A DNA stretch of 64,000 nucleotides from the NCBI GenBank assembly GCA_019057385.1, contig JAHQJS010000004.1, positions 160,001-224,000 of the forward strand, given 5' to 3'. The notes below the pieces were generated by a model. It was not told where the DNA came from. It ran no database searches and saw only the letters and a program-made list of their open reading frames with translations. Numbering within the stretch: the stretch's first letter is position 1; the number at the start of each line of letters is the position of its first letter. Positions 1 through 64,000 of the stretch are shown one piece after another. A program made the position numbers and the translations under genes. The DNA comes from Candidatus Borrarchaeum weybense. GTDB taxonomy: Archaea > Asgardarchaeota > Sifarchaeia > Borrarchaeales > Borrarchaeaceae.

Positions 1-1716
1 AAGACGAAAGTGAATATTATACGAGAAAAGGCCTACAATGAGGTTATTTCAAAGATTGATGAAATCGATCTGAATCAAGAGAAAATTCTCCCAATAAATT
101 TACCTACTGGATGCGGCAAAACACTAACTGGTTTATCGTTTGCCCTTAAATTGAGAGAAAAAGTAGCGAAGCAACTCGGTTTTACTCCTAAGATTATCTA
201 TTCCTTGCCATTTCTTAGCATAATCGACCAAAACGCTAAGATTTTTGAGGATATTCTAAAACTTAAATATGGAAAAATTCCTTCCAATTTATTCCTAATA
301 CATCATCACCTTGCAGATATTGAGTATAAAGAGATTAGAGATGGCGAATTAGATATTGAAGAATTAAGCAGGTCTTTATTGCTTACTGAGGGATGGCATT
401 CAGAAATAGTAATAACCACTTTTGTCCAACTATTCCATAGTTTGATTACAAACAAAAACAGAGCAACAAGAAAGTTTCATAACATAATCAATTCTATAAT
501 TATCCTTGACGAGATCCAATCAATTCCGCATAAATATTGGCTTCTAATTAACAAAATCTTAAATTATTTAGCAGAGAATTTTAATTGTTGGATAATCTTA
601 ATGACTGCTACTGCACCACTTATTTTTGGATATGATGAAATCAAAGATCTAGTTACAAATAGAGATGAATACTTCAACATTTTTAATAGAGTTATCTTCA
701 CCTTCAACTTAAACCCCATAAACTTTGAAGACTTTAAACATGAAATCTTTAACAGAATATTGAATGATGACAGCAATATGTTGGTTGTATTGAATACTAT
801 TAATTCGTGTAAAGAGTTATACGAATTTTTAAAGGAAAAAATCATGCAAATTCAAAAGGAAAAAAAGAATATCGAAATAGATGATGATGGCATTGTCAAT
901 TTTCTGGAAATTGAACTAATCAACCTATCTACTCATATTCTTCCAAATTATCGGTTAAGAAGAATAGACAGAATCAAAGATAAAGACAACAAAAAAAGAA
1001 AAATAATTGTAACAACTCAGTTAGTCGAAGCTGGAGTTGATATCAGCGTAGATGTAGTTTACAGAGATTTTGCTCCTTTAGATTGTCTAATACAAACTGC
1101 TGGACGATGTAATAGAAACAACGAAAAAGATAAGGGTCAAGTTAATATTGTTGTTTTGAGGGACGATAAAAGACCTTATAATTCATATATTTATGATCCG
1201 ACTCTCATAAACGCAACAAAAGAAGTTATCAGAAAATTTGGCAAAATGGTTCAGGAAAAAGATTTTGCTTTAAATTCTGTTGAAAAATATTATAAACTCA
1301 TGACAGAACGCGGATCTAAAGACGTGTCTAAGAATTTATTTGAGTCGCTTACTAAGATGGACTTCTCAGAAATATCCAAGTTTAATTTAATACAAGAAAA
1401 GTTACCCTCAATTTCTATATTTGTCGAGATCGATGAAATTGCTGAAAATGTTAGGGAGAAAATGGAAGATATTGTTGAAAATAAAAAAGAAAAATTTGAA
1501 CTAAAACTAGAATTGTTAGAATTAAAAAAGCAAATAGCACAATACACAATTCAAGTGGGATTCTCTAAAAAGCTGGAAAATATGATCTTAAATCTGAAAC
1601 CTATTGATAATCTAGAAGAATTTAGATATATCAAAAAGAGCAAGTTGAAAGAGTATTACGATATAGATTCAGGCATCAAAACTAAAGATGCTGGAATTTC
1701 TGGTTATATAGTGTAA
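1..1716 (+). CDS. cas3: CRISPR-associated helicase Cas3 (type I, I-B-like), 5'-truncated by the window edge
   Basis: SF2 motifs PTGCGKT, LPFLSIIDQ, IILDEIQ, MTAT, TQLVEAGVDI, QTAGRCNR. The frame is open back to base 1, so the HD nuclease domain probably lies upstream. Confidence 0.92.
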   Translation, partial: KTKVNIIREKAYNEVISKIDEIDLNQEKILPINLPTGCGKTLTGLSFALKLREKVAKQLGFTPKIIYSLPFLSIIDQNAKIFEDILKLKYGKIPSNLFLIHHHLADIEYKEIRDGELDIEELSRSLLLTEGWHSEIVITTFVQLFHSLITNKNRATRKFHNIINSIIILDEIQSIPHKYWLLINKILNYLAENFNCWIILMTATAPLIFGYDEIKDLVTNRDEYFNIFNRVIFTFNLNPINFEDFKHEIFNRILNDDSNMLVVLNTINSCKELYEFLKEKIMQIQKEKKNIEIDDDGIVNFLEIELINLSTHILPNYRLRRIDRIKDKDNKKRKIIVTTQLVEAGVDISVDVVYRDFAPLDCLIQTAGRCNRNNEKDKGQVNIVVLRDDKRPYNSYIYDPTLINATKEVIRKFGKMVQEKDFALNSVEKYYKLMTERGSKDVSKNLFESLTKMDFSEISKFNLIQEKLPSISIFVEIDEIAENVREKMEDIVENKKEKFELKLELLELKKQIAQYTIQVGFSKKLENMILNLKPIDNLEEFRYIKKSKLKEYYDIDSGIKTKDAGISGYIV

Positions 1717-1750
1717 GAGGGTATTTTTGTCATTCATAACGCTCGATTTG

Positions 1751-2581
1751 TTATCCCTTGTTTCGGCTATACTGCATTCGAGAATAGTTTATTACACCGA
1801 GACCTGCAGTCCTTTTGATGCCTACATTGCTGTACTCTCCAAAATTTCCTAATACGTCCAACCATAGTGCATAAGGATCTTCAGAATTTCTTACAACGTA
1901 ACTACATCGGCCAGTACATCCAACAAAGGGAATACCTTTGCCTAGGTTGACCTCTCTTGTTACCAAGTCATAATCCCTTGCATAAACATTATTTGATACA
2001 AAAGAATGTAATTGATCCACGTCAACTTTTGTTTCTGGAGCATATTTATTCCACAGATTCGCTAAATTTGAGAAGAGTAGCCTTGGCTCAGGAAATATCA
2101 AAGGAAACTTTACTCCTATCAAACTGAACTGAGTAGGTGTAACGAATGAGAACCCAAAGCGAGTAACTTTTTTAGCAGCTTCTACGAGTTCTTGATATGT
2201 ACACCTATTAATCTGAATATTCACAAGACTGAAGAAAACATCGTTTAGTTGTACCCGAAGAGGTTTATCGCTAAAAAAAATATTTATTAATAAATTGACA
2301 AGCTCTTGGTCAAAAAAACTCATGGGCATAGTGAAAGTTGTGCCTTCCTTTATCTCTATTGCACCAGTAATCCTTTTTCTACGAAGATCTTTTGAAAAGA
2401 GTGCCCCGACACAATAAGGGCGAATATTTGATGTGTCATGTAATTTTTTCGCTAAGGTTATATTTTGCGATTTAATCAGATCCAAAAATGCTGCTCGAAA
2501 GAGGTGGCCAATAAACGGTGGTAGTACTCCCTCTGTGTTTGCCATAAGAAGAAACTTAATTCGTGTAATCAATGTTATCAC
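1751..2581 (-). CDS. cas6: CRISPR pre-crRNA processing endoribonuclease Cas6
   Basis: RAMP features FVTPTQF, PEPRLLFSNL, FVGCTG and the Gly-rich C-terminal loop VGIKRTAGLG. Adjacent to the array and convergent with cas3. Confidence 0.9.
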   Translation of the reverse strand: MITLITRIKFLLMANTEGVLPPFIGHLFRAAFLDLIKSQNITLAKKLHDTSNIRPYCVGALFSKDLRRKRITGAIEIKEGTTFTMPMSFFDQELVNLLINIFFSDKPLRVQLNDVFFSLVNIQINRCTYQELVEAAKKVTRFGFSFVTPTQFSLIGVKFPLIFPEPRLLFSNLANLWNKYAPETKVDVDQLHSFVSNNVYARDYDLVTREVNLGKGIPFVGCTGRCSYVVRNSEDPYALWLDVLGNFGEYSNVGIKRTAGLGVINYSRMQYSRNKG

Positions 2582-2760
2582 TATTAACTAATATCCAACT
2601 AATGTAGGGAATATAAATTTCATTTAAATAAGCCTATTCGCCTTTAACTTTTTTCATATGTAGTTTGAATCCTTGCCACCTAATTACATACTACAAACCT
2701 CATTACATATATAGATTAAAGACAAAAAATAGATGATTTTATAAAGCAGGATAAAAGTAG

Positions 2761-2947
2761 ATTTTAAAAGAATTCCTTAAGTAACAAGGATTGAAAGGAT
2801 AGAGTTATTCTGATCAGGGAAGAAGACGCGCCTGAATTGCAAAAGAATTCTTTACCTAATAAGGATTGAAAGATTTCTAAAGTTTCAAACATTAATTTTG
2901 CATCTTCTGCGTCGCAAAAGAATTCCTTACGTAATAAGGATCGCCAG
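2761..2947 (+). CRISPR. CRISPR mini-array: 3 degenerate 37-nt repeats and 2 spacers of 38 nt
   Basis: R1 2761-2797 ATTTTAAAAGAATTCCTTAAGTAACAAGGATTGAAAG; R2 2836-2872 ATTGCAAAAGAATTCTTTACCTAATAAGGATTGAAAG; R3 2911-2947 GTCGCAAAAGAATTCCTTACGTAATAAGGATCGCCAG (3' end decayed). Spacers 2798-2835 and 2873-2910. Internal TCCTTA/TAAGGA hairpin and ATTGAAAG 3' handle. Confidence 0.9.
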
Positions 2948-2990
2948 ACTTTTGATTCTGAAACGAAAATGGCATTTCCATCAATGGTAT

Positions 2991-4061
2991 TTATTTCTCA
3001 ATGATTGTCTCCGAAATCTTTGTACCAAAATGCCGGCCTCCTTCCTCAGCATGAATTAATATCGTGTCTCCTGTCTTAAGATTAGTTACTGATATTGGTT
3101 TCCCGCTACCATCGACTAGGCGGATAGTTTCAGCATTTTGCAGAAGTATTTTATAAACCGTTGCATTATATTCAGCTTCCACCAAAAGAAGTGGTCTACT
3201 CTCTATTTTAGAACGGCCTACAATGACAATACGTGCGGTACCATCGTTTTTAACAGCCAAAATTTCGTTTCCCGCCTTAATTTCAGATAAATATTTCGTT
3301 TTTTTGTCCTTAGCGAGTATATATGAATGAACTGCGCCAGCATTTACCCGAAAAGGTCGTGTTTCTACATAAGGACTCTCAACGGTTTCACTATGAACTA
3401 AAAAATATCCTCCGCTTTGTGATCCGACTAACATTCCTTCTCCTAAAGATAACATTGAACATGTATCAATACATGCCCTGTCGCCCATGCCTACCTCTTT
3501 TATGGTAATAATCTCGGCTTTAGAGAGTGCGATCTTTATTTTATTCACGTCTTTCAGTAAATCTGCAGCGTTTGTTATGTCACTAAGTATATCAGGCTTC
3601 AGTAAAATCCCATCAGCACCTTTTTCTAAAATCTCTATATTCAATTTCGCTTCAGCAATATCTTTGGAAACCGCGATAATTTTGCAATCTTTGATTTCAG
3701 CGATCAGATTTTCAAGTGGGATAATTTTCCATTCGGTCCCTTCAACTATTACCGCCTGTGCCTTTTTAGAGGCTTCAACTACTCGTCGTTCATCTTCTTT
3801 TGAATTAATGATGATATATGGGACGGTATGGTCGTTTATGCCCTTGATATCGTCATCAGATAAAATTTCTACTAATTTAAAATCGGCATCGGTCCCTCCG
3901 AGGGTTGTAATACTCCCTAATTCTTTCACTTTACTTGATTCTCCTTCTTTGACCATTATTTTGGAGGCATCTGACTCTAATGACTTGGTGATATACTTCT
4001 TACGTTGATTCCAGTCGAGATCTTTATGAGCAGCATTTATCCAGAGTTCTTTTGCATTCAT
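2991..4061 (-). CDS. aroB': 3-dehydroquinate synthase II (archaeal AroB')
   Basis: WKIIPLENLIA, GDRACIDTCS, HSETVESPYVETRPFRVNAGAVHSY, ILLQNAETIRL, GRHFG. Start set at ATG 4061 after an SD (GGTGA). Confidence 0.93.
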   Translation of the reverse strand: MNAKELWINAAHKDLDWNQRKKYITKSLESDASKIMVKEGESSKVKELGSITTLGGTDADFKLVEILSDDDIKGINDHTVPYIIINSKEDERRVVEASKKAQAVIVEGTEWKIIPLENLIAEIKDCKIIAVSKDIAEAKLNIEILEKGADGILLKPDILSDITNAADLLKDVNKIKIALSKAEIITIKEVGMGDRACIDTCSMLSLGEGMLVGSQSGGYFLVHSETVESPYVETRPFRVNAGAVHSYILAKDKKTKYLSEIKAGNEILAVKNDGTARIVIVGRSKIESRPLLLVEAEYNATVYKILLQNAETIRLVDGSGKPISVTNLKTGDTILIHAEEGGRHFGTKISETIIEK

Positions 4062-4179
4062 TACTATCACCAAAATATGTTTAGAAACCAAATATTTGGA
4101 AAATATGTTGAGGCGGTAGTCGCTAATTCTTTAATTTCTTCAAATTTTCCTTCTAATTGCAGGATAATTTGTTTATCCG

Positions 4180-4962
4180 TCAAATTTTCACTACCTCCAG
4201 CGTCTCATCAACTGTCCATCCGTCATACACAATTTTTACAATCGCTTGGACTATCCCTGTCGGATTATTGTGTTGAAACACATTTCTGCCAAAAGTAAGC
4301 CCCATACAACCAGATTTCATGGCACCTTCTACCATCTCAAGCACTGCTCTATCATTATCCGCCTTTTCACCTCCAGCGATAACTATTGGCACAGGACATC
4401 CACGAACAATATCTTTGAAAGTCTCTGGCGAACCCGTATAATTACATTTTACGATATCAGCGCCCAATTCAGCGCCAATTCGTGCAACCATAGCGATATT
4501 TTTGGGATCTAATGGATCTTTCACGTTTTCTCCACGAGCATACATCATTGCAATCAAAGGAATTTGCCACTGATCACATTTATCTGCGAATTCGCCGAGT
4601 TTGAGTAGCATCTCTGGTTCTGTTTTACAGCCTATGTTGATATGCAGACTGACCGCATCAGCACCGAGCCTTATAGCTTCTTCAACTGATCCTGTCCTGA
4701 CCTTTTTGTTTGAGTCTGGTCCCAAAGAGGTGCTTGCAGAAAAATGGGCAATGAGCCCGCAATTCGGGACTGCTTTTAAAGATCGTATGATACCTTTATG
4801 AAGCAAGACAGCACTTGCACCGCCTTCCACAACCTTAAAAACAGTTTCATCCATATCTACTATGCCTTTCACAGGCCCTAGACTCACTCCATGATCCATT
4901 GGTATAATGATTGCTTTACCATTTTTTAAAATTCTATTTAATCTAACTTCTTTTCCGTTCAT
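4180..4962 (-). CDS. aroA': 2-amino-3,7-dideoxy-D-threo-hept-6-ulosonate synthase (AroA', class I aldolase DhnA family)
   Basis: PMDHGVSLGP, ELGADIVKCNYTG (Schiff-base Lys), GRNVFQH. Directly upstream of aroB'. Confidence 0.9.
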   Translation of the reverse strand: MNGKEVRLNRILKNGKAIIIPMDHGVSLGPVKGIVDMDETVFKVVEGGASAVLLHKGIIRSLKAVPNCGLIAHFSASTSLGPDSNKKVRTGSVEEAIRLGADAVSLHINIGCKTEPEMLLKLGEFADKCDQWQIPLIAMMYARGENVKDPLDPKNIAMVARIGAELGADIVKCNYTGSPETFKDIVRGCPVPIVIAGGEKADNDRAVLEMVEGAMKSGCMGLTFGRNVFQHNNPTGIVQAIVKIVYDGWTVDETLEVVKI

Positions 4963-4987
4963 AATCTTACCCCCTATTAATTTTTTA

Positions 4988-6223
4988 TTAATTTGGCAAG
5001 TTAAGGGCTTCTTTTACTTGTTTAAGTGCGCTTTCTCTCTCGTTCCAGTTTACAAAAACCCGGATATTTGAGTTTATAGTGAGAAAACCATAGAGGTTCA
5101 TTTCCGTAAAGGGGTAACTTATCCGCTCAATAACACCCGGCGTAGTCTCAAGATCTCGTCCACTAATCGTTATAAGTGCTAAATCATTATGATTGGTTAT
5201 TGCCTTGCCAATTTTGGCTTCGATCATTTTTTTATGAAGTATCTCAACTAAAGAACCAGAATCTGTTTCAGGGATAGTTGCATAGAATATTACAGATCCA
5301 CTCTCTAGCGATGCACCGACAAGTTCGCATCCCATCTGTTGTATTTCATCGATAAATAAGTGGATATTTTTGGCTTTAACGACCTCTTTGCCGATTATAG
5401 TAATCATCTGTAGCCTTTGATTGAAAAGCGAGGCATGAAGGTCAGGGAATACCGCACCACTAATAATCGTTCCTCCCTCAGAGATATGTCCGTTAGAGAA
5501 TCCAACAATGCGGATATTCATGTCTTTTGGCTTAAATCTCAATGCTTTATTATGGATGACTTTTGCTCCTGCGGAAGTTAAGGACATGACCTCTTCAACA
5601 TCCAAATGTTCTATAAGCGCTGTTTCATGGATCTTCTTAGGGTCACCTGAAAAAACGCCCTCCACATCTTTGACTAAAATCACTTCAGAAGCGTTTAAAC
5701 AGTTACCAAGTATCACCGCAGTCGTATCCGCACCACCGCGTCCTAATGTCGTGATTTTATCTGTAATTCGGTCCTTGCCTAAAAATCCTGGAATAACAGG
5801 GACTTTATTTTCAGCAAGAAGTGGCAGGATGTGTTCTTGTATCGCCTGCTGCGTTTCCACCATATCTGGCTCAGCATCTCCATGTCTTGAATTCGTGTAG
5901 ATGGGCCACGAATCAGAAACAGGATCAATTAAAGCAGCATCCATATTTTTGCTAGTGAGTGAACTCATCATCAAACGTGCGCTTGTGCGTTCGCCCATAG
6001 CGAGAATATCATCCATCTCATGTAATTTAACTTTTCCGTTGGTGCAAGATTGTGCGAGCGAGAGGAGACTGTCCGTCATGCCGTTCAAAGCCGATACTAC
6101 GACTACAAGGCCTTTTACCTGAGCAAGTTCATTAAGAATGTGATCAGCAGCCTGTCCTATTGCTTCACCAGAGCCTAGACATGAACCTCCAAACTTTACC
6201 ACAACGATAGAATCTTTAACCAT
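4988..6223 (-). CDS. lysC: Aspartate kinase with C-terminal ACT domains
   Basis: VVKFGGS, VVVSA, GERTS, TTLGRGGADTTA, KDVEGVFSGDP. SD GGAGG at 6235-6231, ATG at 6223. Confidence 0.93.
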   Translation of the reverse strand: MVKDSIVVVKFGGSCLGSGEAIGQAADHILNELAQVKGLVVVVSALNGMTDSLLSLAQSCTNGKVKLHEMDDILAMGERTSARLMMSSLTSKNMDAALIDPVSDSWPIYTNSRHGDAEPDMVETQQAIQEHILPLLAENKVPVIPGFLGKDRITDKITTLGRGGADTTAVILGNCLNASEVILVKDVEGVFSGDPKKIHETALIEHLDVEEVMSLTSAGAKVIHNKALRFKPKDMNIRIVGFSNGHISEGGTIISGAVFPDLHASLFNQRLQMITIIGKEVVKAKNIHLFIDEIQQMGCELVGASLESGSVIFYATIPETDSGSLVEILHKKMIEAKIGKAITNHNDLALITISGRDLETTPGVIERISYPFTEMNLYGFLTINSNIRVFVNWNERESALKQVKEALNLPN

Positions 6224-6253
6224 CAAAAAACCTCCAGAAAATCGCTTTATCCG

Positions 6254-6310
6254 CTAGAAGCGGAAATAGCTATAAAAGCTAAAGCTAGTAAAATAACTCC
6301 AAGAGGGCAT
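6254..6310 (-). CDS. Putative aromatic-rich leader peptide MPSWSYFTSFSFYSYFRF
   Basis: ATG 6310 to TAG 6254. 9 of 18 residues are W/Y/F. Ends 30 nt before the lysC ATG and lies downstream of a TATA-like box. Confidence 0.5.
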   Translation of the reverse strand: MPSWSYFTSFSFYSYFRF

Positions 6311-6352
6311 TGCATATGCGTCAGAAAACGAAGAAAGCTTGTATTCTAGTTC

Positions 6353-6372
6353 TTTAAATAACATTTCATTCG
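6353..6372 (-). promoter_or_regulatory. BRE/TATA-like promoter for the leader-lysC-aroA'-aroB' operon
   Basis: Minus strand CGAATGAAATG-TTATTTAAAG, 43-51 nt upstream of the leader ATG. Confidence 0.45.
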
Positions 6373-6522
6373 AAAGCCAAGAGGTGTAACCTAAGCAATC
6401 CAATGGTGTCATCTTAGTAAAAATTAGTCCTCCGCACCACAGACACCTCTCATGCGAAACAATAGGCAACACCCTATTTTATATTAGTACGCTCTCTATT
6501 TCATATCTATCTTATAAACCTT

Positions 6523-7056
6523 ATGTTGGTTAGCTTTGGAGAGCTAATTATTCTGGTGGTGAGCTTTTTAAAAATCGAGTTAGAAGTTGAACTTACTGAC
6601 AAACCGGGAGAACTAGTAAGGTGTTTAGAACCCATATCTGCTCAAGGAGGAAATATTTTACAAGTTATTCACCATAGGTCATTAGATGTTGGAAAAGGAG
6701 TAGCACCTGTTTCAATTCATTTTGAAGTTGAAAACATCGATGTGATTGAAGATATTAAGAATGCCATCGAGCAGCAGGGTGTGCATGTAGTAAAATGGGA
6801 ACAAGAGTTTGTAGGGTTCAAGAAAATTGTGCTTCTTATCGGACATGTTTTTCAGAAGGATATCACAGATACAATTATTCGTCTTCTTGACAGTGGTGTT
6901 TTAGTGAATGAAGTTAATGCAAAAATCACGCAGAAAGAGGAAGTTTCAACCGTGAAGTTTTCGATTGTAGGTGATACCGAACAGAAGATTCAGGAAGCCA
7001 TGAAGCTTTGTAAAGAAATCTCAATGGAAAAAGGGCTATTCCTAATCAGAGGTTGA
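6523..7056 (+). CDS. ACT-domain protein (putative allosteric partner of homoserine dehydrogenase)
   Basis: ELTDKPGEL...GGNILQVIH ACT motif, second ACT-like half LIGHVF. Overlaps the hom start. True start may be slightly downstream. Confidence 0.85.
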   Translation: MLVSFGELIILVVSFLKIELEVELTDKPGELVRCLEPISAQGGNILQVIHHRSLDVGKGVAPVSIHFEVENIDVIEDIKNAIEQQGVHVVKWEQEFVGFKKIVLLIGHVFQKDITDTIIRLLDSGVLVNEVNAKITQKEEVSTVKFSIVGDTEQKIQEAMKLCKEISMEKGLFLIRG

Positions 7057-8069
7057 AGTCAATGAATATTGCGTTAGTAGGTTTTGGAAGTGTTGGAAAA
7101 GGCGTTGCACAAGTATTTTCAAAGAAACAAGATCATCTAAGACAAAAATATGATCTTTCCTTTTCATTTAAGGGAATCTTCACAAGTAAAGGCGCATTCT
7201 TAGATCCAAATGGATTAGATTTGCAGAATATATTGAACACAAAAGATCTAACTGCTCACCCTTCATGGAAAAAAGATCTATCTTTCATGGAGTCTATCGA
7301 TGATCTTGATGTGGACCTTGTAATCGAAGTTACGCCTACAAATATCGAGGATGGAGAGCCAGGAAAGTCGCATATAATCTCTTCAATAAAGAAAGGATGT
7401 GATGTTGTCACAGCAAACAAAGGTCCTCTTGTTGTAGCTTTTAATGAACTTACACAACTAGCTCAACAAAATGATTCTATTTTAAGATATGAAGGAAGTG
7501 TAGCAGGCGGAATCCCCGTATTTAATTTAGTACGTAAGTCCTTGCAAGGTAATACCATTCATTCGCTAAAAGGAATTTTAAACGGTACATCTAACTTTAT
7601 TCTCACTCAGATGACCTATGAAAGAACGTCTTTTAAAAGCGCATTAAAAACGGCCCAGGAGTTAGGATATGCAGAGGCAGATCCCACATACGATGTCGAA
7701 GGTATCGATGCTGCAAGTAAAACCGTAATACTAGCGAATGGGCTATTTGGCATGAATAAAGGTATCGATGATGTTTACATTCAAGGTATCACTAAAGTGA
7801 CTCCAGAAGCTATTGAACTCGCTGGCAATGATAACTTTCTCATCAAACATATCGCATCCATTGAAGATGGACAAATTGAGGTTGCACCAAGACTCATTCC
7901 AGTTACTTCCACTCTTGCGGTGAATGGAACGCTCAATGTAATATCACTGCAAACAGATCTTGCAAAAGAAATAACAATTATTGGTAGAGGTGCGGGTGGT
8001 GAGGAAACCGCAAGTGCAATATTGAGCGACGTTATCAATATTCATTGTGCACGAACTACTCTATCCTAA
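7053..8069 (+). CDS. hom: Homoserine dehydrogenase
   Basis: GFGSVG Rossmann motif, VVTANKGP, YEGSVAGGIP, GILNGTSN, ELGYAEADPTYDVEGIDAASK, GRGAGGEETASA. Confidence 0.95.
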   Translation: MKSMNIALVGFGSVGKGVAQVFSKKQDHLRQKYDLSFSFKGIFTSKGAFLDPNGLDLQNILNTKDLTAHPSWKKDLSFMESIDDLDVDLVIEVTPTNIEDGEPGKSHIISSIKKGCDVVTANKGPLVVAFNELTQLAQQNDSILRYEGSVAGGIPVFNLVRKSLQGNTIHSLKGILNGTSNFILTQMTYERTSFKSALKTAQELGYAEADPTYDVEGIDAASKTVILANGLFGMNKGIDDVYIQGITKVTPEAIELAGNDNFLIKHIASIEDGQIEVAPRLIPVTSTLAVNGTLNVISLQTDLAKEITIIGRGAGGEETASAILSDVINIHCARTTLS

Positions 8070-8182
8070 CGTGAACTACCATCTAACAAGTTGAATGATT
8101 TCCTGAATCATTCATCTCTCAGTGGAGCAGATAAAGTTAGGGCTCGTCAACAACTTTGTGAAAAATAAAAAATTGAAGGAAA

Positions 8183-8219
8183 ATGAAAAAAGAGCATATG
8201 TTATAATAAGAATTGAAAG
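8183..8219 (+). repeat. Degenerate inverted copy of the CRISPR repeat (anti-repeat)
   Basis: ATGAAAAAAGAGCATATGTTATAATAAGAATTGAAAG: 23/37 identical to the consensus, 15 of the last 16 nt identical. Separated from the solo repeat by 33 nt. Confidence 0.5.
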
Positions 8220-8252
8220 TAAAAAGAAGAGAACGGATGAGAAGAGCCTGTT

Positions 8253-8289
8253 ATTTCAATCCTTATTACGTAAGGAATTCTTTTGCAAC
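8253..8289 (-). CRISPR. Solitary intact CRISPR repeat (same family as the array)
   Basis: Minus strand GTTGCAAAAGAATTCCTTACGTAATAAGGATTGAAAT (37 nt), matching the array consensus. Starts 2 nt after the TAG of the 8292-9830 gene. Confidence 0.9.
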
Positions 8290-8291
8290 CT

Positions 8292-9830
8292 CTAAAAGAG
8301 GTCTTCCTCGCTTGTTCTCTTCCTCTTAAGACCTTTCGCCGCTCTTGCGCTTGGAGCCGCAGCCTTTTCAGCTATTTCAGCTTCTTCTTCATCAATCTCA
8401 GCAGCTTGATCCTCTAAGACATTTAACGCTTCTTCTTGGAATTGAATACCATCTTGTTTCGCAAGTGTTTCTTTAAGTTCCTTCAATCTTTCTTTAGCTT
8501 CTTCCGTTTTCCCTTCGTAATAACTCCCACCTGCTGCTTGCACCACATTTGTAGTAACAACTCTTGCATCATATGCTTTATTAAATTCAACTTCTTCTTC
8601 AACCACTGCTGAACGTGAAGTCAATACTCGCAATCTTTTGTTTCCTTCTGAATCAATATATGTGACCTGAGCTTGTATAGGAACTTCTTTTTTCTTGACC
8701 TCTTCTTCTGCTGTCTCTAGTTTCTCTAGTTCAAAGAAGACTTCTCTGTCTTCAGTAACAGCACCAACTTTCATAGGTGCAGGTGTAGTAAATGTTGTAT
8801 CTGTTACTACTCTTATGTTCACATCTCGACCTAGATATTCCCTCTTTCTTAATTGTTCAAATGCCTTTTGTACCTCAGCCATCGTAACGTAAAATATGTC
8901 TCCTCCAGTTTCGTCTGCTAATCTACCGAGTACGTCCAAAGCCAGTCTGCTTGAATCGTCTTCTGCCGCAATTCCCACAACTTCGCAGTTGACCTGTTTA
9001 TCAATACATTTTTTTGCCATCTCTTTGTAGAACTTCTTTCCAGTAGCTGAACTTTCTAAATTGCCTAATCCCTCATTAGCTAGACCATCAGTAAGCAAAA
9101 TCAATCTTCCACCACCATCAACCCGCCCTAGAAGAGTTATTCCTCCAAGGAGCGCTGGACCCAATGAAGTATAATTTAAGGGTCTAAGTTGAGAAATCGT
9201 ACTTATCCATTTCTCGGCAGTGTCAGATATGGGTGAAAAATCGAGTTTTGTTTTAGTAAACGCTTTTTCTATACCATTTATTGAATGCAGTACATCTCCT
9301 TCTAGTTCAAGTACTTTTTCACCATTTGCATTAAAGAGAAACACTTCTGTGCTAAAAGCTATTAAAGTAAAACGTGAATGTGGAGCATTCATCTTAAGAT
9401 CTTTTAGCGATTGAGTTAAAGAATGCTTAACCGCCTCTAGTTTTCCATCATCCATTGAGCCAGAGACATCTATAACGGCGACAATATATTCCTTTGTTCC
9501 AGTTCCGATTTTGGTTTCTACTGTGATATCATCTTCTGGTTTCTTTTCAATGATCCATTCAATATCATCACCAATATCTTCTGGTAATGTAACATCAGCG
9601 GCGATAATATTCAGGGTTCCGCAAAATTCGCAATTCCAACTGCGACCTAATTTGGTCGTCTCAATTAAACTGGCTTTAGTCAAGATACCTCCGCAACTTG
9701 TACAGACAACAGGAATCCCTTCTATAACCTTCTCTTTTTTCTTTAAACTATGAAAGTCAAGCGATGTTACGTAGGGTAGTTTTGTATCTTTGCCTTTCTT
9801 CAGAACATTGCCAAAGCTTTTTTTAAACAA
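8292..9830 (-). CDS. Sec23/Sec24-type zinc finger + von Willebrand factor A domain protein
   Basis: CTSCGG...WNCEFCGTLN Zn finger; vWA MIDAS DVSGSM, TSLGPAL, LILLTDGLANEG; acidic helical C-terminus. Start set at TTG 9830 after an SD (GAGGT); the ORF track extends to 9965. Confidence 0.82.
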   Translation of the reverse strand: MFKKSFGNVLKKGKDTKLPYVTSLDFHSLKKKEKVIEGIPVVCTSCGGILTKASLIETTKLGRSWNCEFCGTLNIIAADVTLPEDIGDDIEWIIEKKPEDDITVETKIGTGTKEYIVAVIDVSGSMDDGKLEAVKHSLTQSLKDLKMNAPHSRFTLIAFSTEVFLFNANGEKVLELEGDVLHSINGIEKAFTKTKLDFSPISDTAEKWISTISQLRPLNYTSLGPALLGGITLLGRVDGGGRLILLTDGLANEGLGNLESSATGKKFYKEMAKKCIDKQVNCEVVGIAAEDDSSRLALDVLGRLADETGGDIFYVTMAEVQKAFEQLRKREYLGRDVNIRVVTDTTFTTPAPMKVGAVTEDREVFFELEKLETAEEEVKKKEVPIQAQVTYIDSEGNKRLRVLTSRSAVVEEEVEFNKAYDARVVTTNVVQAAGGSYYEGKTEEAKERLKELKETLAKQDGIQFQEEALNVLEDQAAEIDEEEAEIAEKAAAPSARAAKGLKRKRTSEEDLF

Positions 9831-10107
9831 TCTGTTTACCTCTTTTTGTTTCCAGTATTTTAATCCTCGGTTAAACAAGTTGTTAAATGTTACGTAATTG
9901 AAGAGTGCCTCTAAAAAACATATTGAAGTCGCTCTTTTAGCTCGTTGATGATCTTTCTCTTTCACGTTCTATATCTTGCAAAAAACTCTTATGTAAACGT
10001 GCACGAAACATTCAAAAATCGAAATGTTAATTTCGAGATGATTAAGATCGATCATTCAGAGATTCGTTAAAAATACATAACTAAACAGACTCTGATAGTG
10101 TATCAAA

Positions 10108-11460
10108 ATGATAATGCTTCATTCTACTAACCTTAATGCTCCGCAGGTGGATTTCAAAGAGGCAATCCTCACAGGACAAGCCCCGGATAGAGGATTATAT
10201 ATGCTAAATGAAATTCCCAGGCTAGACGATGCAGAAATGTTCTCTTTCAGCGATTTAGAATTAACACAAATTGCTTATAAGGTCCTTTCAAGAATTATTG
10301 GAGATTTGATCCCGAAAGAGCAGCTGGAAAGCATTATAAACAGTGCCTTAAATTTTGAAATTCCCATACATTATGTTAGCAATCACGATTACATGATGTA
10401 TATAGACCAAGGACCGACATGTAGTTTCAAAGATGTTGGAGCTCGTATGCTCGCAAGATTAATGGAATACTTTCTTGAAGTTGAAAATAAGAATGTTATA
10501 ATAATCACAGCAACCAGTGGGGATACAGGAGGGGCGGTTGCTCAAGCTTTTTACGAAATGAACCGAATTCAGGTCGTTGTACTGTACCCAAAGAATGAAG
10601 TAAGTAACTTGCAAAGAAAACAAATGACTACTTTAGGAAAGAATGTTACTGCAATAGGAATCAATGGGAAGTTTGACGATTGTCAGAAATTTGCAAAAAA
10701 TGCATTTGCTGATAAGGATCTAGATCTTAATTTAACTTCAGCAAATTCAATTAATTTTGGACGACTTTTGCCACAAACTCTCTATTATTTTTTGGCCTAC
10801 TCACGTGTAGCAGAAGACTTAGGTGAAAAAGTAATTTTCTCTGTGCCTTCAGGAAATTTTGGAAATTTACTAGGAGGGTTAATTGCTTTTAGGATGGGAT
10901 TACCCGTTAAGAAATTTATTGCTGCCGTGAATGAAAATGACGAATTTCCTCGCTATGTAAACAGCGGAACCTATCAAAAGGTAGAGCCCTCAAAAAACTG
11001 TCTCTCTAGTGCAATGAATGTGGGCCATCCATCAAATCTTGCACGTCTCATTGAAATGTATGGAGGTCAGATTGACGAGATAGGAATAGTTCACAAAGAT
11101 CCAGATCTTGAGAAGATTCGTGATGATATTTATACGATCTCCATAACTGATGAACTAACTAAACAAACAATTAAAGGTTTTTATGAATCATATAGTAAGA
11201 TCATTGAACCCCATGGTGCTGTTGGCTGGGCGGGTCTTCAAGCATATAGAACAGATACTCCAAAAGATAAAAATGTCAAATCAATCTCAATAGAGACTGC
11301 AGATCCAGCTAAATTCCCAGAAGCAATTGTATCATTGATAAATATAACCCCAAAATTACCTCAATGCTTAGAAATAATTAATCAAAAGGAAGAGTTCCCC
11401 AATCCCGTAGAAATCAATACATATGAAGATTTCAAAAAATATCTGCAATCAAATTATTAA
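10108..11460 (+). CDS. thrC: Threonine synthase (bacterial/fungal long type)
   Basis: GQAPDRGLY, GPTCSFKDVGAR (PLP Lys), ATSGDTG, SANSINFGR, PSGNFGN. Confidence 0.93.
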   Translation: MIMLHSTNLNAPQVDFKEAILTGQAPDRGLYMLNEIPRLDDAEMFSFSDLELTQIAYKVLSRIIGDLIPKEQLESIINSALNFEIPIHYVSNHDYMMYIDQGPTCSFKDVGARMLARLMEYFLEVENKNVIIITATSGDTGGAVAQAFYEMNRIQVVVLYPKNEVSNLQRKQMTTLGKNVTAIGINGKFDDCQKFAKNAFADKDLDLNLTSANSINFGRLLPQTLYYFLAYSRVAEDLGEKVIFSVPSGNFGNLLGGLIAFRMGLPVKKFIAAVNENDEFPRYVNSGTYQKVEPSKNCLSSAMNVGHPSNLARLIEMYGGQIDEIGIVHKDPDLEKIRDDIYTISITDELTKQTIKGFYESYSKIIEPHGAVGWAGLQAYRTDTPKDKNVKSISIETADPAKFPEAIVSLINITPKLPQCLEIINQKEEFPNPVEINTYEDFKKYLQSNY

Positions 11461-11486
11461 AAAAATTAAAAGCCGAAACTTTCGGC
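11460..11486 (-). terminator. Hairpin + U-tract terminator between convergent genes
   Basis: GCCGAA/TTCGGC inverted repeat at 11472-11486, followed on the minus strand by TTTTAATTTTTT. Confidence 0.55.
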
Positions 11487-12155
11487 CTAGAAGATTTTTC
11501 TTACCAATTCTACGGTGTCATTATCCATGTCATATTTTACTAAGTTAGCACCCGCCAAATCATGGATTGAATGAAGTACGATTGCAGGCTGGAAACCTCC
11601 CGCTTTCACGATTTCTTGTCGTGATAGTTGAGGTTTGTCACCATGAAGCATGAAAAGAATTCTCACATGTGGCTTACCTTGGAAGACCTCTTCGAGCAAC
11701 ACAATATATACACTTAAAATTTCGCGAATGTTTATTGCGTCGTCCTGCTTGGCAGATAGTTCTTGATACATTCCAGAGAGCTTTTTTAGTTGATCTTGCA
11801 CCGCGAGATACTCTTCTTTCATTTTTGCATCTTCTGCTGCTGCTTTCTGTTTTTCATTCCGTAATTCTTCTAACTTAACGCTTACTGCGTTTAGTTCATC
11901 ATCTTTATTTTTAACTTCTTGTCTAGCAGACTCAACTTCCTGCTTAATTGACTCGATTTCTTGCTTTAATCGATTTTTCTCTTCTTCACTATTTCGAAAC
12001 TCTGTATCTTTTTGTGCTGCTATGTTGTTCATTTCGTCGATTTTTTGGGTAAGTTCCATTAATTTCGTCTTATTTTCTTCGTCAGCAATAGCTATAGATT
12101 TTTGTAAGGAATCCTTTAACTTCTCCAGAAGTTCTAATGATTCATTAAAACTCAT
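11487..12155 (-). CDS. Coiled-coil protein with C-terminal winged-helix-like domain
   Basis: About 140 aa of E/K/Q heptads, then KPHVRILFML...LSRQEI...IHDLAGANLVKYD wHTH-like pattern. Confidence 0.7.
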   Translation of the reverse strand: MSFNESLELLEKLKDSLQKSIAIADEENKTKLMELTQKIDEMNNIAAQKDTEFRNSEEEKNRLKQEIESIKQEVESARQEVKNKDDELNAVSVKLEELRNEKQKAAAEDAKMKEEYLAVQDQLKKLSGMYQELSAKQDDAINIREILSVYIVLLEEVFQGKPHVRILFMLHGDKPQLSRQEIVKAGGFQPAIVLHSIHDLAGANLVKYDMDNDTVELVRKIF

Positions 12156-12183
12156 AAGACATCCCTCTCAAACCCAAAGATGT

Positions 12184-12507
12184 TTATAGCACGAATATGA
12201 AAGATAGGCTGAACAGAAATATGCCAAAAATCCATGCGACAATCCAATATTTCAAAATAGTTCGTTGATCTTCTTCTGGCGACTCTATCGTTCGTAATCG
12301 TAATGCGAGCGTTACAATCATCAAGTATAGAAGTATCCAAATGGACAGAAACACATCGATAGTGATATTAGTCCCTACGAGTGCAAGTGCAAGTGCGATA
12401 TCTATTACTAGAAGCACACCAAGGGAAATAAAAGTCACGTCCATTATTTTTGCATATTTTGGTTGTGCCCCCCAATTTTTCCGTAACTTTCCGAAAGTGC
12501 TTGACAT
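12184..12507 (-). CDS. Small integral membrane protein (3 TM)
   Basis: Three hydrophobic segments. SD GAGGTG before the ATG. Confidence 0.7.
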   Translation of the reverse strand: MSSTFGKLRKNWGAQPKYAKIMDVTFISLGVLLVIDIALALALVGTNITIDVFLSIWILLYLMIVTLALRLRTIESPEEDQRTILKYWIVAWIFGIFLFSLSFIFVL

Positions 12508-12594
12508 ATTTCCACCTCTTTATAGCACATCTTCACAATTCTAATTTAAAAACCTTACAATTATTTATAAAACAGCAGAATAGTTGATATACTT

Positions 12595-14100
12595 CTACGT
12601 TTTATGATAATCATCAATTCTCCCGGCTTTCATGAAGGAGGAAGAACCAGCCTTAAGGTTATCGGGCTGTGCGCTCGTCACCGAGTTCAACACATACTTC
12701 ATTAATACTGCTTTTTTCAGTATTTCGGCAGTCTTGAAGGACGTTATCCCGCTGTGCTCAAAGAGGTCATGGATCATCGACCAGCTACGGTAAGGACTGC
12801 CCTTTTTCAAATGAGGCTCTATAAACTCCTCAACTTGTGAGAGCACCCAATTGTAGACGGCTAGAAATGCTTCCTTGAAACCCAGCCCTCTTCGAGCTAT
12901 TACATAACTTGCTAAGTGATGGGTTGACAAATTATGTAATCCTGAATAGGAGTATCTGCCGATGATAGAGGTATATCCCGGGAATACCTTTCGAAAGGAC
13001 ACACCGCGCTTTTTGCATTTTCGCTCTAACAGTTGCAGGGCGGTGGTCTTCATATTGCTTAATTTTCGGTTGCGTTTTGTATTATAGGAAAATTCTTGCT
13101 CGAATTGTAAGTCCTCGACCACGATTCCCTTGCCCTTATTGATGCAGTAATTGACGATTTTATCCATTTTGTAGGAAATATAATCATTACGTTTGTCGGT
13201 TCGATAGTTGTGCAGGTTGTTAAACGAGATGCTATGATAGGAGAGTAAATTACCGTGTGTATCCACATTGGTTAACGCCGCAAAATTATAGTTAAAATCC
13301 AAGCCGATGGCGCCATGTTCGTAGCCGTAACGTGGTGGCGGCTCTGGAATCTCATAGGACACATGGACAAAATAGCGAGTTTTCCCCTTGAAGAACTTTC
13401 TTTTGACGGTCACCGTGTATTTGTCAGCATTAAGAATCTGCTGAAACCATTTTTCCTGTACTAGGTTTACGGACATAGGAATGATCAGCCACTTGCGTCC
13501 CTTTTGCTTGGAAAAGGTGCGTATCTTGACGGTTTTATCGGGCAATACTTTGAGGTTCACGTTCTTCAATCCTTGTTGCTTCTTTCCGATGCAACTGAAG
13601 GATGAGTCCCGTCGTATCCTGAACTCTTCCCTACTTATGGTGTCGCGTATTCTCTGCCTGAATAATTTCTTGGTGCCGAATACTACGGGTTCGAGATGTA
13701 AATTGTGTAGTTTCGCCATGATCGAGGATCTGCGGGCGTATAAGCCCTTCAATCGTCTGTCATGTGTGTTTTGCTCCTTTATTTTGTTGATTTTTTTGGT
13801 AATGACTGTTAACTGCTGTGCCATGCGTTTGCGTTGTTTTTTTAGCCAGGTCTTTTGTGAATCCAGTTTCATCTTGTTATCAATCAGGATGGTGTTGACA
13901 TAGGGGTTGTTATGACATAGCCCCATCAAACATTGTTGGATGGTTTTGCCTTCACCGAAGCGTGTTGCCATGTAGTCTTCGCCATGAAACAACAGATTAT
14001 AGCCGATGCGTTTCATACGGTTATAGCTAGTGAAGATCTCATGGAGCTGATGTTCTTGTGCCTCATCGGGATATATTCTGAATTTGACGGTCTGTATCAT
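12595..14100 (-). mobile_element. tnpB: IS200/IS605-type TnpB-related RNA-guided nuclease gene, non-autonomous (no tnpA)
   Basis: N-terminal TVKFRIYPD...Q; RuvC-I GLDFN, RuvC-II VVEDL; C-terminal YTS...HHLASYVIARRG without a Zn finger. Visibly more GC-rich than the flanks. SD AAGGAG before ATG 14100. Confidence 0.85.
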
Positions 14101-14404
14101 AGTGATCGACTGCTCCTTTATCTTATAGTAGGCTTTATTAATAAACCCCGCACTTTTAGGAGTACCTCGCACTATATCGTGTCTCTGAGCATATCGGTCA
14201 CAGAAAATATTAGTTATAGCTGCTGCTACTCTATGTCGATGAATCCTTCTTAATGAGTATCGGCTTTACACTGCTTGATCTGCTGAAAAAATGGATTGTA
14301 ACCAATGGAGGAGGACTACAATGCCTGTAAAAAACGTATGGATCATAACGCGAACGTGCATTGACTTTTTAATAAAAATAGTTAATCTCAACTATATATT
14401 TAGT

Positions 14405-14436
14405 AAAAGAAGATATAAAAGGGGTGCATTCCCCTC
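14405..14436 (-). terminator. Hairpin + U-rich tract after the SECIS
   Basis: Minus strand GAGGGG-AATGCA-CCCCTTTT followed by ATATCTTCTTTT. Confidence 0.5.
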
Positions 14437-14437
14437 C

Positions 14438-14474
14438 GTCACTTTCCTCCAGAAGTTTATAAGGAAAGATCACC
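14438..14474 (-). promoter_or_regulatory. Eukaryote-type SECIS element candidate
   Basis: Minus strand GGUGAU-CUUUCCUU-AUAAACUUCUG-GAGGAAAG-UGAC: UGAN/NGAN quartet, 8-bp helix, AAA in the apical loop. Lies about 20 nt after the stop of a UGA-containing ORF. Confidence 0.65.
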
Positions 14475-14494
14475 CGTTTGAACTTATAATCAGA

Positions 14495-14878
14495 TTATAT
14501 CCTGCAACTACCATATCCGGCTCTCACGGGTCGGCTAACGTCAACAATATACAATTGTTTTAAGCCCCAATTACCACGTACATCGACTCGCACTTTGTTA
14601 GGAAGGTATGATTCCACTCTTGGTCCCATATAAAGATTCAGCCCGTTATTTTTTCCAATTACAGTAAATTGCTTGTGTTTTTTTAATTTCTCTTCGTCAA
14701 CCAGACTTGCCTCAGGCGAGATGAACGTTCCAGATCAGGAAGATGAGACATTGAGCCAAAGAACCAGTGCAACTTTTGTGTCATTAGATTGTTTTGTTTG
14801 TTTTGTTTGTTCTGAGAGCCATTGTGTTGCCTTATCAGTTAAAGAAACCTCTAATAGAGCCACCTCACTATGTTTCAT
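14495..14878 (-). CDS. HesB-like / CC-Se-motif family selenoprotein, 127 aa, Sec at codon 48 (absent from the ORF track)
   Basis: Manual translation: MKHSEVALLEVSLTDKATQWLSEQTKQTKQSNDTKVALVLWLNVSSS-U(TGA 14737-14735)-SGTFISPEASLVDEEKLKKHKQFTVIGKNNGLNLYMGPRVESYLPNKVRVDVRGNWGLKQLYIVDVSRPVRAGYGSCRI. Both halves fit one HesB-like fold pattern. Confidence 0.72.
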
Positions 14879-15013
14879 GTTTGTAATTGTCCATAATTAT
14901 GACATTGTTATATCAATGGTCTCTTCTTAGTGATTAAAAGGTGACGAATCTGGCAACATCAAGATCCATTTTCTTCAAGTATCTCTAATTAACTAGTTAA
15001 TGCCTCTTTTCTG

Positions 15014-15592
15014 CTACAATGGATATGTTTCACTCCATTCGAAATCTGTGTCAAATTGCGCTTGCGTGAGTTCCCCATCAATTTCGAAGACAGTACAATA
15101 AAAACGATTTCCGCCCTGAGAAGGTTTTTCATCTTCCCATCTATCAATTTTAAAGGAACTCATAAACAACGTGTCGTTAAGTTTAATACGAAGTATTATT
15201 TTGTAATCTCCACCAACAGAGAATGTATATTTGATGTTTAAAAATTCACCTTGTGTGCTTGTAAGTCTTACTGTTACAGGACCGCTTTGAAGAAGAAGTT
15301 GAGTTCTAAATTCATCGTTTTGATCGTTGTCTATGCTTAAATCGTAATCTCCAGAATAATCAGCATCGAAGTATTCAATGATCTTCTGAAAATGTATGTA
15401 TTCAAAGTTAAGTTCAGTTTCAGGGTACTTTCGAAAGTAGAAATAGGGTTGATTTCTTGAATAATAGAATACAAAAGTATCCATTTGATAGCTATTAGAA
15501 TCGGCAATTAGTCTATCATTGATTGCAAATGCTGGTACGCTTAAAGACAAGAGAAAAATCAACAAAAATAGAGAAAGTGCATTTTTTTTCAT
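15014..15592 (-). CDS. Secreted hypothetical protein
   Basis: Signal peptide MKKNALSLFLLIFLLSLSVPAFA; beta-rich mature region. Confidence 0.7.
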   Translation of the reverse strand: MKKNALSLFLLIFLLSLSVPAFAINDRLIADSNSYQMDTFVFYYSRNQPYFYFRKYPETELNFEYIHFQKIIEYFDADYSGDYDLSIDNDQNDEFRTQLLLQSGPVTVRLTSTQGEFLNIKYTFSVGGDYKIILRIKLNDTLFMSSFKIDRWEDEKPSQGGNRFYCTVFEIDGELTQAQFDTDFEWSETYPL

Positions 15593-15875
15593 ATATATTG
15601 CCCCCTACAGCATGTGGAACTTCTCTTTCTTATTTTCATCTGTTTTTTCTTGAGAGGTTTATGCTAAATATCTCTGTGCATATATTTATAGCTAACTAGC
15701 GGATACCTTTCAATACGTAGGGGGAAATTTATCAAATTTATTTCATTTTGATAGAAAAACAGAGTTACATAGCTTTGTTTTGATTTTTTCAAATAATTTC
15801 TTACGCGAATGTCTAAAAGTGTCGCACATTATCTCAGTCTACACTCTGAGACTCACAGTAAGTCAATTTTAAATA

Positions 15876-16070
15876 CTATCTTTGAAAAACAGTTTCTCGG
15901 CGTACAGATCCATTGCAATCAATTTTTAGGGATAACATATGGTCACCGTGATCTAATGATTTTGTAAACAGTCCTCCATTTTCTAAAGCGTGGTTTATGT
16001 CCTCTTGTGAGAAGGGGATCATTTCTAATCGTTTACATTTTTCACAATAGCTCATCGCAAATTTGTCCAT
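15876..16070 (-). CDS. Small putative Zn-binding protein (CxxC...HGDH...IDxNGxVRR)
   Basis: CEKC plus DHGDH motif. The pattern resembles small domains I associate with Asgard genomes (from recall). Confidence 0.6.
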   Translation of the reverse strand: MDKFAMSYCEKCKRLEMIPFSQEDINHALENGGLFTKSLDHGDHMLSLKIDCNGSVRRETVFQR

Positions 16071-16418
16071 CTTTAATCATCTTTATACCGTTGATCTAAT
16101 AGCAGTATCATTCCTGTGTCATTTTTTACAATAATTATTCATAAACCTAAGTAAAACGGCAAAAGCCGCATTCGAAACAATGTTGTTTCCTTGTAGTTAT
16201 TTCGTTAACAGATCTTCCAATCACGTATTTAGAAATCGTATTTAAAGTCAGCGAATTTTATCTGTTCATTTCATATTAGAAAAAACCACTTGTATCAGGT
16301 AATTATCCAACGAAAAGTTATCAGATGTCATGCTGATAATGAAAAAATTCATTTCTTTCAAGATACAATGTATTTAGGGAACTTGATGATTTTTACATAA
16401 TTTATTCTAAGCAGCTAT

Positions 16419-16913
16419 TTGGATTGGATGGATTCTATGAGCGGTTTTGTCGTTATAAATACTCTTCAATATGATAAAGAATTGGCCGAATTGCTTGAAG
16501 TCTTTATCAAATCCTTTAAAGACTATTTTCTAGAAAACGAATTACATCTTAAGGCACAGCAATTCGAACAGGCAATCCATCATGCAATTGAGTCATCAAA
16601 TGTATGCGAGATCTTTGTAGCCAAAAAAATGAATGATATTATCGGTTTTTCTTGTATTATTCAAACTAAACCTCAATTCTGGTATCTGGGGCCATTTGCC
16701 GTCCTTCCTGAATATAGACGACAAGGTATTGGGAAAATTCTGATAAATAAAGCAATAGACTTTGCACAACACAATAATGGTGGTACTATTTCAATTGTTA
16801 CCCGCTGGTATAATGAGGCAGCAATTCAATTTTACAAAAACCTAAACTTTTATATCGATTCGGAATACGTCCACAAGGGGCATAAAATCGTAAAAATGAT
16901 ACTAGAACTCTGA
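16419..16913 (+). CDS. GNAT family N-acetyltransferase
   Basis: AVLPEYRRQGIGKIL acetyl-CoA motif; NEAAIQFYKNLNF. Confidence 0.88.
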   Translation: MDWMDSMSGFVVINTLQYDKELAELLEVFIKSFKDYFLENELHLKAQQFEQAIHHAIESSNVCEIFVAKKMNDIIGFSCIIQTKPQFWYLGPFAVLPEYRRQGIGKILINKAIDFAQHNNGGTISIVTRWYNEAAIQFYKNLNFYIDSEYVHKGHKIVKMILEL

Positions 16914-16919
16914 AGAACG

Positions 16920-17660
16920 TTAAATAAGCCCAGAAAACGAGATCTGTGGCAAATCTTCACAGAATTTTCTTGCTTCTCGAATTATTGCGTTTAAGTACAG
17001 CCATTTAAAGGCGTAGACTACTCCCGGCATCCACTGCGCTTTTGTGGAATCAAATCTCATTTGAAAATCTTTTGAAGTCACAGAGTAAGTGACCGGAAAC
17101 TCAGGTATGGGCTTAAACGTAATGCTCCATCCCTCTGATAGCTCGGTAAATTCACCACCTAGGTTACTGGCGACTTTTTCTGCGACATCTGGCGTGATTT
17201 GTTGCACAACATGAATTTTCTTTTGATCTACAGGTTGATTTTCAAGAATCTGAGCTCCTAAATGTTTCTGCTTTTTTGTCCATAGGAACTCTGCTTCTTG
17301 AGCCAACAGGCAAATAAAAACAGTAGACAGTACAATTATTTCCTCAGCTGGGTAAATTTCCGCTGATCTGCGATTAAAATATACAAAAAAATCCCTCCCA
17401 AATTCCTCATCTTCAACGAATAGACACAAAATCTGTAAGTTTGGAAGAGGTTTAAAAGAAACTGTCCATTTTACGCTCTCATATGGTCTAAAATTCTCAG
17501 TCATACCTCCAAGTTTAGCCGCAAGGATTTTTATTTCGTCGGTATTGATTCTTTTAATAATATGCATGCGTTTCTTACCGTAACTGAGCACCCTGTTTTG
17601 CCAACCGCTCCCCGCACCAAATTCTTTCGCACCTAGATCAATGTATTCTGAACCGCTCAA
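16920..17660 (-). CDS. DUF3786-like protein with two internal repeats (paralogue B)
   Basis: F.PLPNL.IL.L..EDEEFG...VYF...PAEE motif, repeated. Start set at TTG 17660 after an SD (GAGGT). Confidence 0.65.
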   Translation of the reverse strand: MSGSEYIDLGAKEFGAGSGWQNRVLSYGKKRMHIIKRINTDEIKILAAKLGGMTENFRPYESVKWTVSFKPLPNLQILCLFVEDEEFGRDFFVYFNRRSAEIYPAEEIIVLSTVFICLLAQEAEFLWTKKQKHLGAQILENQPVDQKKIHVVQQITPDVAEKVASNLGGEFTELSEGWSITFKPIPEFPVTYSVTSKDFQMRFDSTKAQWMPGVVYAFKWLYLNAIIREARKFCEDLPQISFSGLI

Positions 17661-17670
17661 ATGTACTACC

Positions 17671-18399
17671 TCATAACTTACAGGATGATGTTTCTGGTAA
17701 CGTACTATCTCCACTAATTATTCTTGCCTCTCTGACCACTGCGTTTAAATATAGCCATTTAAAGGCATACACTACTTCAGGTATCCATTGCGCCACATCC
17801 ACATCGAACAAAATACGAGTTTTATTTCCCACTTCATAAGTAATGGGAAGTGTCGCAATTGGTGTAAATATTAAATTCCATCCGCCTGATATTTCGTTAA
17901 ATTCTCCACCTAACTTGTTGGCGACCTGTTTTGCGACCGCTGGTGTGATATTTTTTAATACAGCAAGCATTTGATTTATATCACGCTTTTCCATAATTTG
18001 TGTTCCTAATCGCCTACGTTTGTTTGTCCATAGGAATTCAGCTTCATGAGGGAATAAAGTGATATACGCCAAACTGAAGACAAGAACATCTTCCACAGGG
18101 AATTTTACAGCATTTCTATTATAGTAAACGTAGAACTCGCTCCCAAATTCTTCATCTGAAACTAAGAGAAACAGGATCTTAAGTTCCGGGAGAGGCTGAA
18201 AGGATATTGTCCATTCTGTGTCGTATAGTTTAAAATCTTCAAAAGATGCTCCAAGTTTAGTTGCAATCTTCTTGGCATCTTTAGATGTTATCTTTTCAAG
18301 AATTTCCATCTGGTTCTTCGCTACGCCTAATAGTTTTGGATGCCAACCACAGCCAGACCCAAACTCCGTAAGAGTGATATATTCACCTGATTTACTCAC
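17671..18399 (-). CDS. DUF3786-like protein with two internal repeats (paralogue A)
   Basis: FQPLPELKILFLLVSDEEFG...PVED. Clear tandem paralogue of the downstream gene (shared EAEFLWT and VVYAFKWLYLNA). Confidence 0.7.
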   Translation of the reverse strand: MSKSGEYITLTEFGSGCGWHPKLLGVAKNQMEILEKITSKDAKKIATKLGASFEDFKLYDTEWTISFQPLPELKILFLLVSDEEFGSEFYVYYNRNAVKFPVEDVLVFSLAYITLFPHEAEFLWTNKRRRLGTQIMEKRDINQMLAVLKNITPAVAKQVANKLGGEFNEISGGWNLIFTPIATLPITYEVGNKTRILFDVDVAQWIPEVVYAFKWLYLNAVVREARIISGDSTLPETSSCKL

Positions 18400-18493
18400 T
18401 TCTGCGTCACCATGTATCTAATTTTTTGATATGATTTATTAAGGTGTTTGTTCGTGTATTTCTTAGTTAAACATATGAACGGAGGATACTTGG

Positions 18494-18865
18494 ATGAAGA
18501 AAATGCTACGATCGCGTGCAGGAGCATCAGCAATTCCTATTATCATCTTGATACTCGTTATTGCTGGTGTAGGTGCCGCGATATGGGGCGGAGGTCTCTT
18601 CTACACGACTGAAATCAGTAGAATTCAAGCAGATCCGACTGGCTGGGACGGAAAATCAGTTTACGTTAAGGGGAAAGTCACTGGTACTATCGACTTTTTT
18701 GGCTTCCATGGCTTCGCAATTGACGATGGCACAGATGCAATTTACGTTGACTGGTCAGGTGTCCTTCCATTAGTTGGAGACACGGTAATCGTACATGGAA
18801 CTGTTCACAAACTTGTTACTATAGCTTATATTGAAGCAACATCCGTCAGAAACGCTTGGTTCTAA
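18494..18865 (+). CDS. Membrane-anchored OB-fold protein
   Basis: Basic N-terminus and TM helix, then GKSVYVKGKV...IDDGTDAIYV...VGDTVIVHGTV OB-fold pattern. Confidence 0.75.
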   Translation: MKKMLRSRAGASAIPIIILILVIAGVGAAIWGGGLFYTTEISRIQADPTGWDGKSVYVKGKVTGTIDFFGFHGFAIDDGTDAIYVDWSGVLPLVGDTVIVHGTVHKLVTIAYIEATSVRNAWF

Positions 18866-18997
18866 GTTCTTTCACATCCTCTTTTTTTTTAATAGTGCAA
18901 ATTATAACCAAACTGATTTTGTAGCTAAAACAAACTCTCTTTTAAAAATTCAGGAGGTACAGGGAGGTTTAATTAATCTAAAGAAAATGAAGAGCGA

Positions 18998-20830
18998 TTA
19001 CCCTGCTCCACCACCACCGCCGCCACCACCGCCGCCACCTCCGGCTCCACCACCTCCAGCTCCTCCACTACTGCTGGGCATAAGAGTAGATGAAATATCA
19101 CTTACAAAGGAATCAAATGTGGCGGCAAAGGAGTCAAGCATTGCACCCACTTGTGGAACAGTAAAGTTTGAAAAGTCCGAATCGGCTCCATAAGTGTGTC
19201 CGTACGCAGGATGATGATAGTAGTACCAATATGGCCAGTACATTCTTCTAGTTCCTGTTTCCGGATAACGACGTCTTTTTACACACGATTTTATCCATTT
19301 TGAAACATTTAAGCCAGAAATGAAAAGCCACGGCAGATATTCGTCTAAGTATTTCATAGCTTCATAAGGTTCACGCATCTTTTTAATTCGGTTTGCTTCC
19401 CGTTTCACATTTCTTAAAAAGAATTTGAATTCTTTATTCATCATTGCCCCGTGTTCCGTCCGATTCGCCATGAAATTTCCTATTACGATACCAATAAGAC
19501 CACTCGCAAGCACTAGAGTTCCTAACAGAGCGAGTCCTACAGTTCTAAAAAAGAATAGTGAGAATACAATAAAAAATCCTGCTGCCATAACAAAAAACGC
19601 GAATTTTTGATATGTTGCTTTAGTCGCGCTATAAGTCGTGGGAAGTAATTGCTGAAGATGCAATTCCTGTTCTATCTCCTCAAGTGCTTCTGCAAATCTA
19701 TCCGGATTCATAACTTCAATACGGGTTTTTTTGTCATACTCGTAGATGCTAACCGTTCGCAACACATGCCAATCAATCTTTGTTAGATCATCAGGTAAAG
19801 TCTTTCTTCTAATGGCATTATATCCGTCGTCTGTTAGGCGTAGAAACGAATCTGATCCATATTGCCAAAGTTCAAGATAGCCTTTTTTGGCTAAATAGAA
19901 AATTGTAACAAGGACGCCATTCATAGTAGCTCCTTCACTGCGAAGACTTTCCACAATAGCAGGATGAAGTTCTCTGGGAGGATTAAGACCAATGGCTTGT
20001 TTATTGACAAAAACAGGGGGATCTCGTCCCCTGAAGAGATAAATTGCTGCATATATACCACTAAAAATGACAAAAAAGATGACTCCAATGAGCCAACCAG
20101 TTCTGTTGAGATACTGTCTCCAGGAAAAAGGTTGCTCTACGGTAGAAGGGAACTGAACTATGATCTCGTAGGATGTGTTAGGTGGCAAATAAGAGTCGTA
20201 ATACACATCTACAACAGATTTCCCATTATTCTCTGAAATAATAACTGTAGATTCTGAACGGATCTTGTCAGGTATCAGTATATCTTCCGTAGTGTATGTT
20301 TTTGGAAGAATCACCTGAATATGCACATTGTAAATCGGTACATCCCAATCACTTCCAATTGCTTGCCAATCCACTATATCGTAATTATCCTCGTAACTTA
20401 TTGCATTCGTTACAGTGTATGTGAGAATAAACGTACGCTCCACAGGTTGCGAGCCGACATAGACCCGCTCATAATACCATGTGATTTCAATCTCATCAAA
20501 ACCCTTAGCAACGGAAAATGTCCCTGCTTCTTCATCAGAAGCTTCTATATAGGCTTCACTACTGTCGCCATAGACTTGTATGTTTTTAATCTCATCAAAT
20601 CCACGGTACGGGATCGTACGATACGCAAAACCGAAATCGCCACTTAGAAAACGGAATGTTATTTGTTCTGAGATGTCTAACGATGCATCTTGGTTTACTG
20701 TAATTGTTGTTTCATAGCCCGATAAATCGTATGTACCCGCGGCATAAGCATTGTTACTAATTGTTGCTGTAAGCAAGGGCACGAAAATAACAAAAAGAAA
20801 TATAAACTTCAAAAGACTTTTTTTCTTCAT
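18998..20830 (-). CDS. DUF2207 family membrane protein
   Basis: Signal peptide, ITVNQDASLDISEQITF, WQAIGSDWDVPI, LAKKGYL, TM pairs and a Gly-rich tail GGAGGGG...GAG. Confidence 0.88.
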   Translation of the reverse strand: MKKKSLLKFIFLFVIFVPLLTATISNNAYAAGTYDLSGYETTITVNQDASLDISEQITFRFLSGDFGFAYRTIPYRGFDEIKNIQVYGDSSEAYIEASDEEAGTFSVAKGFDEIEITWYYERVYVGSQPVERTFILTYTVTNAISYEDNYDIVDWQAIGSDWDVPIYNVHIQVILPKTYTTEDILIPDKIRSESTVIISENNGKSVVDVYYDSYLPPNTSYEIIVQFPSTVEQPFSWRQYLNRTGWLIGVIFFVIFSGIYAAIYLFRGRDPPVFVNKQAIGLNPPRELHPAIVESLRSEGATMNGVLVTIFYLAKKGYLELWQYGSDSFLRLTDDGYNAIRRKTLPDDLTKIDWHVLRTVSIYEYDKKTRIEVMNPDRFAEALEEIEQELHLQQLLPTTYSATKATYQKFAFFVMAAGFFIVFSLFFFRTVGLALLGTLVLASGLIGIVIGNFMANRTEHGAMMNKEFKFFLRNVKREANRIKKMREPYEAMKYLDEYLPWLFISGLNVSKWIKSCVKRRRYPETGTRRMYWPYWYYYHHPAYGHTYGADSDFSNFTVPQVGAMLDSFAATFDSFVSDISSTLMPSSSGGAGGGGAGGGGGGGGGGGGAG

Positions 20831-21089
20831 TTTTCTGTCCTCAATTTCAATTTCTGGAGATTTACAGGCAAAACTCGGACGTTCATTGCCGCAGTTTGCA
20901 GAAAAACAATTATAACACGCAAAAATATTATTTAAATCTTTGCTCGCTTTATTTCGCTTATTAAATGTCTAGATACCATCTTTATATTCCATAAACTACA
21001 ATGAAACAATCAGTATCATAATTAGCATAATTCAAAACTAGTATAGTTCATTCTAAAAATGATGTAAAAACAAGGAGGCATTAAGTAAA

Positions 21090-21878
21090 ATGGATGAAGC
21101 AACAATCGAAATGCTTGCTAATGAAGTTCTCAACGCAGAAGATACGCGTGAACCCTTAAAACTGTTTACTGAAAGGTTTGATATTACCATTCAAGACTCG
21201 TATCAGATCCACCTACGAGTTGTTGAAAAGAAAAAAGCGCGTGGAGAGCGAATAATCGGTAAGAAGATCGGACTTACCTCAAAGGCTATGCAAGAATTAC
21301 TCGGAATCGACGAACCCGACTATGGATTCATTATGTCCACCAATATAGCTGGTGAAGGGACTATTTCCATGAAAGAGTTGATCGAACCAAAGGCAGAACC
21401 TGAAGTCGCATTTGTTTTAATGGATGATTTACAAGGTCCTGGTGTAACTGCTGCACACGTACTGGCTGCCACAGCGGGTGTATTGCCTAGTATCGAAATA
21501 ATTGATAGCCGATTTGCGGGCTGGGGAATCAAAATACAGGACTCTATCGCAGATGGCGCAAGTATAGGACGTGTGATTTTTGGTGCTGGTGGTCTTACCG
21601 ATGTATCGACACCAGGTCTCGACTTGAGATATCTCGGTCTTGTTCTTGAAAAGAACGGTGAAGTAGTGGAAACTGCTGCTGGTGCTGCTGTCTTAGGGAA
21701 TCCCGCTGAATCTGTAGCATGGTTAGCCAACAAACTCTCAGAATATGATATCATTCTTAAAGCTGGTGAAGTAGTGATATCAGGATCTTTAACGAAAGCT
21801 CTTCCTGTTCAAGCGGGAGATCATGTTAGAGCAACGTTTGGTCAACTTGGATCTGTAAGCATAAAATTTGTAGAGTAA
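21090..21878 (+). CDS. mhpD: 2-keto-4-pentenoate hydratase (FAH superfamily)
   Basis: GKKIGLTSKAMQ, EPDYG, EPEVAF, EIIDSR, LGNPAESVAWLAN. Confidence 0.88.
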   Translation: MDEATIEMLANEVLNAEDTREPLKLFTERFDITIQDSYQIHLRVVEKKKARGERIIGKKIGLTSKAMQELLGIDEPDYGFIMSTNIAGEGTISMKELIEPKAEPEVAFVLMDDLQGPGVTAAHVLAATAGVLPSIEIIDSRFAGWGIKIQDSIADGASIGRVIFGAGGLTDVSTPGLDLRYLGLVLEKNGEVVETAAGAAVLGNPAESVAWLANKLSEYDIILKAGEVVISGSLTKALPVQAGDHVRATFGQLGSVSIKFVE

Positions 21879-21897
21879 TAACTCAGTTTGAATAATA

Positions 21898-22701
21898 ATG
21901 AACAATGATTCCTTAGAAGATGCATCAGAACTATCGTATATTGATGCACACTGTCATATCGGCCATGATATCGATGGTACTCGACAAACAGCCGAAATAT
22001 TACTTGTAAAAATGGATCAGTGTGGTATTGACCACGCTATTATTTTTCCTTTTAATGAGTACCTCCAACGCGACTGTTTCAAAAGAGCAAATACGTTAAT
22101 TGCTAATTTAATGAACGACCACCCTGAGCAGTTCACAGGGTTTTGTAGACTTGATCCACACAGCCCATTAGCAATCGCTGAGTTGAAGCGTTGTGTGAAT
22201 GAACTAGGATTAAGAGGCATAAAACTACACCCACGCGCTCAAAATCTTGACATCGATGCGCTATACATGATGCCTATATTTGAACTAGCAGAAAACTATG
22301 ATATGCCGATTCTTATCCATACTTCAGGGATTGTGAAGGGCATAGATCCAATAAAATCTGCTAATATTGTACATAAATTTCCGAATGTGAATTTCATTAT
22401 GGGTCATAGCTACAAGGCGCATTACGGTATCACTAGCAATGATTCAAATTCTTCTTCTGCTTTTAGAGAAATACTTGAACTTGCATATCAGCAAAAAAAT
22501 GTATATTTTGAGACCTCTTTCTTGCCAACGGCTTATCTCGAAGAATTAATCGAAAAAATTGGCGCTGGTCAAGTGGTTTTTGGTTCAGACTCCCCCTATG
22601 GAGACCCATGTTGGGAGAAATTAACTATAGAAGCACTTGACATTCCCAAAAGTGAAAAAATAAAGATTTCTAAGACAAATATCTCACTATTAATCGAATA
22701 A
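21898..22701 (+). CDS. Amidohydrolase family protein (TIM-barrel metal-dependent hydrolase)
   Basis: IDAHCH, GIKLHP, ILIHT, IMGH, FGSDSP. Confidence 0.88.
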   Translation: MNNDSLEDASELSYIDAHCHIGHDIDGTRQTAEILLVKMDQCGIDHAIIFPFNEYLQRDCFKRANTLIANLMNDHPEQFTGFCRLDPHSPLAIAELKRCVNELGLRGIKLHPRAQNLDIDALYMMPIFELAENYDMPILIHTSGIVKGIDPIKSANIVHKFPNVNFIMGHSYKAHYGITSNDSNSSSAFREILELAYQQKNVYFETSFLPTAYLEELIEKIGAGQVVFGSDSPYGDPCWEKLTIEALDIPKSEKIKISKTNISLLIE

Positions 22702-22733
22702 GCCATTTAAAAAAAGAAAGAAGAAAATTATTA

Positions 22734-23960
22734 TTATGGAAGAACGCCCTTTGCCATTTCTTCGAATTCTTCGTTGGTAAGGATTCTTTTGTTCTCAATT
22801 GCAAAATCCTTAACTTTAGCTAAGATTTCTAGCGCTTGTTCTTCTGTAGGTTCTGGTAAACCCAACTCTTCAGCTTTTATGAGAATCGATGGTAAGCCTG
22901 ACTTCTTTCCAAGCACGATGCGGACATCTTCCTGCCCGATCGCTTTTGGTAGAATTGGATACATCACAAGAGGCATGCCTTTTTCCTTCAAGCGCTTCCA
23001 CCAACCAGCAACTATTCCTGATTCCGTAACAAAGAAGTTGTCTCCAACAATTGGTTTTGCTGGTGGCATTTTTACGTTGGTGCGTTCTTGGACAAACTTT
23101 GACATTTCGTAGAGTTTTTCGAATTTGATTTTTGGCATATCCACGCCATAGAGCATCCTTAAGGCTGCTAAAATCTCTTCAAGAGCGCAATTTCCGAGTC
23201 GTTCGCCGATTGCATTCACCGTTGTGTGCACAACTTCAGCGCCAGCCTGTAGACCTGCAATAGAGTTTGCTACCGCAAGGCCGAAATCGTTATGCATGTG
23301 CATTTCGACAGGCTTCTTTATTCGTTCGCTTATCTTTTTTGTGAGATATCGTGTAGCTTCAGGAGTACACACACCAAACGTATCTACAAGTGCCACGGAA
23401 TCGGCATGTCCCTCGGCACTAACCTTCTCTAGAAGATTCAAATACCAATCTACATCAGCACGAGTTGAATCGATGCAGAAAAAGCATGTATAAAGACCAT
23501 GCTCACCAGAATACGCTGTTGCTTCAATTGATTTTCTCAGTGCTGTTTCTAAATCCCAGGCGTATGCATGTTCTATGATATGATCGGAACTTGGAATTTC
23601 CATGATGACGCCATCGACGTCGCACTCAAGCGCCAGATCAACATCACCTTTCATGCAACGCGTGAAGGCGAATGTCTTAGCATCTACCTCTTTTGCGATA
23701 GCCTTAATTGCCGCCTTATCATCTGCCGATACTGCCGGCATACCTGCCTCAATTCTATCGACACCTAATTCCGCTAATTTGTGGGCTATTGCAAGTTTGT
23801 CATCTTTTCTGAGAACAATGCCTGCCTGTTGTTCTCCATCTCTTAGTGTAATATCCTCAAATTCAATATTCTTAGGGAATTCTACTTTTGTCTCTTCAAT
23901 GAAATTATAGGGGGAAACCCACCATTTATCAGTTTTCCAAGGTTCTGCCATATTTCTCAC
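22734..23960 (-). CDS. DRE-TIM metallolyase of the homocitrate/isopropylmalate/Re-citrate synthase family
   Basis: DITLRDGEQQAG, HMHNDFGLAVANS, GERLGNCALEE, LGKKSG. No LeuA regulatory domain. Confidence 0.85.
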   Translation of the reverse strand: MRNMAEPWKTDKWWVSPYNFIEETKVEFPKNIEFEDITLRDGEQQAGIVLRKDDKLAIAHKLAELGVDRIEAGMPAVSADDKAAIKAIAKEVDAKTFAFTRCMKGDVDLALECDVDGVIMEIPSSDHIIEHAYAWDLETALRKSIEATAYSGEHGLYTCFFCIDSTRADVDWYLNLLEKVSAEGHADSVALVDTFGVCTPEATRYLTKKISERIKKPVEMHMHNDFGLAVANSIAGLQAGAEVVHTTVNAIGERLGNCALEEILAALRMLYGVDMPKIKFEKLYEMSKFVQERTNVKMPPAKPIVGDNFFVTESGIVAGWWKRLKEKGMPLVMYPILPKAIGQEDVRIVLGKKSGLPSILIKAEELGLPEPTEEQALEILAKVKDFAIENKRILTNEEFEEMAKGVLP

Positions 23961-24002
23961 CTAATCTAGGTTTAATGAGGTTTGTAAAGATGTATTTTAA
24001 CT

Positions 24003-24479
24003 TCAAATAGCTTTGGTTTGCATACTAAGATTCTGTACTTCAATCGGAATGCATTTGTCAATTGATTTTGTGATATGACAATATTCAACACTCAACTCGA
24101 AGCATTTTTCACCGAGTCGTTCCTCGCCTTCTTCAACCAGCATTTCAGCATTTACTACAATTTTTGTTAGCCGATATGCTCTCACTGTTTGTACAAAATC
24201 CACATTTCCAGCAGCCTTTAATTTGAATTCAATGGGCTGAAATTTCATCTTTCTGCAAAAGTAACAGAAAGTCGTGGTAATGCACCCAGCAACGGAAGAC
24301 ATGAAAAGTTCATCAGGACATAAAGCTCTAGAGTTGCCGCCCCAATCCGTTGGAGTATCAAATTGTACCTCATAACCGCTATGTGTGGCAGTGAGTTTTC
24401 CGCCGGTTTGGTGGTCCCATGCGGAAACAACTTCAAAGACTAAATGTTCAGGATCGGTAGTTTTTGCCATTTCATCCAC
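24003..24479 (-). CDS. OsmC/Ohr family protein
   Basis: DTP..WGG...PDELFMSSVAGC and EYCHITKSI two-Cys pattern. Confidence 0.85.
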   Translation of the reverse strand: MDEMAKTTDPEHLVFEVVSAWDHQTGGKLTATHSGYEVQFDTPTDWGGNSRALCPDELFMSSVAGCITTTFCYFCRKMKFQPIEFKLKAAGNVDFVQTVRAYRLTKIVVNAEMLVEEGEERLGEKCFELSVEYCHITKSIDKCIPIEVQNLSMQTKAI

Positions 24480-24618
24480 CTCAAGTTATTGTTTTTTTTA
24501 AACAGTTCAATTACAGCTAACATTTGTTGCACATAAACCTTATAAGGATGATTCATCTGCCTTTTGAAGCACACGAGAATAGAATCTGTCTATCTCTCTT
24601 CCAGAGGAGTCGATCAAA

Positions 24619-25932
24619 GTGGATATTGGTATTTATCCCCCACACGCCAACGTGCTAGCAGCGGTTCAATTGAAGAAATTCAAGGATACTGCAAAATGGC
24701 TAAATGATCATACGCTGTTCTATAAGACCAAATTTAGGAAAGCCGATGTGGATCCTACAGATATCAAGAGTCTTGATGATATCAAAAAACTGCCGTTCAC
24801 TACTAAAGATGAACTGAAAGCTCTTCCTAATAGCGAAATTTGCTGGCATCCTGAACTTACGCTTAGAAAACACACCTCTTCAGGGACAACGGGCATGCCT
24901 ACTGCATCATGTTTTATCGATGTTGACTTGAAGGTAATGGGCACACTTGGGGCCCGTTCGCTCAAGCTTTGCGGATGCGAGGAAGGGATGACACTTCAGG
25001 TCAATTATGGCTATGGCTTCTTTACAGGAGGGTTGATTTTTGATGAGGCGGCACGACGTCTTGGCATGAAAATATTGCCTCAAGGTGCTGCCCCAATCGA
25101 CCAGTGTATTGCTGCTATGCAACGTTTTCAGCCAGAGGTATGGTGCTGTACCCCTACTTACGCCAAACGGGTTTGTTACTATATAGGTGATAATGGGGTC
25201 GATATTTCTTGGCGTATCGGCTCTCACGGGGCTGAAGTATGGACAAACGAAACGAGAAAACTAATTGAAGAGGGTTTAGGACCAGATTATAAGGCATATG
25301 ACGTTTTTGGACTATGTGAAAAAGGAGGACCATTTGTCGGGCATGAGTGTACTGCTCAGGATGGTACTCACATCTGGACAGATGTATTTTACATGGAAAT
25401 ACTAGATGAAAATGGCGAAGATGTTAGTGAAGGCGAAATTGGTGAACTAGTATTATCCCATATCTATACTGGAGGCTACTCGACGATTAGATACCGCACT
25501 GGAGATAAAGTCAAACTTGTCGCAGAAAATGATTGTGTTTGCTTTGCATCTGGCTATCCTCGTATACAAATATTGGGAAGAAAAGTTAAGGACGAATTTA
25601 AAGTTGGTGGAACGTTTTTAATCCGCTCTGATCTCGAAAATGTAGCAGTTAATACAACAAGAAAACTTCACGAACTTTTTGGGGCTGAAGTTGGAGAATT
25701 CAGAGTAGAACTTTCATCTTTAGAAGGAACAACAGATGTACGTTACTGCGTAGAGCTGACTGATCCTGATAATGAAGAACAGAAAAGCGTAGTTAAAAGT
25801 GTTGTCCGTGACATATCACGTCACATGATCAACCGTAGTTTCCCTGTAAAAGTTTGTCCTATGGACACTTATGAAAGGAGCCTAGGAAAAACAAAATTGA
25901 TCGTTGATAAGAGAAATGAAGAAACTCAGTAG
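24619..25932 (+). CDS. paaK: Phenylacetate-CoA ligase family protein
   Basis: LPFTTKDEL, HTSSGTTG, YGYGFFTGG, FGLCE, IRYRTGD. Confidence 0.85.
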   Translation: MDIGIYPPHANVLAAVQLKKFKDTAKWLNDHTLFYKTKFRKADVDPTDIKSLDDIKKLPFTTKDELKALPNSEICWHPELTLRKHTSSGTTGMPTASCFIDVDLKVMGTLGARSLKLCGCEEGMTLQVNYGYGFFTGGLIFDEAARRLGMKILPQGAAPIDQCIAAMQRFQPEVWCCTPTYAKRVCYYIGDNGVDISWRIGSHGAEVWTNETRKLIEEGLGPDYKAYDVFGLCEKGGPFVGHECTAQDGTHIWTDVFYMEILDENGEDVSEGEIGELVLSHIYTGGYSTIRYRTGDKVKLVAENDCVCFASGYPRIQILGRKVKDEFKVGGTFLIRSDLENVAVNTTRKLHELFGAEVGEFRVELSSLEGTTDVRYCVELTDPDNEEQKSVVKSVVRDISRHMINRSFPVKVCPMDTYERSLGKTKLIVDKRNEETQ

Positions 25933-25986
25933 AGTACAAAAATTTTGATAAATAAATCGCTGAAAATGAGGTTAGGCAGTTTTGTC

Positions 25987-26541
25987 CTAATTTGTTTTTT
26001 CTGTAACTTTTTCCGCCATAGCAAAGCCAACTTCAAGCGCCCGTAAGTTTATAGTCTTATACTTTGTTGGCACCACTTCAAGCACAGCTTTCCCTATTGT
26101 ATCCCTCGAAACCACTTCTGTCAGGCCGACTAAGAAGCCGAGCATAATTATGTTAGCGACTACCTTGTTTCCAAGATCTATTGCAGTATTAGTAGCTTGG
26201 ATTCCAATTTTTCTAATTGATTCAGATTTTAGCGTTGCTTCTTTCACTAATCCCTCATCGTAAATGAAAATGCCGTTAATTTCAATATCATCAATATATG
26301 TATCTACTGCTTCTTGGGACATCGCCACAAGAATATTTGGTTTTGTTACGTTCGGAAAGATTATTTCGTGAGGGCTAATTTTTACCTCAGAACTGGCTAA
26401 CCCGCCTCGTGCTGCTGCCCCATAATTTTGAAATAGCGAGGCGAATTGATTCTCGTATAAGGTAGCTGCACGTGCCAAGATAACGCCCGCGGTGATTGTC
26501 CCTTGTCCACCAGATCCTGCAAAGCGTATCGATAGTTCCAT
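25987..26541 (-). CDS. 2-oxoacid:ferredoxin oxidoreductase gamma subunit (orphan)
   Basis: IRFAGSGGQG, YGAAARGG, ANIIMLG, INLRALEVG. Confidence 0.88.
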   Translation of the reverse strand: MELSIRFAGSGGQGTITAGVILARAATLYENQFASLFQNYGAAARGGLASSEVKISPHEIIFPNVTKPNILVAMSQEAVDTYIDDIEINGIFIYDEGLVKEATLKSESIRKIGIQATNTAIDLGNKVVANIIMLGFLVGLTEVVSRDTIGKAVLEVVPTKYKTINLRALEVGFAMAEKVTEKTN

Positions 26542-26607
26542 CCGAAAAAACTCCCTAAAAACAACTTTACATACGTCAACATATACTTTTTAACCTTATC
26601 GATATTA

Positions 26608-27063
26608 TTGAACTTAATTGGAGGAGCTTCAATGGTTCATATAAAGGACTTCCTTTCAACGAATATAGGCACTCGTGAAATCATGAATAAAAAAAAGTTG
26701 CTTTTATATGGTACATGCATGGCTGAAAAGCATCCCAACATTTTAGAAGAGTATGCTGAAGGAAGAGTAGCTTTAGCGGTTTGTCTAGAGAGAGATCACC
26801 TGAATATGGTAGCTTTCAAGCTTGCAACAATGGTAAAGAGTGCAAACTTAGAGGAGGTTGCGGTCTTAACCGTAGACGGCTCCCCTCATTGTGTTCAATT
26901 ACATCAAACTGTTTCTGAGGTCAATAGGTTATTTGATGACCCTCCGTCTACCCGTTATTTTGTAGTAGAGCATAGTAAAATCCATGAAGTAGATGAAAAA
27001 ACAGTAAAAACCTCTCGATTCCTATCAAAAATCGAGAAGTTATTGAGAAAAGGAAGCAAATAA
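26608..27063 (+). CDS. Putative Fe-S/metal-binding protein
   Basis: LLYGTC, AVCLE, TVDGSPHCVQL pattern. Likely start at ATG 26632 after GGAGG. Confidence 0.65.
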   Translation: MNLIGGASMVHIKDFLSTNIGTREIMNKKKLLLYGTCMAEKHPNILEEYAEGRVALAVCLERDHLNMVAFKLATMVKSANLEEVAVLTVDGSPHCVQLHQTVSEVNRLFDDPPSTRYFVVEHSKIHEVDEKTVKTSRFLSKIEKLLRKGSK

Positions 27064-27133
27064 AAAAAGGTTTATATGAGAGGCAGTTGTGTTTTAATTA
27101 GATACAGATTCTATTATTGCAGAGAACGGAGGC

Positions 27134-27481
27134 TTGCTTATGGGAAAAGTGGAACGGCTCGCTAAAAAACTAAAAAATTATTTAGCAACTGATGAAAATA
27201 TTCTTTATGTTGCAGATACCTCTCCTTTTAAGGATGCAGTATATCCACCACAACTTATCGTAACAACGCAGAGGCTTATTTTTCGTATTCCTAAGGCGAT
27301 CGGTCAACAGCTTGAGGATTACCCCTATGAGTCAATAGTTAATCTCCAGATCGACGAGGGATTAATGTTTTCAAATATCATCATTAAAGCACCGGGTGTC
27401 GAAAGACTTGTCGAAGGACTTTCGAAGAAAGAAGCACAAGAAGTCATGAAATATGCAAGAGAGGCGCAAAAAAGCCAGTAA
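27134..27481 (+). CDS. Bacterial-type PH domain protein
   Basis: LIVTTQRLIF...DYPYESIVNLQIDEGLMFSNIII and a C-terminal helix. Confidence 0.75.
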   Translation: MLMGKVERLAKKLKNYLATDENILYVADTSPFKDAVYPPQLIVTTQRLIFRIPKAIGQQLEDYPYESIVNLQIDEGLMFSNIIIKAPGVERLVEGLSKKEAQEVMKYAREAQKSQ

Positions 27482-27605
27482 TTATGATTGATTACATTAA
27501 AAATAAATCGTTATAACCTTTTGATTTTTTCATTTTAGTACTAAAAATTCGTGAATAGTAGTTTAAATCAGCCTTATAAGCTATGTAACTGTTACTACAA
27601 TTTCT

Positions 27606-28706
27606 TTGAGTGTGAATACAATGGAAGAATGGAAAAGCGAAAATCCCCCTGCACTCACGTTTGATAAATTCATAAGAACGGCTAGATTACTGAGCCCCAT
27701 GAAGGATTTCGAACTAGATGAACAAGAAATAGAATTCCGAAAGCATCCTTTATTAGATTACTGGTGTCGAATAAATTTAGGTAGGAGTCTGCGCGTTAAG
27801 CAAGCACATGCACCTTCAGATTATGATGACACCATTCAAGAAGTAATTAAAAGGACACATGAAAAATGTTTCTTCTGTCCTGAGAATCTAGAAACGACGA
27901 CGCCAAAATTCCCCCCAGAAGTTGCACCTGAAGGACGCTTAAGAAAAGGAAAGTTTGTTCTTCTACCAAATTTATTCCCGTTTGCAGAACATCATGCAGT
28001 CGGAGTTTTATCGGAAGACCATTTTCTTGGGTTAAACGAAATTACAAAAGAACTGCTTGAAGACAGTTTCAAGGTCAGTGTAGCTTATTTTGACCGTATT
28101 TTCAAATTGAATAACGAAATGAAATTCTGTTCAATAAATATGAATTATATGCCACCCGCTGGTGCTTCTATCGTGCACCCACATGTACAGATCACAAGCG
28201 ATATAAAAGGGTCTGGAAAACTGCTTGAAATCCTTTATAAAAGCAAAGAATATCATAAAGCGCATGGTACAAACTACTGGATAGATTTAGTAGGAACTGA
28301 GAAGTGGTTAAAAGAACGATTTATAGGTACAAGCGGAGCAGTTTCATGGTTGACGAATTATGCGCCAATGGGAAAGAATGAAGTAATTGGCATTGTAACG
28401 CGTCCTATATCTCATTTTCGTGCATTTGATGAAACTTTAATTAGCGATTTTTCAGAAGGACTTTCAAAGATCTTTACAGGGCTATGGGAGAAACGACATG
28501 TTCGCAGTCTTAACCTTACAATATATTCTGGTCCTATTGATGTTGATGTAAGCGAATATTTTCGTGTTCATGTAAAACTGATTTCTAGACCAGTTTTAAG
28601 ACCATTTTATACTGGAGATACAGCTTTTATGGAAAACTTCTATGCTGAGCCTATCATTGAAACAGCACCCGAAGATGTAGCAAGTGATTTGCACAGTATT
28701 TGGTGA
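27606..28706 (+). CDS. Galactose-1-phosphate uridylyltransferase-like (GalT/HIT) protein
   Basis: EFRKHPL, CFFCPEN, PNLFPF, GASIVHPHVQ (HxHxQ). Confidence 0.85.
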   Translation: MSVNTMEEWKSENPPALTFDKFIRTARLLSPMKDFELDEQEIEFRKHPLLDYWCRINLGRSLRVKQAHAPSDYDDTIQEVIKRTHEKCFFCPENLETTTPKFPPEVAPEGRLRKGKFVLLPNLFPFAEHHAVGVLSEDHFLGLNEITKELLEDSFKVSVAYFDRIFKLNNEMKFCSINMNYMPPAGASIVHPHVQITSDIKGSGKLLEILYKSKEYHKAHGTNYWIDLVGTEKWLKERFIGTSGAVSWLTNYAPMGKNEVIGIVTRPISHFRAFDETLISDFSEGLSKIFTGLWEKRHVRSLNLTIYSGPIDVDVSEYFRVHVKLISRPVLRPFYTGDTAFMENFYAEPIIETAPEDVASDLHSIW

Positions 28707-29637
28707 CGATATGAATCAATCAGTTCTAAAATCTAAGTTTATTGGTGCTTTAATCGGCACTGCCATTGGTGATGCAATAGGTATGCCGTATGAAGGTTTG
28801 ACTCATCAAGAAGTCAATGCAACATGCACTCTACCGCTTGAGATGCAGGACGGAAGGTTACCTAAAGGCAGTTACACTGATGATACGGAATTAGCGATTG
28901 GTATCGCTGAATCACTTATCACAAACAAAGGACTCGTTGATAAAAATCACATACTTCAAAGATTTATTGAGAATTTTGATAGAAAACGAGGTTATGGTTT
29001 TGGAACAATATCAATCCTTCAAAAAAAGGCAAATGCCAAAACACTTTTCGGAACGGGTTCTTATGGAAACGGGGCTGCTATGCGTATAGCACCAATAAGT
29101 CTCGTTTATTATGATACTCCTACAAATCTTTATGAAGCAGTTGCCAAATGTAGCGAAATTACTCACGCGCATGTCTTAGGAATAGAAGGTGCTCAAATTC
29201 AAGCCCACGCAATCGCAATCGCACTTAGATCGATCCAATCGACACATTCACTAGATGCAACTGAATTCGTTAATGAAATAATGGGTATAGCAAAACAAGA
29301 TGTATACAAACAAAAACTTCACAAGATTTTAAATCTTTTAAATGAAAAAGGCGATCACCAGTTAGTTATTGACGAATTAGGTAATGGTGTCGAAGCATTT
29401 AACTCAGTTCCTTCAGCGGTTTACTCATTTCTATCGAATTTGAATAGTTTTGAGGATGCAGTAACATATGCAGTTTGTTTAGGTAAAGACACTGATACTA
29501 TTGCCGCGATGACAGGTGCAATTGCTGGTGCTTATTTAGGCGTTGAGGCGATACCAAGCGAATGGATTGATTGTTTAGAAAACAAGGACTTTATTAAAAA
29601 CCTAGCTGAACGAATATTTCACCTAAAGTCTACTTAA
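28684..29637 (+). CDS. ADP-ribosylglycohydrolase family protein
   Basis: GTAIGDAIG, YTDDT, SYGNGAAMRIAP, DTDTIAAMTGAIAGA. Likely start at ATG 28711. Confidence 0.92.
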   Translation: MICTVFGDDMNQSVLKSKFIGALIGTAIGDAIGMPYEGLTHQEVNATCTLPLEMQDGRLPKGSYTDDTELAIGIAESLITNKGLVDKNHILQRFIENFDRKRGYGFGTISILQKKANAKTLFGTGSYGNGAAMRIAPISLVYYDTPTNLYEAVAKCSEITHAHVLGIEGAQIQAHAIAIALRSIQSTHSLDATEFVNEIMGIAKQDVYKQKLHKILNLLNEKGDHQLVIDELGNGVEAFNSVPSAVYSFLSNLNSFEDAVTYAVCLGKDTDTIAAMTGAIAGAYLGVEAIPSEWIDCLENKDFIKNLAERIFHLKST

Positions 29638-29659
29638 ATACTACAAAAAAGAAATATGA

Positions 29660-29773
29660 AGCCCCGAGTGGGATTTGAACCCACGACCAACAGCTTACGA
29701 GGCTGCCGCTCTACCAACTGAGCTCTCACTTCTCCGATACGCTATACAGAGATACCGAGGCATGTACCGGGGC
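29660..29773 (-). tRNA. tRNA-Thr(CGT) interrupted by a 41-nt insertion at position 8/9 (or 9/10)
   Basis: GCCCCGGT [29765-29725] AGCTCAGTTGGTAGAGCGGCAGCCT-CGT-AAGCTGTTGGTCGTGGGTTCAAATCCCACTCGGGGCT gives a 73-nt cloverleaf with U73 after removal. Confidence 0.8.
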
Positions 29774-29873
29774 GTGATATATCTACGCTTCAAGTGAGTG
29801 TATTTTCTATTTTAAAATAAAAAAATTGTCATTGCAAAGAATCTGATGAAAAATAAAATGGAATGAATTTATG

Positions 29874-31109
29874 TTACAGGCAATAGCTGCTGTATATTTT
29901 ATTTTCGTTCATTGTTTGAGGTGCTTTCTTCTTCCTAGGGCGTTTATTATAACTATCTCGTTCGAACCTTAAGCGCTTAATCTTTGGTACTTCTAGTTTT
30001 TCTATAGGCAAATCATGAATCATTATTCTTTGAAATGAATCAAAGTCTCTCTCTGATAATAGCGAAATCGCCTCGCCTTCGGCTCCCGCTCTTGCTGTTC
30101 TTCCAATTCTATTTATATAGTCTTCTGGGTTTTGGGGGATATCATAGTTTACAATATGGCTGACATCGTCAATGTCTAGACCCCTACCCGCGACATCTGT
30201 TGCCACTAACACCTTAAATCTTCCAGCGTGAAAGTCTCTAATCACGCTGTTTCTTCTTGCTTGACTAAGTCCTCCGTGTAATGCTGAAACCTTTCCGGAG
30301 AGACCATTATTCTGTAGATTTTTGGTTATAAGGTCAACTTCACGTCTTGTATTGCAAAATACAATAGCTTTGTCTTTTCCTGTTTTTTTCAGAAGATGAA
30401 CTAGCAATGAAAACTTCTTTCGAAAATCTACTTCAAAATAGCTTTGTTTCAGTAGGGAATCACTCACATGTGTTTCTGTCTGAACGAACTCCAAATTATT
30501 TGAAAATCTGTTAGCTAATTTTAATATATCGTTTGATAACGTTGCGCCAAAAAAGAGCATTTGCTTTTCTTCTGGCAATGCACGAATCGCAGTTTCGACA
30601 TCTTCAATGAAACCCATGTCTAACATTCTATCAATTTCGTCTAAAACGAAGATTTTTATGTTACGTAAGTCTAGCGTTTCTCGCCTTATATGGTCAAGAG
30701 TTCTTCCAGGTGTTCCCACGACGATGTGAGCTTTCCTCAATTTTCTAATCTGGGGATCTAGAGAGACACCGCCATAGATACACGCAATATTTACTCGCAT
30801 AAATCTTGAAAACTTCACAAATTCTTCAGCAATTTGCTGAGCTAATTCTCTAGTTGGTGACAAAACCAAAACCTGAGGTTTGGTAATTCTTTCATCGATT
30901 TTTTCCAGTATTGGAACTGCAAATGCAGCGGTTTTACCAGAGCCAGTCTTTGATTGACCTATCACATCAAAACCCTTTTGAATTAGAGGGATCGTCTCTA
31001 TTTGAATTTCAGTTGGTTCTTCAAGCCCATAGATACTAAGGGCCTCTACAATTTTTTGTTCTATATTTAAATCGCTAAATTTCATAATAACAGCTCTAAT
31101 TATAATCAC
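29874..31109 (-). CDS. DEAD-box family RNA helicase with variant motifs (DEID, GAT, NRIGR)
   Basis: Q motif PTEIQ, KTGSGKT, PTRELA, GTPGR, LDEIDRML, RGLDI, YINRIGRTARAG. Confidence 0.93.
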   Translation of the reverse strand: MIIIRAVIMKFSDLNIEQKIVEALSIYGLEEPTEIQIETIPLIQKGFDVIGQSKTGSGKTAAFAVPILEKIDERITKPQVLVLSPTRELAQQIAEEFVKFSRFMRVNIACIYGGVSLDPQIRKLRKAHIVVGTPGRTLDHIRRETLDLRNIKIFVLDEIDRMLDMGFIEDVETAIRALPEEKQMLFFGATLSNDILKLANRFSNNLEFVQTETHVSDSLLKQSYFEVDFRKKFSLLVHLLKKTGKDKAIVFCNTRREVDLITKNLQNNGLSGKVSALHGGLSQARRNSVIRDFHAGRFKVLVATDVAGRGLDIDDVSHIVNYDIPQNPEDYINRIGRTARAGAEGEAISLLSERDFDSFQRIMIHDLPIEKLEVPKIKRLRFERDSYNKRPRKKKAPQTMNENKIYSSYCL

Positions 31110-31274
31110 ATTTAATTTCGTGATTTTTTATGGTAAGAAAAGCAGTCTTTTAAGAACTCGTTTGTCGGCTCTTTTGATAGCCTTTCTTCAATCTCTGAAA
31201 AGTAGGGTGTTTTTCCTAAAACTTTTCTTGAACATTTAAACCAAAGACGTTCTCTTTTAAAAAACTTTTCTTCA

Positions 31275-33509
31275 CTACAAGATTTTTTTTCCCTTAAAAT
31301 GAAGAATCAAGTCTTGAATTTTTCTTTGGAATAGGAACACGACACTTATAAGAATTCCAATTAGATACAGGAATAAGCCGGTATAAAATTGCTGGATTAC
31401 TGTCGAATCTGAAGCACCATCCCACTGAACTTCTATATTGCCATCTTTATAGTCATTAATACGATATATACTAATATCTGATTGCTTATAAACCTCCACG
31501 AATAAGTTTTTCCAATCATTGAATTTTTCTAATCCTTTTGTTGAATAAACCGCGTTTTCCATTCTACCAACATAGGCATATCCGATATCGTATTTTTGAA
31601 TGATTTCCTTAATTTGATTTTGATCTAAACTTGTATAAAATGCATCAACATCATTTATTCGGTCATTGACATCCATCTTATACTGGGACATGAACCTTGG
31701 ATTTGCAAAAACAATTTGTCTATCAGCGAAAACAGCGATTTCATAGAAATCATAATTACAAATGAATATTGCATCGTCTTCGGTATTTTCTTGTATCCAT
31801 TGCATCGCATTGATTTCATCACGCGACACATAGAAATCTGGAGTGGAATAGTAAATAGACATTATTACGGATAAAACCGAACTCAAAGCGAGCAATGATA
31901 TAATAGTAATCCCTATCGTACTTTTTGTGATGCGTGGAAAAGAATCAAATCGCGTTAGGCGTATCTGAATTTCCTGTATAAAAACAACAAATCCCTTGCC
32001 TGCTAGTATTCCTATTGGGACTAACATGAAGTCTATAAAACGTAAAATATCCCAACCTTGTCCATATGGATCTTGGATGAAAAGTAAATTTGCAACAATG
32101 AAGATTGAGATGATCCATGCGAATAAGAGTATATCAAAATCTTTCCGTTTTTTAAAACTGATAAACAGGCCAATTAAGGTGAAAATGCCCATTATTCCAA
32201 TTATTCGAGGTATATGGATCAAAGAAATCCATGTGTAAATCTGGAAGGGCTGAAGAATTATACTGGGCGAGAGCACCATCAGTGGTAGAAGTATAACTGA
32301 CCCAATTGCAACACTAATAATAAAGACAGTCAAAATAGCGATAAAGGGAAAAAGTTTGCTTTTACTGGTAGGACGTTGTAGCACAATCTTTGCAATAAAC
32401 AGGCCTCCCATGATGGTACAAACCGCGATAAATGTGAGTCCATGGGTCAGCACTAAATTACCCAGAAGAAACCCTGTGACGCCTAAGTATCTTATGTCAC
32501 GATATTTCAATGAAAATTGCAGAAAATACAGAAATGCAATCATAAGAATAAAACCTACTGATTGTGGTTGTGGAGTGAAAAAGTATTCTATTAATGGAAA
32601 GACATTCCCATGCCAATGCCCACCAAAGTATCCCCTATTAAGGACAATAAGCCCAATTGGATCATTCGTACTTGAACTAAATATAAGATCTCTAATAAAC
32701 CGAACCCAACCTAGTTCATTAGAAAGTGTACAGAAAAAAACTGCGGCAAGTGCAATTTTTTCATTTTGAAAGCCACGAAGGACGAAAAAGAAACATCCTA
32801 GAGCAAAAAGAAGGGTATGTATCGTTGGGAGGACACGGAAAAGTTGTAAAATAGGTATACCCGAAACAAGTGATGTTATAGCAAAATGCAGGTGATAAAA
32901 CCAGGTATAGACAACGATACTTGCTCCAGCAAAATATGGATTCCCAGGCGGAATCCCATGCATAATCTCTTCTGAAAGTGCAATATGCCAAAATACGTCT
33001 CGTCTGTGCCACGGGGTTTGAAATATATACCCACTATTAGATGGAGCACCAAGTAGTAGATGTGGTATTCCTACAAGAAGTAATAGAATTGAAATAAACA
33101 AGATAAGAAGAATTTTACTTGTCCAACTAAATACAAATTCTTCGTTGATCTCTTGATCTGTCTTATTTAATTTAGCAAATATGATACCCAGTATTGAGAG
33201 AATTGACAAACTTAATGTAATAGGGAGTACACTAAAAGAAAGTAAACCTACAAGAAACCCTACAGTACAAGAAACGGGGATACTCAAGATCATTGAAAAG
33301 GTAAATTTCTCTAGAAGATTTTGCCTTCTTCCCAGCAAAGATGCGTAGAGCGAATAGCCAGGAAAAAAGAGAACTAATGTGCTACCTAAAAAGGCACGGA
33401 GAATAGGAATATTTGCAGCAATTGAAATTATAGCAAGAATTATTGCTAGTATGTCCCAGTAATACAACAGTAAATGACGGGCATTATCTTTAAAAAAAGG
33501 CGGTACCAT
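31275..33509 (-). CDS. Polytopic membrane protein, GT-C-like (DUF1616-like N-terminus, DUF2298-like C-terminus)
   Basis: FFPGY, PPGNPYFAG, more than 15 TM segments, AMQWIQENT...YAYVG..E soluble tail. Confidence 0.7.
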   Translation of the reverse strand: MVPPFFKDNARHLLLYYWDILAIILAIISIAANIPILRAFLGSTLVLFFPGYSLYASLLGRRQNLLEKFTFSMILSIPVSCTVGFLVGLLSFSVLPITLSLSILSILGIIFAKLNKTDQEINEEFVFSWTSKILLILFISILLLLVGIPHLLLGAPSNSGYIFQTPWHRRDVFWHIALSEEIMHGIPPGNPYFAGASIVVYTWFYHLHFAITSLVSGIPILQLFRVLPTIHTLLFALGCFFFVLRGFQNEKIALAAVFFCTLSNELGWVRFIRDLIFSSSTNDPIGLIVLNRGYFGGHWHGNVFPLIEYFFTPQPQSVGFILMIAFLYFLQFSLKYRDIRYLGVTGFLLGNLVLTHGLTFIAVCTIMGGLFIAKIVLQRPTSKSKLFPFIAILTVFIISVAIGSVILLPLMVLSPSIILQPFQIYTWISLIHIPRIIGIMGIFTLIGLFISFKKRKDFDILLFAWIISIFIVANLLFIQDPYGQGWDILRFIDFMLVPIGILAGKGFVVFIQEIQIRLTRFDSFPRITKSTIGITIISLLALSSVLSVIMSIYYSTPDFYVSRDEINAMQWIQENTEDDAIFICNYDFYEIAVFADRQIVFANPRFMSQYKMDVNDRINDVDAFYTSLDQNQIKEIIQKYDIGYAYVGRMENAVYSTKGLEKFNDWKNLFVEVYKQSDISIYRINDYKDGNIEVQWDGASDSTVIQQFYTGLFLYLIGILISVVFLFQRKIQDLILHFKGKKIL

Positions 33510-33620
33510 TTTCGGAAAGTCACACCTGAATTCATTTATGGATGTAGTGAATGATTGTTAGTTCTTATAAATCGCAATGTTTGTTCTTTGGATAAATGAA
33601 TTATAAATGAGGTTAAGAAA

Positions 33621-34310
33621 GTGCAAAAACAGGGCAAAATCTCGGTGATCATCCCTACTAAGGATGAAGCAGAAAATATGATGCCGCTTGCCCTAGCACT
33701 TCACAAAGCGCTTCAGCAATTTGATTTTGATGTTATTATTATTGATGATAGCGCTTCCACTGTAACAGTTGAAACGGCAAAAAAGGCATACGATCATCTA
33801 GGTATACCTATTACTGTAAATCATCGTAAAAAATCTGGAAAGGGTTCTGCAATCAGAGATGGGTTTCGTTATGTCTCTTCTAGTGACTATATAGCAATTA
33901 TTGATGCAGACCTTCAATACCCACCTCGCAGAATTCCTGAGATGCTTAATTTATTGAATAAGAAAAATCTTGATATTGTAAATGCAAATCGAATACGACA
34001 GGATCCTCCATATCGTCGAATTCTTGGAATGTTTTTCAATCTTCTTCTCAGATTATTGTTTCACCTTCGATGGGACACACAGGCTGGCCTAAAAGTGATG
34101 CGAAGAGAAGTCACAGAGAGTATCGATTATGTTACGGATGGCTGGGCCTGGGATGTTGAATTCTTGGTTAGAGCCGTACAAAAAGGATATTCAATTGATG
34201 AATACCCGGTTGAATTCCTCCAACGCAAAAAAGGAAAAACAAAAATCAACCCACTGACAAGCACACTTTCTATGTTTTTTGCACTCCTTAAAATCCGACA
34301 AATATTGTGA
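33621..34310 (+). CDS. GT2 glycosyltransferase (dolichol-phosphate sugar synthase-like)
   Basis: SVIIPTKDE, IIDDS, GKGSAI, IDADLQYPP, DTQAGLK, WDVEFL. Confidence 0.9.
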   Translation: MQKQGKISVIIPTKDEAENMMPLALALHKALQQFDFDVIIIDDSASTVTVETAKKAYDHLGIPITVNHRKKSGKGSAIRDGFRYVSSSDYIAIIDADLQYPPRRIPEMLNLLNKKNLDIVNANRIRQDPPYRRILGMFFNLLLRLLFHLRWDTQAGLKVMRREVTESIDYVTDGWAWDVEFLVRAVQKGYSIDEYPVEFLQRKKGKTKINPLTSTLSMFFALLKIRQIL

Positions 34311-34441
34311 ACTCGTCTAATCTAGACTAATTTTTGGTTTGAAATCATCATTGATTATTTTGCGTGAGATCGATATCTGACTCAGATGATACCAAAGTAA
34401 AAGAGGTTTCTATCCAAAAAGACTATGCAAGGGTGTGAAAG

Positions 34442-35968
34442 ATGACAATCTACATGGAAGAGCGATTAGAGCACATATTATGTAAATTTTGCAATAAGCC
34501 GACAGCAATGCATGTTTGTTTGGAATGTTATTCGCTTTTTTGCGAGAGTTGTGCTCATATGGAAGTAAGCAACTATTATTTCTGTAGCATATGCTTTTCG
34601 AGTGACATTCGTAAACTGAGAAGGATCAATAAAGACATAACTAAATTGTTTTGTGGGAACTGCGGATCATCAAAGATCAAAGAAGGGAAACAAAAATTAC
34701 AATTATGTCCTGCATGTGAGTCAAGAAACTTTGAACATATTTATACACACCAACGCAACCTATTCATGAAGTATCGTGAATTCTGTGAAAAATTGAATCA
34801 TGCATTAGAGGAGTCCCAGAGATTTGTAAAAAGTCTGGGAGAATATAGAGACCTTATATTGAAGTTACGCAGTCAGGGTTATTTTACATTCCCCTTTCTT
34901 GAAAAAAACCTTCTTGAAGCATATTCTTCCTTTGGCAATATAGAAACGCAACTTATTGAGCGAGAAAGTCTATATTTAAGTTTTTTAAGACGATATATGA
35001 TGGATTTCTTGAATAAGAAGCAAATTCTCCCCTTTCTATTCAAGAATTATAAGGAAAAACTAGAAAGAATTGATGAAGCATGTACAGTCTACAAAACTAG
35101 CGTTGATAAATTATTTGAAGGTTTTGAGAACTCATTTGGAGAAATTGAAAGCACATTAAAGTCTCTAGAAGAGAATAAAGAGCAATTTGAAGAGCGGAAA
35201 GAGGTGCTTAGTTTAGGACTGAAAGAAAAGCCAATATGTAATCTTCCTGACATTACTTGTAAATTAAATAGATCGTCTTTTCCAGTAAAAACAGGTCGTG
35301 GACATCTTTTCTTTACGAATTATCGCCTGGTTTTTATTGCAAACAAAGGATTAGTGTCCAAAAATTCAGTAAAATTATTTGAACTACCTATTTCAAAAAT
35401 CGTTGGTTGTTCAATACGTAAAAGAAAATTTTCTAAAAAACTTCTTCTCAAAACAACGAAAGGCTTAATCAGCTTTTCTGGGGACATGAATACTTTGAAA
35501 GAATTTGTACAACATATCAAATGTATGAAAGAATGGGAGCAAAATTGTGTTAAAGAAGATGTCATAGAGGAGTTAAAGCGCTGTACGATCACTTTATCTG
35601 AAATCAAACGCAAAACGGATAGGGATATTCAAGAATTGCTGGAAAATAAGCACACAAAGATGTTCGATGTCTCACTAAGACCAAGACTAAGATTTCGTGA
35701 TAAAATCTATGGAACGATAAGTCCTTTAGGTCCTATAGGTCCTAATATACGGCCCCGTGTAGGACCTGTACCCTCTCATTTGGCAGAAGAGATCGAACGA
35801 TTAAAACGTGAAATACATTCAATAGAGAAGACCATCGAACTACTGGACGCAAAATTCAAATCAGGAGGAATCCCTAAGGAATATTATCTACAAAAATATC
35901 GCACATTAACTGCAGAATTATATCAGCTTAAAACACAACTCGATGAGCTGAGCGGTGTAAAACGGTAA
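34442..35968 (+). CDS. Multi-Zn-finger / coiled-coil / PH(GRAM/GLUE-like) / steadiness-box protein (ESCRT-I-like)
   Basis: Six CxxC pairs at the N-terminus; coiled coil; GHLFFTNYRLVF PH/GRAM pattern; Pro-rich linker; C-terminal SIEKTIELLDAKFKSGGIPKEYYLQKYRTLTAELYQLK resembles the Vps23/TSG101 steadiness box. Confidence 0.65.
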   Translation: MTIYMEERLEHILCKFCNKPTAMHVCLECYSLFCESCAHMEVSNYYFCSICFSSDIRKLRRINKDITKLFCGNCGSSKIKEGKQKLQLCPACESRNFEHIYTHQRNLFMKYREFCEKLNHALEESQRFVKSLGEYRDLILKLRSQGYFTFPFLEKNLLEAYSSFGNIETQLIERESLYLSFLRRYMMDFLNKKQILPFLFKNYKEKLERIDEACTVYKTSVDKLFEGFENSFGEIESTLKSLEENKEQFEERKEVLSLGLKEKPICNLPDITCKLNRSSFPVKTGRGHLFFTNYRLVFIANKGLVSKNSVKLFELPISKIVGCSIRKRKFSKKLLLKTTKGLISFSGDMNTLKEFVQHIKCMKEWEQNCVKEDVIEELKRCTITLSEIKRKTDRDIQELLENKHTKMFDVSLRPRLRFRDKIYGTISPLGPIGPNIRPRVGPVPSHLAEEIERLKREIHSIEKTIELLDAKFKSGGIPKEYYLQKYRTLTAELYQLKTQLDELSGVKR

Positions 35969-36060
35969 AAACATCTAACCTTACCTTAGAAACTGTTTTT
36001 CCCTTTTTTCTTATAAAATAAGAAATTTAAAAGAAAGCATACTACATTCTATGCTTGTGT

Positions 36061-36729
36061 TTATCCACCAAGTTCGCGTTCCAATTCCTTTCGCAGTTTT
36101 TCAAGTTCTTTTGTGTCTGTCTTTTTCTTTTCTGGCTTTTCGGTTTCACGGACTGGTTCTGTATCAATCGGGGGTGTGATATCAGGCAGTTCCGTTTCTG
36201 ATTCAATGGAAAGTTCGCCCATGAGTGCTTCCATTTCCGCATCAAGTCCGGATTCTTCTTCAAAGTCTAATTCGCTTTCTGCGAAACTTGTATCACCTAG
36301 GATCTCATCAGTCATTGAGATGCGTTCTATTCCTTCCTGACTGCGAAGCATAGTTTTCTCTATCCTCTCGGGTGAGGCTGCCTTAAGCGCATCTTGTATG
36401 GCAACATCAGCCTCTTCCATTGCATTTGCAACATCGATGTTAGAACCCGCTGTCTCAAGGGCAGAAATGGTTCGTTGCAGGTTGAAGACTTTATTGTAAG
36501 TTGTGTTCATCTGTTTTAGATAGAGTTGACGACGCATAAGGGCTTGTTTGGCTGCAACTTTGTTTCCTGCTTTCAAGAACTCTTTCGCCATAACTCTTTG
36601 TTCGTCAGATTGACGTTTATACTTGACAGCTGTCACATTTAGTTTATTTATCGTACGACGAAGGACCGCTACGGTTTTTTGAGGGGTAACCTTTTTTTTC
36701 CCAAACAGTTTTTCTAAGAACTTTGGCAA
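36061..36729 (-). CDS. ESCRT-III Snf7-family protein (Vps20/32/60-like)
   Basis: Amphipathic MPKFLEKLFGKKK, KVAAKQALMRRQLY helix, acidic C-terminus with Pro-rich and terminal Leu-rich MIM-like segments. Confidence 0.85.
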   Translation of the reverse strand: MPKFLEKLFGKKKVTPQKTVAVLRRTINKLNVTAVKYKRQSDEQRVMAKEFLKAGNKVAAKQALMRRQLYLKQMNTTYNKVFNLQRTISALETAGSNIDVANAMEEADVAIQDALKAASPERIEKTMLRSQEGIERISMTDEILGDTSFAESELDFEEESGLDAEMEALMGELSIESETELPDITPPIDTEPVRETEKPEKKKTDTKELEKLRKELERELGG

Positions 36730-36984
36730 TCAATTCACCTCATCTAGACGACGAAGTACGAGACAAAAAATTACTCTTTGATATCCCTCTATACTCATTA
36801 TTGATTGTACCTTCAAGTTATAAATCTCTTTTCTTATTTCGTGCGCGCACCCCCATCATTTACAGTTTTTATAATCAAATAGAGAAATAGCATCTCATCA
36901 ATTGCGTAACCTTCAGGGGTGCTTAAAAGAATTCTTTGAAAGAAAACTTCGATGAAAAACATTTGTTAAAGTAAAAGGATCAGA

Positions 36985-37320
36985 TTAAAGCTGTATAATT
37001 GTTTCTACTCTTTTGTCTTTGGATATTTCTGATAATAATCCCAAAAAATGCTTCTGAGCTTTTTTTAGTTCTTTAAATTTATGAAAATTCTTGATTTTTG
37101 AGTTTTCAGCAATAAAGGAGAAGTATTTTTCATCTTGACCTCGTAATAAACACAGAAAAATATCATCACTAAAGCAGACGCTCTGAATTAACTCCCATCT
37201 GTATGGAATAGGTTCACGATTCCCCCTCATCTTTGCTTTCTCCCTAGATGATTTTAAGTGGATTTGATTAGATAAAAACAACTTCAGAGCAATATCTCGA
37301 AGTAAAACAACTTTTCCCAT
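36985..37320 (-). CDS. Hypothetical protein
   Basis: ORF only; start uncertain. Confidence 0.4.
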   Translation of the reverse strand: MGKVVLLRDIALKLFLSNQIHLKSSREKAKMRGNREPIPYRWELIQSVCFSDDIFLCLLRGQDEKYFSFIAENSKIKNFHKFKELKKAQKHFLGLLSEISKDKRVETIIQL

Positions 37321-37469
37321 AAATATAATTTCAACAGAGTTTAAAAGCCCCGCAAAATTTCAAAATCAGACATAGTTGATTTTCAGAGAAAAGAGATAAA
37401 TTACATATTCAATAAAAACAAGTTTTTGTTCTAGATTCTTGTATTGAGGGTGCATAGATGAATCTAGTT

Positions 37470-38627
37470 TTACATATACAGTTTATTACGTTCTTCTATC
37501 CGTTCTGCCATCCATTTACTGAATTGAGCAAGTGTAGGATCTATTTTTTTTTCTGAGTAGATCAATTCGGCAGAGGCTACTATGGAGGCGATAATATGTG
37601 CTTTATTTGCATCAGGTAGCTGTGGTATCTGTTCTAATTCTTGCTTAACGCGTTTTTCAAAATCATCAATTGTGAGTAATCCCTCCATGACCAGTCGAAA
37701 GCCAGTAAGGATATTTTCTGTGATATTTTCTAGGTCAATTTCCAAATTAAGACCCTGAAGAAATGCTAAAGTAACATTCACAGTCTCAGCATAACATTCA
37801 AAAATAAGGAGAGGATCGTCCATGCGATCTTGTGTTTGTGACAATGCAATTTCTGGTGGAATCTTCGTTTTTAATGCATGTGCAATCTTTAATTTTCCAA
37901 ATTCACGAATCGTATCTAAAAACGGAAGGATAAAAGAAAGTACTAGAGGTGCAAAATCAATATTGTTTTCTTCAAGAAGTATTTCGATTGCATCGTGGGC
38001 TTCTTCAAACGTAATTTCTTCTGTAATATACGCCTTAAAGATTTCAATAATCAATGCACGAATATGAAGGGCTAATTCATAATTTCTGAGACGCAAGGTA
38101 AGTAAAGTAAATACAGTTTCCATCAACTCTCTGTCAAAAAATGTGATAAGAATCCATTCTGCAGTTAATCCTTTAATGTCCCGTATACGTTCTTCAATAT
38201 CTGTATCTATCTCCACTTCTTTCCTAAATTGCTTTGCAAATGTGGTTAATGAATTAACAATGAATTGCTGAAGGGTATCATCAATATCAACTGTATTGTA
38301 TGTTCGTTTCATAAATGAAAATATATCTTCCTCTTTAACTGGCGCAATTAACGCGTTCTTAAAAGATTTGAGTAATTTTTCATGCAGTAAACTTCTTTTC
38401 TTTGGGGTTAGAGTTAAAACAAGTCTTTCAATTATAGGCCAGAAGACAAACTTGAAGAAATCATTTAAGAGTTCTTCATTTTCTTTTAAGAAATTGTTAG
38501 GCAAATTTACTCCCTCTTCTTTTTCAAGAGAAGACATGATAATTTGTGCTTTCCAAAATCGTTTAAAAAATCTCATAATATGGCCTGTGACACATAGAGA
38601 GCTCAATCTTTTCAAAGAAAAAGACAA
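37470..38627 (-). CDS. Hypothetical all-helical protein
   Basis: Long ORF with protein-like composition between two ESCRT-III genes. True start probably near MSSLEK. Confidence 0.7.
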   Translation of the reverse strand: MSFSLKRLSSLCVTGHIMRFFKRFWKAQIIMSSLEKEEGVNLPNNFLKENEELLNDFFKFVFWPIIERLVLTLTPKKRSLLHEKLLKSFKNALIAPVKEEDIFSFMKRTYNTVDIDDTLQQFIVNSLTTFAKQFRKEVEIDTDIEERIRDIKGLTAEWILITFFDRELMETVFTLLTLRLRNYELALHIRALIIEIFKAYITEEITFEEAHDAIEILLEENNIDFAPLVLSFILPFLDTIREFGKLKIAHALKTKIPPEIALSQTQDRMDDPLLIFECYAETVNVTLAFLQGLNLEIDLENITENILTGFRLVMEGLLTIDDFEKRVKQELEQIPQLPDANKAHIIASIVASAELIYSEKKIDPTLAQFSKWMAERIEERNKLYM

Positions 38628-38720
38628 GCTTCTATAAAATATACATTAATCTCTGTATCGAACCTAATTTGAATCTAGTGTAAATAAAAGAATACAGCGT
38701 TGATGGAAATAAAAGACTAA

Positions 38721-39305
38721 TCAGTCTTCTTTCAGTTTTTCAATTTCTTTTTGTAGTTCTTTTGATCTAATATCTGGAGAAGGTAGTCCTGTTTCGGCAT
38801 GTACACTCCTTTCAGCGCCAAGTTCCACCATTATCTTATCTACTTCAGTATCCTCGACATCTGCTGCCATTGTACCCTCAAGTCCATCTTCCATCACTTC
38901 ACTAGTGATATCTGCCTCACCGAGCACGCCTTCTAGTTCATTGATAGTTTGTCCAAGTTCAGGCGCTTTAATTTGTGCATTAACTGTACGTAATGACCTG
39001 ATAACCCATTTGAGATCTTTTCCCAGATCACCTACTGCTTGTGCACGTTCCAACTTAAATTGTAGACCATTGATCCTGCTCTGTAATTGACTGTAGCCCA
39101 TGGCCCATCGCCGATAGCGTGCTGCATCTGTTGCATACATCCTTCCATTGTCTAAATTTCCCTGTTGAATCTCTCCACGCGCTTCACGAAGCATTTTTCT
39201 TTCTTTGTTTTTTAGTTTCTTTTTCTGACGCTCAAGTCTTCTGTCCGTGAGTTTTAAGTTTATGATCAAATCCTGAAGGCTTTTTCCTCCACCAAGCCAG
39301 CTCAT
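38721..39305 (-). CDS. ESCRT-III Vps2/24/46 (CHMP1-3)-like protein
   Basis: MSWLGGGKSLQDLIINLK..RRLERQ, GRMYATDA, EVDKIMVEL, terminal ELQKEIEKLK. The ORF-track ATG 39374 abuts the TATA box, so the start was moved to ATG 39305. Confidence 0.83.
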   Translation of the reverse strand: MSWLGGGKSLQDLIINLKLTDRRLERQKKKLKNKERKMLREARGEIQQGNLDNGRMYATDAARYRRWAMGYSQLQSRINGLQFKLERAQAVGDLGKDLKWVIRSLRTVNAQIKAPELGQTINELEGVLGEADITSEVMEDGLEGTMAADVEDTEVDKIMVELGAERSVHAETGLPSPDIRSKELQKEIEKLKED

Positions 39306-39472
39306 AAATCTTTTGAATACTATTTTAATCACTTCTTTTACGATCTTTCTTTTATCTAAGAAAAGATCACGCATCCTTATAAAACTTTGTATGCGACTTT
39401 TTTCGTCCCCTGCTAGTAATTCTGTCTGATCAAGGGTGTCAGACCTTTATATTTGTTTACAGTTTATTTATT

Positions 39473-40924
39473 TTAAGGGGTGAAGAGATAGACTTTAATG
39501 CTATGAGGTTCTGCCATTAATTCACAATCAGACTCAAGCCACGCTCTAAACTCATAATCTGGATCAATAGATGGTATTCTAGCGTTGTCAATCAGTAACC
39601 ACACTTTTTCTTCAGAATTCTGTATCTCTTCAAGGACACTAGGTTCAAAAAATTCAATAGATAATCTGTAATCGACTTTCCCCAAATAATACTCAACAGC
39701 CTTATCACCTGTAGTTGCAATGAGATCTTCCGGTTCCATATTAGATGTAACATATGCACAGGCAGATTTCCAATCTGGATGGATTTCCTTTGTATAATGC
39801 TCAAAGAGGGCAGGTAGGTTAATTATACTAATAACCGTAGCAAATACAAATCCTAGGGCTAAGAACTTGTTTAACTCCAGATTCTTTAACATTATAACGT
39901 GAAATTTCTTTTCTTTTGCACTTTTCATAATTCTTTCAAAGATTTCTATTATGAGACTAGATGACAATAGTGCAAAAGCGGGCAAAGTAAAAATAACATA
40001 TCGAGGAACAACATTGGTTACAAATGTAAGCACAGAAACCGTAGCCACAGGAATCGCTGCATAGCCCGTTAATAAGTAGCCCGCTTTATTTTTTTGTGAA
40101 ATTAAATAAATTGCACTAACTACGGAGAATAGCGATAACGTTGGTCCAAAAGTGTCTTCAAATAGCGTCAAGAAATAAATGTGGATAGGCAATCCCCATC
40201 TTGAGCTTGTGCCTCCAATCTTGAATGTTAGTGTCTGGGGAATAATGGTAAGAAACAGTGGCAAGGTAAAGATAAAGAACAAAGCAAAAAAGATTATAAG
40301 ATATTTATAATTGATGCTAATTTCTATTTTCTCAAAAAACTTTATTGAGATCAACCAAGCAGCTATTATTACTAGGATAAGAATAGCTAAATAATGCGTA
40401 TAAAAGGCAAGTATAGTAAATAATACCGAAAGTACGTAAGATGTGAGCGTTGTTTTATAAATTGTACGATAAAAGAAATATAAGGCTAAGATGGTAAAAA
40501 CCGTTAATTCAGTATACATTCTTGCTTCTTGAGACCATCTAATATACCATGGAGATAAGGAAATTATAAAAGAGGCAACCAAGCCTTCTTTTTCGCCAAA
40601 TAGTTGTTTTCCAAAAAAATAGATTAAAGGTATTGTAGCAATGCCAAATAGGCATGAGGGAAGTCGTGCAGTAAATTCTGTCGTTCCTAGAGTTTCTATT
40701 ACGATCCTAAGGATCAGGAAAGAGAGCGGTGGATGTGAGATGTTGTATAAATTGCCTCTAGCATCCAGAATAGATGAGGCTTCGTCATACCAAAAACTTT
40801 GAGCACCTAATTTGTAAAACCTCAAAACTGCTCCAATAATGGTAATTAAAATGATAAGAAAAATGTTCAACGTACGTGGAGCTGATAAATTGCGCTTAAT
40901 TGAGGTTTTTGTAAGCATTTTCAC
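39473..40924 (-). CDS. GT-C (family 39/ArnT/PMT-like) glycosyltransferase
   Basis: LRFYKLGAQSFWYDE, HPPL, ARLPS, SQEARMY, polytopic. Confidence 0.88.
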   Translation of the reverse strand: MKMLTKTSIKRNLSAPRTLNIFLIILITIIGAVLRFYKLGAQSFWYDEASSILDARGNLYNISHPPLSFLILRIVIETLGTTEFTARLPSCLFGIATIPLIYFFGKQLFGEKEGLVASFIISLSPWYIRWSQEARMYTELTVFTILALYFFYRTIYKTTLTSYVLSVLFTILAFYTHYLAILILVIIAAWLISIKFFEKIEISINYKYLIIFFALFFIFTLPLFLTIIPQTLTFKIGGTSSRWGLPIHIYFLTLFEDTFGPTLSLFSVVSAIYLISQKNKAGYLLTGYAAIPVATVSVLTFVTNVVPRYVIFTLPAFALLSSSLIIEIFERIMKSAKEKKFHVIMLKNLELNKFLALGFVFATVISIINLPALFEHYTKEIHPDWKSACAYVTSNMEPEDLIATTGDKAVEYYLGKVDYRLSIEFFEPSVLEEIQNSEEKVWLLIDNARIPSIDPDYEFRAWLESDCELMAEPHSIKVYLFTP

Positions 40925-41061
40925 AACTTTCCGTAAATAATCATTCTTGTTACCACTAATGTCAATAAAATGATATTAAGAACTTATCGATTAAGTGGCA
41001 AAAGGACTCGTAAGGGATAGTTTATTATCGATGTAGGAAAAAAGGTGAAAAAAAAAGAAAT

Positions 41062-42831
41062 TCATTTGACAAAAATGTCCACAACTTTTTGCTGTGTGAC
41101 ATCGATAAGCCCTTTGTCAGTGATTTTCAATTCGGGGATCACTGGTAGTGCGATAAATGATATTGTAAAGAAGGGTGACTTTAGAGTACAATTTAATTCT
41201 GTCTTGGCTGTTTTTAGTAAATCAACATAATTTTTAGCCACCGTCATACCAGATGCATCACTAAGTATTCCACCAATTGGAAGTGGAAGATCTGCAAGGA
41301 TTTTTCCATCTTTTGCAACCACTAAACCACCATTCAACTCCATAATATGCTTAACTGCTGTGCTCATATCGTTCGGATCCGCTCCAACAACGACTATATT
41401 ATGTGAATCGTGTGCGACTGAGCTTGCAATGGCTCCAGATGTAATTCCAAAACCCTTGATGAAACCTTTGCCAATATTACCCTCATTTGAATATCTCTCA
41501 ATGACAGCTACTGCTAACATATCTTCTTCAGGATTTGGTTCCAACTTTCCTTTTTTAATAGAGACTGTACCTTCTTCTGCGGTTGTGTAAATTGTACCAT
41601 CCTTTACACCGATTGCTCGAACGCGCTGTGGTTTCTTCTTCTTAGTTTTTACTAAGAGTTGCGCTGGTTTTGGTGGAGTTTTAATTCCTATAGTCTTTTT
41701 AATCGATTCTGAAAACTCAAAATCTGGCGCGGAAACCAGTAATTGTCCTTCGTCTAAAACCGGTTTACCGTCAAAAATGACTGTAGAAGGTTTTATGGAA
41801 TTCAAATCATCTAATATTACAAGATCCGCAGTTTTTCCAGGAGTTATACTGCCAAAAGTCTTGTCTAATCCTAAGTATTCAGCAGGATTTATAGTAGCAA
41901 TTTGAATAGCAGTAACAGGATCTAATCCACTCTCGATTGCTCTTTTTATAACATGATCTATATGTCCCTTTGTAATGAGATCAGACGCTGAAAGATCATC
42001 GGTAGCAAATAAGCAGTGCCTTGTGCCAATCTGTTTGTCGATAATTGCTTTCAAGAGAGTTTCTAAGTTCTTACAACCAGTACCTTCCCTGATTTGGAGC
42101 CACATGCCTAATCTAAGTTTTTCCAGGGCTTCATCTCCTTGTGTGGTTTCGTGATCTGACATAATACCCGCAGAAAGATATGCATTCAATTCTTTTCCAG
42201 TAAGACCTGGTGCATGTCCATCTATGACTCTAGCATCTTTTCCTGTTTCTAACTTAGCTAAGATTGTTGGATCTGCATGAAGAACACCTGGATAATTCAT
42301 CATTTCTCCTAATCCAATTATTGGCGAACGAGGGTATAGCGATAACAGGGTTGCGATATCGTGTTCTTTAATAGTATGTTTTGTAGTTTCCAATTCTGGT
42401 GCCGCCGGAACGCATGTCGGAACAAGGAAATAGATCCTCTGAGGTATATTTCTTGCTTCAAGCAAAAATTCCTTAATACCTGCAATTCCTGACGCGTTTG
42501 CGATTTCATGTGGATCCCATACAATACTTGTTGTTCCATGCAAAAGCGAGTACTTTGAAAAGTTTGTAGGAGTTAACATACTACTTTCAATGTGGATATG
42601 TGAATCAAAAAACCCTGGTGTCACAACACCTTTCGTCTTTATAACAACTGTATCTTTTCCGACGATATCTTCAACATCACCCACACGTACGATTTTATTG
42701 TTTGATATTCCTATATCTGCAGGATAAACCTCTTTCGTTATTGTATTTACGATCTCTGATCCTTTTATTACTAAATCAGCTTTCATCTCACCGATTGCTG
42801 TCTTTATGAGATTTTCTAACATCTTTTCCAC
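41062..42831 (-). CDS. ade: Adenine deaminase
   Basis: DSHIHIESSM, DPHEIAN, GEMMNYPG, DGHAP, SDHE, ATDD, SSVAHDSHN. Confidence 0.95.
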   Translation of the reverse strand: MEKMLENLIKTAIGEMKADLVIKGSEIVNTITKEVYPADIGISNNKIVRVGDVEDIVGKDTVVIKTKGVVTPGFFDSHIHIESSMLTPTNFSKYSLLHGTTSIVWDPHEIANASGIAGIKEFLLEARNIPQRIYFLVPTCVPAAPELETTKHTIKEHDIATLLSLYPRSPIIGLGEMMNYPGVLHADPTILAKLETGKDARVIDGHAPGLTGKELNAYLSAGIMSDHETTQGDEALEKLRLGMWLQIREGTGCKNLETLLKAIIDKQIGTRHCLFATDDLSASDLITKGHIDHVIKRAIESGLDPVTAIQIATINPAEYLGLDKTFGSITPGKTADLVILDDLNSIKPSTVIFDGKPVLDEGQLLVSAPDFEFSESIKKTIGIKTPPKPAQLLVKTKKKKPQRVRAIGVKDGTIYTTAEEGTVSIKKGKLEPNPEEDMLAVAVIERYSNEGNIGKGFIKGFGITSGAIASSVAHDSHNIVVVGADPNDMSTAVKHIMELNGGLVVAKDGKILADLPLPIGGILSDASGMTVAKNYVDLLKTAKTELNCTLKSPFFTISFIALPVIPELKITDKGLIDVTQQKVVDIFVK

Positions 42832-43057
42832 CTTTGCTCTCTTTAGAGCATTTTAATTATTATCAACTGTGCAATTAACGTACATTAGATGTATTTTAAA
42901 CGGAGATATTTGTAGTTTATTGTCAAATCGATACTTCAATACAAAAATAATGAGCACGACTTCTTCTTGATTTGTGAGAAATTTTTATCTTATAGAGTTT
43001 TTAGATTTCGAAACCAAAAGTTCTTAAAATATCTCTCCATAATGCTGATGATATCGA

Positions 43058-44434
43058 TTGGTGGTGACGTTTATCAGAGAAAAGATCTCCTTCCTGCAAG
43101 CTAGCATAATCTCTTTATTTAAAAAAATTGGTTCAAAATCCACTTGGAATGACGATCGCGTTAAAATCTTCTTTATTGCACTTGTAATCTATCTTTTTTC
43201 TCTATCTGTTTTTCGAGCTTTTCACTCGGAGGATGAGTTCAGTTATTTCTACTTGACTTATTCTATTGTCGAAAACCGAAGTTTTACAATCGATCCTATT
43301 GCAGGACATCATTTAAGCAACACCGAAAACTTCGTGCAATATGATGGGAATTGGTATTCAAAGTATCCTCCTGGTTTGCCTTTTCTCGCAATTCCATTTT
43401 ATCTTGTTGGAAGATTCATTTGGCAGTTAATGGGATTCAATGGATTCCCGTTGATTATTATGTGTTCAATTAGTAGTTTTTCTGCCGCATTTTCTCTTGT
43501 CATAGTATATGAGTTCTGTACGTTCTTCAAATTCAGTTATATAGCAAAAAGAGCAACAATTGTCACATATGGATTTGGAACAATAGCGTGGGTGTATGCG
43601 AAGACCTTTTTTTCACACTCTATTGCTACGCTTTTCATTTTATTGAGTTTATATTTATTCATTTCAATGACAAGAGATGAAAAAGAGGATTCAGTTTACA
43701 TGAAGTCGTTACTATCTGGAATAGCAATAGGGCTTGCTACCCTCATTCGCTATACAAGTTTCCTTTTTGTATTTCCTTTGGTCTTTTATTTTGTCCTAAA
43801 ACCTATGTCTCTGAAAAAGGAGCGAGCAACACTTTTTATTTTCCCTCTCCTAATATTCATTCTACTTGCTGGGTGGTACAATTTCATTTGTTTTGATAGC
43901 CCCTTCATTACAGGCTATCATTTAAATCAATTGTATGGAAATGAAACGGAACGATTTACAACTCCTATTTACATAGGATTATGGGGTCTCCTTATTTCTC
44001 CGAAAAGGGGGTTGTTTATTTATTCGCCTGTTCTTTTGTTTAGCATTATCGGTATAAAAGAACTCTATACAGAAGTAAAAGAAGAGACAGTTCTCCTAAT
44101 AAGTTCCTTTATGATACTGTTGTTGGTCTATTCTGCATGGTGGTATTGGCCTGGTGGTCTTTGTTATGGACCTCGTTTGCTGCATGAAGCTATTCCACTC
44201 TTCACAATTCCAATAGGAAAATCCATAGACTCATATAAAAATAAAAGGATATTTTGGATCGCCTTTATTGTGCTTCTATGCTTCAGTATTTATGCACAGT
44301 TTGCTGCCGTAGTTACTGACTTCATAACCACAGATTATCCAACATCATTTAATGAAATTGGACTGATTGCTGTATCGAGGAAATTATTCAATGGAGAATT
44401 CGATACCTTGCTTAGTAGACTTCTTGGAATCTAA
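43058..44434 (+). CDS. GT-C-fold membrane glycosyltransferase
   Basis: SEDE loop, YSKYPPG, RGLFIYSP, WPGGLCYGPRLL; many TM segments. Confidence 0.78.
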   Translation: MVVTFIREKISFLQASIISLFKKIGSKSTWNDDRVKIFFIALVIYLFSLSVFRAFHSEDEFSYFYLTYSIVENRSFTIDPIAGHHLSNTENFVQYDGNWYSKYPPGLPFLAIPFYLVGRFIWQLMGFNGFPLIIMCSISSFSAAFSLVIVYEFCTFFKFSYIAKRATIVTYGFGTIAWVYAKTFFSHSIATLFILLSLYLFISMTRDEKEDSVYMKSLLSGIAIGLATLIRYTSFLFVFPLVFYFVLKPMSLKKERATLFIFPLLIFILLAGWYNFICFDSPFITGYHLNQLYGNETERFTTPIYIGLWGLLISPKRGLFIYSPVLLFSIIGIKELYTEVKEETVLLISSFMILLLVYSAWWYWPGGLCYGPRLLHEAIPLFTIPIGKSIDSYKNKRIFWIAFIVLLCFSIYAQFAAVVTDFITTDYPTSFNEIGLIAVSRKLFNGEFDTLLSRLLGI

Positions 44435-44439
44435 GTGCA

Positions 44440-45126
44440 TTACAAATAGATTTTTGCGGTCTCATAAGATTTTTTTATATGAGATTGACCATTATTGACG
44501 ACATCCATATGTCCTGGCGCTAAAATGTCTATGTTTAATTCTGCTAAACGTTCTAGGGAATTTACAAGATCCTTGCTATTTCCTCCTGGAGGTAAATCGG
44601 TTCTTCCAAAGCTCCCATGAGCGAAAACTGTGTCTCCCGAAAATAATATACGTGCTTCTTTTTCGTAGAGGCAAATACTTCCACAAGTATGCCCAGGCGT
44701 ATGAAGCACTTCAAAAACAAATTCATCAAACCTAATAATATCGCCGTCTTGTAATTTTCTTGCTATAGGTGTTCCTTGTAATGGTAAAGAAAATAGTGCT
44801 GCTGCTGTAGCTTCCTTATCTCCTTCCTCGACATAATTCGCTTCGCTTTCATGGATACTAACGTCTGCAGATGTTTTTTCTACTAACTCATTCAGCCCGC
44901 CAATGTGGTCGACGTGCGAATGTGTTAGAATTATATTTTGAAGGCTTTCTAAAGAAATATTAGATTTTTTCATCGCATCAATTAGATTATGAGCGTATAA
45001 ACCAGTATCGATAACCAGATATGCATCTTGGCCTATTAAATAGACATTAGAAGTAAAACTCTCTGAAACTCTGAGTATCTTTATTTGGGGCATAATTTCG
45101 ATAAGATCTGACAAATTAATACACAT
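44440..45126 (-). CDS. MBL-fold metallo-hydrolase (glyoxalase II-like)
   Basis: THSHVDHIGG, HTPGHT, FSGD, PGH. Confidence 0.9.
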   Translation of the reverse strand: MCINLSDLIEIMPQIKILRVSESFTSNVYLIGQDAYLVIDTGLYAHNLIDAMKKSNISLESLQNIILTHSHVDHIGGLNELVEKTSADVSIHESEANYVEEGDKEATAAALFSLPLQGTPIARKLQDGDIIRFDEFVFEVLHTPGHTCGSICLYEKEARILFSGDTVFAHGSFGRTDLPPGGNSKDLVNSLERLAELNIDILAPGHMDVVNNGQSHIKKSYETAKIYL

Positions 45127-45353
45127 CTATGTACATATTATAGGTGAAAATTTACAGGTGAATAGTGAATTTAATTCTTTTGGAAAAAGGCAAACGTTCG
45201 CGCTGTGTTCATTCTTTAAAACATTTAGATGGGTCAAATCATCTGTGAACATGAATTTTTCTTAAATTTTGAATATTCTTCTATTTGAAAAATGCTGACA
45301 GAAAGTAATTAAAAAGAAACTCAAAAAAGTTATACAACTTGTTGAATGGTAGT

Positions 45354-47393
45354 TCACTTTCTGAAAGTCTCTATACATGCAAGACTCAGTTTTTCGTAAT
45401 CTTTGCTGCTGATCAGTTTGTATTCAAAGATTTCTTTTAGCCCATCATAGATTTTAGTTTCGATCTCTTTGTCATTTAAAAAATTGTTTTCAGTGCACAC
45501 AGTATCAAAGATTCTCTGTACTTCTTGACGTTCTTCTAATGCCATTTCTAGACGTTGTTTAATAGCATCGAAAAAGTGCGGATCGATACTAATTGGTATT
45601 CTTTTGCTCACAGATTTAAATTTTGAATGTAAATGGCAGGGTGGGATCACAACAAACCGTGCCCCATTTACATCATCTTTATTAACGAATTTTGTGACGT
45701 AACATGGCATATAAGAAATAACAGCATGCTTTGTAAGAGCGGCAGGAATTGATCCTGAAGGAATTATGAATTTATTTAAATCGCTAAGTTCATTAGTTAT
45801 TTCTTGTTTCAAGGAATCTATCATTTCTAAGAGCTTATCTCGTTTAGATTCTAGCATTTTAGTTGAAACGGATATTGAAGCACGTTTTTCTTCAAATTCC
45901 TTTTTCAGAAGTACAATACGTTCATTCTGCTCAGATACTAAATTGTTGTACTTAACATTTACATCATTAATTTCTTTTTGCAGGGAATATCGAAGTTCAT
46001 CATATTGTATCTCGATTTTATTAAGCGTATCTTCTGTGTTATGGAAAGCTACTTCAATACTGCTTAGTAGAAGTCGTTTTCTTCGAATACTATCAATAAA
46101 GGTTTCTGTAAAATCTTCTTGTGAATTAGAAGAGTTAGACTGTAAGATTTGCCCAGAATATTTTAGTAATGATCTGGTGCTTTCGTCCAAAATTTTTGTT
46201 TCCTTATGAAATGTATCGTATAGTTCTTCAATTTTGCTTTGTGCATCAAGTTTTTTAGCTTCAATTTCATTTTCTCGTTGTTCAACTATTTTCTCAATTG
46301 CCTTTTGTACATCCTCTTTTGTAACTGTAAGCTTACTTGAAAAATCATCTTCTATTTCTTGTAGTTTACCATTAAGTTCTTGTTTCCAATTATTAGTAGT
46401 TGTTATTAAAAGACTTTGAAGTTGCTCTAAACTTTGTGTAGCATCTTGGTTAAATTGAAAACACTCTTCAATTTTTGTTCCATGTATTATGGCCTTATTC
46501 TTGGAAAAAACAGAGCGAAGAGGTTCACTAAATATTTCAGAAGTAGCATAATACTGTACGGTTGGAAATACCTCTAATATTGCTTCTAAAAGATCTGGTT
46601 CAACCATCGCATCAAGTTTGAATTCCTTTTTAGACATTTGATTAAGTAAAACCTCAACTTTATCGAGAGCAAATATTGAATTTGACGCAGAAGTTTTTAA
46701 AATATCTTCGAAAGATGCGAGATTGATCGGGGTTGTAACAGTTTTGTTGTACGTAGTTAAAGCAAATCCATCAACGATTACAGGTCCTTGATTAGTATTA
46801 ATAACCCAAAAAGGCCACAGGACTTTCGTTAAGTATTCAAATTTCTCGTTACGTTTCTTGAATAATCTTCCTCCGCCCTTCTCTCTCAAGTCTTCAAATA
46901 ACGCGAACATAAGAGCGATTTCTTTTTGAAAGTTGGTGATCTCTTCACCCGTATTATCTACAAGGAAAGGAACTGCTATAATATGGCCCATTGTTTGTTC
47001 TTGAATCGTTTGAACAATTCGATCAACATCAGTTTCGAATTTCTTGAAGACACTTACCTCTCCATTGAAATTTTCTAGAAAAGCTCCATATTTCTCTATA
47101 AATACTGTTTTAATCTCATCTAATACGATCTTAAATGTTCCAAGTTGCTTTTCATCGTCTCGATCGATGCCCATTGCTAGAATAAGATCGTACTCTTGTT
47201 CATAGGCGTAAAGAAACTTTAAGTTTTCCATGTCTAAAACATGAATAGACTTTTCCCCTAATTCTTGTGTAAATGTAAAGATCGCAGATGTAAAACTGCT
47301 CAAGAGGTCATCATCCAGATTGAAAGCTATTTGAGTCCAACTAAATATATTTTGACCGGAGCTTTTTAAGATTAGAACATTATGAATTGGCAT
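45354..47393 (-). CDS. Longin-like N-terminal domain + long coiled-coil protein
   Basis: IHNVLILKSSGQNIF...LLSSFTSAIFTFTQEL...FIEKY...FKKFE longin pattern; about 250-aa coiled coil. Confidence 0.72.
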   Translation of the reverse strand: MPIHNVLILKSSGQNIFSWTQIAFNLDDDLLSSFTSAIFTFTQELGEKSIHVLDMENLKFLYAYEQEYDLILAMGIDRDDEKQLGTFKIVLDEIKTVFIEKYGAFLENFNGEVSVFKKFETDVDRIVQTIQEQTMGHIIAVPFLVDNTGEEITNFQKEIALMFALFEDLREKGGGRLFKKRNEKFEYLTKVLWPFWVINTNQGPVIVDGFALTTYNKTVTTPINLASFEDILKTSASNSIFALDKVEVLLNQMSKKEFKLDAMVEPDLLEAILEVFPTVQYYATSEIFSEPLRSVFSKNKAIIHGTKIEECFQFNQDATQSLEQLQSLLITTTNNWKQELNGKLQEIEDDFSSKLTVTKEDVQKAIEKIVEQRENEIEAKKLDAQSKIEELYDTFHKETKILDESTRSLLKYSGQILQSNSSNSQEDFTETFIDSIRRKRLLLSSIEVAFHNTEDTLNKIEIQYDELRYSLQKEINDVNVKYNNLVSEQNERIVLLKKEFEEKRASISVSTKMLESKRDKLLEMIDSLKQEITNELSDLNKFIIPSGSIPAALTKHAVISYMPCYVTKFVNKDDVNGARFVVIPPCHLHSKFKSVSKRIPISIDPHFFDAIKQRLEMALEERQEVQRIFDTVCTENNFLNDKEIETKIYDGLKEIFEYKLISSKDYEKLSLACIETFRK

Positions 47394-47593
47394 TGCCGTA
47401 GAATCCTCGGAACACTAGTAGATCTAAAAGTGCGATTCTTATTGCGAAATTGTGTGGCTGATTTTTTTCAATTGTTGACAAATAGTTGTTAATAACTATC
47501 GTAGTAATCCTTGTTTAATTTTTAAAAAATCCATCTTAAAAATATTCTCAATAAATTATCCGCATACTTTTATATTTCATACCCGAAGGGAAA

Positions 47594-47742
47594 TGGTAGC
47601 CCGGCCCAGATTTTCGCTCCTTTATCATGTGGATGTTTCGAACTGGGGTCCAGGGATCCAGAGTCCTTGATTTCCAAGATTTAGTGATGTATGTCTTTGA
47701 AGCATACCCACTGAATCCGCTTGGCCACTACACTACCGGGCT
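47594..47742 (-). tRNA. tRNA-Gln(CTG) with two non-canonical BHB introns (D-arm ~23/24, 47 nt; T-loop 59/60, 26 nt), CCA encoded
   Basis: Removing 47718-47672 and 47636-47611 gives a 76-nt cloverleaf. BHB central helices CCAA/TTGG and TTCG/CGAA with 3-nt bulges. Confidence 0.92.
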
Positions 47743-47816
47743 AAACTATGGGGTTAGAATTTAATTAACGGAATGATAAATTTAACCTTATCGGTCTCTT
47801 AAGGTTGGGATATGTT

Positions 47817-48224
47817 TCATTGATTTTGTGCTAAATAATTGCTATGAGTAAATGCGCCAATCAAAGCCGATAAAATGGCTGTAATAAATATTAGCGCAAA
47901 TGCGATGAAATCCACCGTCTCATTTATCATGACCACATTAATGTTTATTACAAGGCAAATAATGCCCAAGATGATTCCAGTAATTAAACCTCCATGAAGG
48001 GGTACTATTCTAGGAACTTCTAATATAAACATCCCAGAAAAGAGCCCCGCAAAAAAGATTCCGGCGAATAATAGACTATATGAAACGAGTGTACTTGGGT
48101 CTGAAACATAAGTTCGAAAACTCATAAAGAATACAAAAATTATGCTAGACATAGACGCAGAAATGAGGCTGCCCATAATTAGTTTTTCAAAGTAATAAGG
48201 TATTTCTCTTGTTTGTTGTGTCAA
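47817..48224 (-). CDS. Small membrane protein (4 TM)
   Basis: Four hydrophobic helices. SD AGGTGAG. Confidence 0.7.
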   Translation of the reverse strand: MTQQTREIPYYFEKLIMGSLISASMSSIIFVFFMSFRTYVSDPSTLVSYSLLFAGIFFAGLFSGMFILEVPRIVPLHGGLITGIILGIICLVININVVMINETVDFIAFALIFITAILSALIGAFTHSNYLAQNQ

Positions 48225-48260
48225 CTTGTTCTCACCTAAAACATCACGGTAGTTTAAAAT

Positions 48261-49283
48261 CTACTGAAATACTTCTGGTATTGTAGCTACAACGGTGTTG
48301 ATATCTGACCTTGAGATATTCAAATAGGTGACCATTCTAAACAAGTCTTCTCCCATACGAGATACCTTTATTCCTTTGTTCTCAAATCGATTTTGAATTT
48401 CTGAAGCAGTCCATTTTGTTTTAGACAGGTCACCATAGATAATATTAGTTTCAACAGGTTTAAGTTTAATAGGTATTTTTTCCAGTTCCTTTGCAATTAT
48501 TTTAGCATGCATATGATCTTCCGCCAGTCGATCTATCATGTTATTTAGGGCATATATTCCAGGAGCTGCAATTATACCGGCTTGTCTCATTCCTCCTCCT
48601 AATATTTTGCGGTTCTTACGTGCTCTATGGATGAATTCCTCTGTCCCTACAATTACTGAGCCTACGGGGCAGCCTAATCCTTTACTTAAACATATTTGCA
48701 CACTATCCGCATTCTCAACTAACTTAGCTGCTGGAGTTCCTGAGGCTATCGCGGCATTGAATATTCTTGCACCATCAATGTGAACAGCAACTTCGTTTTC
48801 ATGGGCAATTTTTGCAAGGGTGTCAATGTTTTCCTTGGGGATAACAGTTCCGCCAGCGTGGTTATGCGTGTTCTCTATGCACAACAATTTAGGTTCTGCA
48901 AAATGAACGTTGTAGGGTCGTGTAAGAATTTCTTCTACGTCTTTTGGATTCATTGCACCATTTTTCCCTTTAACGAGAAAAGGATATGCGCCAATAATGG
49001 AGGAGAATCCTCCAGCCTCATTTAAGTAAGTATGACTTTCTGCTTCGAGGACGATACCGTCTCCACTATTAAGATGTGTCATATTTGAAACTAAATTGCC
49101 TTGAGTTCCACTCGTAACTAACAAACCTGCTTCTTTTCCAAGTTTTTTAGCTGCTAGTGCTTCCAGATGCGCGACTGTAGGATCTTCTCCCCAAACATCG
49201 TCTCCTAATTCGGCTGTCAGGATAGTTGCAAGCATTTCACGGGAAGGCATAGTGAATGTATCGGAACGCAGGTCTACTACCAT
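48261..49283 (-). CDS. ltaE: Low-specificity L-threonine aldolase
   Basis: DLRSDT, GDDVWGEDPT, SGTQGN, ENTHN, HIDGARIFNA, CLSKGLG, GGGMRQAG. Confidence 0.94.
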   Translation of the reverse strand: MVVDLRSDTFTMPSREMLATILTAELGDDVWGEDPTVAHLEALAAKKLGKEAGLLVTSGTQGNLVSNMTHLNSGDGIVLEAESHTYLNEAGGFSSIIGAYPFLVKGKNGAMNPKDVEEILTRPYNVHFAEPKLLCIENTHNHAGGTVIPKENIDTLAKIAHENEVAVHIDGARIFNAAIASGTPAAKLVENADSVQICLSKGLGCPVGSVIVGTEEFIHRARKNRKILGGGMRQAGIIAAPGIYALNNMIDRLAEDHMHAKIIAKELEKIPIKLKPVETNIIYGDLSKTKWTASEIQNRFENKGIKVSRMGEDLFRMVTYLNISRSDINTVVATIPEVFQ

Positions 49284-49311
49284 TTTTACCTCACCTAAAT
49301 TTGTTTTAAGA

Positions 49312-49962
49312 TCATAAAGCGTTTTTGAGTTTTTTTAATATCTTATTAGTTGGAATAGGGCCTTCTCTTATGACTTTTGGTGGATCAAGAGTCAAGTCAA
49401 GTATTGTGGAAGGGGGCTTTTGTGGAAGAATGCCAATATCCAGATATAAATCTACCTTATTTTCTAATTGGTCAAAGGCGTCTTGTATCGAGTATGTATC
49501 TGGCTGACCAGATACGTTTGCACTGGTTGCAGTGATCGGAACGCCTGCACGTTCTACTAATGCAAGTGCAATAAGATTGTCAGGCATTCGTATACCAATT
49601 GTTTCTTTTCCTCCACTTAAGAGATCCGAAATGATTTCTCTTTTTCTTAAAACAAGAGTTAAAGGACCAGGTAGAAAATGTTGCGCTAAATTTAAGGCAG
49701 ATTCTGGTACAAAAGCATAGTCCTCTGCCATCTGTAAACTTGACACGACAATATGAAGAGGTTTATTAAGTGACCTCTGTTTAAGTTGGAAGATTTTTGT
49801 GACAGCACGAGCGTCAGTCACATTCGCACCTAAGCCATAAGAAGTATCTGTAGGGAATACAACCAGTTTTCCTTGTCGTATAAAATCTGCCGCGATTTGA
49901 ATTTTGCTAAATTCTATCGCCGTTTCACTTAATTTGAGTATGATTGGAGATTGTGTAGAAAT
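49312..49962 (-). CDS. sua5: L-threonylcarbamoyladenylate synthase (Sua5/TsaC), probable ATT start, 216 aa
   Basis: Conserved N-terminal AADFIRQGKLVVFPTDTSYGLGA lies upstream of the ORF-track GTG 49821; also KQR..NKPL, PGPLT, TATSANVSG, PSTI. SD AGGAGGA 6 nt before ATT 49962. Confidence 0.88.
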   Translation of the reverse strand: MSTQSPIILKLSETAIEFSKIQIAADFIRQGKLVVFPTDTSYGLGANVTDARAVTKIFQLKQRSLNKPLHIVVSSLQMAEDYAFVPESALNLAQHFLPGPLTLVLRKREIISDLLSGGKETIGIRMPDNLIALALVERAGVPITATSANVSGQPDTYSIQDAFDQLENKVDLYLDIGILPQKPPSTILDLTLDPPKVIREGPIPTNKILKKLKNAL

Positions 49963-50069
49963 AGATCTTCCTCCTAAAAATCAAAATACCCTATACGTTA
50001 ACCGACGTAAATCATTTTTTCTATATATATGAACTTGTAGGATAACTCCCGTAATATCGAAATTTTTAA

Positions 50070-50924
50070 GTGATGCCTGAAAACAATATTTTGAGATTAA
50101 CCATGCCATCTAAAAAATTATGTGTACATTTTTCTGCTGCCTCCTCACTCTCTTTCTATTGTCTTTTAAAACATGGCGTAATTCCAAATGAATATGCAGA
50201 GCGCGTGTGTAAAGGGGGCGAGTCCCTTATAGAGGCATGCATCAAGTCATATGAAATTGAGAAAGTAAAAAAGGCTATTGACGAGAACGTTACTATCAAT
50301 AAACTGATTACTGTAGAAAATATGAACTCAGAAGCTCAAAAATTAGAAGATACTTCTTCAACTTCGGACGAGGAAGAGACAGATTTTCTCGAAGAATTAT
50401 TACTGAAAGTTCCAAATGCTAAAAATCAACTTAAGAAGATAACCAAAACAACTCCGCCATCACCAACTCCAGCGCTACCATCAACACGACCAAAACTAAC
50501 TCCGCCTCCACCACAATCAGAAAAAACGATAATAAAAACTAAGAATTACCATGATCATGCCAAAGAATACGAGTCAATGGCTTTAAAAATGCGCGATTCT
50601 GAACTCTATTCTGAGGCCGCAATAGATATCTGCTGTGCGAGTTTGGCATGGATTCTTACAGGTGAAATCCCGCGAGCTATTCAATCACTAAAGAATTTTG
50701 TAGATACACTAGATGCCCATATGAAAGAACAAGTGGGGCGACACCCTGCATTCTTGATTTCAAGAGCTCTCATTGCTGCAGCTTATCATAAAGATCATGG
50801 AAAGTTCTACGAGGCCGAGGTTTATTTGCGTGATCTATACTCAAAATTGCAATACGGAGAAGACAAAACATTTATCGCAGAATCTATAAAAAAAATTGAA
50901 GAGATGCTAAAAAACCAATGGTAA
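50070..50924 (+). CDS. Hypothetical protein (Cys-containing N-terminus, Pro-rich linker, helical C-terminal domain)
   Basis: Long ORF with TPPSPTPALP...PPPP linker. Confidence 0.7.
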   Translation: MMPENNILRLTMPSKKLCVHFSAASSLSFYCLLKHGVIPNEYAERVCKGGESLIEACIKSYEIEKVKKAIDENVTINKLITVENMNSEAQKLEDTSSTSDEEETDFLEELLLKVPNAKNQLKKITKTTPPSPTPALPSTRPKLTPPPPQSEKTIIKTKNYHDHAKEYESMALKMRDSELYSEAAIDICCASLAWILTGEIPRAIQSLKNFVDTLDAHMKEQVGRHPAFLISRALIAAAYHKDHGKFYEAEVYLRDLYSKLQYGEDKTFIAESIKKIEEMLKNQW

Positions 50925-50968
50925 CTAGATCCCGCGTTATGTTCAATTTCAATTTTCTATTTCTATTC

Positions 50969-51559
50969 CTAGATTTTGGTGGTAATTTCAAGACCGTCGT
51001 TGCCTACGGGCACAAATTTGCTTGAGTATTTTTTTGACGAGCGAACATAATTCAAATACTCTTTCATCGACTCTGCAAAGCTGCCTGCATTGTCTGCAAC
51101 TAGTACGCTTCTCTTATGAAGTTTGTCTTCAATTAGTTTAAGATATTTAATGTATTCTCTTTTGGCGGCATCAATGAAAACTAAATCAAATTCACCTTCA
51201 AGTTTTGGAAGGATTTTGAGTGCATCACCAACTATTACATCGATTTTTGGTTTTATTCTAGCTTTTTTTATGTTCTCTTCCGCTATTTTCGCCTCGTCTT
51301 CGTCTATTTCAATTGTGGTTATTCTAGCCTCACTTTCTAGTTCTTTAGCCATTAAGATGGTCGAATAGCCAATAAGTGCTCCAATTTCCAATACTCGCTT
51401 AGGTTTGATCTCTCGAAGAACATCCATCAAAACCCTGCCTTTTTCAGGTCCAACAATTGGAAGATACTTTTTATTGGCTAGTTCTTCAATAGAATTTAAT
51501 ACTCTATCAGCTTGGTTCAAATTGATCACAAAAGCCATTGTAAGAAATAGAAAATTCAC
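50969..51559 (-). CDS. SAM-dependent O-methyltransferase (YrrM/COMT-like)
   Basis: LPIVGPEKG, VLEIGALIGYS, FDLVFIDAAK, VADN. True start probably near 51520. Confidence 0.9.
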   Translation of the reverse strand: MNFLFLTMAFVINLNQADRVLNSIEELANKKYLPIVGPEKGRVLMDVLREIKPKRVLEIGALIGYSTILMAKELESEARITTIEIDEDEAKIAEENIKKARIKPKIDVIVGDALKILPKLEGEFDLVFIDAAKREYIKYLKLIEDKLHKRSVLVADNAGSFAESMKEYLNYVRSSKKYSSKFVPVGNDGLEITTKI

Positions 51560-51581
51560 AGCAATTCTTCAAAGCAAGAAA

Positions 51582-51657
51582 GGGGGATGTTACCCACTTT
51601 GGACACCTTCACGCATCGCTGGGGCTTGTGAAAGCAACGCGGCGGGTATTATTCCCC
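51582..51657 (-). ncRNA. Unidentified structured RNA (~76 nt)
   Basis: GC-rich island. Stems GGGGA/UCCCC, UACCCGC/GUGGGUA, CGCGUUGCU/AGCGAUGCG, whose G-U pairs work on the minus strand only. TATA box TTTTTATAAG at 51690-51681. Confidence 0.6.
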
Positions 51658-51767
51658 AACTGCAAATATGTGTTGTGAAACTTATAAAAATATGGGCTTA
51701 TATCATTCTGCTCTTGTATTGAATCAATGACTACAAGATGGCATAGCGTAACTTTCTAGTTAATTAG

Positions 51768-52862
51768 TTATAGAGACCAGTAAGCAGAATGGACGTTCTT
51801 AACTTCTTTCACAAAATTTTTCGCTTGTATCAAAATCGACTCATCATTTATCCATGTTGGCAGTGGAATAGGCTCTTCTAGAGAAAATTCAATATCTGAT
51901 AGCCCTAATATTATAGATATCCATCCGTAAGGGAGTATAATAGGATTGTATCCACTTCCAATTAAAGTAATTCCTTTTGATCCAGAAATTTGCATAATTT
52001 CTCTATGAATCTCTCCCATCCTTCTTAGTCCATTCAGAGACACTCCTAAATCTGTCAATTTATCAGAGAAATGAGGATCTGAACCTCCGTTTCTAATGAT
52101 TATCTCAGGCTTGAATTCTTTAACTAATGGTAAAACAATTTCTGAATAAGCTAGTTCATAGCAAGAATCGTTCCCATAAACTGGCATGGGAATGTTTACA
52201 TTGTATCCTTCTCCATCTCCTCTACCTACTTCTCTTATATAACCCGTACCTGGATAGAGTGTAGAAGGATTTTGGTGAATAGAAATGAATAATACTTCAG
52301 ACGTCTCAAAAAAAATATTCGCTGTTCCATCCCCATAATGGGCATCTGTGTCTAAAATCAAGATTCGCTTTATTTTCTCCTTTTTTCTTAGGTATTCTGC
52401 ACAAATAGCAACATCGTTCACGATGCAAAACCCACCACCTGAGTTTGGGAATGCATGGTGCATTCCTCCTCCTAAACCCACAGCAGCCGCAGCATTTCCT
52501 TCGAGTATATATTTTAAAGCATTTAAAGACGCACCAACAACGTGCTTTGCAGCTTCAAACATGCCTGGTCGAAGTGGAGTGTCTAATGAGAGCGGTTCAT
52601 ATCTTTTTTCTCCTTGTCTTATCATCTCAAGATATTCTTCATTGTGAACAAGCAATAAATCTTCAAAAGAACAAGGGCTCGATTGGATAATTTTAAGACG
52701 TGGGAGTTCATCTAGACCTAATTGTTTAAATGTGATCAGAAAGTCACTAAATCGTTTCCCTCGGAAGGGGTGACCTTCTCCAAAATCATATTTTGTGAGA
52801 TCTTCTGAGTACATTATCCCAACAACATTCACCCCTTGCCCTCCTCGCAACGTTACTTTCAA
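51768..52862 (-). CDS. Histone deacetylase family protein (AcuC-like)
   Basis: FGEGHP, GGMHHA, GGFCIVND, LDTDAHYGDGT, YPGTG, GSDPH. Confidence 0.93.
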   Translation of the reverse strand: MKVTLRGGQGVNVVGIMYSEDLTKYDFGEGHPFRGKRFSDFLITFKQLGLDELPRLKIIQSSPCSFEDLLLVHNEEYLEMIRQGEKRYEPLSLDTPLRPGMFEAAKHVVGASLNALKYILEGNAAAAVGLGGGMHHAFPNSGGGFCIVNDVAICAEYLRKKEKIKRILILDTDAHYGDGTANIFFETSEVLFISIHQNPSTLYPGTGYIREVGRGDGEGYNVNIPMPVYGNDSCYELAYSEIVLPLVKEFKPEIIIRNGGSDPHFSDKLTDLGVSLNGLRRMGEIHREIMQISGSKGITLIGSGYNPIILPYGWISIILGLSDIEFSLEEPIPLPTWINDESILIQAKNFVKEVKNVHSAYWSL

Positions 52863-52890
52863 ATATGATTAGCTTATTGTATATAAAACC

Positions 52891-54126
52891 GTGGGTGAAA
52901 TGGTGAAATACGACGTCATAGTTGTAGGGGCAGGTCCTGCTGGTTCAACAGCTGCAAAAGAAATGGCTAATAAAGGGCTTAAGGTGATTGTTCTTGAGAA
53001 ACATCGCCTCGACAGGGAAAAACCGTGTGCAGGTGGCGTAACAGAGCGAGCAATACAAAGATTTCAAATTCCTGAGAGCATTTTTGATCGATCTTGTGAC
53101 AAGTTATTCTTATGCTCTCCAAAAGGTAAAACAGTTACACTCACCTATCCTGAACGTATAGTAGCTACAACTATGCGAGCCAAACTTGATAAAACTCTCG
53201 CTGATCAAGCAAGTGATCAAGGCGCCGAGTTCAGAGAAAATACTAGAGTTATTGGTATAATTACTGCAAATGGATCTGTAAAAGGTATTAAAGCAAAAAC
53301 GTCAAATGGTTCAAGTGATATTTATGGAGACCTAACAGTTATTGCGAGCGGAACTCCCAGTATATTAACTAAACATCTTGGCTTACAAACAAGTAATAAA
53401 CACTCTCAAGCACTTTGTTATCAATATCAGATGGCAATGGATGAAAAACTTATTGATGATTTAGTTGGCAATCAAATAGAGGTCTATTATGGATCAGATA
53501 TAGCCCCTGGAGGCTATGCTTGGATTTTTCCTAAAAAAGACATTGTTTCGGTAGGCATGGGTACGTGGCTAGAGTTTTTTAAAGGGACAGATATTCGCTT
53601 AAGGGAAAGATTAGATAACTTTATCAGAAATCATTCGGTAGCAAGTGGAAAACTAGCAGATGCAAAAATACTTTACCCGCAAGCCGCTATGATTTCTTTT
53701 CTTGGAGTAATAAAGAGAAATTACGGAAACGGATTTATGGTTGCAGGTGAGGCTGCCGGACACGTTGATTTTGCAAACGGTGAGGGTATTTATTACTCGA
53801 TGATGTCTGGTGAGCATGCAGGAAAAGTCGCATTAAGTGCTTATAACGCTGAAGATTATTCAGCTGATTTTCTCAGGAAATATAAAATTGCGATCGACAA
53901 AGAGATCGAAAAAGATCTTAAAGCATCCTTTAATATAAGAAGGAATATGTTAACAACTAATAAGCAGCAGGAATTTACTGTAGATACTGCTCTTAAAAAC
54001 CGAGGATTCGGAGATCACCTTTGTAAATACATGCGCGGCGAGGTTTCGCCGAGTGATTTTAAATGGTATGCTTTGAAACACCCTGTGTTTCTTTTGAAAA
54101 TGATCTTTGCGCGCTTTAGATCATGA
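52891..54126 (+). CDS. Geranylgeranyl reductase family FAD-dependent oxidoreductase
   Basis: VVGAGPAGS, KPCAGG, GYAWIFPK, AGEAAG...GEGI. Confidence 0.9.
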   Translation: MGEMVKYDVIVVGAGPAGSTAAKEMANKGLKVIVLEKHRLDREKPCAGGVTERAIQRFQIPESIFDRSCDKLFLCSPKGKTVTLTYPERIVATTMRAKLDKTLADQASDQGAEFRENTRVIGIITANGSVKGIKAKTSNGSSDIYGDLTVIASGTPSILTKHLGLQTSNKHSQALCYQYQMAMDEKLIDDLVGNQIEVYYGSDIAPGGYAWIFPKKDIVSVGMGTWLEFFKGTDIRLRERLDNFIRNHSVASGKLADAKILYPQAAMISFLGVIKRNYGNGFMVAGEAAGHVDFANGEGIYYSMMSGEHAGKVALSAYNAEDYSADFLRKYKIAIDKEIEKDLKASFNIRRNMLTTNKQQEFTVDTALKNRGFGDHLCKYMRGEVSPSDFKWYALKHPVFLLKMIFARFRS

Positions 54127-55362
54127 TTTTGGAGCAGGGATAAGTTGTCTGTAGACATTATTAGCAAGTATTTTAGCTTTTTCTATTGTTATTTCTCTTT
54201 CTTGGCCAGTAACGAAAACGGTACATACCGGATTCGACGGTTCAAGAATGATGCCTTCAACTGGTACATCTACGATATGAGGCATATTTGACAGGTTTGG
54301 AATAATTATTCTCTTTTTTGCATAAAGTATCATTTTTACGGCATAACCTTTTGATTCAAGAGCTTTTTCAGGTAAATTGCCATTAAACGCCTCAATGTGC
54401 AATTTTACTAGATTTGATGATGTAACTGCTTCTATACATTCGAGAGAGCCTTGAAATCGTGGATTAAGTTCGATTAAATAAGGTTGATCACCTCTAATAA
54501 CAAAATCGAATCCATTCGAACCTAAGAGCCCTAATTTTGAACCTAATTCTTCAGAAATACTTTTTATATTATCGATAACTGTTGTTGAATTTTTTAGTGG
54601 AACAATATTTCCGCAATAGCCAAAAGGCATGGAAACTCCTAATTCTGATCTTCCAATTACTTGTTCTGTTACCGAAACAGCTTGACAATCCTTACCTGTT
54701 CCAAGTACTGAACAACTTGCATCAATGCCTTGAATAAATTCTTGAATAAGAATCTTTTTCCCCGAATTTCTTAACTCGTTATATGCCCTATGAAGCTCAT
54801 CTAAATTTGTAATTAATTTAACAAAGAGTCCGCCTGCGCTTCTTGGCGTAGTGAGTACAATTGGATAACCAATATTTTTTGCAATTTCAAGTGCTTCCTC
54901 TGTTTCTTTTACTTCTATAGTCTGTGGGCATTCGATTCCTAATTTCGAGGCTAATCTATAGATACTCAAACGGTCTGAATGACTGATTATCTCTGGAGTA
55001 TTTCCAATAACAGGTGCAATTTTACCAAATCGTTGCCATATTTTAGGTTCATCATCAAAACCGCTGCCTATAAGCAAGAATTTTATCTTTCCATAATAAT
55101 CATCAGCCATTGTTTCGGCTAGGAGGCACATGTATTCAGAAATTGGGCGGAGAAATTTTCTTTTTATTGGATGACTTTTTCTTTGCCGTATAACTGAAAA
55201 AACATGTTCTGCAACAGACCTAAGATCTAAATCTCCAAAAAAGTCAATCGCAAGGACATCATAATTTGCTTTTTTAGCAGAAGTCGCAATGGGTCTTGCA
55301 TTGAACGCAACAACTAAACAGAAGTTGCGATCGTTTTTAGAGTATGTGATATCTTCTTCCAT
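54121..55362 (-). CDS. ATP-grasp domain protein (methanopterin/methanofuran-biosynthesis-associated type)
   Basis: IDFFGDLDL, GSGFDD, IQEFIQG, FGYCGNIVP, GSNGFDF, IELNPRFQGS. Confidence 0.82.
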   Translation of the reverse strand: MEEDITYSKNDRNFCLVVAFNARPIATSAKKANYDVLAIDFFGDLDLRSVAEHVFSVIRQRKSHPIKRKFLRPISEYMCLLAETMADDYYGKIKFLLIGSGFDDEPKIWQRFGKIAPVIGNTPEIISHSDRLSIYRLASKLGIECPQTIEVKETEEALEIAKNIGYPIVLTTPRSAGGLFVKLITNLDELHRAYNELRNSGKKILIQEFIQGIDASCSVLGTGKDCQAVSVTEQVIGRSELGVSMPFGYCGNIVPLKNSTTVIDNIKSISEELGSKLGLLGSNGFDFVIRGDQPYLIELNPRFQGSLECIEAVTSSNLVKLHIEAFNGNLPEKALESKGYAVKMILYAKKRIIIPNLSNMPHIVDVPVEGIILEPSNPVCTVFVTGQEREITIEKAKILANNVYRQLIPAPKS

Positions 55363-55509
55363 TATCTTCCCACTAGAATAATAAATACACTAACGAAATC
55401 TTCATTAATAAATTGAAATGAAGTTCATAATGTTAGCATCATTAGAGAATATTGTTAGGACATCTATCTCAAAAAATTATCATATTAAATCTAAATCTAG
55501 GGGGATTAA

Positions 55510-55971
55510 TTGAGCTTAAGTGAAGAAGATTATTGGGCCAGGCTGGCTTATGAAGCAAAACATGTTAAAAGTGAAGAACCTGGGTTCAAACCTGAAAAAG
55601 GGGATATTCGTAAATGGCATGGTTTCATCCTTGGTACTGAATTGTACGAAGGTGGGGTTTTTCAGATCGAAATTGAAATCCCTAGACAATTTCCTTTCGC
55701 ACCTCCACATGTAAGATGGCTCACAGAAATCTGGCATCCGAATATTTACAAAGAAAAAGTTTGTGTTGGATTACTAGGTAAGGATTGGTCCCCCTCAAAT
55801 AGCTTAGTTGATGTCATTGAGACTCTTAGAATATTATTAGCAGCGCCAAACCCTGCAGATCCTCTAAACACTTCTGCTGCTAATCAGATGGAAAATGATC
55901 TAGAACGCTTCAAGAAGACTGTTAAAGATTTTATTGAGCAATATGCTACTTGGGAAAAATTACAAAATTGA
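55510..55971 (+). CDS. Ubiquitin-conjugating enzyme E2
   Basis: YEGGVF, FPFAPP, WHPNI...VC (active-site Cys), WSPS, PNPADPLN. Confidence 0.95.
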   Translation: MSLSEEDYWARLAYEAKHVKSEEPGFKPEKGDIRKWHGFILGTELYEGGVFQIEIEIPRQFPFAPPHVRWLTEIWHPNIYKEKVCVGLLGKDWSPSNSLVDVIETLRILLAAPNPADPLNTSAANQMENDLERFKKTVKDFIEQYATWEKLQN

Positions 55972-56094
55972 CAAACTCTCTCAAAATAAATACAAATCCA
56001 TTGTGCATCCTATTTTTAAGTTTTAATAATTGTTAATCTGCTAATCTAAAATCAAGAATCTCTGGGATGATTGTGTCTCCTTTCGGTGATCAAA

Positions 56095-57105
56095 ATGAGT
56101 GAAAATGGCGATAGATATCATAGGCAAACTATAATGCCGAACTGGGATCAAAATAAGATTTCTAATGCTACAATATTCCTTGCTGGAGTTGGAGCACTTG
56201 GATGTGTTGTAGCAGAGATATTAACTATGATGGGTGTTGGTAAATTGGTAATTGTGGATTTTGATACTGTTGAACTTTCAAATTTGAACCGTCAATGGCT
56301 ATTCCGTGACGAGGATATTGGAAAATCAAAAGCTTTGGTCGCAAAAGAACATCTTAAAATACTAAATCCTTCTGTCGATGTTATTGCCTTTAATCAAAAG
56401 ATAGAGGACATTCCAGATCGTATTTATGCAATGTGCGATCTGATTGTTTCCTCTTTAGATACCTTTGAGGCACGCCGCTGGTTAAATTCAATGTGTGTTT
56501 CTGTAGGAAAACCATTAATTGATGCAGGTCTTTACGAATTCTTTGGTCATGTTCAGGTAATTATCCCTGGGTCAGATGCTGCATGTCTTGAATGTCAACC
56601 CCTAATCCCCGAAACTCGATTACAGCAAGTTTGTACCCTCCCTGGTGAACCGAGGAAGAAAGAAAGGGATGAACCGAAGGAGGTATTTCCATCTGTTGGA
56701 ACGATTTCTGCCGTAATTGGAGGAATTATGAGCCAAGAAATTGTGAAACTGCTATTAGGGCTTGGGAATCCTATTGGATATCTCTTTTACGATGGTCTTT
56801 CTGAAGAATTCACAAAACTTGATCTTAGTAGAAGATTAGATTGCTTTGTATGTGGTGAAAAGTGGAAACTTGATGAATTAAGATATTTCGCAGAAGGAGA
56901 TGAAAAAATAGGCGAACTACGGAAAAGAATAGCATTGATCTACGGTCTCGCTGATCCTACAATGATAGTGGGAACAAAAATAGTTGATGACGAAATGAGT
57001 ATTACTGAAGCGGAAATATCTGAGCATGCGCTGATCTTCGTTATAGATGCGACTGTGGCTAAACCGATACGAATAAGAGTTGTCTTAACTCATAATTCTG
57101 TTTGA
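56095..57105 (+). CDS. Ubiquitin-activating E1-like enzyme (ThiF domain + catalytic Cys + C-terminal ubiquitin-fold-like domain)
   Basis: DRYHRQ, GVGALG, DFDTVELSNLNRQ, ACLEC, CTLPGEPR, CFVC. Start set at ATG 56095 after GGTGAT. Confidence 0.9.
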   Translation: MSENGDRYHRQTIMPNWDQNKISNATIFLAGVGALGCVVAEILTMMGVGKLVIVDFDTVELSNLNRQWLFRDEDIGKSKALVAKEHLKILNPSVDVIAFNQKIEDIPDRIYAMCDLIVSSLDTFEARRWLNSMCVSVGKPLIDAGLYEFFGHVQVIIPGSDAACLECQPLIPETRLQQVCTLPGEPRKKERDEPKEVFPSVGTISAVIGGIMSQEIVKLLLGLGNPIGYLFYDGLSEEFTKLDLSRRLDCFVCGEKWKLDELRYFAEGDEKIGELRKRIALIYGLADPTMIVGTKIVDDEMSITEAEISEHALIFVIDATVAKPIRIRVVLTHNSV

Positions 57106-57136
57106 TATTATAATTTTTTTCTAGAATCAAGATTAA

Positions 57137-57955
57137 TTGGAAGGAAATCTAATGTCTTTTAAACTAGCTATCGTTGGCAAAGGGGGTGTAGGAAAGACCT
57201 TTTTAGCGGGAACTTTAGCAAGGTTATTTGCGAAAGATGGTAAAAATGTTCTTGCAATAGATGCCGATCCTAATTTAAATTTGCATGCAACATTAGGCGG
57301 TATTTCTAAAACAAAGATGAAAAACCTAACACCAATTCGCGAGATGAAAGACCTCATTGAGGAGAGGACGGGCGTTCCTGCAGGGACGTCAGGCATGTTT
57401 GTTCTAAATCCAAAAGTGGATGACATTCCTGATAAATATCATGTTAAATCCGAGGATGGAGTTAAACTTATTGTTCTTGGAACCATCAAGACTGCTGGAG
57501 GCGGCTGTATCTGTCCAGAAAGTGCTCTTTTGCGCGCATTGTTAAGCCACATTATTTTACATCGCGACGAAGTTGTTATAATAGACTTTTATGCAGGTCT
57601 TGAGCATTTAGGGCGAGGCACAAGTAAAGGCGTTGACGCTATGATAATTGTCGTGGAACCAGGAACTAGATCGCTCGATCTAGCAAAAAGAATCAATTCT
57701 CTTGCAGCAAGTCTTGGAGTCCCTCGACGTTATTTCGTTGGAAATAGAATTTCAAATAAACAAGAAGAGGAATTCCTGCTTAATTCAAGCAAAGAGTTAG
57801 AATTGGAGTTATTGGGGCTCATCCCTTATGATACCGAAGTAATTCAATCCGATATTAAAGGCATAGCGCCAATTGACTTTGCCCCAGAATGCCCAGCGCT
57901 CGTTGCGATTCAAAACATCAAAGAAATACTAGAAAAGAAACTTGCTTCTCAGTGA
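57137..57955 (+). CDS. cooC: CO dehydrogenase/ACS nickel-insertion ATPase CooC/AcsF
   Basis: GKGGVGKT, IDADP, GGCICPE, AGLEHLGRGT. Confidence 0.9.
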   Translation: MEGNLMSFKLAIVGKGGVGKTFLAGTLARLFAKDGKNVLAIDADPNLNLHATLGGISKTKMKNLTPIREMKDLIEERTGVPAGTSGMFVLNPKVDDIPDKYHVKSEDGVKLIVLGTIKTAGGGCICPESALLRALLSHIILHRDEVVIIDFYAGLEHLGRGTSKGVDAMIIVVEPGTRSLDLAKRINSLAASLGVPRRYFVGNRISNKQEEEFLLNSSKELELELLGLIPYDTEVIQSDIKGIAPIDFAPECPALVAIQNIKEILEKKLASQ

Positions 57956-58084
57956 AATAAGAGCTATCGGGCAGAATTGAAGTATTGAACATCTAGATTT
58001 TTGCTAGGAGTAATTCATTTCAGGTATATCTAACGTATTGCTAGAGATAATACGAATATTAAATACTTCAATCTTAGTTTGTAA

Positions 58085-58798
58085 ATGTATAATCACTTTT
58101 TGACGGCGACAAAAATGACTCAATCTGAAATTGAAGTTGATGGAAACATCATTATCAATGGAAAGGCGTATCCTGCTATTGAACTTCTAAAAGCAATTAA
58201 CAGGTCAGTCGCACTTTCTTTCGATAATGAAACTGCACAATTGATACTTAATGATATGCCTATTAAGCCGGTTAATAGTTCTACAAGAAAAAACGTGTTT
58301 TCTCTTTTATGTTATCACAGCTTAGCGTATTGTTGCCCTAGAACTCATAAATGTGATAAACGTGACGCTACATTGAAAATGCTTAATATCTCGCCAGATG
58401 AGTATTCTCGTATTAAAGATGAGCATCATTCACTTTTTCTAGAATTTGAACACACGCATTCACATACCACTTACAGTGAGAATTCACCGTCACGTGTTGA
58501 TGATAATTTAGATCTTTCATCCTTTTTTGGTAGTCCAAATGAAGATTCAAAGACAGAAAAAGAAAATACAGAGGATTTCCTTAAGGAATTTCTCTCAGGG
58601 AATGATTTCGACAGCAATAGTATGTGGGATAGTTCTTTAAACCAAAATGAAGTCCGTTATGGAAGAAAAAATGTTCCTCCATCAACAGAAACAGGTTTAC
58701 GTAACTTGAGTTATTCTGGCAAATGTCCACGCTGTAGAAAGCGAAACTCTCCTGATGATAAATTCTGTTCTCGTTGTGGAGCGGAACTTAGAGATTAA
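58085..58798 (+). CDS. Protein with a methanogenesis-marker-9-like Cys cluster and C-terminal zinc ribbon
   Basis: CYHSLAYCC....CDKRD..L....ISPDEY..IK; C-terminal CPRC...FCSRCG. Confidence 0.65.
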   Translation: MYNHFLTATKMTQSEIEVDGNIIINGKAYPAIELLKAINRSVALSFDNETAQLILNDMPIKPVNSSTRKNVFSLLCYHSLAYCCPRTHKCDKRDATLKMLNISPDEYSRIKDEHHSLFLEFEHTHSHTTYSENSPSRVDDNLDLSSFFGSPNEDSKTEKENTEDFLKEFLSGNDFDSNSMWDSSLNQNEVRYGRKNVPPSTETGLRNLSYSGKCPRCRKRNSPDDKFCSRCGAELRD

Positions 58799-58933
58799 TA
58801 AGTTCTTAAATACTCTAAATTGCTCCCTAATCAGCCGTTTTTCAAGAATCATCCAATTGGCGAGACTCTATCCAAGTCTAGTAGCATGATCAACGAAGTG
58901 TGGTCTTATTCAACTAGTATACATTGAATCTTG

Positions 58934-59944
58934 TTAAGTTAATCCAAGATGGAGTTCTCGTCTCTCCTTGTAAGTCTGAGGGTAGCCCTCTAAAAGGAAC
59001 AGATACGTAGCATTAATGTCTGCTTTCATTTTTTCTAAAGTCTCAATTTCTGGGTCCGTAACTCCCCAATTGAAAATACTATACTTTCTTCCAATTCGAT
59101 TTAAATCGCGTGTGAAAGCTAATTCTGAAAGAACTCTTTCATAATCTGGGGTTTCAGGCTGTGGGAGTGTAGCTGTAAGCGGTAAAACATTGAATAATAA
59201 TTGATCTGCAATATCAGATAACTTCATCACGTCTTGTCCAAAAAATTTTTTAGCTCCTTCAATATAATCGGTTTCGGGGTCAATATCGACGGTAAGGAGA
59301 ACTTCAATATCTGGATTTAATTCCTTGATTGAACTTGTAGTGTTAGAAAGGAATGTAGTTATTTTATTGGCTCGCCATTCATACCATTGAGAAAGGATGT
59401 CCGGGTCATTGAGTAATGTATCAAACACGAATTCTCTCTCTAAGTTCGTTAATTCTGAAAATTCTTTTCTACATGTTTCACAAAAACAAAACTCTTGTCT
59501 AGCAAATTGATTATCCATCAGTATAATACCATTTATTGGATATGTGAGGATTTCCTTGATTACAGCCATAAGATATTTCCAGTACGACTCTTGGACGGGG
59601 CATACGAAAGTGCCTACGGGAGCTCTGGTAATACCAGATCTATATGCACCATATTTTGGATCCTGAGCAAAATAATTGTCTACAAAGGTTGAAACTATTG
59701 CATAAGCCTCTACGGCGATGTCAGAGGCAATCTGGGTAAAGGAAGAGAAAAATTCGGAATAGCGATCGTCGCTCGGTGCGCTCATACTTCTATAAAGTGT
59801 GTATCCAGTATCTCTCTTCGCCATTAACGCAATTCGCTCTAAAAAACTCCCATAACTCGCGAAAAACTCATCGGAAGTCTCTTTAAGCGTATAAGGGTCA
59901 AGTACGGGGATATGTCCTCTTGTTAATATTTCACGGAGTTCCAT
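58934..59944 (-). CDS. Glycoside-hydrolase-like TIM-barrel protein with Cys motif
   Basis: FVCP, FCFCETCRKEF, W.EWR..KIT, GQD pattern of GHL10-like families. Confidence 0.6.
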   Translation of the reverse strand: MELREILTRGHIPVLDPYTLKETSDEFFASYGSFLERIALMAKRDTGYTLYRSMSAPSDDRYSEFFSSFTQIASDIAVEAYAIVSTFVDNYFAQDPKYGAYRSGITRAPVGTFVCPVQESYWKYLMAVIKEILTYPINGIILMDNQFARQEFCFCETCRKEFSELTNLEREFVFDTLLNDPDILSQWYEWRANKITTFLSNTTSSIKELNPDIEVLLTVDIDPETDYIEGAKKFFGQDVMKLSDIADQLLFNVLPLTATLPQPETPDYERVLSELAFTRDLNRIGRKYSIFNWGVTDPEIETLEKMKADINATYLFLLEGYPQTYKERRELHLGLT

Positions 59945-60016
59945 AAGATCACCATTAATTAGAAATAAACCATAAGAGAACTATGCAATTCTTAGATTTA
60001 ACATTTTCCGTCTCTA

Positions 60017-63000
60017 TTACATAAAAAGGTCAAGTCTTCTTATACCGATAATAGATCCAAAATCTACGTTTAATGCGTCAAGAACCTGTGTGAAGATACT
60101 TTCAACATGTTTTTTGTATTTTTCTGTGTCTATTTCATCAATCGAAGCTATTTCAACAGGTTTTACACCAGGCTCCCCCCTCACCTTCACAAATGAAATA
60201 ATGCTACCAGGCTCGATGTCTCTGTTCAATAATCTTGCAGCCTTTACATGTTGAGGTGTCGTCTTTTGATAACTTTTCAAGTTTCTAGTCATTTGAACAC
60301 GAAATGCGAGTTCCTCTAATGAATATTCGAGATTTTTCAATTTATCTAGACATGTCTTTACTATCGTACGTATTTTGTTTCTAGCTATTTCGAAGTCATC
60401 TTGAACTTTTACTTCCGAAAGCACATTCATCATTTCGAAAAATGCGTCTTGAAGGAATAATGGAGTATGACGCTTTTTTCCCGTCAGTCCTTTAATATCC
60501 ACAGAGCCGCTTTCATATACACCTAGATAGTTCTTTTTTCTCCCTGAAAGAGCAACATATCTGTAAATCTTGTCAATATCTAAATCAATATCAAGAGTGT
60601 GTTTGCACCATTGCGTAAGTTCTTCGATTTGGGACTCTGAAGGATTTTCTAAGAATACAGAGTCAGTATCTCCATAGATAACAGAGATATCCATTTTCTG
60701 AGCCTTTTCGATAGTTTGTGTAATGATAAATCTTCCGAGAGCTGTTGTACTTTCAGCCACCGGCAGGCAATATAAGGGAAAGTGTTCTGCGCCAAAGACG
60801 CCATAGAACGCATTAATAATAAGCTTTAAGGCCTGTTGAATAACATAGTATAGTTCTTGTGTTTCTTTGCCTAACGTTTTGTTTTTTGACTGTGGCTTAA
60901 ACCATTTCAGTCTTATGTCTCTTAGAAATCCAATAATAAGACCTGCAAGGCCTCGTTGTTTTTTACAAACCCAATGGTCTGTATCCGGTATAAGATTTTG
61001 TTTACATTCTGGATGTGTACACCTTACAGTCTCATAACTAAGGTTATGGACTTTTATAATGGAAGGATACAAGCTATTTCCAGTTACAGCTGGCTTGCCA
61101 TTACGTCTGACAATAACAGTACTGTTAGGAACTGCAACACACCATACTTTTCCGAAATAATTCTCTCTTTGTATACGATTATGCTGACCGTTAAACACAT
61201 TTTTTCTTGTATAACTTAAAAGGCAGCGATAACTAACATGATCTTTGTATACGGTGTCAAAAATCTTACAATCTCGTACTTCTTTTCTTATTGCACAACC
61301 ATATCCGAGTCTAAGCGCAAGTTCTTGAAAATCGTTTGCTCTTTCCTTATATGTAGAGGAAAAAGAAAGACATTTTCCTTTATACCAACTTCCGTCTCCT
61401 AAAATCATGGAATCAAATAGAAGTTTTAAATGTTTTTTTTCAAATCCAAGAATTTTTCTTGGAATTCTCTTCTTATAAGAACCATTTTCTTCGATTAATC
61501 CTTTTTCTTTGACCAACCAGTTCTTAAATTCCCTTTTGAATTTAACATTGTGAATTTCGAATACTCTATGGTTTTTTCCACGCCTAGTATATTCATATTC
61601 TTTGAATGGAAAACCAAGATGTGTTAAAGCGGATCTTATGTGGTGAAAGTTTTTCGTTTTTGATTGAGAGATTTGAATACCTTTTGTTATAATAGATCCA
61701 TCAGTTAAGAACCATCCTAAAAAGGGAAGAAATTTCTCTGGCGAAAAAACATTATTTCCTATGATAATATTGTCAGACTTACCGACCCATTTGCCAAAAG
61801 AAGGAATTCTGAACCAACTGCGCTCGCTTAGTTCTTGTGCTTCTGCGAATTCAAGCTTATTTTCCCAAACCGTTTTTTTTCTTTCATTAGTTCTTCTGTT
61901 GAACACCACTCTATGATTTGGTGTAACTAGTAGATCTAAACCACCTTTGATTGAGAAATTATACATCTCTCCTTCGTAATCATACTCAAAAATCCTTTGA
62001 TGTTCTTGAAACTCTATCTCACCTGCAGAAATATTTACAGTTGCAATTTTTGGAGAACGATTAGTGTTCTTTAGTCTAGCTAATGTATGCCAGCCATCGT
62101 CTGTAAGTATTTCAGTATCTTCCGAAAAGCATGCAAAATCCAAGACAACAACGTCAAAATGAACGCCCGGCAAGGGGTCAATAACAATGGCACCTTTGTA
62201 TTTCTTTCCTTTTATTATTGCCTGCGTTGAAGCCTCTCCTCCTTTTGCCTCCTTGATGTCGTTTGGTAATGGGATCAGATAATCATTCTTTCTATGTTCA
62301 TAATAAAACAGATTTTGAATCCAAGAAGATACACTTTGACGCGTAACATCTTCAAGAGACAAATGGGAAATTCTCATCAGTAGCATTATCAATTTCCAGA
62401 CAAGGTTTTCACTATAGCGAGTAAGGTCTAAGGTAATCTTTCCATCTCTAAAGCAATAACTGGCTAAATCTAATAGAGGCAACTTCGAAAGTGGGTGCTC
62501 TACTTTTATTTTTTCGATGTCTAATAACGCTTTGGCTACGGTATTGAGGTCAGTAGTTTTATATTTTGCAGAGAATGCATATATCTGAACAGCTCGGTTG
62601 TTAAAGAACCTGTAAAGATCTACATGGATATTTCTCGACAGAGCAACAAAATCTTTTCTAATGATCAATGGGATGTCAGCTCTTCGAAATCCAAGGTGGT
62701 TAAGAGCCCGATAATACAAATAAGGCATATCGAATTTGTCACCATTATACGTTAAAATAACTGGATATTCGTTGAAGATCTGAAATATTTCTCGAAGAAG
62801 TTCTTTTTCCTTTGAAAAATACTCGATCCTTACATCTTCAAGGTTATCTTTGGCGTCTCCAATTTCCACATCTTTTCTTTCAAGGATTAGTATTCGCTTT
62901 TGCCCATCCGATGCTACAACAGAGACACACCCAACAGGGAAATTTGCTTGTTCAGGTCTTGGAATTGCGTCTGCAAAAGGTGAGATAACTTCAATATCAA

Positions 63001-63676
63001 TAGCCACACGTTTTATATCAGGTATGGGTGATAAAAAGAGAGATACATTCTCTTCCAGCAGTTCTTTCACTTCTTTTGGTTCATCTTCAAATAGTCGCCT
63101 AATTTCTTCTTTAATCTCTGCCGGCACGATTGCTGCGCTATTAAGCTGGTTATCAAAGACTTCATAAGGCAAACCGGGTGTTAACTCTAAATCCGCTATG
63201 TAACATTTGTGATATGGAATATTTGCTTCCCACGCCGTTGGTAGTAACTCTCGAATAGCCCCTGTTCTCCCACCTATTGCAAGTGGGTCTTTAGCAATTA
63301 TTTTTGTCATTTTTATAGACCTATCTTGCAAAAGATCCTTTTTTTCAACCGTTTCCATATCCAAAAATCCTGTATGGTTCGTTATCTTAGAGTTGTTTTT
63401 CAGCTCTTCAATGGAAATATTTGAAAAGCAATAAGGATGATGTTCTGAGTAGTCATGCCAGAAATAAATTGACTGATTTCTTGGATCATAAAATCGTGCC
63501 GCCGCACAACTAGTCTTTCCATCATATTCAACTGAAAGCAAAAAATCTGTCTTTTTAGTTGTTAGTTCTTTAGCCTCTAATTCAGTTATTTTCTCTTCTT
63601 TTGAGGATTTTTCTTTCTTTTTTTGTGGTTCATAAGATTCAAAAAACTGATCAAGTGTAGTTTCTGAGAAATCCAT
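60017..63676 (-). CDS. polB: Family B DNA polymerase (PolB1-type) containing one intein
   Basis: PolB1-like N-terminus FLLSVEYDG...HHPYC; Exo DIE and YNGDKFD; motif A LDFA|SLYPSII; KLIINAFYG; YGDTDS; KKNY. 867 aa without the intein. Confidence 0.95.
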   Translation of the reverse strand: MDFSETTLDQFFESYEPQKKKEKSSKEEKITELEAKELTTKKTDFLLSVEYDGKTSCAAARFYDPRNQSIYFWHDYSEHHPYCFSNISIEELKNNSKITNHTGFLDMETVEKKDLLQDRSIKMTKIIAKDPLAIGGRTGAIRELLPTAWEANIPYHKCYIADLELTPGLPYEVFDNQLNSAAIVPAEIKEEIRRLFEDEPKEVKELLEENVSLFLSPIPDIKRVAIDIEVISPFADAIPRPEQANFPVGCVSVVASDGQKRILILERKDVEIGDAKDNLEDVRIEYFSKEKELLREIFQIFNEYPVILTYNGDKFDMPYLYYRALNHLGFRRADIPLIIRKDFVALSRNIHVDLYRFFNNRAVQIYAFSAKYKTTDLNTVAKALLDIEKIKVEHPLSKLPLLDLASYCFRDGKITLDLTRYSENLVWKLIMLLMRISHLSLEDVTRQSVSSWIQNLFYYEHRKNDYLIPLPNDIKEAKGGEASTQAIIKGKKYKGAIVIDPLPGVHFDVVVLDFACFSEDTEILTDDGWHTLARLKNTNRSPKIATVNISAGEIEFQEHQRIFEYDYEGEMYNFSIKGGLDLLVTPNHRVVFNRRTNERKKTVWENKLEFAEAQELSERSWFRIPSFGKWVGKSDNIIIGNNVFSPEKFLPFLGWFLTDGSIITKGIQISQSKTKNFHHIRSALTHLGFPFKEYEYTRRGKNHRVFEIHNVKFKREFKNWLVKEKGLIEENGSYKKRIPRKILGFEKKHLKLLFDSMILGDGSWYKGKCLSFSSTYKERANDFQELALRLGYGCAIRKEVRDCKIFDTVYKDHVSYRCLLSYTRKNVFNGQHNRIQRENYFGKVWCVAVPNSTVIVRRNGKPAVTGNSLYPSIIKVHNLSYETVRCTHPECKQNLIPDTDHWVCKKQRGLAGLIIGFLRDIRLKWFKPQSKNKTLGKETQELYYVIQQALKLIINAFYGVFGAEHFPLYCLPVAESTTALGRFIITQTIEKAQKMDISVIYGDTDSVFLENPSESQIEELTQWCKHTLDIDLDIDKIYRYVALSGRKKNYLGVYESGSVDIKGLTGKKRHTPLFLQDAFFEMMNVLSEVKVQDDFEIARNKIRTIVKTCLDKLKNLEYSLEELAFRVQMTRNLKSYQKTTPQHVKAARLLNRDIEPGSIISFVKVRGEPGVKPVEIASIDEIDTEKYKKHVESIFTQVLDALNVDFGSIIGIRRLDLFM
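61076..62131 (-). mobile_element. Intein with LAGLIDADG homing endonuclease (352 aa) in polymerase motif A
   Basis: Starts CFSEDTEILT, block B VTPNHR, LAGLIDADG-like FLGWFLTDGS and LFDSMILGDGS, ends VTGN followed by Ser+1. Confidence 0.93.
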
Positions 63677-63714
63677 GTATTTCTCCTCAAAGTTATTTCT
63701 AATTCTGAAATCAA

Positions 63715-64000
63715 CTATCTTTATTTGAAGCGTTCCTTAATATTTTTTCAATTCTATCAATAACGTTTTGCCAACGATATTTCTCTACATTTTCTAAACT
63801 TTTTTCCACGAATTTATTGTACGTTTGTTTATCGTCAATAAGTCGCAAGATCTCATTCTTTAACGAAACCTCATTATTTGGTTCAAATACGACTCCTCCC
63901 AGACCAATCGTTTCAGCAATTGCCGTACAATCTGAGCCAATAACAGGTGACCCACATGCTTGAGCTTCTAAAATCGGTAACCCAAACCCTTCGTAGAGAC
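63715..64000 (-). CDS. GT4 glycosyltransferase, C-terminal part (runs off the window)
   Basis: Manual translation SLYEGFGLPILEAQACGSPVIGSD...YRWQNVIDRIEKILRNASNKR*. Confidence 0.88.

Follow-up and report, generated by a model that had tools for sequence, protein, structure and literature searches.

The locus described here belongs to Candidatus Borrarchaeum weybense (Asgard) and was analysed within a window of 64,000 nt, the whole stretch of DNA under study; all coordinates are window positions. Three genes on the minus strand encode aspartate kinase, AroA' and AroB' (Table 1). The sequence-only reading had described them as an operon of these three functions, and profile matches bear this out (TIGR01949, PF01959 and PF00696). 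Two candidate starts of lysC are present, TTG 6226 and ATG 6223. Genes of the DKFP/aspartate-semialdehyde route, AroA' and AroB', are thus present and linked to aspartate kinase, a linkage that recurs in almost all orthologous loci, with aroA'/aroB' almost always downstream of the aspartate kinase of this clade. The biochemistry of this route to 3-dehydroquinate was reportedly described by White in 2004. A second, distant aspartate kinase is encoded at another site of the genome.

Table 1. Genes and leader features of the lysC-aroA'-aroB' locus (window positions)
Feature	Position	Strand	Evidence or remark
Aspartate kinase (lysC/ask paralogue), first operon gene	4988..6223	-	PF00696, 147 bits; TIGR00657, 255 bits (cut-off 208.7)
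AroA' (ADH synthase)	4180..4962	-	TIGR01949, 336.9 bits (cut-off 299.45)
AroB' (3-dehydroquinate synthase II)	2991..4091	-	PF01959, 429 bits
Double U-tract around the lysC SD	6225..6241	-	U4 6241-6238, CU, GGAGG 6235-6231, U6 6230-6225
Stop-codon hairpin	6244..6270	-	GCU-AUU-UCCGCU-[UCU]-AGCGGA-UAA-AGC, predicted
Aromatic-codon block	6254..6310	-	18 codons and TAG; reads MPSWSYFTSFSFYSYFRF
Long open frame	6254..6472	-	72 codons, from GTG 6472 / TTG 6469; aromatic block is its 3' end
TATA-like box of the sequence-only reading	6352..6361	-	TTATTTAAAG; present here, not conserved in relatives
Conserved upstream leader domain	6379..6451	-	Long-range helix, predicted
TTTATAA	6512..6518	-	Only TATA-like element conserved in all relatives

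Ahead of lysC lies a small ORF rich in aromatic codons. It had been described as an ORF of 18 codons (6310-6254) with one Trp, three Tyr and five Phe in its last 15 residues, and the same was obtained when the sequence was read again: the start is ATG 6310-6308, the stop TAG 6256-6254, all of the aromatic residues fall in positions 4-18, and F/Y/W account for 9 of the 18 codons. Sequence and counts were therefore exact. The extent was not, since the 18 codons are the tail of a 72-codon frame that holds in-frame ATGs at 6412, 6364 and 6310. The last of these is without a preceding SD and is replaced by GTG in two relatives. In all four Borrarchaeota sequences the long frame runs for 72-105 codons without a stop (the other two frames have 3-5 stops each), and the indels within it, of 39, 12 and 3 nt, are every one in frame. 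The pattern suggests that the 72-codon frame is probably the full leader ORF.

The aromatic content of the leader ORF was compared with composition-preserving controls, as had been proposed along with the first description. When the 302-nt intergenic region was shuffled 5000 times with its dinucleotides preserved, no shuffle gave an ORF with at least nine aromatics in its last 15 residues. In the 4.18-Mb genome the leader ORF is the single highest-ranking for aromatics among 6920 intergenic small ORFs (those ending no more than 200 nt upstream of a same-strand ORF of at least 100 aa).

Conservation of an aromatic-rich uORF in orthologous loci despite sequence divergence had been named in the sequence-only reading as its decisive test, and it was found at two depths. 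Four Borrarchaeota relatives, whose LysC proteins are 75-79% identical, keep the F/Y/W-rich frame, and no stops arise in it. Their aromatic blocks read VPFWRYYTSYSFYCYFSFYFRF, MPYWSYTYYSFYSYFSFYFRF and VPFWSYYTFYSFYSYFSFYFRF; the exchanges in the frame are F<->Y, S<->Y/F and S<->R/C, and the interval from the stop to lysC carries indels of 1-3 nt. Among more distant orthologous lysC loci (Heimdall-, Bathy- and Nitrososphaeria), 37 of 77 have an aromatic-rich uORF, counted where at least six aromatics occur in the last 12 residues and the ORF ends no more than 120 nt from the start; the mean in shuffles is 0.28 loci with a maximum of 4, and the score on the reverse strand is never above 4. The distant peptides are unrelated in sequence (e.g., ...FDYYFYYYHFP, ...PIFGFRY, ...YGYSW and ...YSYRYSYTYRV). 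Because a GC-rich contig has an aromatic uORF as well (...FQAYFFYYGP, with the stop in the loop of GGUCCC-UAA-GGGGACC), T-richness is ruled out as the cause. The earlier caveat that a U-rich strand inflates F/Y counts does not explain the ORF, given the shuffles, the genome rank and this GC-rich leader. Jordarchaeia/Freyarchaeota paralogue loci (L039-L043), which have no aro genes within 3 kb downstream, score at most 4, and the lysC-aro loci of this group show another type of leader, with a repeated GTGATGCCCTGCCAAT motif and weakly aromatic small ORFs. Downstream of the uORF the architecture of the leader varies between lineages; therefore one mechanism may not fit all.

The aromatic-codon ORF thus exists, is statistically exceptional, is conserved and is linked to the genes with which the archaeal aromatic pathway begins. 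A leader whose aromatic codons would be read by the ribosome is well supported, because the conservation and shuffle tests both pass.

The end of the ORF coincides with a predicted RNA structure. The arrangement first described, a hairpin over the stop codon followed by U4, the GGAGG SD and U6, was recovered on re-reading. The core pairs U6264-CCGCU6259 with A6255-GCGGA6250 around a UCU loop, UAG lies across the loop and the 3' arm, and the stem is lengthened by three outer pairs, GCU 6270-6268 with AGC 6246-6244. The 5' arm is made up of codons 14-18 (S Y F R F). The hairpin is predicted in five of five Borrarchaeota sequences, with 9 pairs here versus 13 in the relatives; the two arms here are 3 nt and 2 nt shorter, and the outer GCU/AGC pairs are retained. 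Compared with shuffles, its folding energy is not significant (z -0.9 to -1.8). Two nucleotides, GA, separate the 3' arm extension from the U4 tract. The U6 tract occurs in five of five relatives and the first U-run (at least 4) in four of five. Such a bracket is rare: a run of at least five T after the SD together with T4 within 20 nt before it is found at only 2 of the 351 GGAGG-type RBSs of the genome. It has been shown that the strongest aCPSF1-dependent terminator signal in archaea consists of two U4 tracts, and that the Lokiarchaeota and Thaumarchaeota orthologues of aCPSF1 behave alike (PMC8716108). By that criterion the leader, with two tracts of U4 or longer within ~20-30 nt, contains a putative aCPSF1 (FttA) terminator. 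A scan for bacterial-type terminators gave none at the locus, and matches to sigma-70-like promoters are irrelevant in an archaeal host. A stable antiterminator partner was looked for by folding and none was found; the candidate pairing of the 3' arm of the hairpin with the U4 tract, at about -2 kcal/mol, was no better than shuffles and was rejected.

Based on these features, we consider it probable that the leader ORF, the stop-codon hairpin and the double U-tract bring about attenuation by premature termination in response to aromatic tRNAs. The leader of the lysC-aroA'-aroB' transcript would contain a translated ORF whose last 15-20 codons are mostly those for Phe, Tyr and Trp. A shortage of charged aromatic tRNAs would make the ribosome linger on the aromatic codons; with a plentiful supply, it would reach the stop codon and leave. 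As the control codons and the stop codon would be inside the 5' arm and loop of the hairpin (6270-6244), which adjoins U4...U6, the position of the ribosome would decide whether RNA polymerase passes the U-tracts with the hairpin present, and thereby the share of transcripts that reach lysC. Termination would probably be assisted by aCPSF1/FttA. We infer the transcription start, the translation of the ORF, the choice of start codon, the direction of the effect and the controlled step (termination or initiation); simple coupling arguments can be compatible with either sign of regulation. A search of sequencing runs for the locus found it in 17 DNA runs and in no RNA run.

The same sensor could act on translation. 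In such a scheme the leader would mask the lysC SD, and a ribosome stalled on the last codons would open the pairing, as in the ermC/cat leaders; the masking strand would be the pyrimidine-rich aromatic/Ser codons or CUUCUAG 6260-6254 (the last codon and the stop), paired with CUGGAGG 6237-6231. Here the SD is predicted to be 88% paired to nucleotides of the leader ORF, and CUUCUAG:CUGGAGG is iso-energetic with the local hairpin (-13.1 kcal/mol). The corresponding CUUCUAA:UUGGAGG is possible in four of four relatives, a double change from G-C to A-U; this sole covariation, however, falls together with a deletion of 1 nt and could be due to chance. In some Nitrososphaerales leaders an anti-SD directly follows the uORF stop, with compensatory CUCUCCAA:UUGGAGGG versus ...CCAG:CUGGAGGG. 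The pairing of the SD region with codons 2-5 (CCUCUUGGAG) that had been put forward at first is part of the minimum-energy fold here, but it is lost in the relatives and is no better than in codon-order shuffles: pairing between SD and leader at least as good arises in 58 of 200 cases here and in 161-177 of 200 in the relatives. The probability that the SD is paired to the leader, 0.88 here, is 0.00-0.57 in the relatives; there the SD has an unpaired fraction of 33-54%, and the local hairpin is favoured over the masking helix by 4-7 kcal/mol. Different sequences also pair the SD with different partners. Control of initiation by masking is a serious but unlikely alternative to attenuation by termination.

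The upstream part of the leader was considered together with the promoter. The TATA-like box TTATTTAAAG proposed as the promoter was not conserved, the relatives having TCTTTTTTAG or TCTTTTGAAG instead. The conserved TTTATAA lies 45-46 nt upstream of the conserved GTG 6472, and a similar TATA-to-start spacing (~40-50 nt) is found in the trpB2 leader of the same genome and in Bathyarchaeia leaders. In the upstream domain, GAGAGGUGU (6451-6443) is predicted to pair with ACACCUCUU (6387-6379), enclosing U5 (6423-6419) and a block that hardly varies, ACUAAG-AUG-ACACCAU.GGAUUG (6418-6396). RNAalifold predicted 12 pairs for this domain, two of them with compensatory changes in an alignment of only four sequences. 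Two relatives carry an in-frame 39-nt duplication within it. The block was rejected as an operator or regulon motif, as it occurs once in the genome. No gathering-score match to Rfam was obtained in the window, and none at E<=5 in 6180-6560.

A DNA-level element offers another explanation of the T/A-rich block: it could be the core promoter of lysC (TTTTATAG at 6277-6270, TSS near 6247), with the frame and its aromatic codons as by-products. TATA-like TTTTATAG does lie within the aromatic block, which counts against the leader model in that a main TSS downstream of it would leave the ORF off the mRNA. Either TTTTATAG or TTTTATTG is conserved in four relatives, the resulting 5' UTR (~25 nt, with SD) would be typical, and the non-conserved upstream TATA and the missing SD of ATG 6310 also fit. 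However, this explanation gives no reason why indels keep the frame, why stops are absent or why F and Y replace each other. Bathyarchaeia aromatic uORFs have their own TATA and start, and uORFs also occur in GC-rich leaders devoid of any TATA-like string. Furthermore, the 12-nt insertion in relatives would shift the TSS into the hairpin, and the leader and an internal promoter could both be present. We regard a purely DNA-level origin of the block as improbable.

Still less probable, and indeed doubtful in the extreme, is a functional small protein or peptide that merely neighbours the operon, for instance a peptide acting in trans, or a Cys-containing protein of 72 aa whose tail is hydrophobic and aromatic. 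No relative has a stop within the long frame, CxxC-like spacings (ERCLWCGG...DCL) occur in the N-terminal half of the frame, and action in trans is known for some leader peptides of bacteria (peTrpL; PMC7298713). Against this, one Cys position is not conserved, and the upstream part has neither third-position bias nor more synonymous changes than the other frames; the absence of third-position bias argues that there is no selection on the amino-acid sequence there. The long frame was rejected as a conserved protein on account of the missing codon-position signal, the lack of a Pfam match and the lack of a homologue among 5.8 billion predicted proteins (39-126 aa); other lineages share the aromatic composition and not the sequence. 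Finally, a chance ORF arising from composition is refuted for practical purposes: the strand is U-rich, and the genome holds another F/Y-rich small ORF (LSFYRYTFYFLY, ahead of a second trpB2 paralogue), which is not conserved and was rejected as a leader, but neither the shuffles, nor the first rank in the genome, nor conservation across several archaeal lineages, one of them GC-rich, agrees with chance.

A second leader was found in the same genome. It ends in ...FSWHPWHSWRWQ, with four Trp codons among the last ten, and its stop lies 84 nt ahead of the gene for TrpB2 (NF009057, 722 bits). This Trp leader is conserved in two relatives of the genus and has its own TATA ~40 nt upstream, an SD-like GGTGG and a T6 downstream. 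Manual base-pairing places the stop codon within a hairpin; in the minimum-energy fold, the 5' arm of a hairpin contains both the stop and the Trp codons. Nothing convincing was seen in the leaders ahead of the aroD-to-aroC-like operon (C4:714697-719138) and of the prephenate dehydratase cluster, and genome scans for runs of other amino acids gave no match linked to a biosynthetic operon.

According to Blombach et al. (2021; PMC8448881), archaea have no known mechanism of attenuation or antitermination, and our literature search found no report of an archaeal leader-peptide attenuator. On balance we lean slightly towards the wider view that archaea, including Asgard, sense amino acids by translation-coupled leader ORFs, and that this leader and the trpB2 Trp leader are natural attenuators, the first in the domain, built from archaeal parts: a promoter of the TATA type, a hairpin over the stop codon, and a double U-tract that needs no hairpin and is read by aCPSF1/FttA. 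If this is true, sensing through the ribosome would cease to be confined to bacteria, and such archaea would require functional transcription-translation coupling or structure-dependent initiation. The leader would mark this lysC paralogue as a dedicated, aromatic-regulated aspartate kinase. It would also make transcription-translation coupling directly accessible in the prokaryotes closest to eukaryotes, and its control codons, stop-codon hairpin and double U-tract would be defined cis elements with which to study the crosstalk of the ribosome with an RNA polymerase II-like enzyme and the CPSF73-like terminator FttA.

Several known systems resemble the proposed leader in part. As in the bacterial attenuators (E. 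coli trpL, pheL-pheA, hisL, thrL and leuL), an ORF rich in codons for the end products directly precedes the biosynthetic genes, U-runs occur before the first structural gene, and composition is conserved instead of sequence. In the 1:2 hairpin of trpL the control codons are in the 5' arm and the stop codon is in or next to the loop; the predicted hairpin here likewise has the control codons in its 5' arm and the stop in the loop region. The differences from the bacterial systems lie in the archaeal host, with its TATA/BRE promoter and RNA polymerase II-like enzyme, in a frame of perhaps 72 codons, and in the three amino acids that a single leader would sense. One conserved hairpin was found here, with no 2:3 antiterminator or 3:4 terminator, and the putative terminator is a hairpin-independent archaeal double U-tract that brackets the SD. 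In Corynebacterium glutamicum, a short leader peptide with aromatic residues, aroR, is said to have been described by Neshat and colleagues in 2014 as controlling aroF, which it precedes. As in that case, the leader described here stands before the shikimate entry enzyme and not before a terminal branch; aroR, however, is bacterial and its entry enzyme is DAHP synthase, whereas here the route is that of aspartate kinase, ADH synthase and DHQ synthase II.

As in ermC, cat and the mycobacterial polycysteine leaderless sORFs (bioRxiv 10.1101/834739), a ribosome stalled in the uORF could remodel the structure of the RBS downstream. Unlike in ermC/cat, the stall signal would be the supply of tRNA and not a drug, and SD masking here is no better than in codon shuffles. 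Two DNA-binding regulators, the only ones known for archaeal aromatic genes, are TrpY of Methanothermobacter and Tar/TK0271 of Thermococcus; they share with the leader ORF the same target, the genes of archaeal aromatic amino-acid biosynthesis, but differ from it in being proteins that act at promoters (PMC6737238). Most Thermoproteota lack these regulators, and Crenarchaeota, largely without TrpY and Tar, may use 'a third regulator or mechanism' (PMC6737238). The leader-ORF device described here would be a candidate for that third mechanism.

The sequence-only reading reported an 18-codon ORF rich in aromatic codons ahead of the lysC-aroA'-aroB' operon, and this ORF is present as described (see table). 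The operon encodes aspartate kinase (411 aa), followed by ADH synthase (AroA') and 3-dehydroquinate synthase II (AroB'). The shuffling proposed in that reading placed the aromatic richness beyond chance: in 5000 shuffles of the 302-nt intergenic region that preserved dinucleotides, no ORF had nine or more aromatics in its last 15 residues. Among 6920 small ORFs of the 4.18-Mb genome (intergenic, ending no more than 200 nt upstream of a same-strand ORF of at least 100 aa) it had the top score, with no tie. The aromatic ORF is more than a chance occurrence. The source DNA is present in sediment metagenomes.

Features of the lysC leader and of the Trp-codon leader
Feature	Position	Strand	Description
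Candidate starts	GTG 6472 / TTG 6469; ATG 6412; ATG 6364; ATG 6310	minus	ATG 6412 invariant; ATG 6310 is GTG in two relatives
Upstream leader domain	6451-6379	minus	long-range helix GAGAGGUGU : ACACCUCUU
Aromatic-codon ORF	ATG 6310 to TAG 6256-6254	minus	18 codons, peptide MPSWSYFTSFSFYSYFRF
Stop-codon hairpin, inner stem	UCCGCU 6264-6259 : AGCGGA 6255-6250	minus	loop UCU; holds codons 14-18 and stop
Stop-codon hairpin, three outer pairs	GCU 6270-6268 : AGC 6246-6244	minus	
3' of hairpin	U4 6241-6238; GGAGG 6235-6231; U6 6230-6225	minus	GA, U4, CU, GGAGG, U6, then aspartate kinase start
Trp-codon leader ORF	L123:3491-3682 = G000:C5:117790-117981	minus	outside the window (L123, locus of source genome G000; C5, its contig); ends ...FSWHPWHSWRWQ; four Trp codons in last ten

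The leader was compared with those of three same-genus genomes and one metagenome contig (LysC identity 75-79%). The relatives' peptides are VPFWRYYTSYSFYCYFSFYFRF, MPYWSYTYYSFYSYFSFYFRF and VPFWSYYTFYSFYSYFSFYFRF, with a fourth, at a contig end, reading ...YFSFYFRF; exchanges among them are F to Y, S to Y/F and S to R/C, in either direction. Indels are of 3, 12 and 39 nt within the frame and of 1-3 nt between the stop and lysC. The 18-codon extent had to be revised, as the ORF is the tail of a 72-codon frame open from GTG 6472. All four relatives keep this frame open, over 72-105 codons and even across a 39-nt duplication, and the other two frames contain three to five stops each. Its upstream part has no third-position bias, Pfam match or homologue; if translated, it would be a spacer and not a protein under selection. 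The TATA-like box proposed at 6361-6352 is not conserved in the relatives. The sole conserved TATA-like element is TTTATAA at 6518-6512, 45-46 nt before GTG 6472, and the same spacing is found in the trpB2 leader and in Bathyarchaeia leaders. An ACT-domain gene and homoserine dehydrogenase (6523-8069, plus strand) run divergently out of this intergenic region. Only 5 nt separate the annotated ATG 6523 from the conserved TATA, and in one relative a stop follows that ATG immediately, from which we read the real start as probably further downstream, at a GTG near 6556.

The stop-codon hairpin was predicted in 5/5 Borrarchaeota sequences and is kept despite matched shortening of both arms; its energy alone was not significant. 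From just four sequences, RNAalifold predicted 12 pairs in the upstream domain, two with compensatory changes. Inside the helix lie a U5 run and a 23-nt block, ACUAAGAUGACACCAU.GGAUUG, that is nearly invariant, and 39 nt of the domain are duplicated in frame in two relatives. No second copy was found in the genome, and no Rfam family matched. In a leader of about 265 nt, this domain could act as a second control module.

The conservation on which the sequence-only reading had staked its claim was found at distant loci. Among 77 loci with orthologues of the aspartate kinase (38-47% identity), 37 carry a uORF with at least six aromatics in its last 12 residues ending no more than 120 nt from the start, a count that includes related, non-independent genomes yet represents several lineages. 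The shuffle expectation was a mean of 0.28 and a maximum of 4, and on the reverse strand no locus scored above 4. In this clade aroA' and aroB' are almost always downstream, and the uORF peptides have composition alone in common. Aromatic uORFs also occur in Bathyarchaeia, Nitrososphaerales and Caldarchaeales-type MAGs. On a GC-rich contig the uORF ends ...FQAYFFYYGP, and the loop of GGUCCC-UAA-GGGGACC holds its stop. Heimdallarchaeota have a tandem pair of Tyr-rich uORFs, both of which end in a hairpin over the stop. At one such locus (L051, JBHIFL010000006.1) the 300 nt upstream of lysC contain ...MYSYCYSYTY and MAGFSYTYSYRYSYTYRV, with a GCUAUACC...GGUAUAGC hairpin over each stop and, after each, T-runs plus a G-run resembling an SD; the arrangement is suggestive of a duplicated attenuator unit. 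Paralogue loci of Jordarchaeia/Freyarchaeota without aro genes (L039-L043) have no strong aromatic uORF. A different leader was observed within 200 nt upstream of lysC at other loci of this group (L034-L038), where two copies of the 16-mer GTGATGCCCTGCCAAT precede T5 runs, and small ORFs (MPCQYL..., MPCQFTWF) are only weakly aromatic; it may bind a protein or ligand rather than act as a control-codon leader. In Nitrososphaerales (L063, L068, L070, L087) the ...YGYSW uORF is immediately followed by an anti-SD to the lysC SD, and the pairing shows a compensatory change (CUCUCCAA:UUGGAGGG versus ...CCAG:CUGGAGGG), pointing to translational output in these archaea.

A search of the genome for single-amino-acid runs revealed a Trp-codon leader of about 59-63 codons, whose stop lies 84 nt before a tryptophan synthase beta gene of the TrpB2 type (NF009057, 722 bits). 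The leader has a TATA about 40 nt before the start, GGTGG before a conserved ATG and T6 downstream, and two relatives of the genus retain it. Manual base-pairing places its stop within a hairpin, and the minimum-energy fold puts the Trp codons and stop in the 5' arm of a hairpin. The genome has two TrpB2 paralogues. IGPS (TrpC, PF00218) was not found in it and was matched in all 14 control genomes, so TrpB2 may be the sole Trp-forming step, and the organism may depend on indole to make Trp. An F/Y-rich 12-codon ORF, LSFYRYTFYFLY (L125:204-242, plus strand; G000:C6:804403-804441), ends 28 nt before the second paralogue; two relatives of the genus do not conserve it, and it is probably due to chance and serves as a negative control.

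On these sequence patterns, it is likely that a ribosome-read aromatic sensor controls the lysC-aroA'-aroB' operon, and somewhat more likely than not that it does so through termination. Archaeal termination signals are U-tracts without hairpins; two U4 tracts gave the best aCPSF1 binding and termination, and the orthologues of Lokiarchaeota and Thaumarchaeota behave alike (PMC8716108). A run of at least five T just after the SD was found in 7/351 GGAGG-SD genes of the genome, and only two, lysC being one, have a T4 in the 20 nt before it as well. U6 is kept in 5/5 Borrarchaeota leaders and the upstream U-run in 4/5.

A ribosome on the last five or so codons or the stop would have to melt the hairpin, and one held further upstream would leave it free. 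Three readings fit this anatomy. In the first, the hairpin would shield the transcript at the U-tracts, and a ribosome at the stop would remove it, leaving them open to aCPSF1/FttA; regulation would then have the expected sign, and the position of the stop codon in or abutting a hairpin in several independent leaders would be accounted for. In the second, the idea of the sequence-only reading, hairpin and adjoining U-tracts would form a negative element, and a stalled ribosome would block hairpin formation. In the third, the less likely one, the output would be translational, through masking of the SD by the helix CUUCUAG:CUGGAGG. This helix is iso-energetic with the local hairpin in the present leader; it could form in all relatives, given one G-C to A-U double change, and is 4-7 kcal/mol weaker than that hairpin there. 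Structure prediction on the leader found no stable antiterminator. In the minimum-energy fold of this leader codons 2-5 pair with the SD, but codon-order shuffles paired equally well or better, and such pairing is thus a generic property of pyrimidine-rich codons. The sensor of the sequence-only reading stands well supported, whereas the promoter, 18-codon extent, pairing with the SD and mechanism that it proposed do not.

Leader-peptide attenuation is a textbook mechanism in bacteria. In archaea, no attenuation or antitermination mechanism was known (Blombach et al., 2021; PMC8448881). Archaeal aromatic genes have two known regulators, the proteins TrpY and Tar, both of which most Crenarchaeota lack (PMC6737238). 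Our literature searches found no published archaeal control-codon leader. Asgard archaea are among the carriers, with aromatic leaders in Borrarchaeota and Heimdallarchaeota and the Trp-codon leader in the same Borrarchaeota genome. The predicted stop-codon hairpin resembles the 1:2 hairpin of E. coli trpL: in both, control codons lie in the 5' arm and the stop lies in or beside the loop.

Follow-up and report, generated by a model that had tools for sequence, protein, structure and literature searches.

A solitary CRISPR repeat behind a Sec23/24-like gene of Candidatus Borrarchaeum: a possible repeat-capture scar at a self-protospacer

The repeat element and its surroundings

The stretch of DNA analysed here, 64,000 nucleotides from Candidatus Borrarchaeum weybense (the window, part of the genome designated G000), holds a CRISPR repeat outside any array, between two convergent genes and a few kilobases from a type I-B cas locus. 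The features that matter for its interpretation are the following, numbered from the first letter of the window:

1..1716, plus strand: 3' part of cas3, which closes a cas1-cas2-cas4-cas8b-cas7-cas5-cas3 block that starts before the window
1751..2581, minus strand: cas6 (Pfam CRISPR_Cas6, 57 bits; NCBIfam TIGR01877, 52.6 bits, just below the cut-off)
2761..2947, plus strand: mini-array, divergent from cas6, in which a leader of its own accompanies three degenerate repeats
7053..8069, plus strand: homoserine dehydrogenase gene (hom), convergent with the vWA gene, in a synteny kept in all relatives
8070..8129, plus strand: 5'-terminal 60 nt of a truncated, dispersed structured element, present in G000 and missing from metagenome contig L067 and from the native alleles described below
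8204..8219, plus strand: 16-nt inverted partial repeat, 15/16 identical to the repeat's 3' handle end, G-type ATTGAAAG
8220..8252, no strand assigned: 33-bp spacer-like segment (the 33-mer), orthologous to native vWA-hom intergenic DNA and inverted
8253..8289, minus strand: intact solitary 37-nt type I-B CRISPR repeat, 2 nt past the stop of the Sec23/24-like gene
8292..9965, minus strand: gene for a Sec23/24-trunk/vWA-like protein of 557 aa (the vWA gene; Pfam Sec23_trunk, 41 bits with a cut-off of 27, and VWA)

The vWA-like protein additionally gives weak matches to Sec23_BS and zf-Sec23_Sec24, and its orthologues in the genus are 87-90% identical. Its gene ends in TAG in G000 (8294-8292 on the minus strand) and in TGA in the native alleles; no oligo-T precedes the repeat, and the vWA mRNA must run into it. 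The cas locus is assigned to type I-B by Cas8b (TM1802/Csh1, 378 bits), Cas7/Csh2 (307 bits) and Cas5h (132 bits), accompanied by cas3, cas6 and cas1-cas2-cas4 and by array repeats of about 37 nt that end in ATTGAAA[G/T], so that G000 holds a complete I-B effector set. Its main array consists of 49 identical repeats (G000:C4:148433-152129) and lies 7.9-11.6 kb before the window start, and small arrays in both orientations are found at C4 142.6 kb, 145.0 kb and 162.8 kb. The third repeat of the mini-array in the window is cut short at the border of this CRISPR island. The island is missing from genomes G001 and G002, and in genome G003 a solitary repeat lies next to the conserved gene at the left border of the island (C4:141146-142528).

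An earlier reading of the sequence, made from the letters of the DNA, had described an intact 37-nt repeat on the strand of the vWA gene and 2 nt past its stop, then 33 nt, then the 3' end of the repeat once more in inverted form. The coordinates bear this layout out, and the inverted copy matches at 15 of its 16 positions, which by our own estimate would occur by chance at this fixed position with a probability of about 1e-8. It comprises the 3' handle end of the repeat only, without the 5' arm of the Cas6 hairpin, and forms an anti-repeat in minus-strand RNA; the full repeat (minus strand) and the 16-nt piece (plus strand) face each other and are not direct. The solitary repeat itself ends at its 3' side in the T-type handle ATTGAAAT; compared with the main-array repeat of G000 it has 1 nt changed, at a position in the hairpin loop. 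That it is better preserved than any array copy and opposite to the array, as had also been stated, holds true for the three-repeat mini-array in the window, which lies on the plus strand, but not for the main array, whose 49 repeats are identical to each other and share the strand of the solitary repeat. Main-array spacers measure 37-46 nt, all longer than the 33-mer. An A-rich similarity to a leader was considered for the stretch upstream of the partial repeat and rejected, because this stretch (8183-8203) aligns better with the native, T-rich flank of the relatives. Searches for known RNA families around the site returned only a sub-threshold CRISPR-DR6 match at the partial repeat and a spurious Corona_pk3 match.

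The assembly at the site, for which a check of read support had been proposed, is confirmed by contigs from three samples. Logan contigs of the probable source run cover the whole stretch, which rules out a misassembly, and two further samples of that study yielded contigs that bridge the element wholly or for the most part, with 0 differences. A flipped 33-mer or a native allele was not found among the Logan contigs of the same samples, which drop rare variants.

Native alleles, protospacer motifs and exchange

The allelic history of the site can be read from six native alleles of the genus with the same convergent gene pair, from the GTDB genomes G001, G002 and G004 and the metagenome contigs L063, L064 and L065, on which the alleles of these three genomes recur. 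A repeat at the vWA/hom site is absent from all six, whereas the 33-mer is present in each of them at the same spot and in the opposite orientation, with 27-32 of 33 positions identical. The flanks of the element are native intergenic sequence and the vWA/hom synteny is identical across relatives. By alignment, the 33-mer is the locus's own intergenic DNA, inverted. Absence of the element from close relatives with the same gene order had been named beforehand as an outcome that would speak against a regulatory role; it is absent from these six alleles and present in one further lineage, represented by L067. The 60-nt piece of the dispersed element, missing from L067 as well as from the native alleles, was thus inserted later into this intergenic region. 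In one native allele the downstream flank resembles the 5' part of the repeat at 13 of 19 positions, which we judge to be within chance for AT-rich DNA.

Searches for the 33-mer in the genome, at promoters and beside a PAM, and in viral contigs had been proposed. No further copy exists in the G000 genome at up to 9 mismatches, nor in the 400 Asgard genomes sampled or the five metagenome contigs found, and viral contigs match neither the 33-mer nor the repeat. A genome-wide search for CCN plus a 12-nt seed with at most one mismatch yielded 0 targets for the orientation of the intact repeat and three weak, A-rich ones for the other, and the island region (C4:140-172 kb) contains no credible seed target in either orientation.

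The sequence beside the 33-mer in the native alleles is that expected of a protospacer. The plus-strand 33-mer starts right after the position of a CCT in the relatives, and this triplet, just 5' of the protospacer in plus orientation, is shared by 6/6 native alleles; CCN is a known PAM in other type I systems. On the other side, L063 and G002 (2/6 native alleles) carry CGG, that is, CCG on the opposite strand, at a distance of exactly 33 bp. Among the native alleles this second motif varies at its middle base (CGG, CAG and CTG, in three allele classes), in contrast to the invariant CCT side. In the C. difficile type I-B system, the repeat-end AAT at the PAM position abolishes interference (PMC8406132).

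Derivation from the immediate surroundings is not confined to the 33-mer. Four other spacers from small arrays of G000 and a relative all derive from array-adjacent genes, and all have a CCN PAM. The single spacer of the mini-array at C4:144986-145099 matches the start of an rdh-like gene (37/40 in G002 and 38/40 in L067, PAM CCA), and spacer 2 of the mini-array in the window (2873-2910) matches the DHQS gene of G002 (35/37, PAM CCA). In L067, array spacer 1 matches herA of G000 (36/44, PAM CCG) and array spacer 2 the rdh-like gene of G001 (23/26 over the aligned part, PAM CCA). The corresponding sites in G000 have been altered: its DHQS site matches spacer 2 at only 23 of 38 positions, and its native rdh-like gene is replaced by a homologue of 38% identity. 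The 3.8-kb main-array stretch with its 48 spacers, compared with four genomes of the genus, showed, in contrast, no convincing match of a spacer, but only repeat matches and one low-complexity match. Hotspots of self-protospacers around active arrays, with spacers taken downstream of 5'-CCN-3', have been described in P. furiosus (PMC5737086).

The second carrier, L067, belongs to a G004-like lineage and holds the same element inside a G000-like tract of about 0.85 kb, centred on the element in an otherwise G004-like background. Its solitary repeat is identical to the G000 main-array repeat at 37/37 positions. Given that mosaic recombination is common along the whole of L067, a tract over the element is nothing out of the ordinary and would be met by chance about once in five. 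Since the tract diverges between G000 and L067 by only about 3-4%, preservation of the repeat is no test for or against function, and since the sole other carrier shares the element through a single recombination tract, its conservation is uninformative on selection. No cas genes were found at the island site of L067, and Cas7 was not found in the four other genomes of the genus.

At the RNA level, folding predicts a stem of 16+3 bp between the 3' half of the repeat and the inverted piece, and the fold of the 141-nt region stands out from shuffled sequences (z = -3.6). The Cas6 hairpin alone reaches -4.7 kcal/mol, and the earlier proposal that the anti-repeat competes with it agrees with this prediction, in which the long stem wins at equilibrium (pair probability 0.91-1.0, Cas6 hairpin about 0). 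The fold is retained in L067, whose anti-repeat differs from that of G000 at a single position; this exchanges an A-U for a G-U pair and so preserves the pairing. Owing to the inversion, the 33-mer ends in a T5 run on the minus strand, where T6 runs also lie just past the stem, whereas in the native alleles the same 33-mer gives its T5 run to the opposite (hom) strand. The predicted strong stem-loop and the U-runs downstream of it probably set the 3' end of the vWA mRNA.

Origin of the element

What placed a CRISPR repeat between these two genes? Most likely, the nearby type I-B system acted on the chromosome around itself and left the element there as an ectopic product. The specific form of this origin that we favour, and hold to be somewhat more probable than its negation, is a repeat-capture scar at a self-protospacer that erased the PAMs and was then inherited as well as exchanged by recombination. 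We infer that self-targeting was the driving force and that the repeat arrived by capture. The adaptation machinery would have acquired spacers from array-adjacent DNA, one protospacer being the 33-bp vWA-hom intergenic stretch, which has a CCN PAM on either strand. Array units bearing this spacer would then have recombined with the chromosomal protospacer, or taken part in its repair, and so brought repeat sequence to the former PAM sites. A flip between the two inverted repeat ends, which also took along the handle-terminal bases, may have inverted the 33-mer, or an array unit may have been captured in reverse via microhomology. The resulting allele would subsequently have been inherited and passed among lineages by ordinary homologous recombination.

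Such a scar would explain several peculiarities of the element. Capture at the PAM sites would leave a repeat handle end adjoining the 33-mer on each strand, and the 33-mer would fall below normal spacer length because it equals the PAM-to-PAM distance. The native vWA-side flank GTGGCTAAAG shows 8/10 microhomology to the first 10 nt of the repeat GTTGCAAAAG, and capture helped by this microhomology would yield exactly one full repeat, on the vWA side. With the PAMs lost, the element allele would no longer be attackable. The segment beside the repeat is native locus sequence and is preceded by a PAM in the alleles that lack the repeat. However, an array copy of the same spacer was not found in G000, the 400 Asgard genomes or the fetched contigs, so that the donor unit is hypothetical, and the orientation is the mirror image of that expected of simple in-situ gene conversion, so that at least one extra event, the inversion, has to be assumed. 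Two further observations count against the scar: the second PAM is present in only 2/6 native alleles, and the repeat is perfect in L067 and changed only in its loop in G000, as it would also be in a functional guide.

Other rearrangements were considered and rejected. Plain gene conversion from an array unit, taken as the full account, would keep the native orientation and yield direct repeats. A large inversion between the mini-array in the window and the solitary repeat would disrupt the hom/vWA adjacency that is common to all relatives, and an inversion between an array spacer and the protospacer would leave two 33-mers where the genome has one. Homing of a CRISPR-associated transposon, considered in view of edge spacers that match the flanking DNA, does not fit the absence of Tn7-like genes, the presence of cas1, cas2, cas4 and cas3, and the single-copy 33-mer. 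A literature search on spacer-protospacer recombination found no paper.

The same anatomy might instead reflect a functional element, and the alternative that we regard as unlikely, yet weigh most seriously, is an active guide cassette seated in its own target site, where it would home or guard the allele, with the vWA transcript supplying the repeat and the 33-mer. Cas6 and Cascade would produce a putative crRNA with the 5' handle AUUGAAAU that recognises those native alleles in which a CCN PAM flanks the protospacer on this side. Such an allele, whether it arrives on incoming DNA or sits on a second copy of the chromosome following DNA exchange, would be cut, and homology-directed repair would copy the element in, the element allele being immune because the repeat end fills the PAM position. 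A guide-like unit does occupy, without a PAM, the very site orthologous to its own protospacer, its repeat is intact, Cas6-competent and on a strand that is necessarily transcribed, and G000 carries the complete effector set. The CCG of the L063 and G002 alleles lies beside that orientation of the protospacer, and its middle base is the variable site; the tract in L067, centred on the element in a foreign background, resembles a donor-derived conversion tract. On the other hand, guide RNA production is hypothetical, the predicted long stem fully out-competes the Cas6 hairpin at equilibrium, and a 33-nt spacer without a downstream repeat may load improperly. The mosaicism of L067 makes its tract unremarkable, the PAM-site variation comes from three allele classes, one other carrier is known, and neither cas genes at the L067 island site nor Cas7 in the four other genomes were found. 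That the vWA promoter would drive a natural guide in its own target, which spreads by repair or protects the CRISPR island haplotype, with the rdh-like, DHQS and herA spacers likewise guarding this haplotype, is a still slimmer prospect. About equally improbable in our view is the evolved switch at the centre of the sequence-only reading, in which Cas6 would trim the Sec23/24-like mRNA and free a crRNA-like RNA that follows its promoter, gated by the anti-repeat. An intact sense-strand repeat directly after the stop, a strong pairing that survives the difference between G000 and L067, and the known regulatory roles of standalone repeats (bioRxiv 10.1101/2023.03.03.530964) are all in line with it. 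Against it, the 33-mer is local native sequence with no credible seed-plus-PAM target in the genome or the cas region, the repeats of known regulatory mini-arrays are direct and their targets are cas or cargo promoters, the element is missing from six native alleles with unchanged gene order, the other carrier shares it through one recombination tract, and the origin of the element accounts for the anti-repeat without design.

The structure could also matter without any CRISPR function, as an exapted terminator in which a 19-bp stem, a loop of 27-33 nt and U-runs are kept as the vWA/hom 3' end. The fold, strong relative to shuffles and retained in L067, the T5 and T6 runs on the minus strand and the T5 that the native 33-mer supplies to the hom strand are compatible with this idea. 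However, termination in archaea requires oligo-U and not hairpins, the native alleles cope without the stem and independent conservation is absent, which makes this explanation, too, improbable. Finally, the alternative offered beforehand, a relic of an array broken by rearrangement or decay, came closer than the switch, yet is wrong in detail. The locus does have a history of rearrangement, seen in the small arrays of both orientations, in the solitary repeat of G003 at the left border gene of the island and in the lack of the island in G001 and G002. Nonetheless, a former array at this site is very improbable: the vWA/hom synteny is intact in all relatives, the flanks are native, the supposed spacer is resident and not foreign, the two repeat pieces are inverted rather than direct, and neither a leader nor any other sign of a past array is present. 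If the element is a repeat-capture scar, as we favour, any Cas6 cleavage at the repeat would be a by-product, and the element could still yield a guide RNA.

Significance and comparison with known systems

Read as a scar, the locus would document CRISPR autoimmunity, and the way it was resolved, in an uncultured Asgard archaeon, as a concrete record that can be dated. In this record, arrays gained spacers from their own flanks, the corresponding sites in the own genome were lost or diverged, and one target became a PAM-less, repeat-flanked allele that then moved among lineages. A CRISPR repeat can apparently land in the 3' UTR of a eukaryote-signature gene without regulatory design, which calls for caution in taking solitary repeats for regulators.

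CreA/CreR-type standalone repeats and mini-arrays combine two direct repeats with a spacer whose seed of at least 10 nt matches, beside a PAM, a cas or cargo promoter (Shmakov et al.; bioRxiv 10.1101/2023.03.03.530964). The element resembles them as an out-of-array repeat a few kilobases from a I-B cas locus, with a spacer-sized neighbouring segment and at least one related locus that shares it. It differs from them in that its repeat pieces are inverted and form no direct-repeat pair, its spacer comes from its own locus, a PAM-flanked seed target in a cas or cargo promoter was not found, and it lies in a housekeeping 3' UTR. Viral solitary repeat units that act as RNA anti-CRISPRs, the Racrs (PMC10651486), are similar in that a solitary repeat mimics the repeat of the host array and could bind Cas6 or other Cas proteins. 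However, Racrs are borne by viruses or plasmids (PMC10651486), whereas the element lies between the conserved housekeeping genes hom and Sec23/24-like, in conserved synteny, and has no match in viral contigs. Nor does it look like an orphan array, as leader, direct repeats and foreign spacers are all absent.

Closer to the origin proposed here are the acquisition hotspots of P. furiosus and, as cited in the same paper, of E. coli (PMC5737086), where spacers are likewise taken from the array-adjacent chromosome downstream of 5'-CCN-3'. The five protospacers within a few kilobases of the array locus fit this pattern of acquisition from the neighbourhood. The events in P. furiosus and E. coli are laboratory acquisitions stored in arrays (PMC5737086), whereas those described here are fixed in natural genomes; here, in addition, the sites in the own genome have been lost or have diverged, and one protospacer itself bears repeat sequence.

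The layout finally recalls a human design. Engineered CRISPR gene drives insert a guide cassette in its own target site. In contrast to these drives, an RNA that is made, loaded and cuts is hypothetical for the element, and the nuclease genes lie at least 6.5 kb away. It shares with them a guide-like unit that destroys its own target, PAM-bearing alleles in the population and a short conversion tract in a second lineage and, if the reading as a guide in its own target were true, would represent the first counterpart of a CRISPR gene drive in nature.

The vWA-hom intergenic region and its native alleles

In Candidatus Borrarchaeum weybense (G000; 4.18 Mb in eight contigs), a solitary type I-B repeat, a 33-mer and an inverted partial repeat lie between a Sec23/24-like (vWA) gene and the homoserine dehydrogenase gene hom.

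Features of the element site (window positions)
8292-9965, minus: Sec23/24-trunk/vWA-like ORF, 557 aa (Pfam)
8294-8292, minus: vWA stop codon, TAG
8289-8253, minus: complete 37-nt CRISPR repeat, starting 2 bases past the vWA stop
8252-8220: 33-nt segment, directly after the intact repeat in minus-strand reading
8204-8219, plus: inverted partial copy of the repeat 3' end, 16 nt, 15/16 identical
7053-8069, plus: hom, converging on the element site

This is the layout that a sequence-only reading had described, with the complete repeat on the vWA strand followed by 33 nt and the inverted copy. Compared with the main-array repeat, the solitary repeat has one difference, located in the hairpin loop, and its handle end (ATTGAAAT) is of the main-array type, whereas that of the partial repeat (ATTGAAAG) is of the type found in mini-arrays (small arrays with degenerate repeats). 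On either strand, a handle end adjoins the PAM-proximal end of the 33-mer. The T-rich sequence beyond the partial repeat can be aligned to the flank that relatives have in their native intergenic region. In Logan contigs, the probable source run spans the element stretch in one piece; two more samples of that study have contigs across all or most of the element and show 0 differences, so misassembly, a concern of the sequence-only reading, is ruled out.

We compared six native alleles, from the same-genus genomes G001, G002 and G004 and metagenome contigs L063, L064 and L065 (in which alleles of these genomes recur). The vWA orthologues of the three genomes are 87-90% identical and the convergent vWA/hom pair is kept, yet none of the six alleles has a CRISPR repeat at this site, which counts against the regulatory role first proposed. 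All six do contain the 33-mer at that spot (27-32 of 33 positions identical), in the opposite orientation relative to vWA and hom. By this comparison, the apparent spacer is an inverted piece of the locus itself. It is present once in G000, and among 400 sampled Asgard genomes it turned up only at the orthologous native sites. Viral contigs gave no match, and the element does not belong with the viral solitary repeat units. At the vWA stop (8292-8297), the two element-bearing alleles read TAG vs TGA in all native alleles, with the same protein C-terminus, a difference consistent with a 1-nt shift where a captured repeat joins.

Further features lie on the hom side of the region. A truncated 60-nt 5' end of a dispersed structured element lies right past the hom stop (about 8070-8130) in G000 and is lacking in L067, a metagenome contig. 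The dispersed element starts GTGAACTACCATCC and has four long copies of ~280-330 nt in G000 (C4:228256-228590, C4:891426-891757, C7:724870-725204 and C6:788455-788731), variants at C8:152632 and C5:309169, and about 45 occurrences of its ~100-nt 3' module genome-wide; Rfam gives no match for it, and no transposase adjoins it (neighbours are ThiI-like and YfhO-like genes). The Rfam coronavirus 3' UTR pseudoknot model matches the hom coding region (7909-7969) at 25.9 bits vs a gathering score of 35.6, almost certainly by chance.

The type I-B island and spacers from its neighbourhood

The window corresponds to G000:C4:160001-224000. A complete type I-B locus lies just upstream of and into it, with the plus-strand gene order DUF2797 gene, cas1, cas2, cas4, cas8b, cas7, cas5, cas3.

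Features of the CRISPR-Cas island and its border
C4:141146-142528: conserved gene bordering the island on the left
C4:142626-142740, plus: small array, degenerate repeats, flanking the island
C4:144986-145099, minus: small array, degenerate repeats, flanking the island
C4:148433-152129, minus: main array, 49 repeats, 48 spacers of 37-46 nt
window 1751-2581, minus: cas6
window 2761-2947, plus: small array, degenerate repeats, flanking the island

The main array and the solitary repeat share a strand; the opposite orientation first described holds only for the window mini-array. A leader motif is common to the small arrays at C4:144986-145099 and window 2761-2947. The island spans ~20 kb (G000:C4:142556-162960, from 17.4 kb before the window start to window 2960) and holds the mini-arrays, a divergent rdh-like gene, herA, a nurA-like gene, the main array and the cas genes. 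G001 and G002 lack the island here: their left-border gene, native rdh-like gene and DHQS stand next to one another. Between its rdh-like gene and DHQS, L067 has only a three-repeat array, whose leader resembles the main-array leader of G000, and lacks cas genes there. In the relative G003, a single repeat stands ~100 nt past the left-border gene (L051:1503-1539 = G003:C46:2292-2328), where G000 has mini-array C4:142626-142740; its trailer starts like that of the L067 array (ACACTC). A search of the four other genus genomes (69-100% complete) did not find the I-B Cas7.

Four other chromosome-derived spacers of this locus have protospacers flanked 5' by CCN.

Neighbourhood-derived spacers
C4:145023-145062 (mini-array C4:144986-145099): first 40 nt of the rdh-like gene; 37/40 in G002, 38/40 in L067; PAM CCA
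2873-2910 (window mini-array, spacer 2): DHQS gene of G002; 35/37; PAM CCA
L067 three-repeat array (spacers within L067:1120-1241), spacer 1: herA of the G000 island; 36/44; PAM CCG
L067 array, spacer 2: rdh-like gene; 23/26 over the aligned part, G001; PAM CCA

The G000 DHQS counterpart matches at only 23/38 positions, and the native rdh-like gene has been replaced in G000 by an inverted homologue, 38% identical; G000's own counterparts of these protospacers are lost or diverged. Small-array spacers derive from island-neighbour genes in the form of relatives' or G000 alleles, the carrier's own site being lost or diverged. The main-array stretch (3.8 kb, 48 spacers) gave no convincing spacer match to four genus genomes.

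Origin and spread of the element

What could have joined repeat ends to inverted local DNA? With the 16-nt partial repeat taken as the upstream repeat, CCT precedes the protospacer in 6/6 native alleles; in two of them, L063 and G002, the 33-mer is directly followed by CGG, placing a CCG PAM on the other strand exactly 33 bp away. The most likely explanation, which we hold with moderate confidence, is that the element is a PAM-erasing repeat-capture scar at a self-protospacer. The I-B system would have sampled its own neighbourhood, the element being one of several traces. Two spacers of opposite orientation may derive from one protospacer with a PAM at each end; their overlap would equal the PAM-to-PAM distance, hence the unusually short 33 nt and the exact junctions, and the handle end would be expected to abut the 33-mer on both strands. 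Past the stop, the native vWA-side flank holds GTGGCTAAAG, an 8/10 match to the first ten bases of the repeat (GTTGCAAAAG), and a conversion tract reaching from this microhomology as far as the 33-mer would bring in a single full repeat and remove the CCT PAM. The observed orientation is the mirror image of what simple in-situ conversion predicts. Possibly the 33-mer was flipped between the inverted repeat ends, carrying terminal G/T bases along, or a pre-formed unit was captured in reverse by microhomology.

The same element is present on L067 (Ga0180437_10005266; L067:6566-6652), with a repeat 37/37 identical to the G000 main-array repeat and one base changed in each of the 33-mer and the partial repeat. 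By three-way informative sites, L067 is G004-like on both sides of a ~0.85-kb tract (about 6200-7050) that has the element at its centre and is itself G000-like; this implies that the element allele has moved between lineages through homologous recombination. Because G000 and L067 share one tract only about 3-4% diverged, the intactness of the element is uninformative on selection. Identity between genus lineages is strongly mosaic over a few hundred bases, from 70% to 99% (L067:5000-9000 vs window 6600-10700 and L047); the sequences indicate frequent homologous recombination among Borrarchaeum lineages. If the element is such a scar, then on balance we expect that its allele now segregates and recombines within the genus, and would likewise sooner see any effect on the vWA mRNA as a by-product.

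Predicted RNA structure, alternatives and known systems

The sequence-only reading proposed that Cas6 trims the vWA mRNA and releases a crRNA-like RNA, with the anti-repeat as a switch. Alone, the repeat is predicted to form its usual 6-bp hairpin (-4.7 kcal/mol). In a 141-nt context (minimum free energy -28.3 kcal/mol, z = -3.6), its 3' half instead pairs with the inverted piece, as that reading had supposed: pair probability along the long stem is 0.91-1.0 in G000 and 0.84-0.93 in L067, where the single A-to-G change keeps pairing as G-U, and that of the Cas6 hairpin is about 0. Co-transcriptional folding could leave Cas6 a window, since the repeat is transcribed first; we consider this switch unlikely. 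Genome-wide, a search for CCN plus seed turned up nothing for the intact-repeat orientation; the opposite orientation gave three weak, A-rich matches and no others, and no credible target for the 33-mer was found in the cas region. Since the inversion, the 33-mer ends in T5 on the minus strand and the stem is followed by T6 runs, so the vWA transcript probably ends there; that the element is an exapted terminator hairpin is about as improbable as the switch.

An active guide residing in its own target site, for homing or haplotype guarding, is a little less doubtful and still improbable. That a resident array left a relic here is very improbable, given repeat-free native alleles that carry the 33-mer.

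Standalone repeats and mini-arrays (Shmakov et al, bioRxiv 10.1101/2023.03.03.530964) resemble the element in lying near an I-B locus; they have direct repeats and a promoter target, whereas in the Borrarchaeum element the repeat pieces are inverted and no credible promoter target was found. In Pyrococcus furiosus, DNA surrounding active arrays is a source of new spacers, which come from sites downstream of 5'-CCN-3' (PMC5737086). In Clostridioides difficile, the type I-B adaptation PAM is CCN, and the repeat-end triplet AAT at the PAM position gives no interference (PMC8406132). Both fit the PAM and self-spacer pattern seen here. The element itself is a chromosomal, two-sided, inverted repeat-at-protospacer joint in an Asgard archaeon.

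Follow-up and report, generated by a model that had tools for sequence, protein, structure and literature searches.

A probable selenoprotein gene of predicted IscA fold, followed by a loki-type SECIS element, in an Asgard archaeon

The locus and its neighbourhood

The window analysed here, a stretch of 64,000 nucleotides (C4:160001-224000), is part of a genome assembly of 4.18 Mb in 8 contigs. The host is a Borrarchaeum (Sifarchaeia/Borrarchaeales), an Asgard archaeon that does not belong to the Lokiarchaeota. On the minus strand of the window, a coding sequence of 127 codons plus TAA was found at 14495..14878, with an ATG start at 14878 and the final TAA at 14497-14495. Translation of this frame confirmed the hidden gene described in the first-pass annotation: the only internal stop is the TGA at codon 48 (14735..14737), within SSS-U-SG, and sequence conservation among homologues extends to both sides of it. 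An ordinary listing of open reading frames splits the frame into pieces of 47 and 44 residues, and gene callers end the product at the TGA, which gives a 47-residue protein (P0020). Read through the TGA, the protein has the C-terminus GSCRI with the cysteine third from the end; the GSC described earlier as terminal is present but does not close the protein.

The start codon may be either the ATG at 14878 or the in-frame GTG at 14863 (14861..14863), a candidate alternative start that is conserved in the homologues. In L019, in the second gene of L051 and in L065 there is no upstream in-frame ATG, and the start is the GTG within a conserved GAGGTG. A TATA-like box, GATATAAC, is located on the same strand at 14907..14914, 29-36 nt upstream of the ATG. 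Motifs resembling it occur at the same distance in L017, L049 and L051, and judged from sequence and position it may represent the promoter of the gene.

The order of genes around the locus is shared with L049, L020 and L051 and comprises a gene for a 192-residue signal-peptide protein, the selenoprotein gene, a gene for a 107-residue membrane protein and one for a 222-residue coiled-coil protein. In the window, a further gene lies between the terminator of the selenoprotein gene and the 107-residue gene. It is of the IS605 OrfB type (12595-14172, minus strand) and encodes a 525-residue protein with an IS605 OrfB helix-turn-helix (TnpB-like). This gene is absent from the syntenic L049 and L020, and the synteny with L049, L020 and L051 shows that it was inserted downstream of the terminator.

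A syntenic remnant of the selenoprotein gene was detected at L020:3001-3260 and L021:767-1030. The N-terminal two thirds are missing and the Sec codon is lost, such that the promoter region now runs straight into the final 41 codons, while the SECIS and the hairpin behind it are intact. The gene is therefore dispensable in some lineages. The genome investigated here also contains a paralogue of 111 residues at C6:502434-502766 (C6:502370-502766 with its SECIS; locus L042:171-582, minus strand). It reads G-K-U-S-K-T-C around its TGA and has, about 25 nt after the stop, an AUGA-type SECIS of its own with a hairpin.

The in-frame TGA and the selenocysteine machinery of the host

The first-pass annotation had proposed that homologues should be inspected for Cys or Sec at position 48. 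The TGA was found at this column of alignment A5 in 16 of 16 homologues (22-89% identity), which come from at least five families of the phylum, and the Sec column was one of only five invariant columns in an alignment in which identity to the window protein drops to 22-27%. Among the recovered Asgard homologues, no Cys form was seen at the Sec column. Close relatives of the window gene are present in L017 and L022, and a homologue in L018, 49% identical, carries the same in-frame TGA. When 400 genomes of the phylum were scanned with a profile, matches were obtained in 11 genomes of five families, with one in-frame TGA in each match; L057, which has an extra internal TAA besides the TGA, was set aside. 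A search of 1.8 billion representative proteins returned only fragments that stop or start at the TGA, and the corresponding contigs show the same in-frame TGA. A related-locus search with the window protein found nothing.

L019, L051 and L052 contain two tandem paralogues, one of the G-C-U and one of the S-S-S-U type. At L051:2007-2830, at L052:551-1380 and in L019, the C-U-type and S-U-type genes are 50 nt apart and a single SECIS follows the second gene.

Sediment, marsh and mangrove metagenomes of more than 10 studies contain the gene. In four metagenome runs the TGA and the SECIS were unchanged and no variants were seen at the Sec codon. A single 253-nt contig of a 94%-identical relative, found in an RNA library, reads across the TGA and is weak evidence of transcription.

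Relative to L049 and L051b, dN/dS by the Nei-Gojobori method was 0.18-0.21 downstream and 0.22-0.25 upstream of the TGA. A ratio of about 0.2 means that the part of the frame after the TGA is maintained as coding sequence by purifying selection. The gene could in principle be a decaying pseudogene, with the TGA as a true stop and the downstream frame as an untranslated relic, and this would agree with the 47-residue product of the gene callers, the truncated remnant at the same locus in a relative and the IS605 OrfB-type element that adjoins the gene. We regard this as very improbable given the selection on the downstream part, the retention of the TGA in 16 homologues down to 22% identity, a predicted fold that requires both halves of the protein and the conserved SECIS behind the gene.

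The components of the selenocysteine machinery that the first-pass annotation had listed as a check were all encoded in the genome. SepSecS scored 490 bits, a PSTK-like kinase 186 bits and EFSec, whose gene directly follows that of the kinase, 286 bits, above the cut-off; SelD itself has an in-frame TGA. The tRNA-Sec, with a 9-bp acceptor stem, a UCA anticodon and the discriminator G, was found by a hand-written stem search at C6:464919-465040 (minus strand). It was missed by Rfam RF01852 and by aragorn because an intron of roughly 33 nt interrupts the T loop of the gene. A T-loop intron in tRNA-Sec has been described for Lokiarchaeota (PMC4989117).

TGA ends 29% of the frames of at least 300 codons in this genome and most conserved genes have no internal TGA, from which it follows that TGA is a normal stop that is recoded only locally. 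This bears on whether the UGA might be read through as something other than Sec, by a near-cognate tRNA for Trp or Cys or by a local change of the code. Two full-length database proteins have Trp at the Sec site, but these entries turned out to be gene callers' products in which TGA was read as W under code 4, and they were rejected. Recoding as such is known from the group, as Borrarchaeaceae recode UAG as pyrrolysine (PMC9723677), and a call by aragorn of a tRNA-Pyl with anticodon CUA at C7:143743-143811 (minus strand) fits that report. With TGA in ordinary use as a stop, the recoded site at the position of a catalytic or ligand Cys and a SECIS behind the gene, there is only a slight chance that the codon is read as an amino acid other than Sec.

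The SECIS element and the adjacent hairpin

The RNA element behind the TAA was located exactly where the first-pass annotation had placed it. It occupies 14439..14473 on the minus strand and is of the loki type (eukaryote-like, type I). In the direction of transcription it consists of GUGA (14473-14470), a 5′ arm of 9 nt (14469-14461), an apical loop of 11 nt, AUAAACUUCUG (14460-14450), which reads A-N-AAA...G, a complementary 3′ arm of 9 nt (14449-14441) and GA (14440-14439). GUGA and GA flank the stem as in the RUGA/GA tandem G.A quartet. There are 21 nt between the TAA and the GUGA, and the distance from the UGA to the element is 262 nt, within the range of 30-500 nt reported for UGA and SECIS (PMC9723677). 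The published lokiSECIS consists of AUGA, a 9-bp stem, an 11-nt loop with initial adenines and an ultraconserved final G, and then GA or AA (PMC4989117), and the geometry of the window element equals it position for position. GUGA cores have been recorded in Asgard genes (PMC11227280). The comparison with the 3′-UTR elements of Lokiarchaeota drawn in the first-pass annotation holds for the element and not for the host, which is a Borrarchaeum.

Alignment A3 brought together nine elements from distant family members. All eight Watson-Crick pairs were paired in every one of the nine, and six of the eight showed compensatory double changes across lineages. The covariation score was reached by none of 500 shuffles, and slid controls scored far lower. 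The G, A and U-G-A core positions were invariant in the nine elements, as were A1, A3-A5 and the final G of the loop. The element is present behind every full-length family member with an assembled 3′ end. It hardly varies between close relatives (86% column identity, well in excess of the coding region), and for this reason no covariation was seen among them. In L059:1872-1914 (genome G274) the core is ACGA instead of RUGA and the other features are intact; this is either a real variant or a sequencing error.

A covariance model derived from A3 found the elements of the held-out members L061 (E = 3e-4) and L058 (E = 4e-3). Searched genome-wide, it found only the two family copies; the elements of the Prx and Grx-like genes gave weak hits at the right places (E 0.6-0.8) and those of VhuD were missed. 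An independent SECIS model was not obtained since the elements of unrelated genes could not be aligned by MAFFT. A strict descriptor gave 5 sites in the 4.18-Mb genome compared to 0-5 in shuffles, the window site being the only one with all eight pairs. As this count is no higher than in shuffles, chance could account for the motif taken by itself. With Rfam (E <= 10, 13500-15500) no SECIS was detected and only two snoRNA-like matches, due to chance, appeared, and in single-sequence folding the 3′ UTR was not more stable than shuffles (z = -0.5). The element nevertheless goes far beyond chance, since the TGA is kept in 16 homologues, the stem covaries and the same element is found behind other TGA genes.

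Those other genes in the same genome are VhuD, Prx (F-I-U-P-T), a Grx/AhpF-N-like gene (U-P-F-C) and the paralogue; the VhuD genes have TGA at the known Sec positions. Their elements also weigh on whether the stem-loop could be something else, such as a general kink-turn, an L7Ae-binding structure or one associated with the terminator, placed behind the gene by coincidence. GA-quartet stem-loops do occur in box C/D RNAs and rRNA, a relaxed scan gave two rRNA-like matches, and the strict count does not exceed that of shuffles. Still, in this genome and its relatives the same geometry stands 0-45 nt behind VhuD, Prx and Grx-like genes with TGA at the known Sec position and accompanies the family wherever the 3′ end is assembled, which makes a coincidental structure highly improbable.

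At C4:638607, C6:186407, C6:507480 and L055:1869, the UGA stop of the gene is also the UGA of the AUGA core, and coding sequence and SECIS consequently abut without a spacer. Within C5:171400-171600 (L047), a short frame was also noticed that is followed, at C5:171523, by a well-formed loki-type SECIS and its terminator hairpin. This frame reads ...C-S-F-R-G-U-G-A-S-P-W followed by a hydrophobic stretch and, going by its sequence, may encode another unlisted small membrane selenoprotein.

One nucleotide after the SECIS, a GC-rich hairpin with the loop AAUGCA is followed by UUUU (14417..14437, minus strand), in agreement with the terminator hairpin noted in the first-pass annotation. The terminator scan gave 2 terminators against 0.4 expected, with this hairpin among them. 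It is invariant in seven relatives. A hairpin of strict definition was found after 4 of the 7 SECIS elements of the genome compared to 0.7% of control windows behind long open reading frames. The hairpin is likely the 3′ end of the transcript and possibly a second module of the SECIS.

Besides the window, hairpins stand 0-8 nt after a SECIS at C4:638560, at C6:186445, at C5:171560 and in the C4:1215500 region. Their loops often contain UGC[A/G], with AAUGCA in the window gene, SelD and one VhuD, and UAAUGCA in L061. In L060, L058, L046, L047 and L045, both hairpins are held within a three-way junction closed by a lower stem.

Flank complementarity gave a combined p = 9e-5, with the window copy not significant. 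The minimum free energy fold has a lower stem that pairs the stop-codon region with sequence after the hairpin; in the window copy this stem was no better than shuffled flanks (p = 0.37). The earlier reservation that helix I below the quartet looked weak thus stands.

Protein fold, proposed role and comparison with known systems

The protein is predicted to adopt the IscA/SufA (HesB) fold. AlphaFold2 on alignment A5 gave a pLDDT of 83 and a pTM of 0.74, with the Sec in the turn that joins strands 36-47 and 50-61, such that one beta-hairpin spans the TGA. The ten best PDB matches by Foldseek were all IscA/SufA/HesB, among them 1r94, 2d2a, 1s98 and 1x0g at probability 1.00, and the top match had a TM-score of 0.52 normalised to the query and 0.63 to the target. 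PDB searches by sequence gave no match. In the profile alignment the Sec falls on Cys35 of E. coli IscA, in its S-G-C-S-G loop. In place of the three ligand cysteines of E. coli IscA, C35, C99 and C101, the window protein has the first position as Sec and a single C-terminal cysteine, Cys125. A canonical PF01521 gene was not found in the genome.

Profile similarity spans the TGA and does not stop there, as the first-pass annotation had considered it might. NF041239 matched residues 37-111 (E = 9e-5, 22.5 bits against a cut-off of 40) and PF01521 matched residues 10-102 (E = 0.007, 17 bits against a gathering score of 26.3). Of the 16 family members, 10 matched NF041239 and 9 matched PF01521; the C-U paralogues in L019 and L051 reached 40.0 bits with NF041239, exactly the cut-off, and precomputed PF28096 matches fall on C-terminal halves. 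The suggested kinship with HesB-like and CC/Se-motif proteins is borne out by the fold and by these weak matches, but the window protein scores below the CC/Se cut-off and has S-U in place of C-U. The protein is thus only distantly related to the CC/Se motif family of bacteria (NF041239), and the gene is a new archaeal branch of the CC/Se / HesB-like superfamily. The partner cysteine varies in position within the family, being adjacent to the Sec (C-U), four or five residues after it or in a C-terminal G-x-C. Such a mobile partner fits a selenol/thiol pair for redox or for binding of a metal or cluster.

The homologue, machinery and SECIS checks were all favourable to the unannotated Asgard selenoprotein proposed at the outset, and we consider it highly probable that this is a genuine selenoprotein gene of 127 residues in which UGA encodes Sec. 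From these comparisons we infer that Sec is actually inserted, how the SECIS works in Asgard archaea and what the protein does, as follows. The mRNA would start from a promoter immediately upstream of 14878 and end near 14417, at the hairpin with its U tract. The UGA at codon 48 would be decoded by Sec-tRNA(Sec) delivered by the archaeal EFSec, and the kink-turn-type SECIS, which lies 262 nt further down in the 3′ UTR, would direct the recoding. The predicted fold places the Sec at the tip of the beta-hairpin, the position of the first cluster-ligand cysteine in A-type carriers, and the sole partner cysteine, Cys125, lies in the flexible C-terminal tail. We tentatively propose that the two form a selenol/thiol pair that serves in redox chemistry as a selenylsulfide centre or binds iron, an Fe-S cluster or another thiophilic metal as a pair of ligands. 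A wider reading, in which an Asgard-specific family without a Cys form in the homologues recovered replaces the missing IscA/SufA carrier, with the selenolate as Fe-S or metal ligand and a two-hairpin SECIS, is rather unlikely. The two-hairpin SECIS of this reading would comprise the kink-turn stem-loop, the GC-rich hairpin and sometimes a three-way junction with the lower stem; no such module is described in the published SECIS models examined.

Asgard archaea are a reference point for the origin of the eukaryotic selenocysteine system. Their known selenoproteins are SelD, FrhA/VhuU, HdrA, FrhD/VhuD and the Prx-like, AhpF-N-like and DsbA-like proteins (PMC4989117; PMC9723677; PMC11227280). 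The catalogue is short, with seven Asgard families in a 2024 survey and eleven archaeal families in a 2026 review in which NF041239 is tabulated without an archaeal mark (PMC13188914), and all were found by homology to known selenoproteins. The family described here is absent from the Asgard lists (PMC4989117, PMC9723677, PMC11227280), as the first-pass annotation had thought possible, and in the Asgard and prokaryotic selenoproteome literature we found no record of it in archaea; one may exist elsewhere. The homology approach missed this family, which several Asgard lineages carry and for which the relatives that can be detected include no Cys form. Its SECIS elements, including ones with GUGA and ACGA cores and one shared by tandem genes, are therefore independent examples, which can be used to test models of SECIS evolution. 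Annotation pipelines shorten the gene to 47 residues. Since Borrarchaeum genomes hold an IscA-fold protein only in the selenium form, a concrete biochemical question is posed.

The bacterial CC/Se family (NF041239 / PF28096), first predicted in Moorella thermoacetica, likewise consists of small proteins, about 100-130 residues long, that carry their Sec in the same loop. Its members have C-C or C-U, whereas the window protein has S-S-S-U and G-C-U appears only in the tandem partners of relatives. The CC/Se family is listed for bacteria and uses an in-frame bacterial SECIS, as opposed to the 3′-UTR loki-type SECIS of the window gene. IscA/SufA/ErpA (PF01521) share the fold, and the Sec is at their first ligand Cys; their C-terminal C-x-C pair is represented in the window protein by the single Cys125.

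The window protein shares its superfamily with the HesB-like selenoprotein of Methanococcales and bacteria (TIGR01911), and both are selenoproteins found in archaea whose SECIS is in the 3′ UTR. The HesB-like protein differs in its UxGP motif, where the window protein has U-S-G-T, and in a SECIS of the euryarchaeal GAA_A type, where that of the window is of the loki type. In the NCBIfam scan, assuming that the release contains the model, none of the 16 members matched TIGR01911 at E <= 0.1.

With the lokiSECIS and the eSECIS-like type I elements of Asgard archaea (PMC4989117, PMC11227280), the window element shares the RUGA...GA core, the 9-position stem, the 11-nt loop and the place just 3′ of the stop. 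The published lokiSECIS core is AUGA, whereas the window has GUGA, its relatives AUGA and one of them ACGA, and the first stem position of the window SECIS is U.U, unlike in lokiSECIS. HdrA and VhuD share one SECIS, and so do the tandem genes of L051 and L052.
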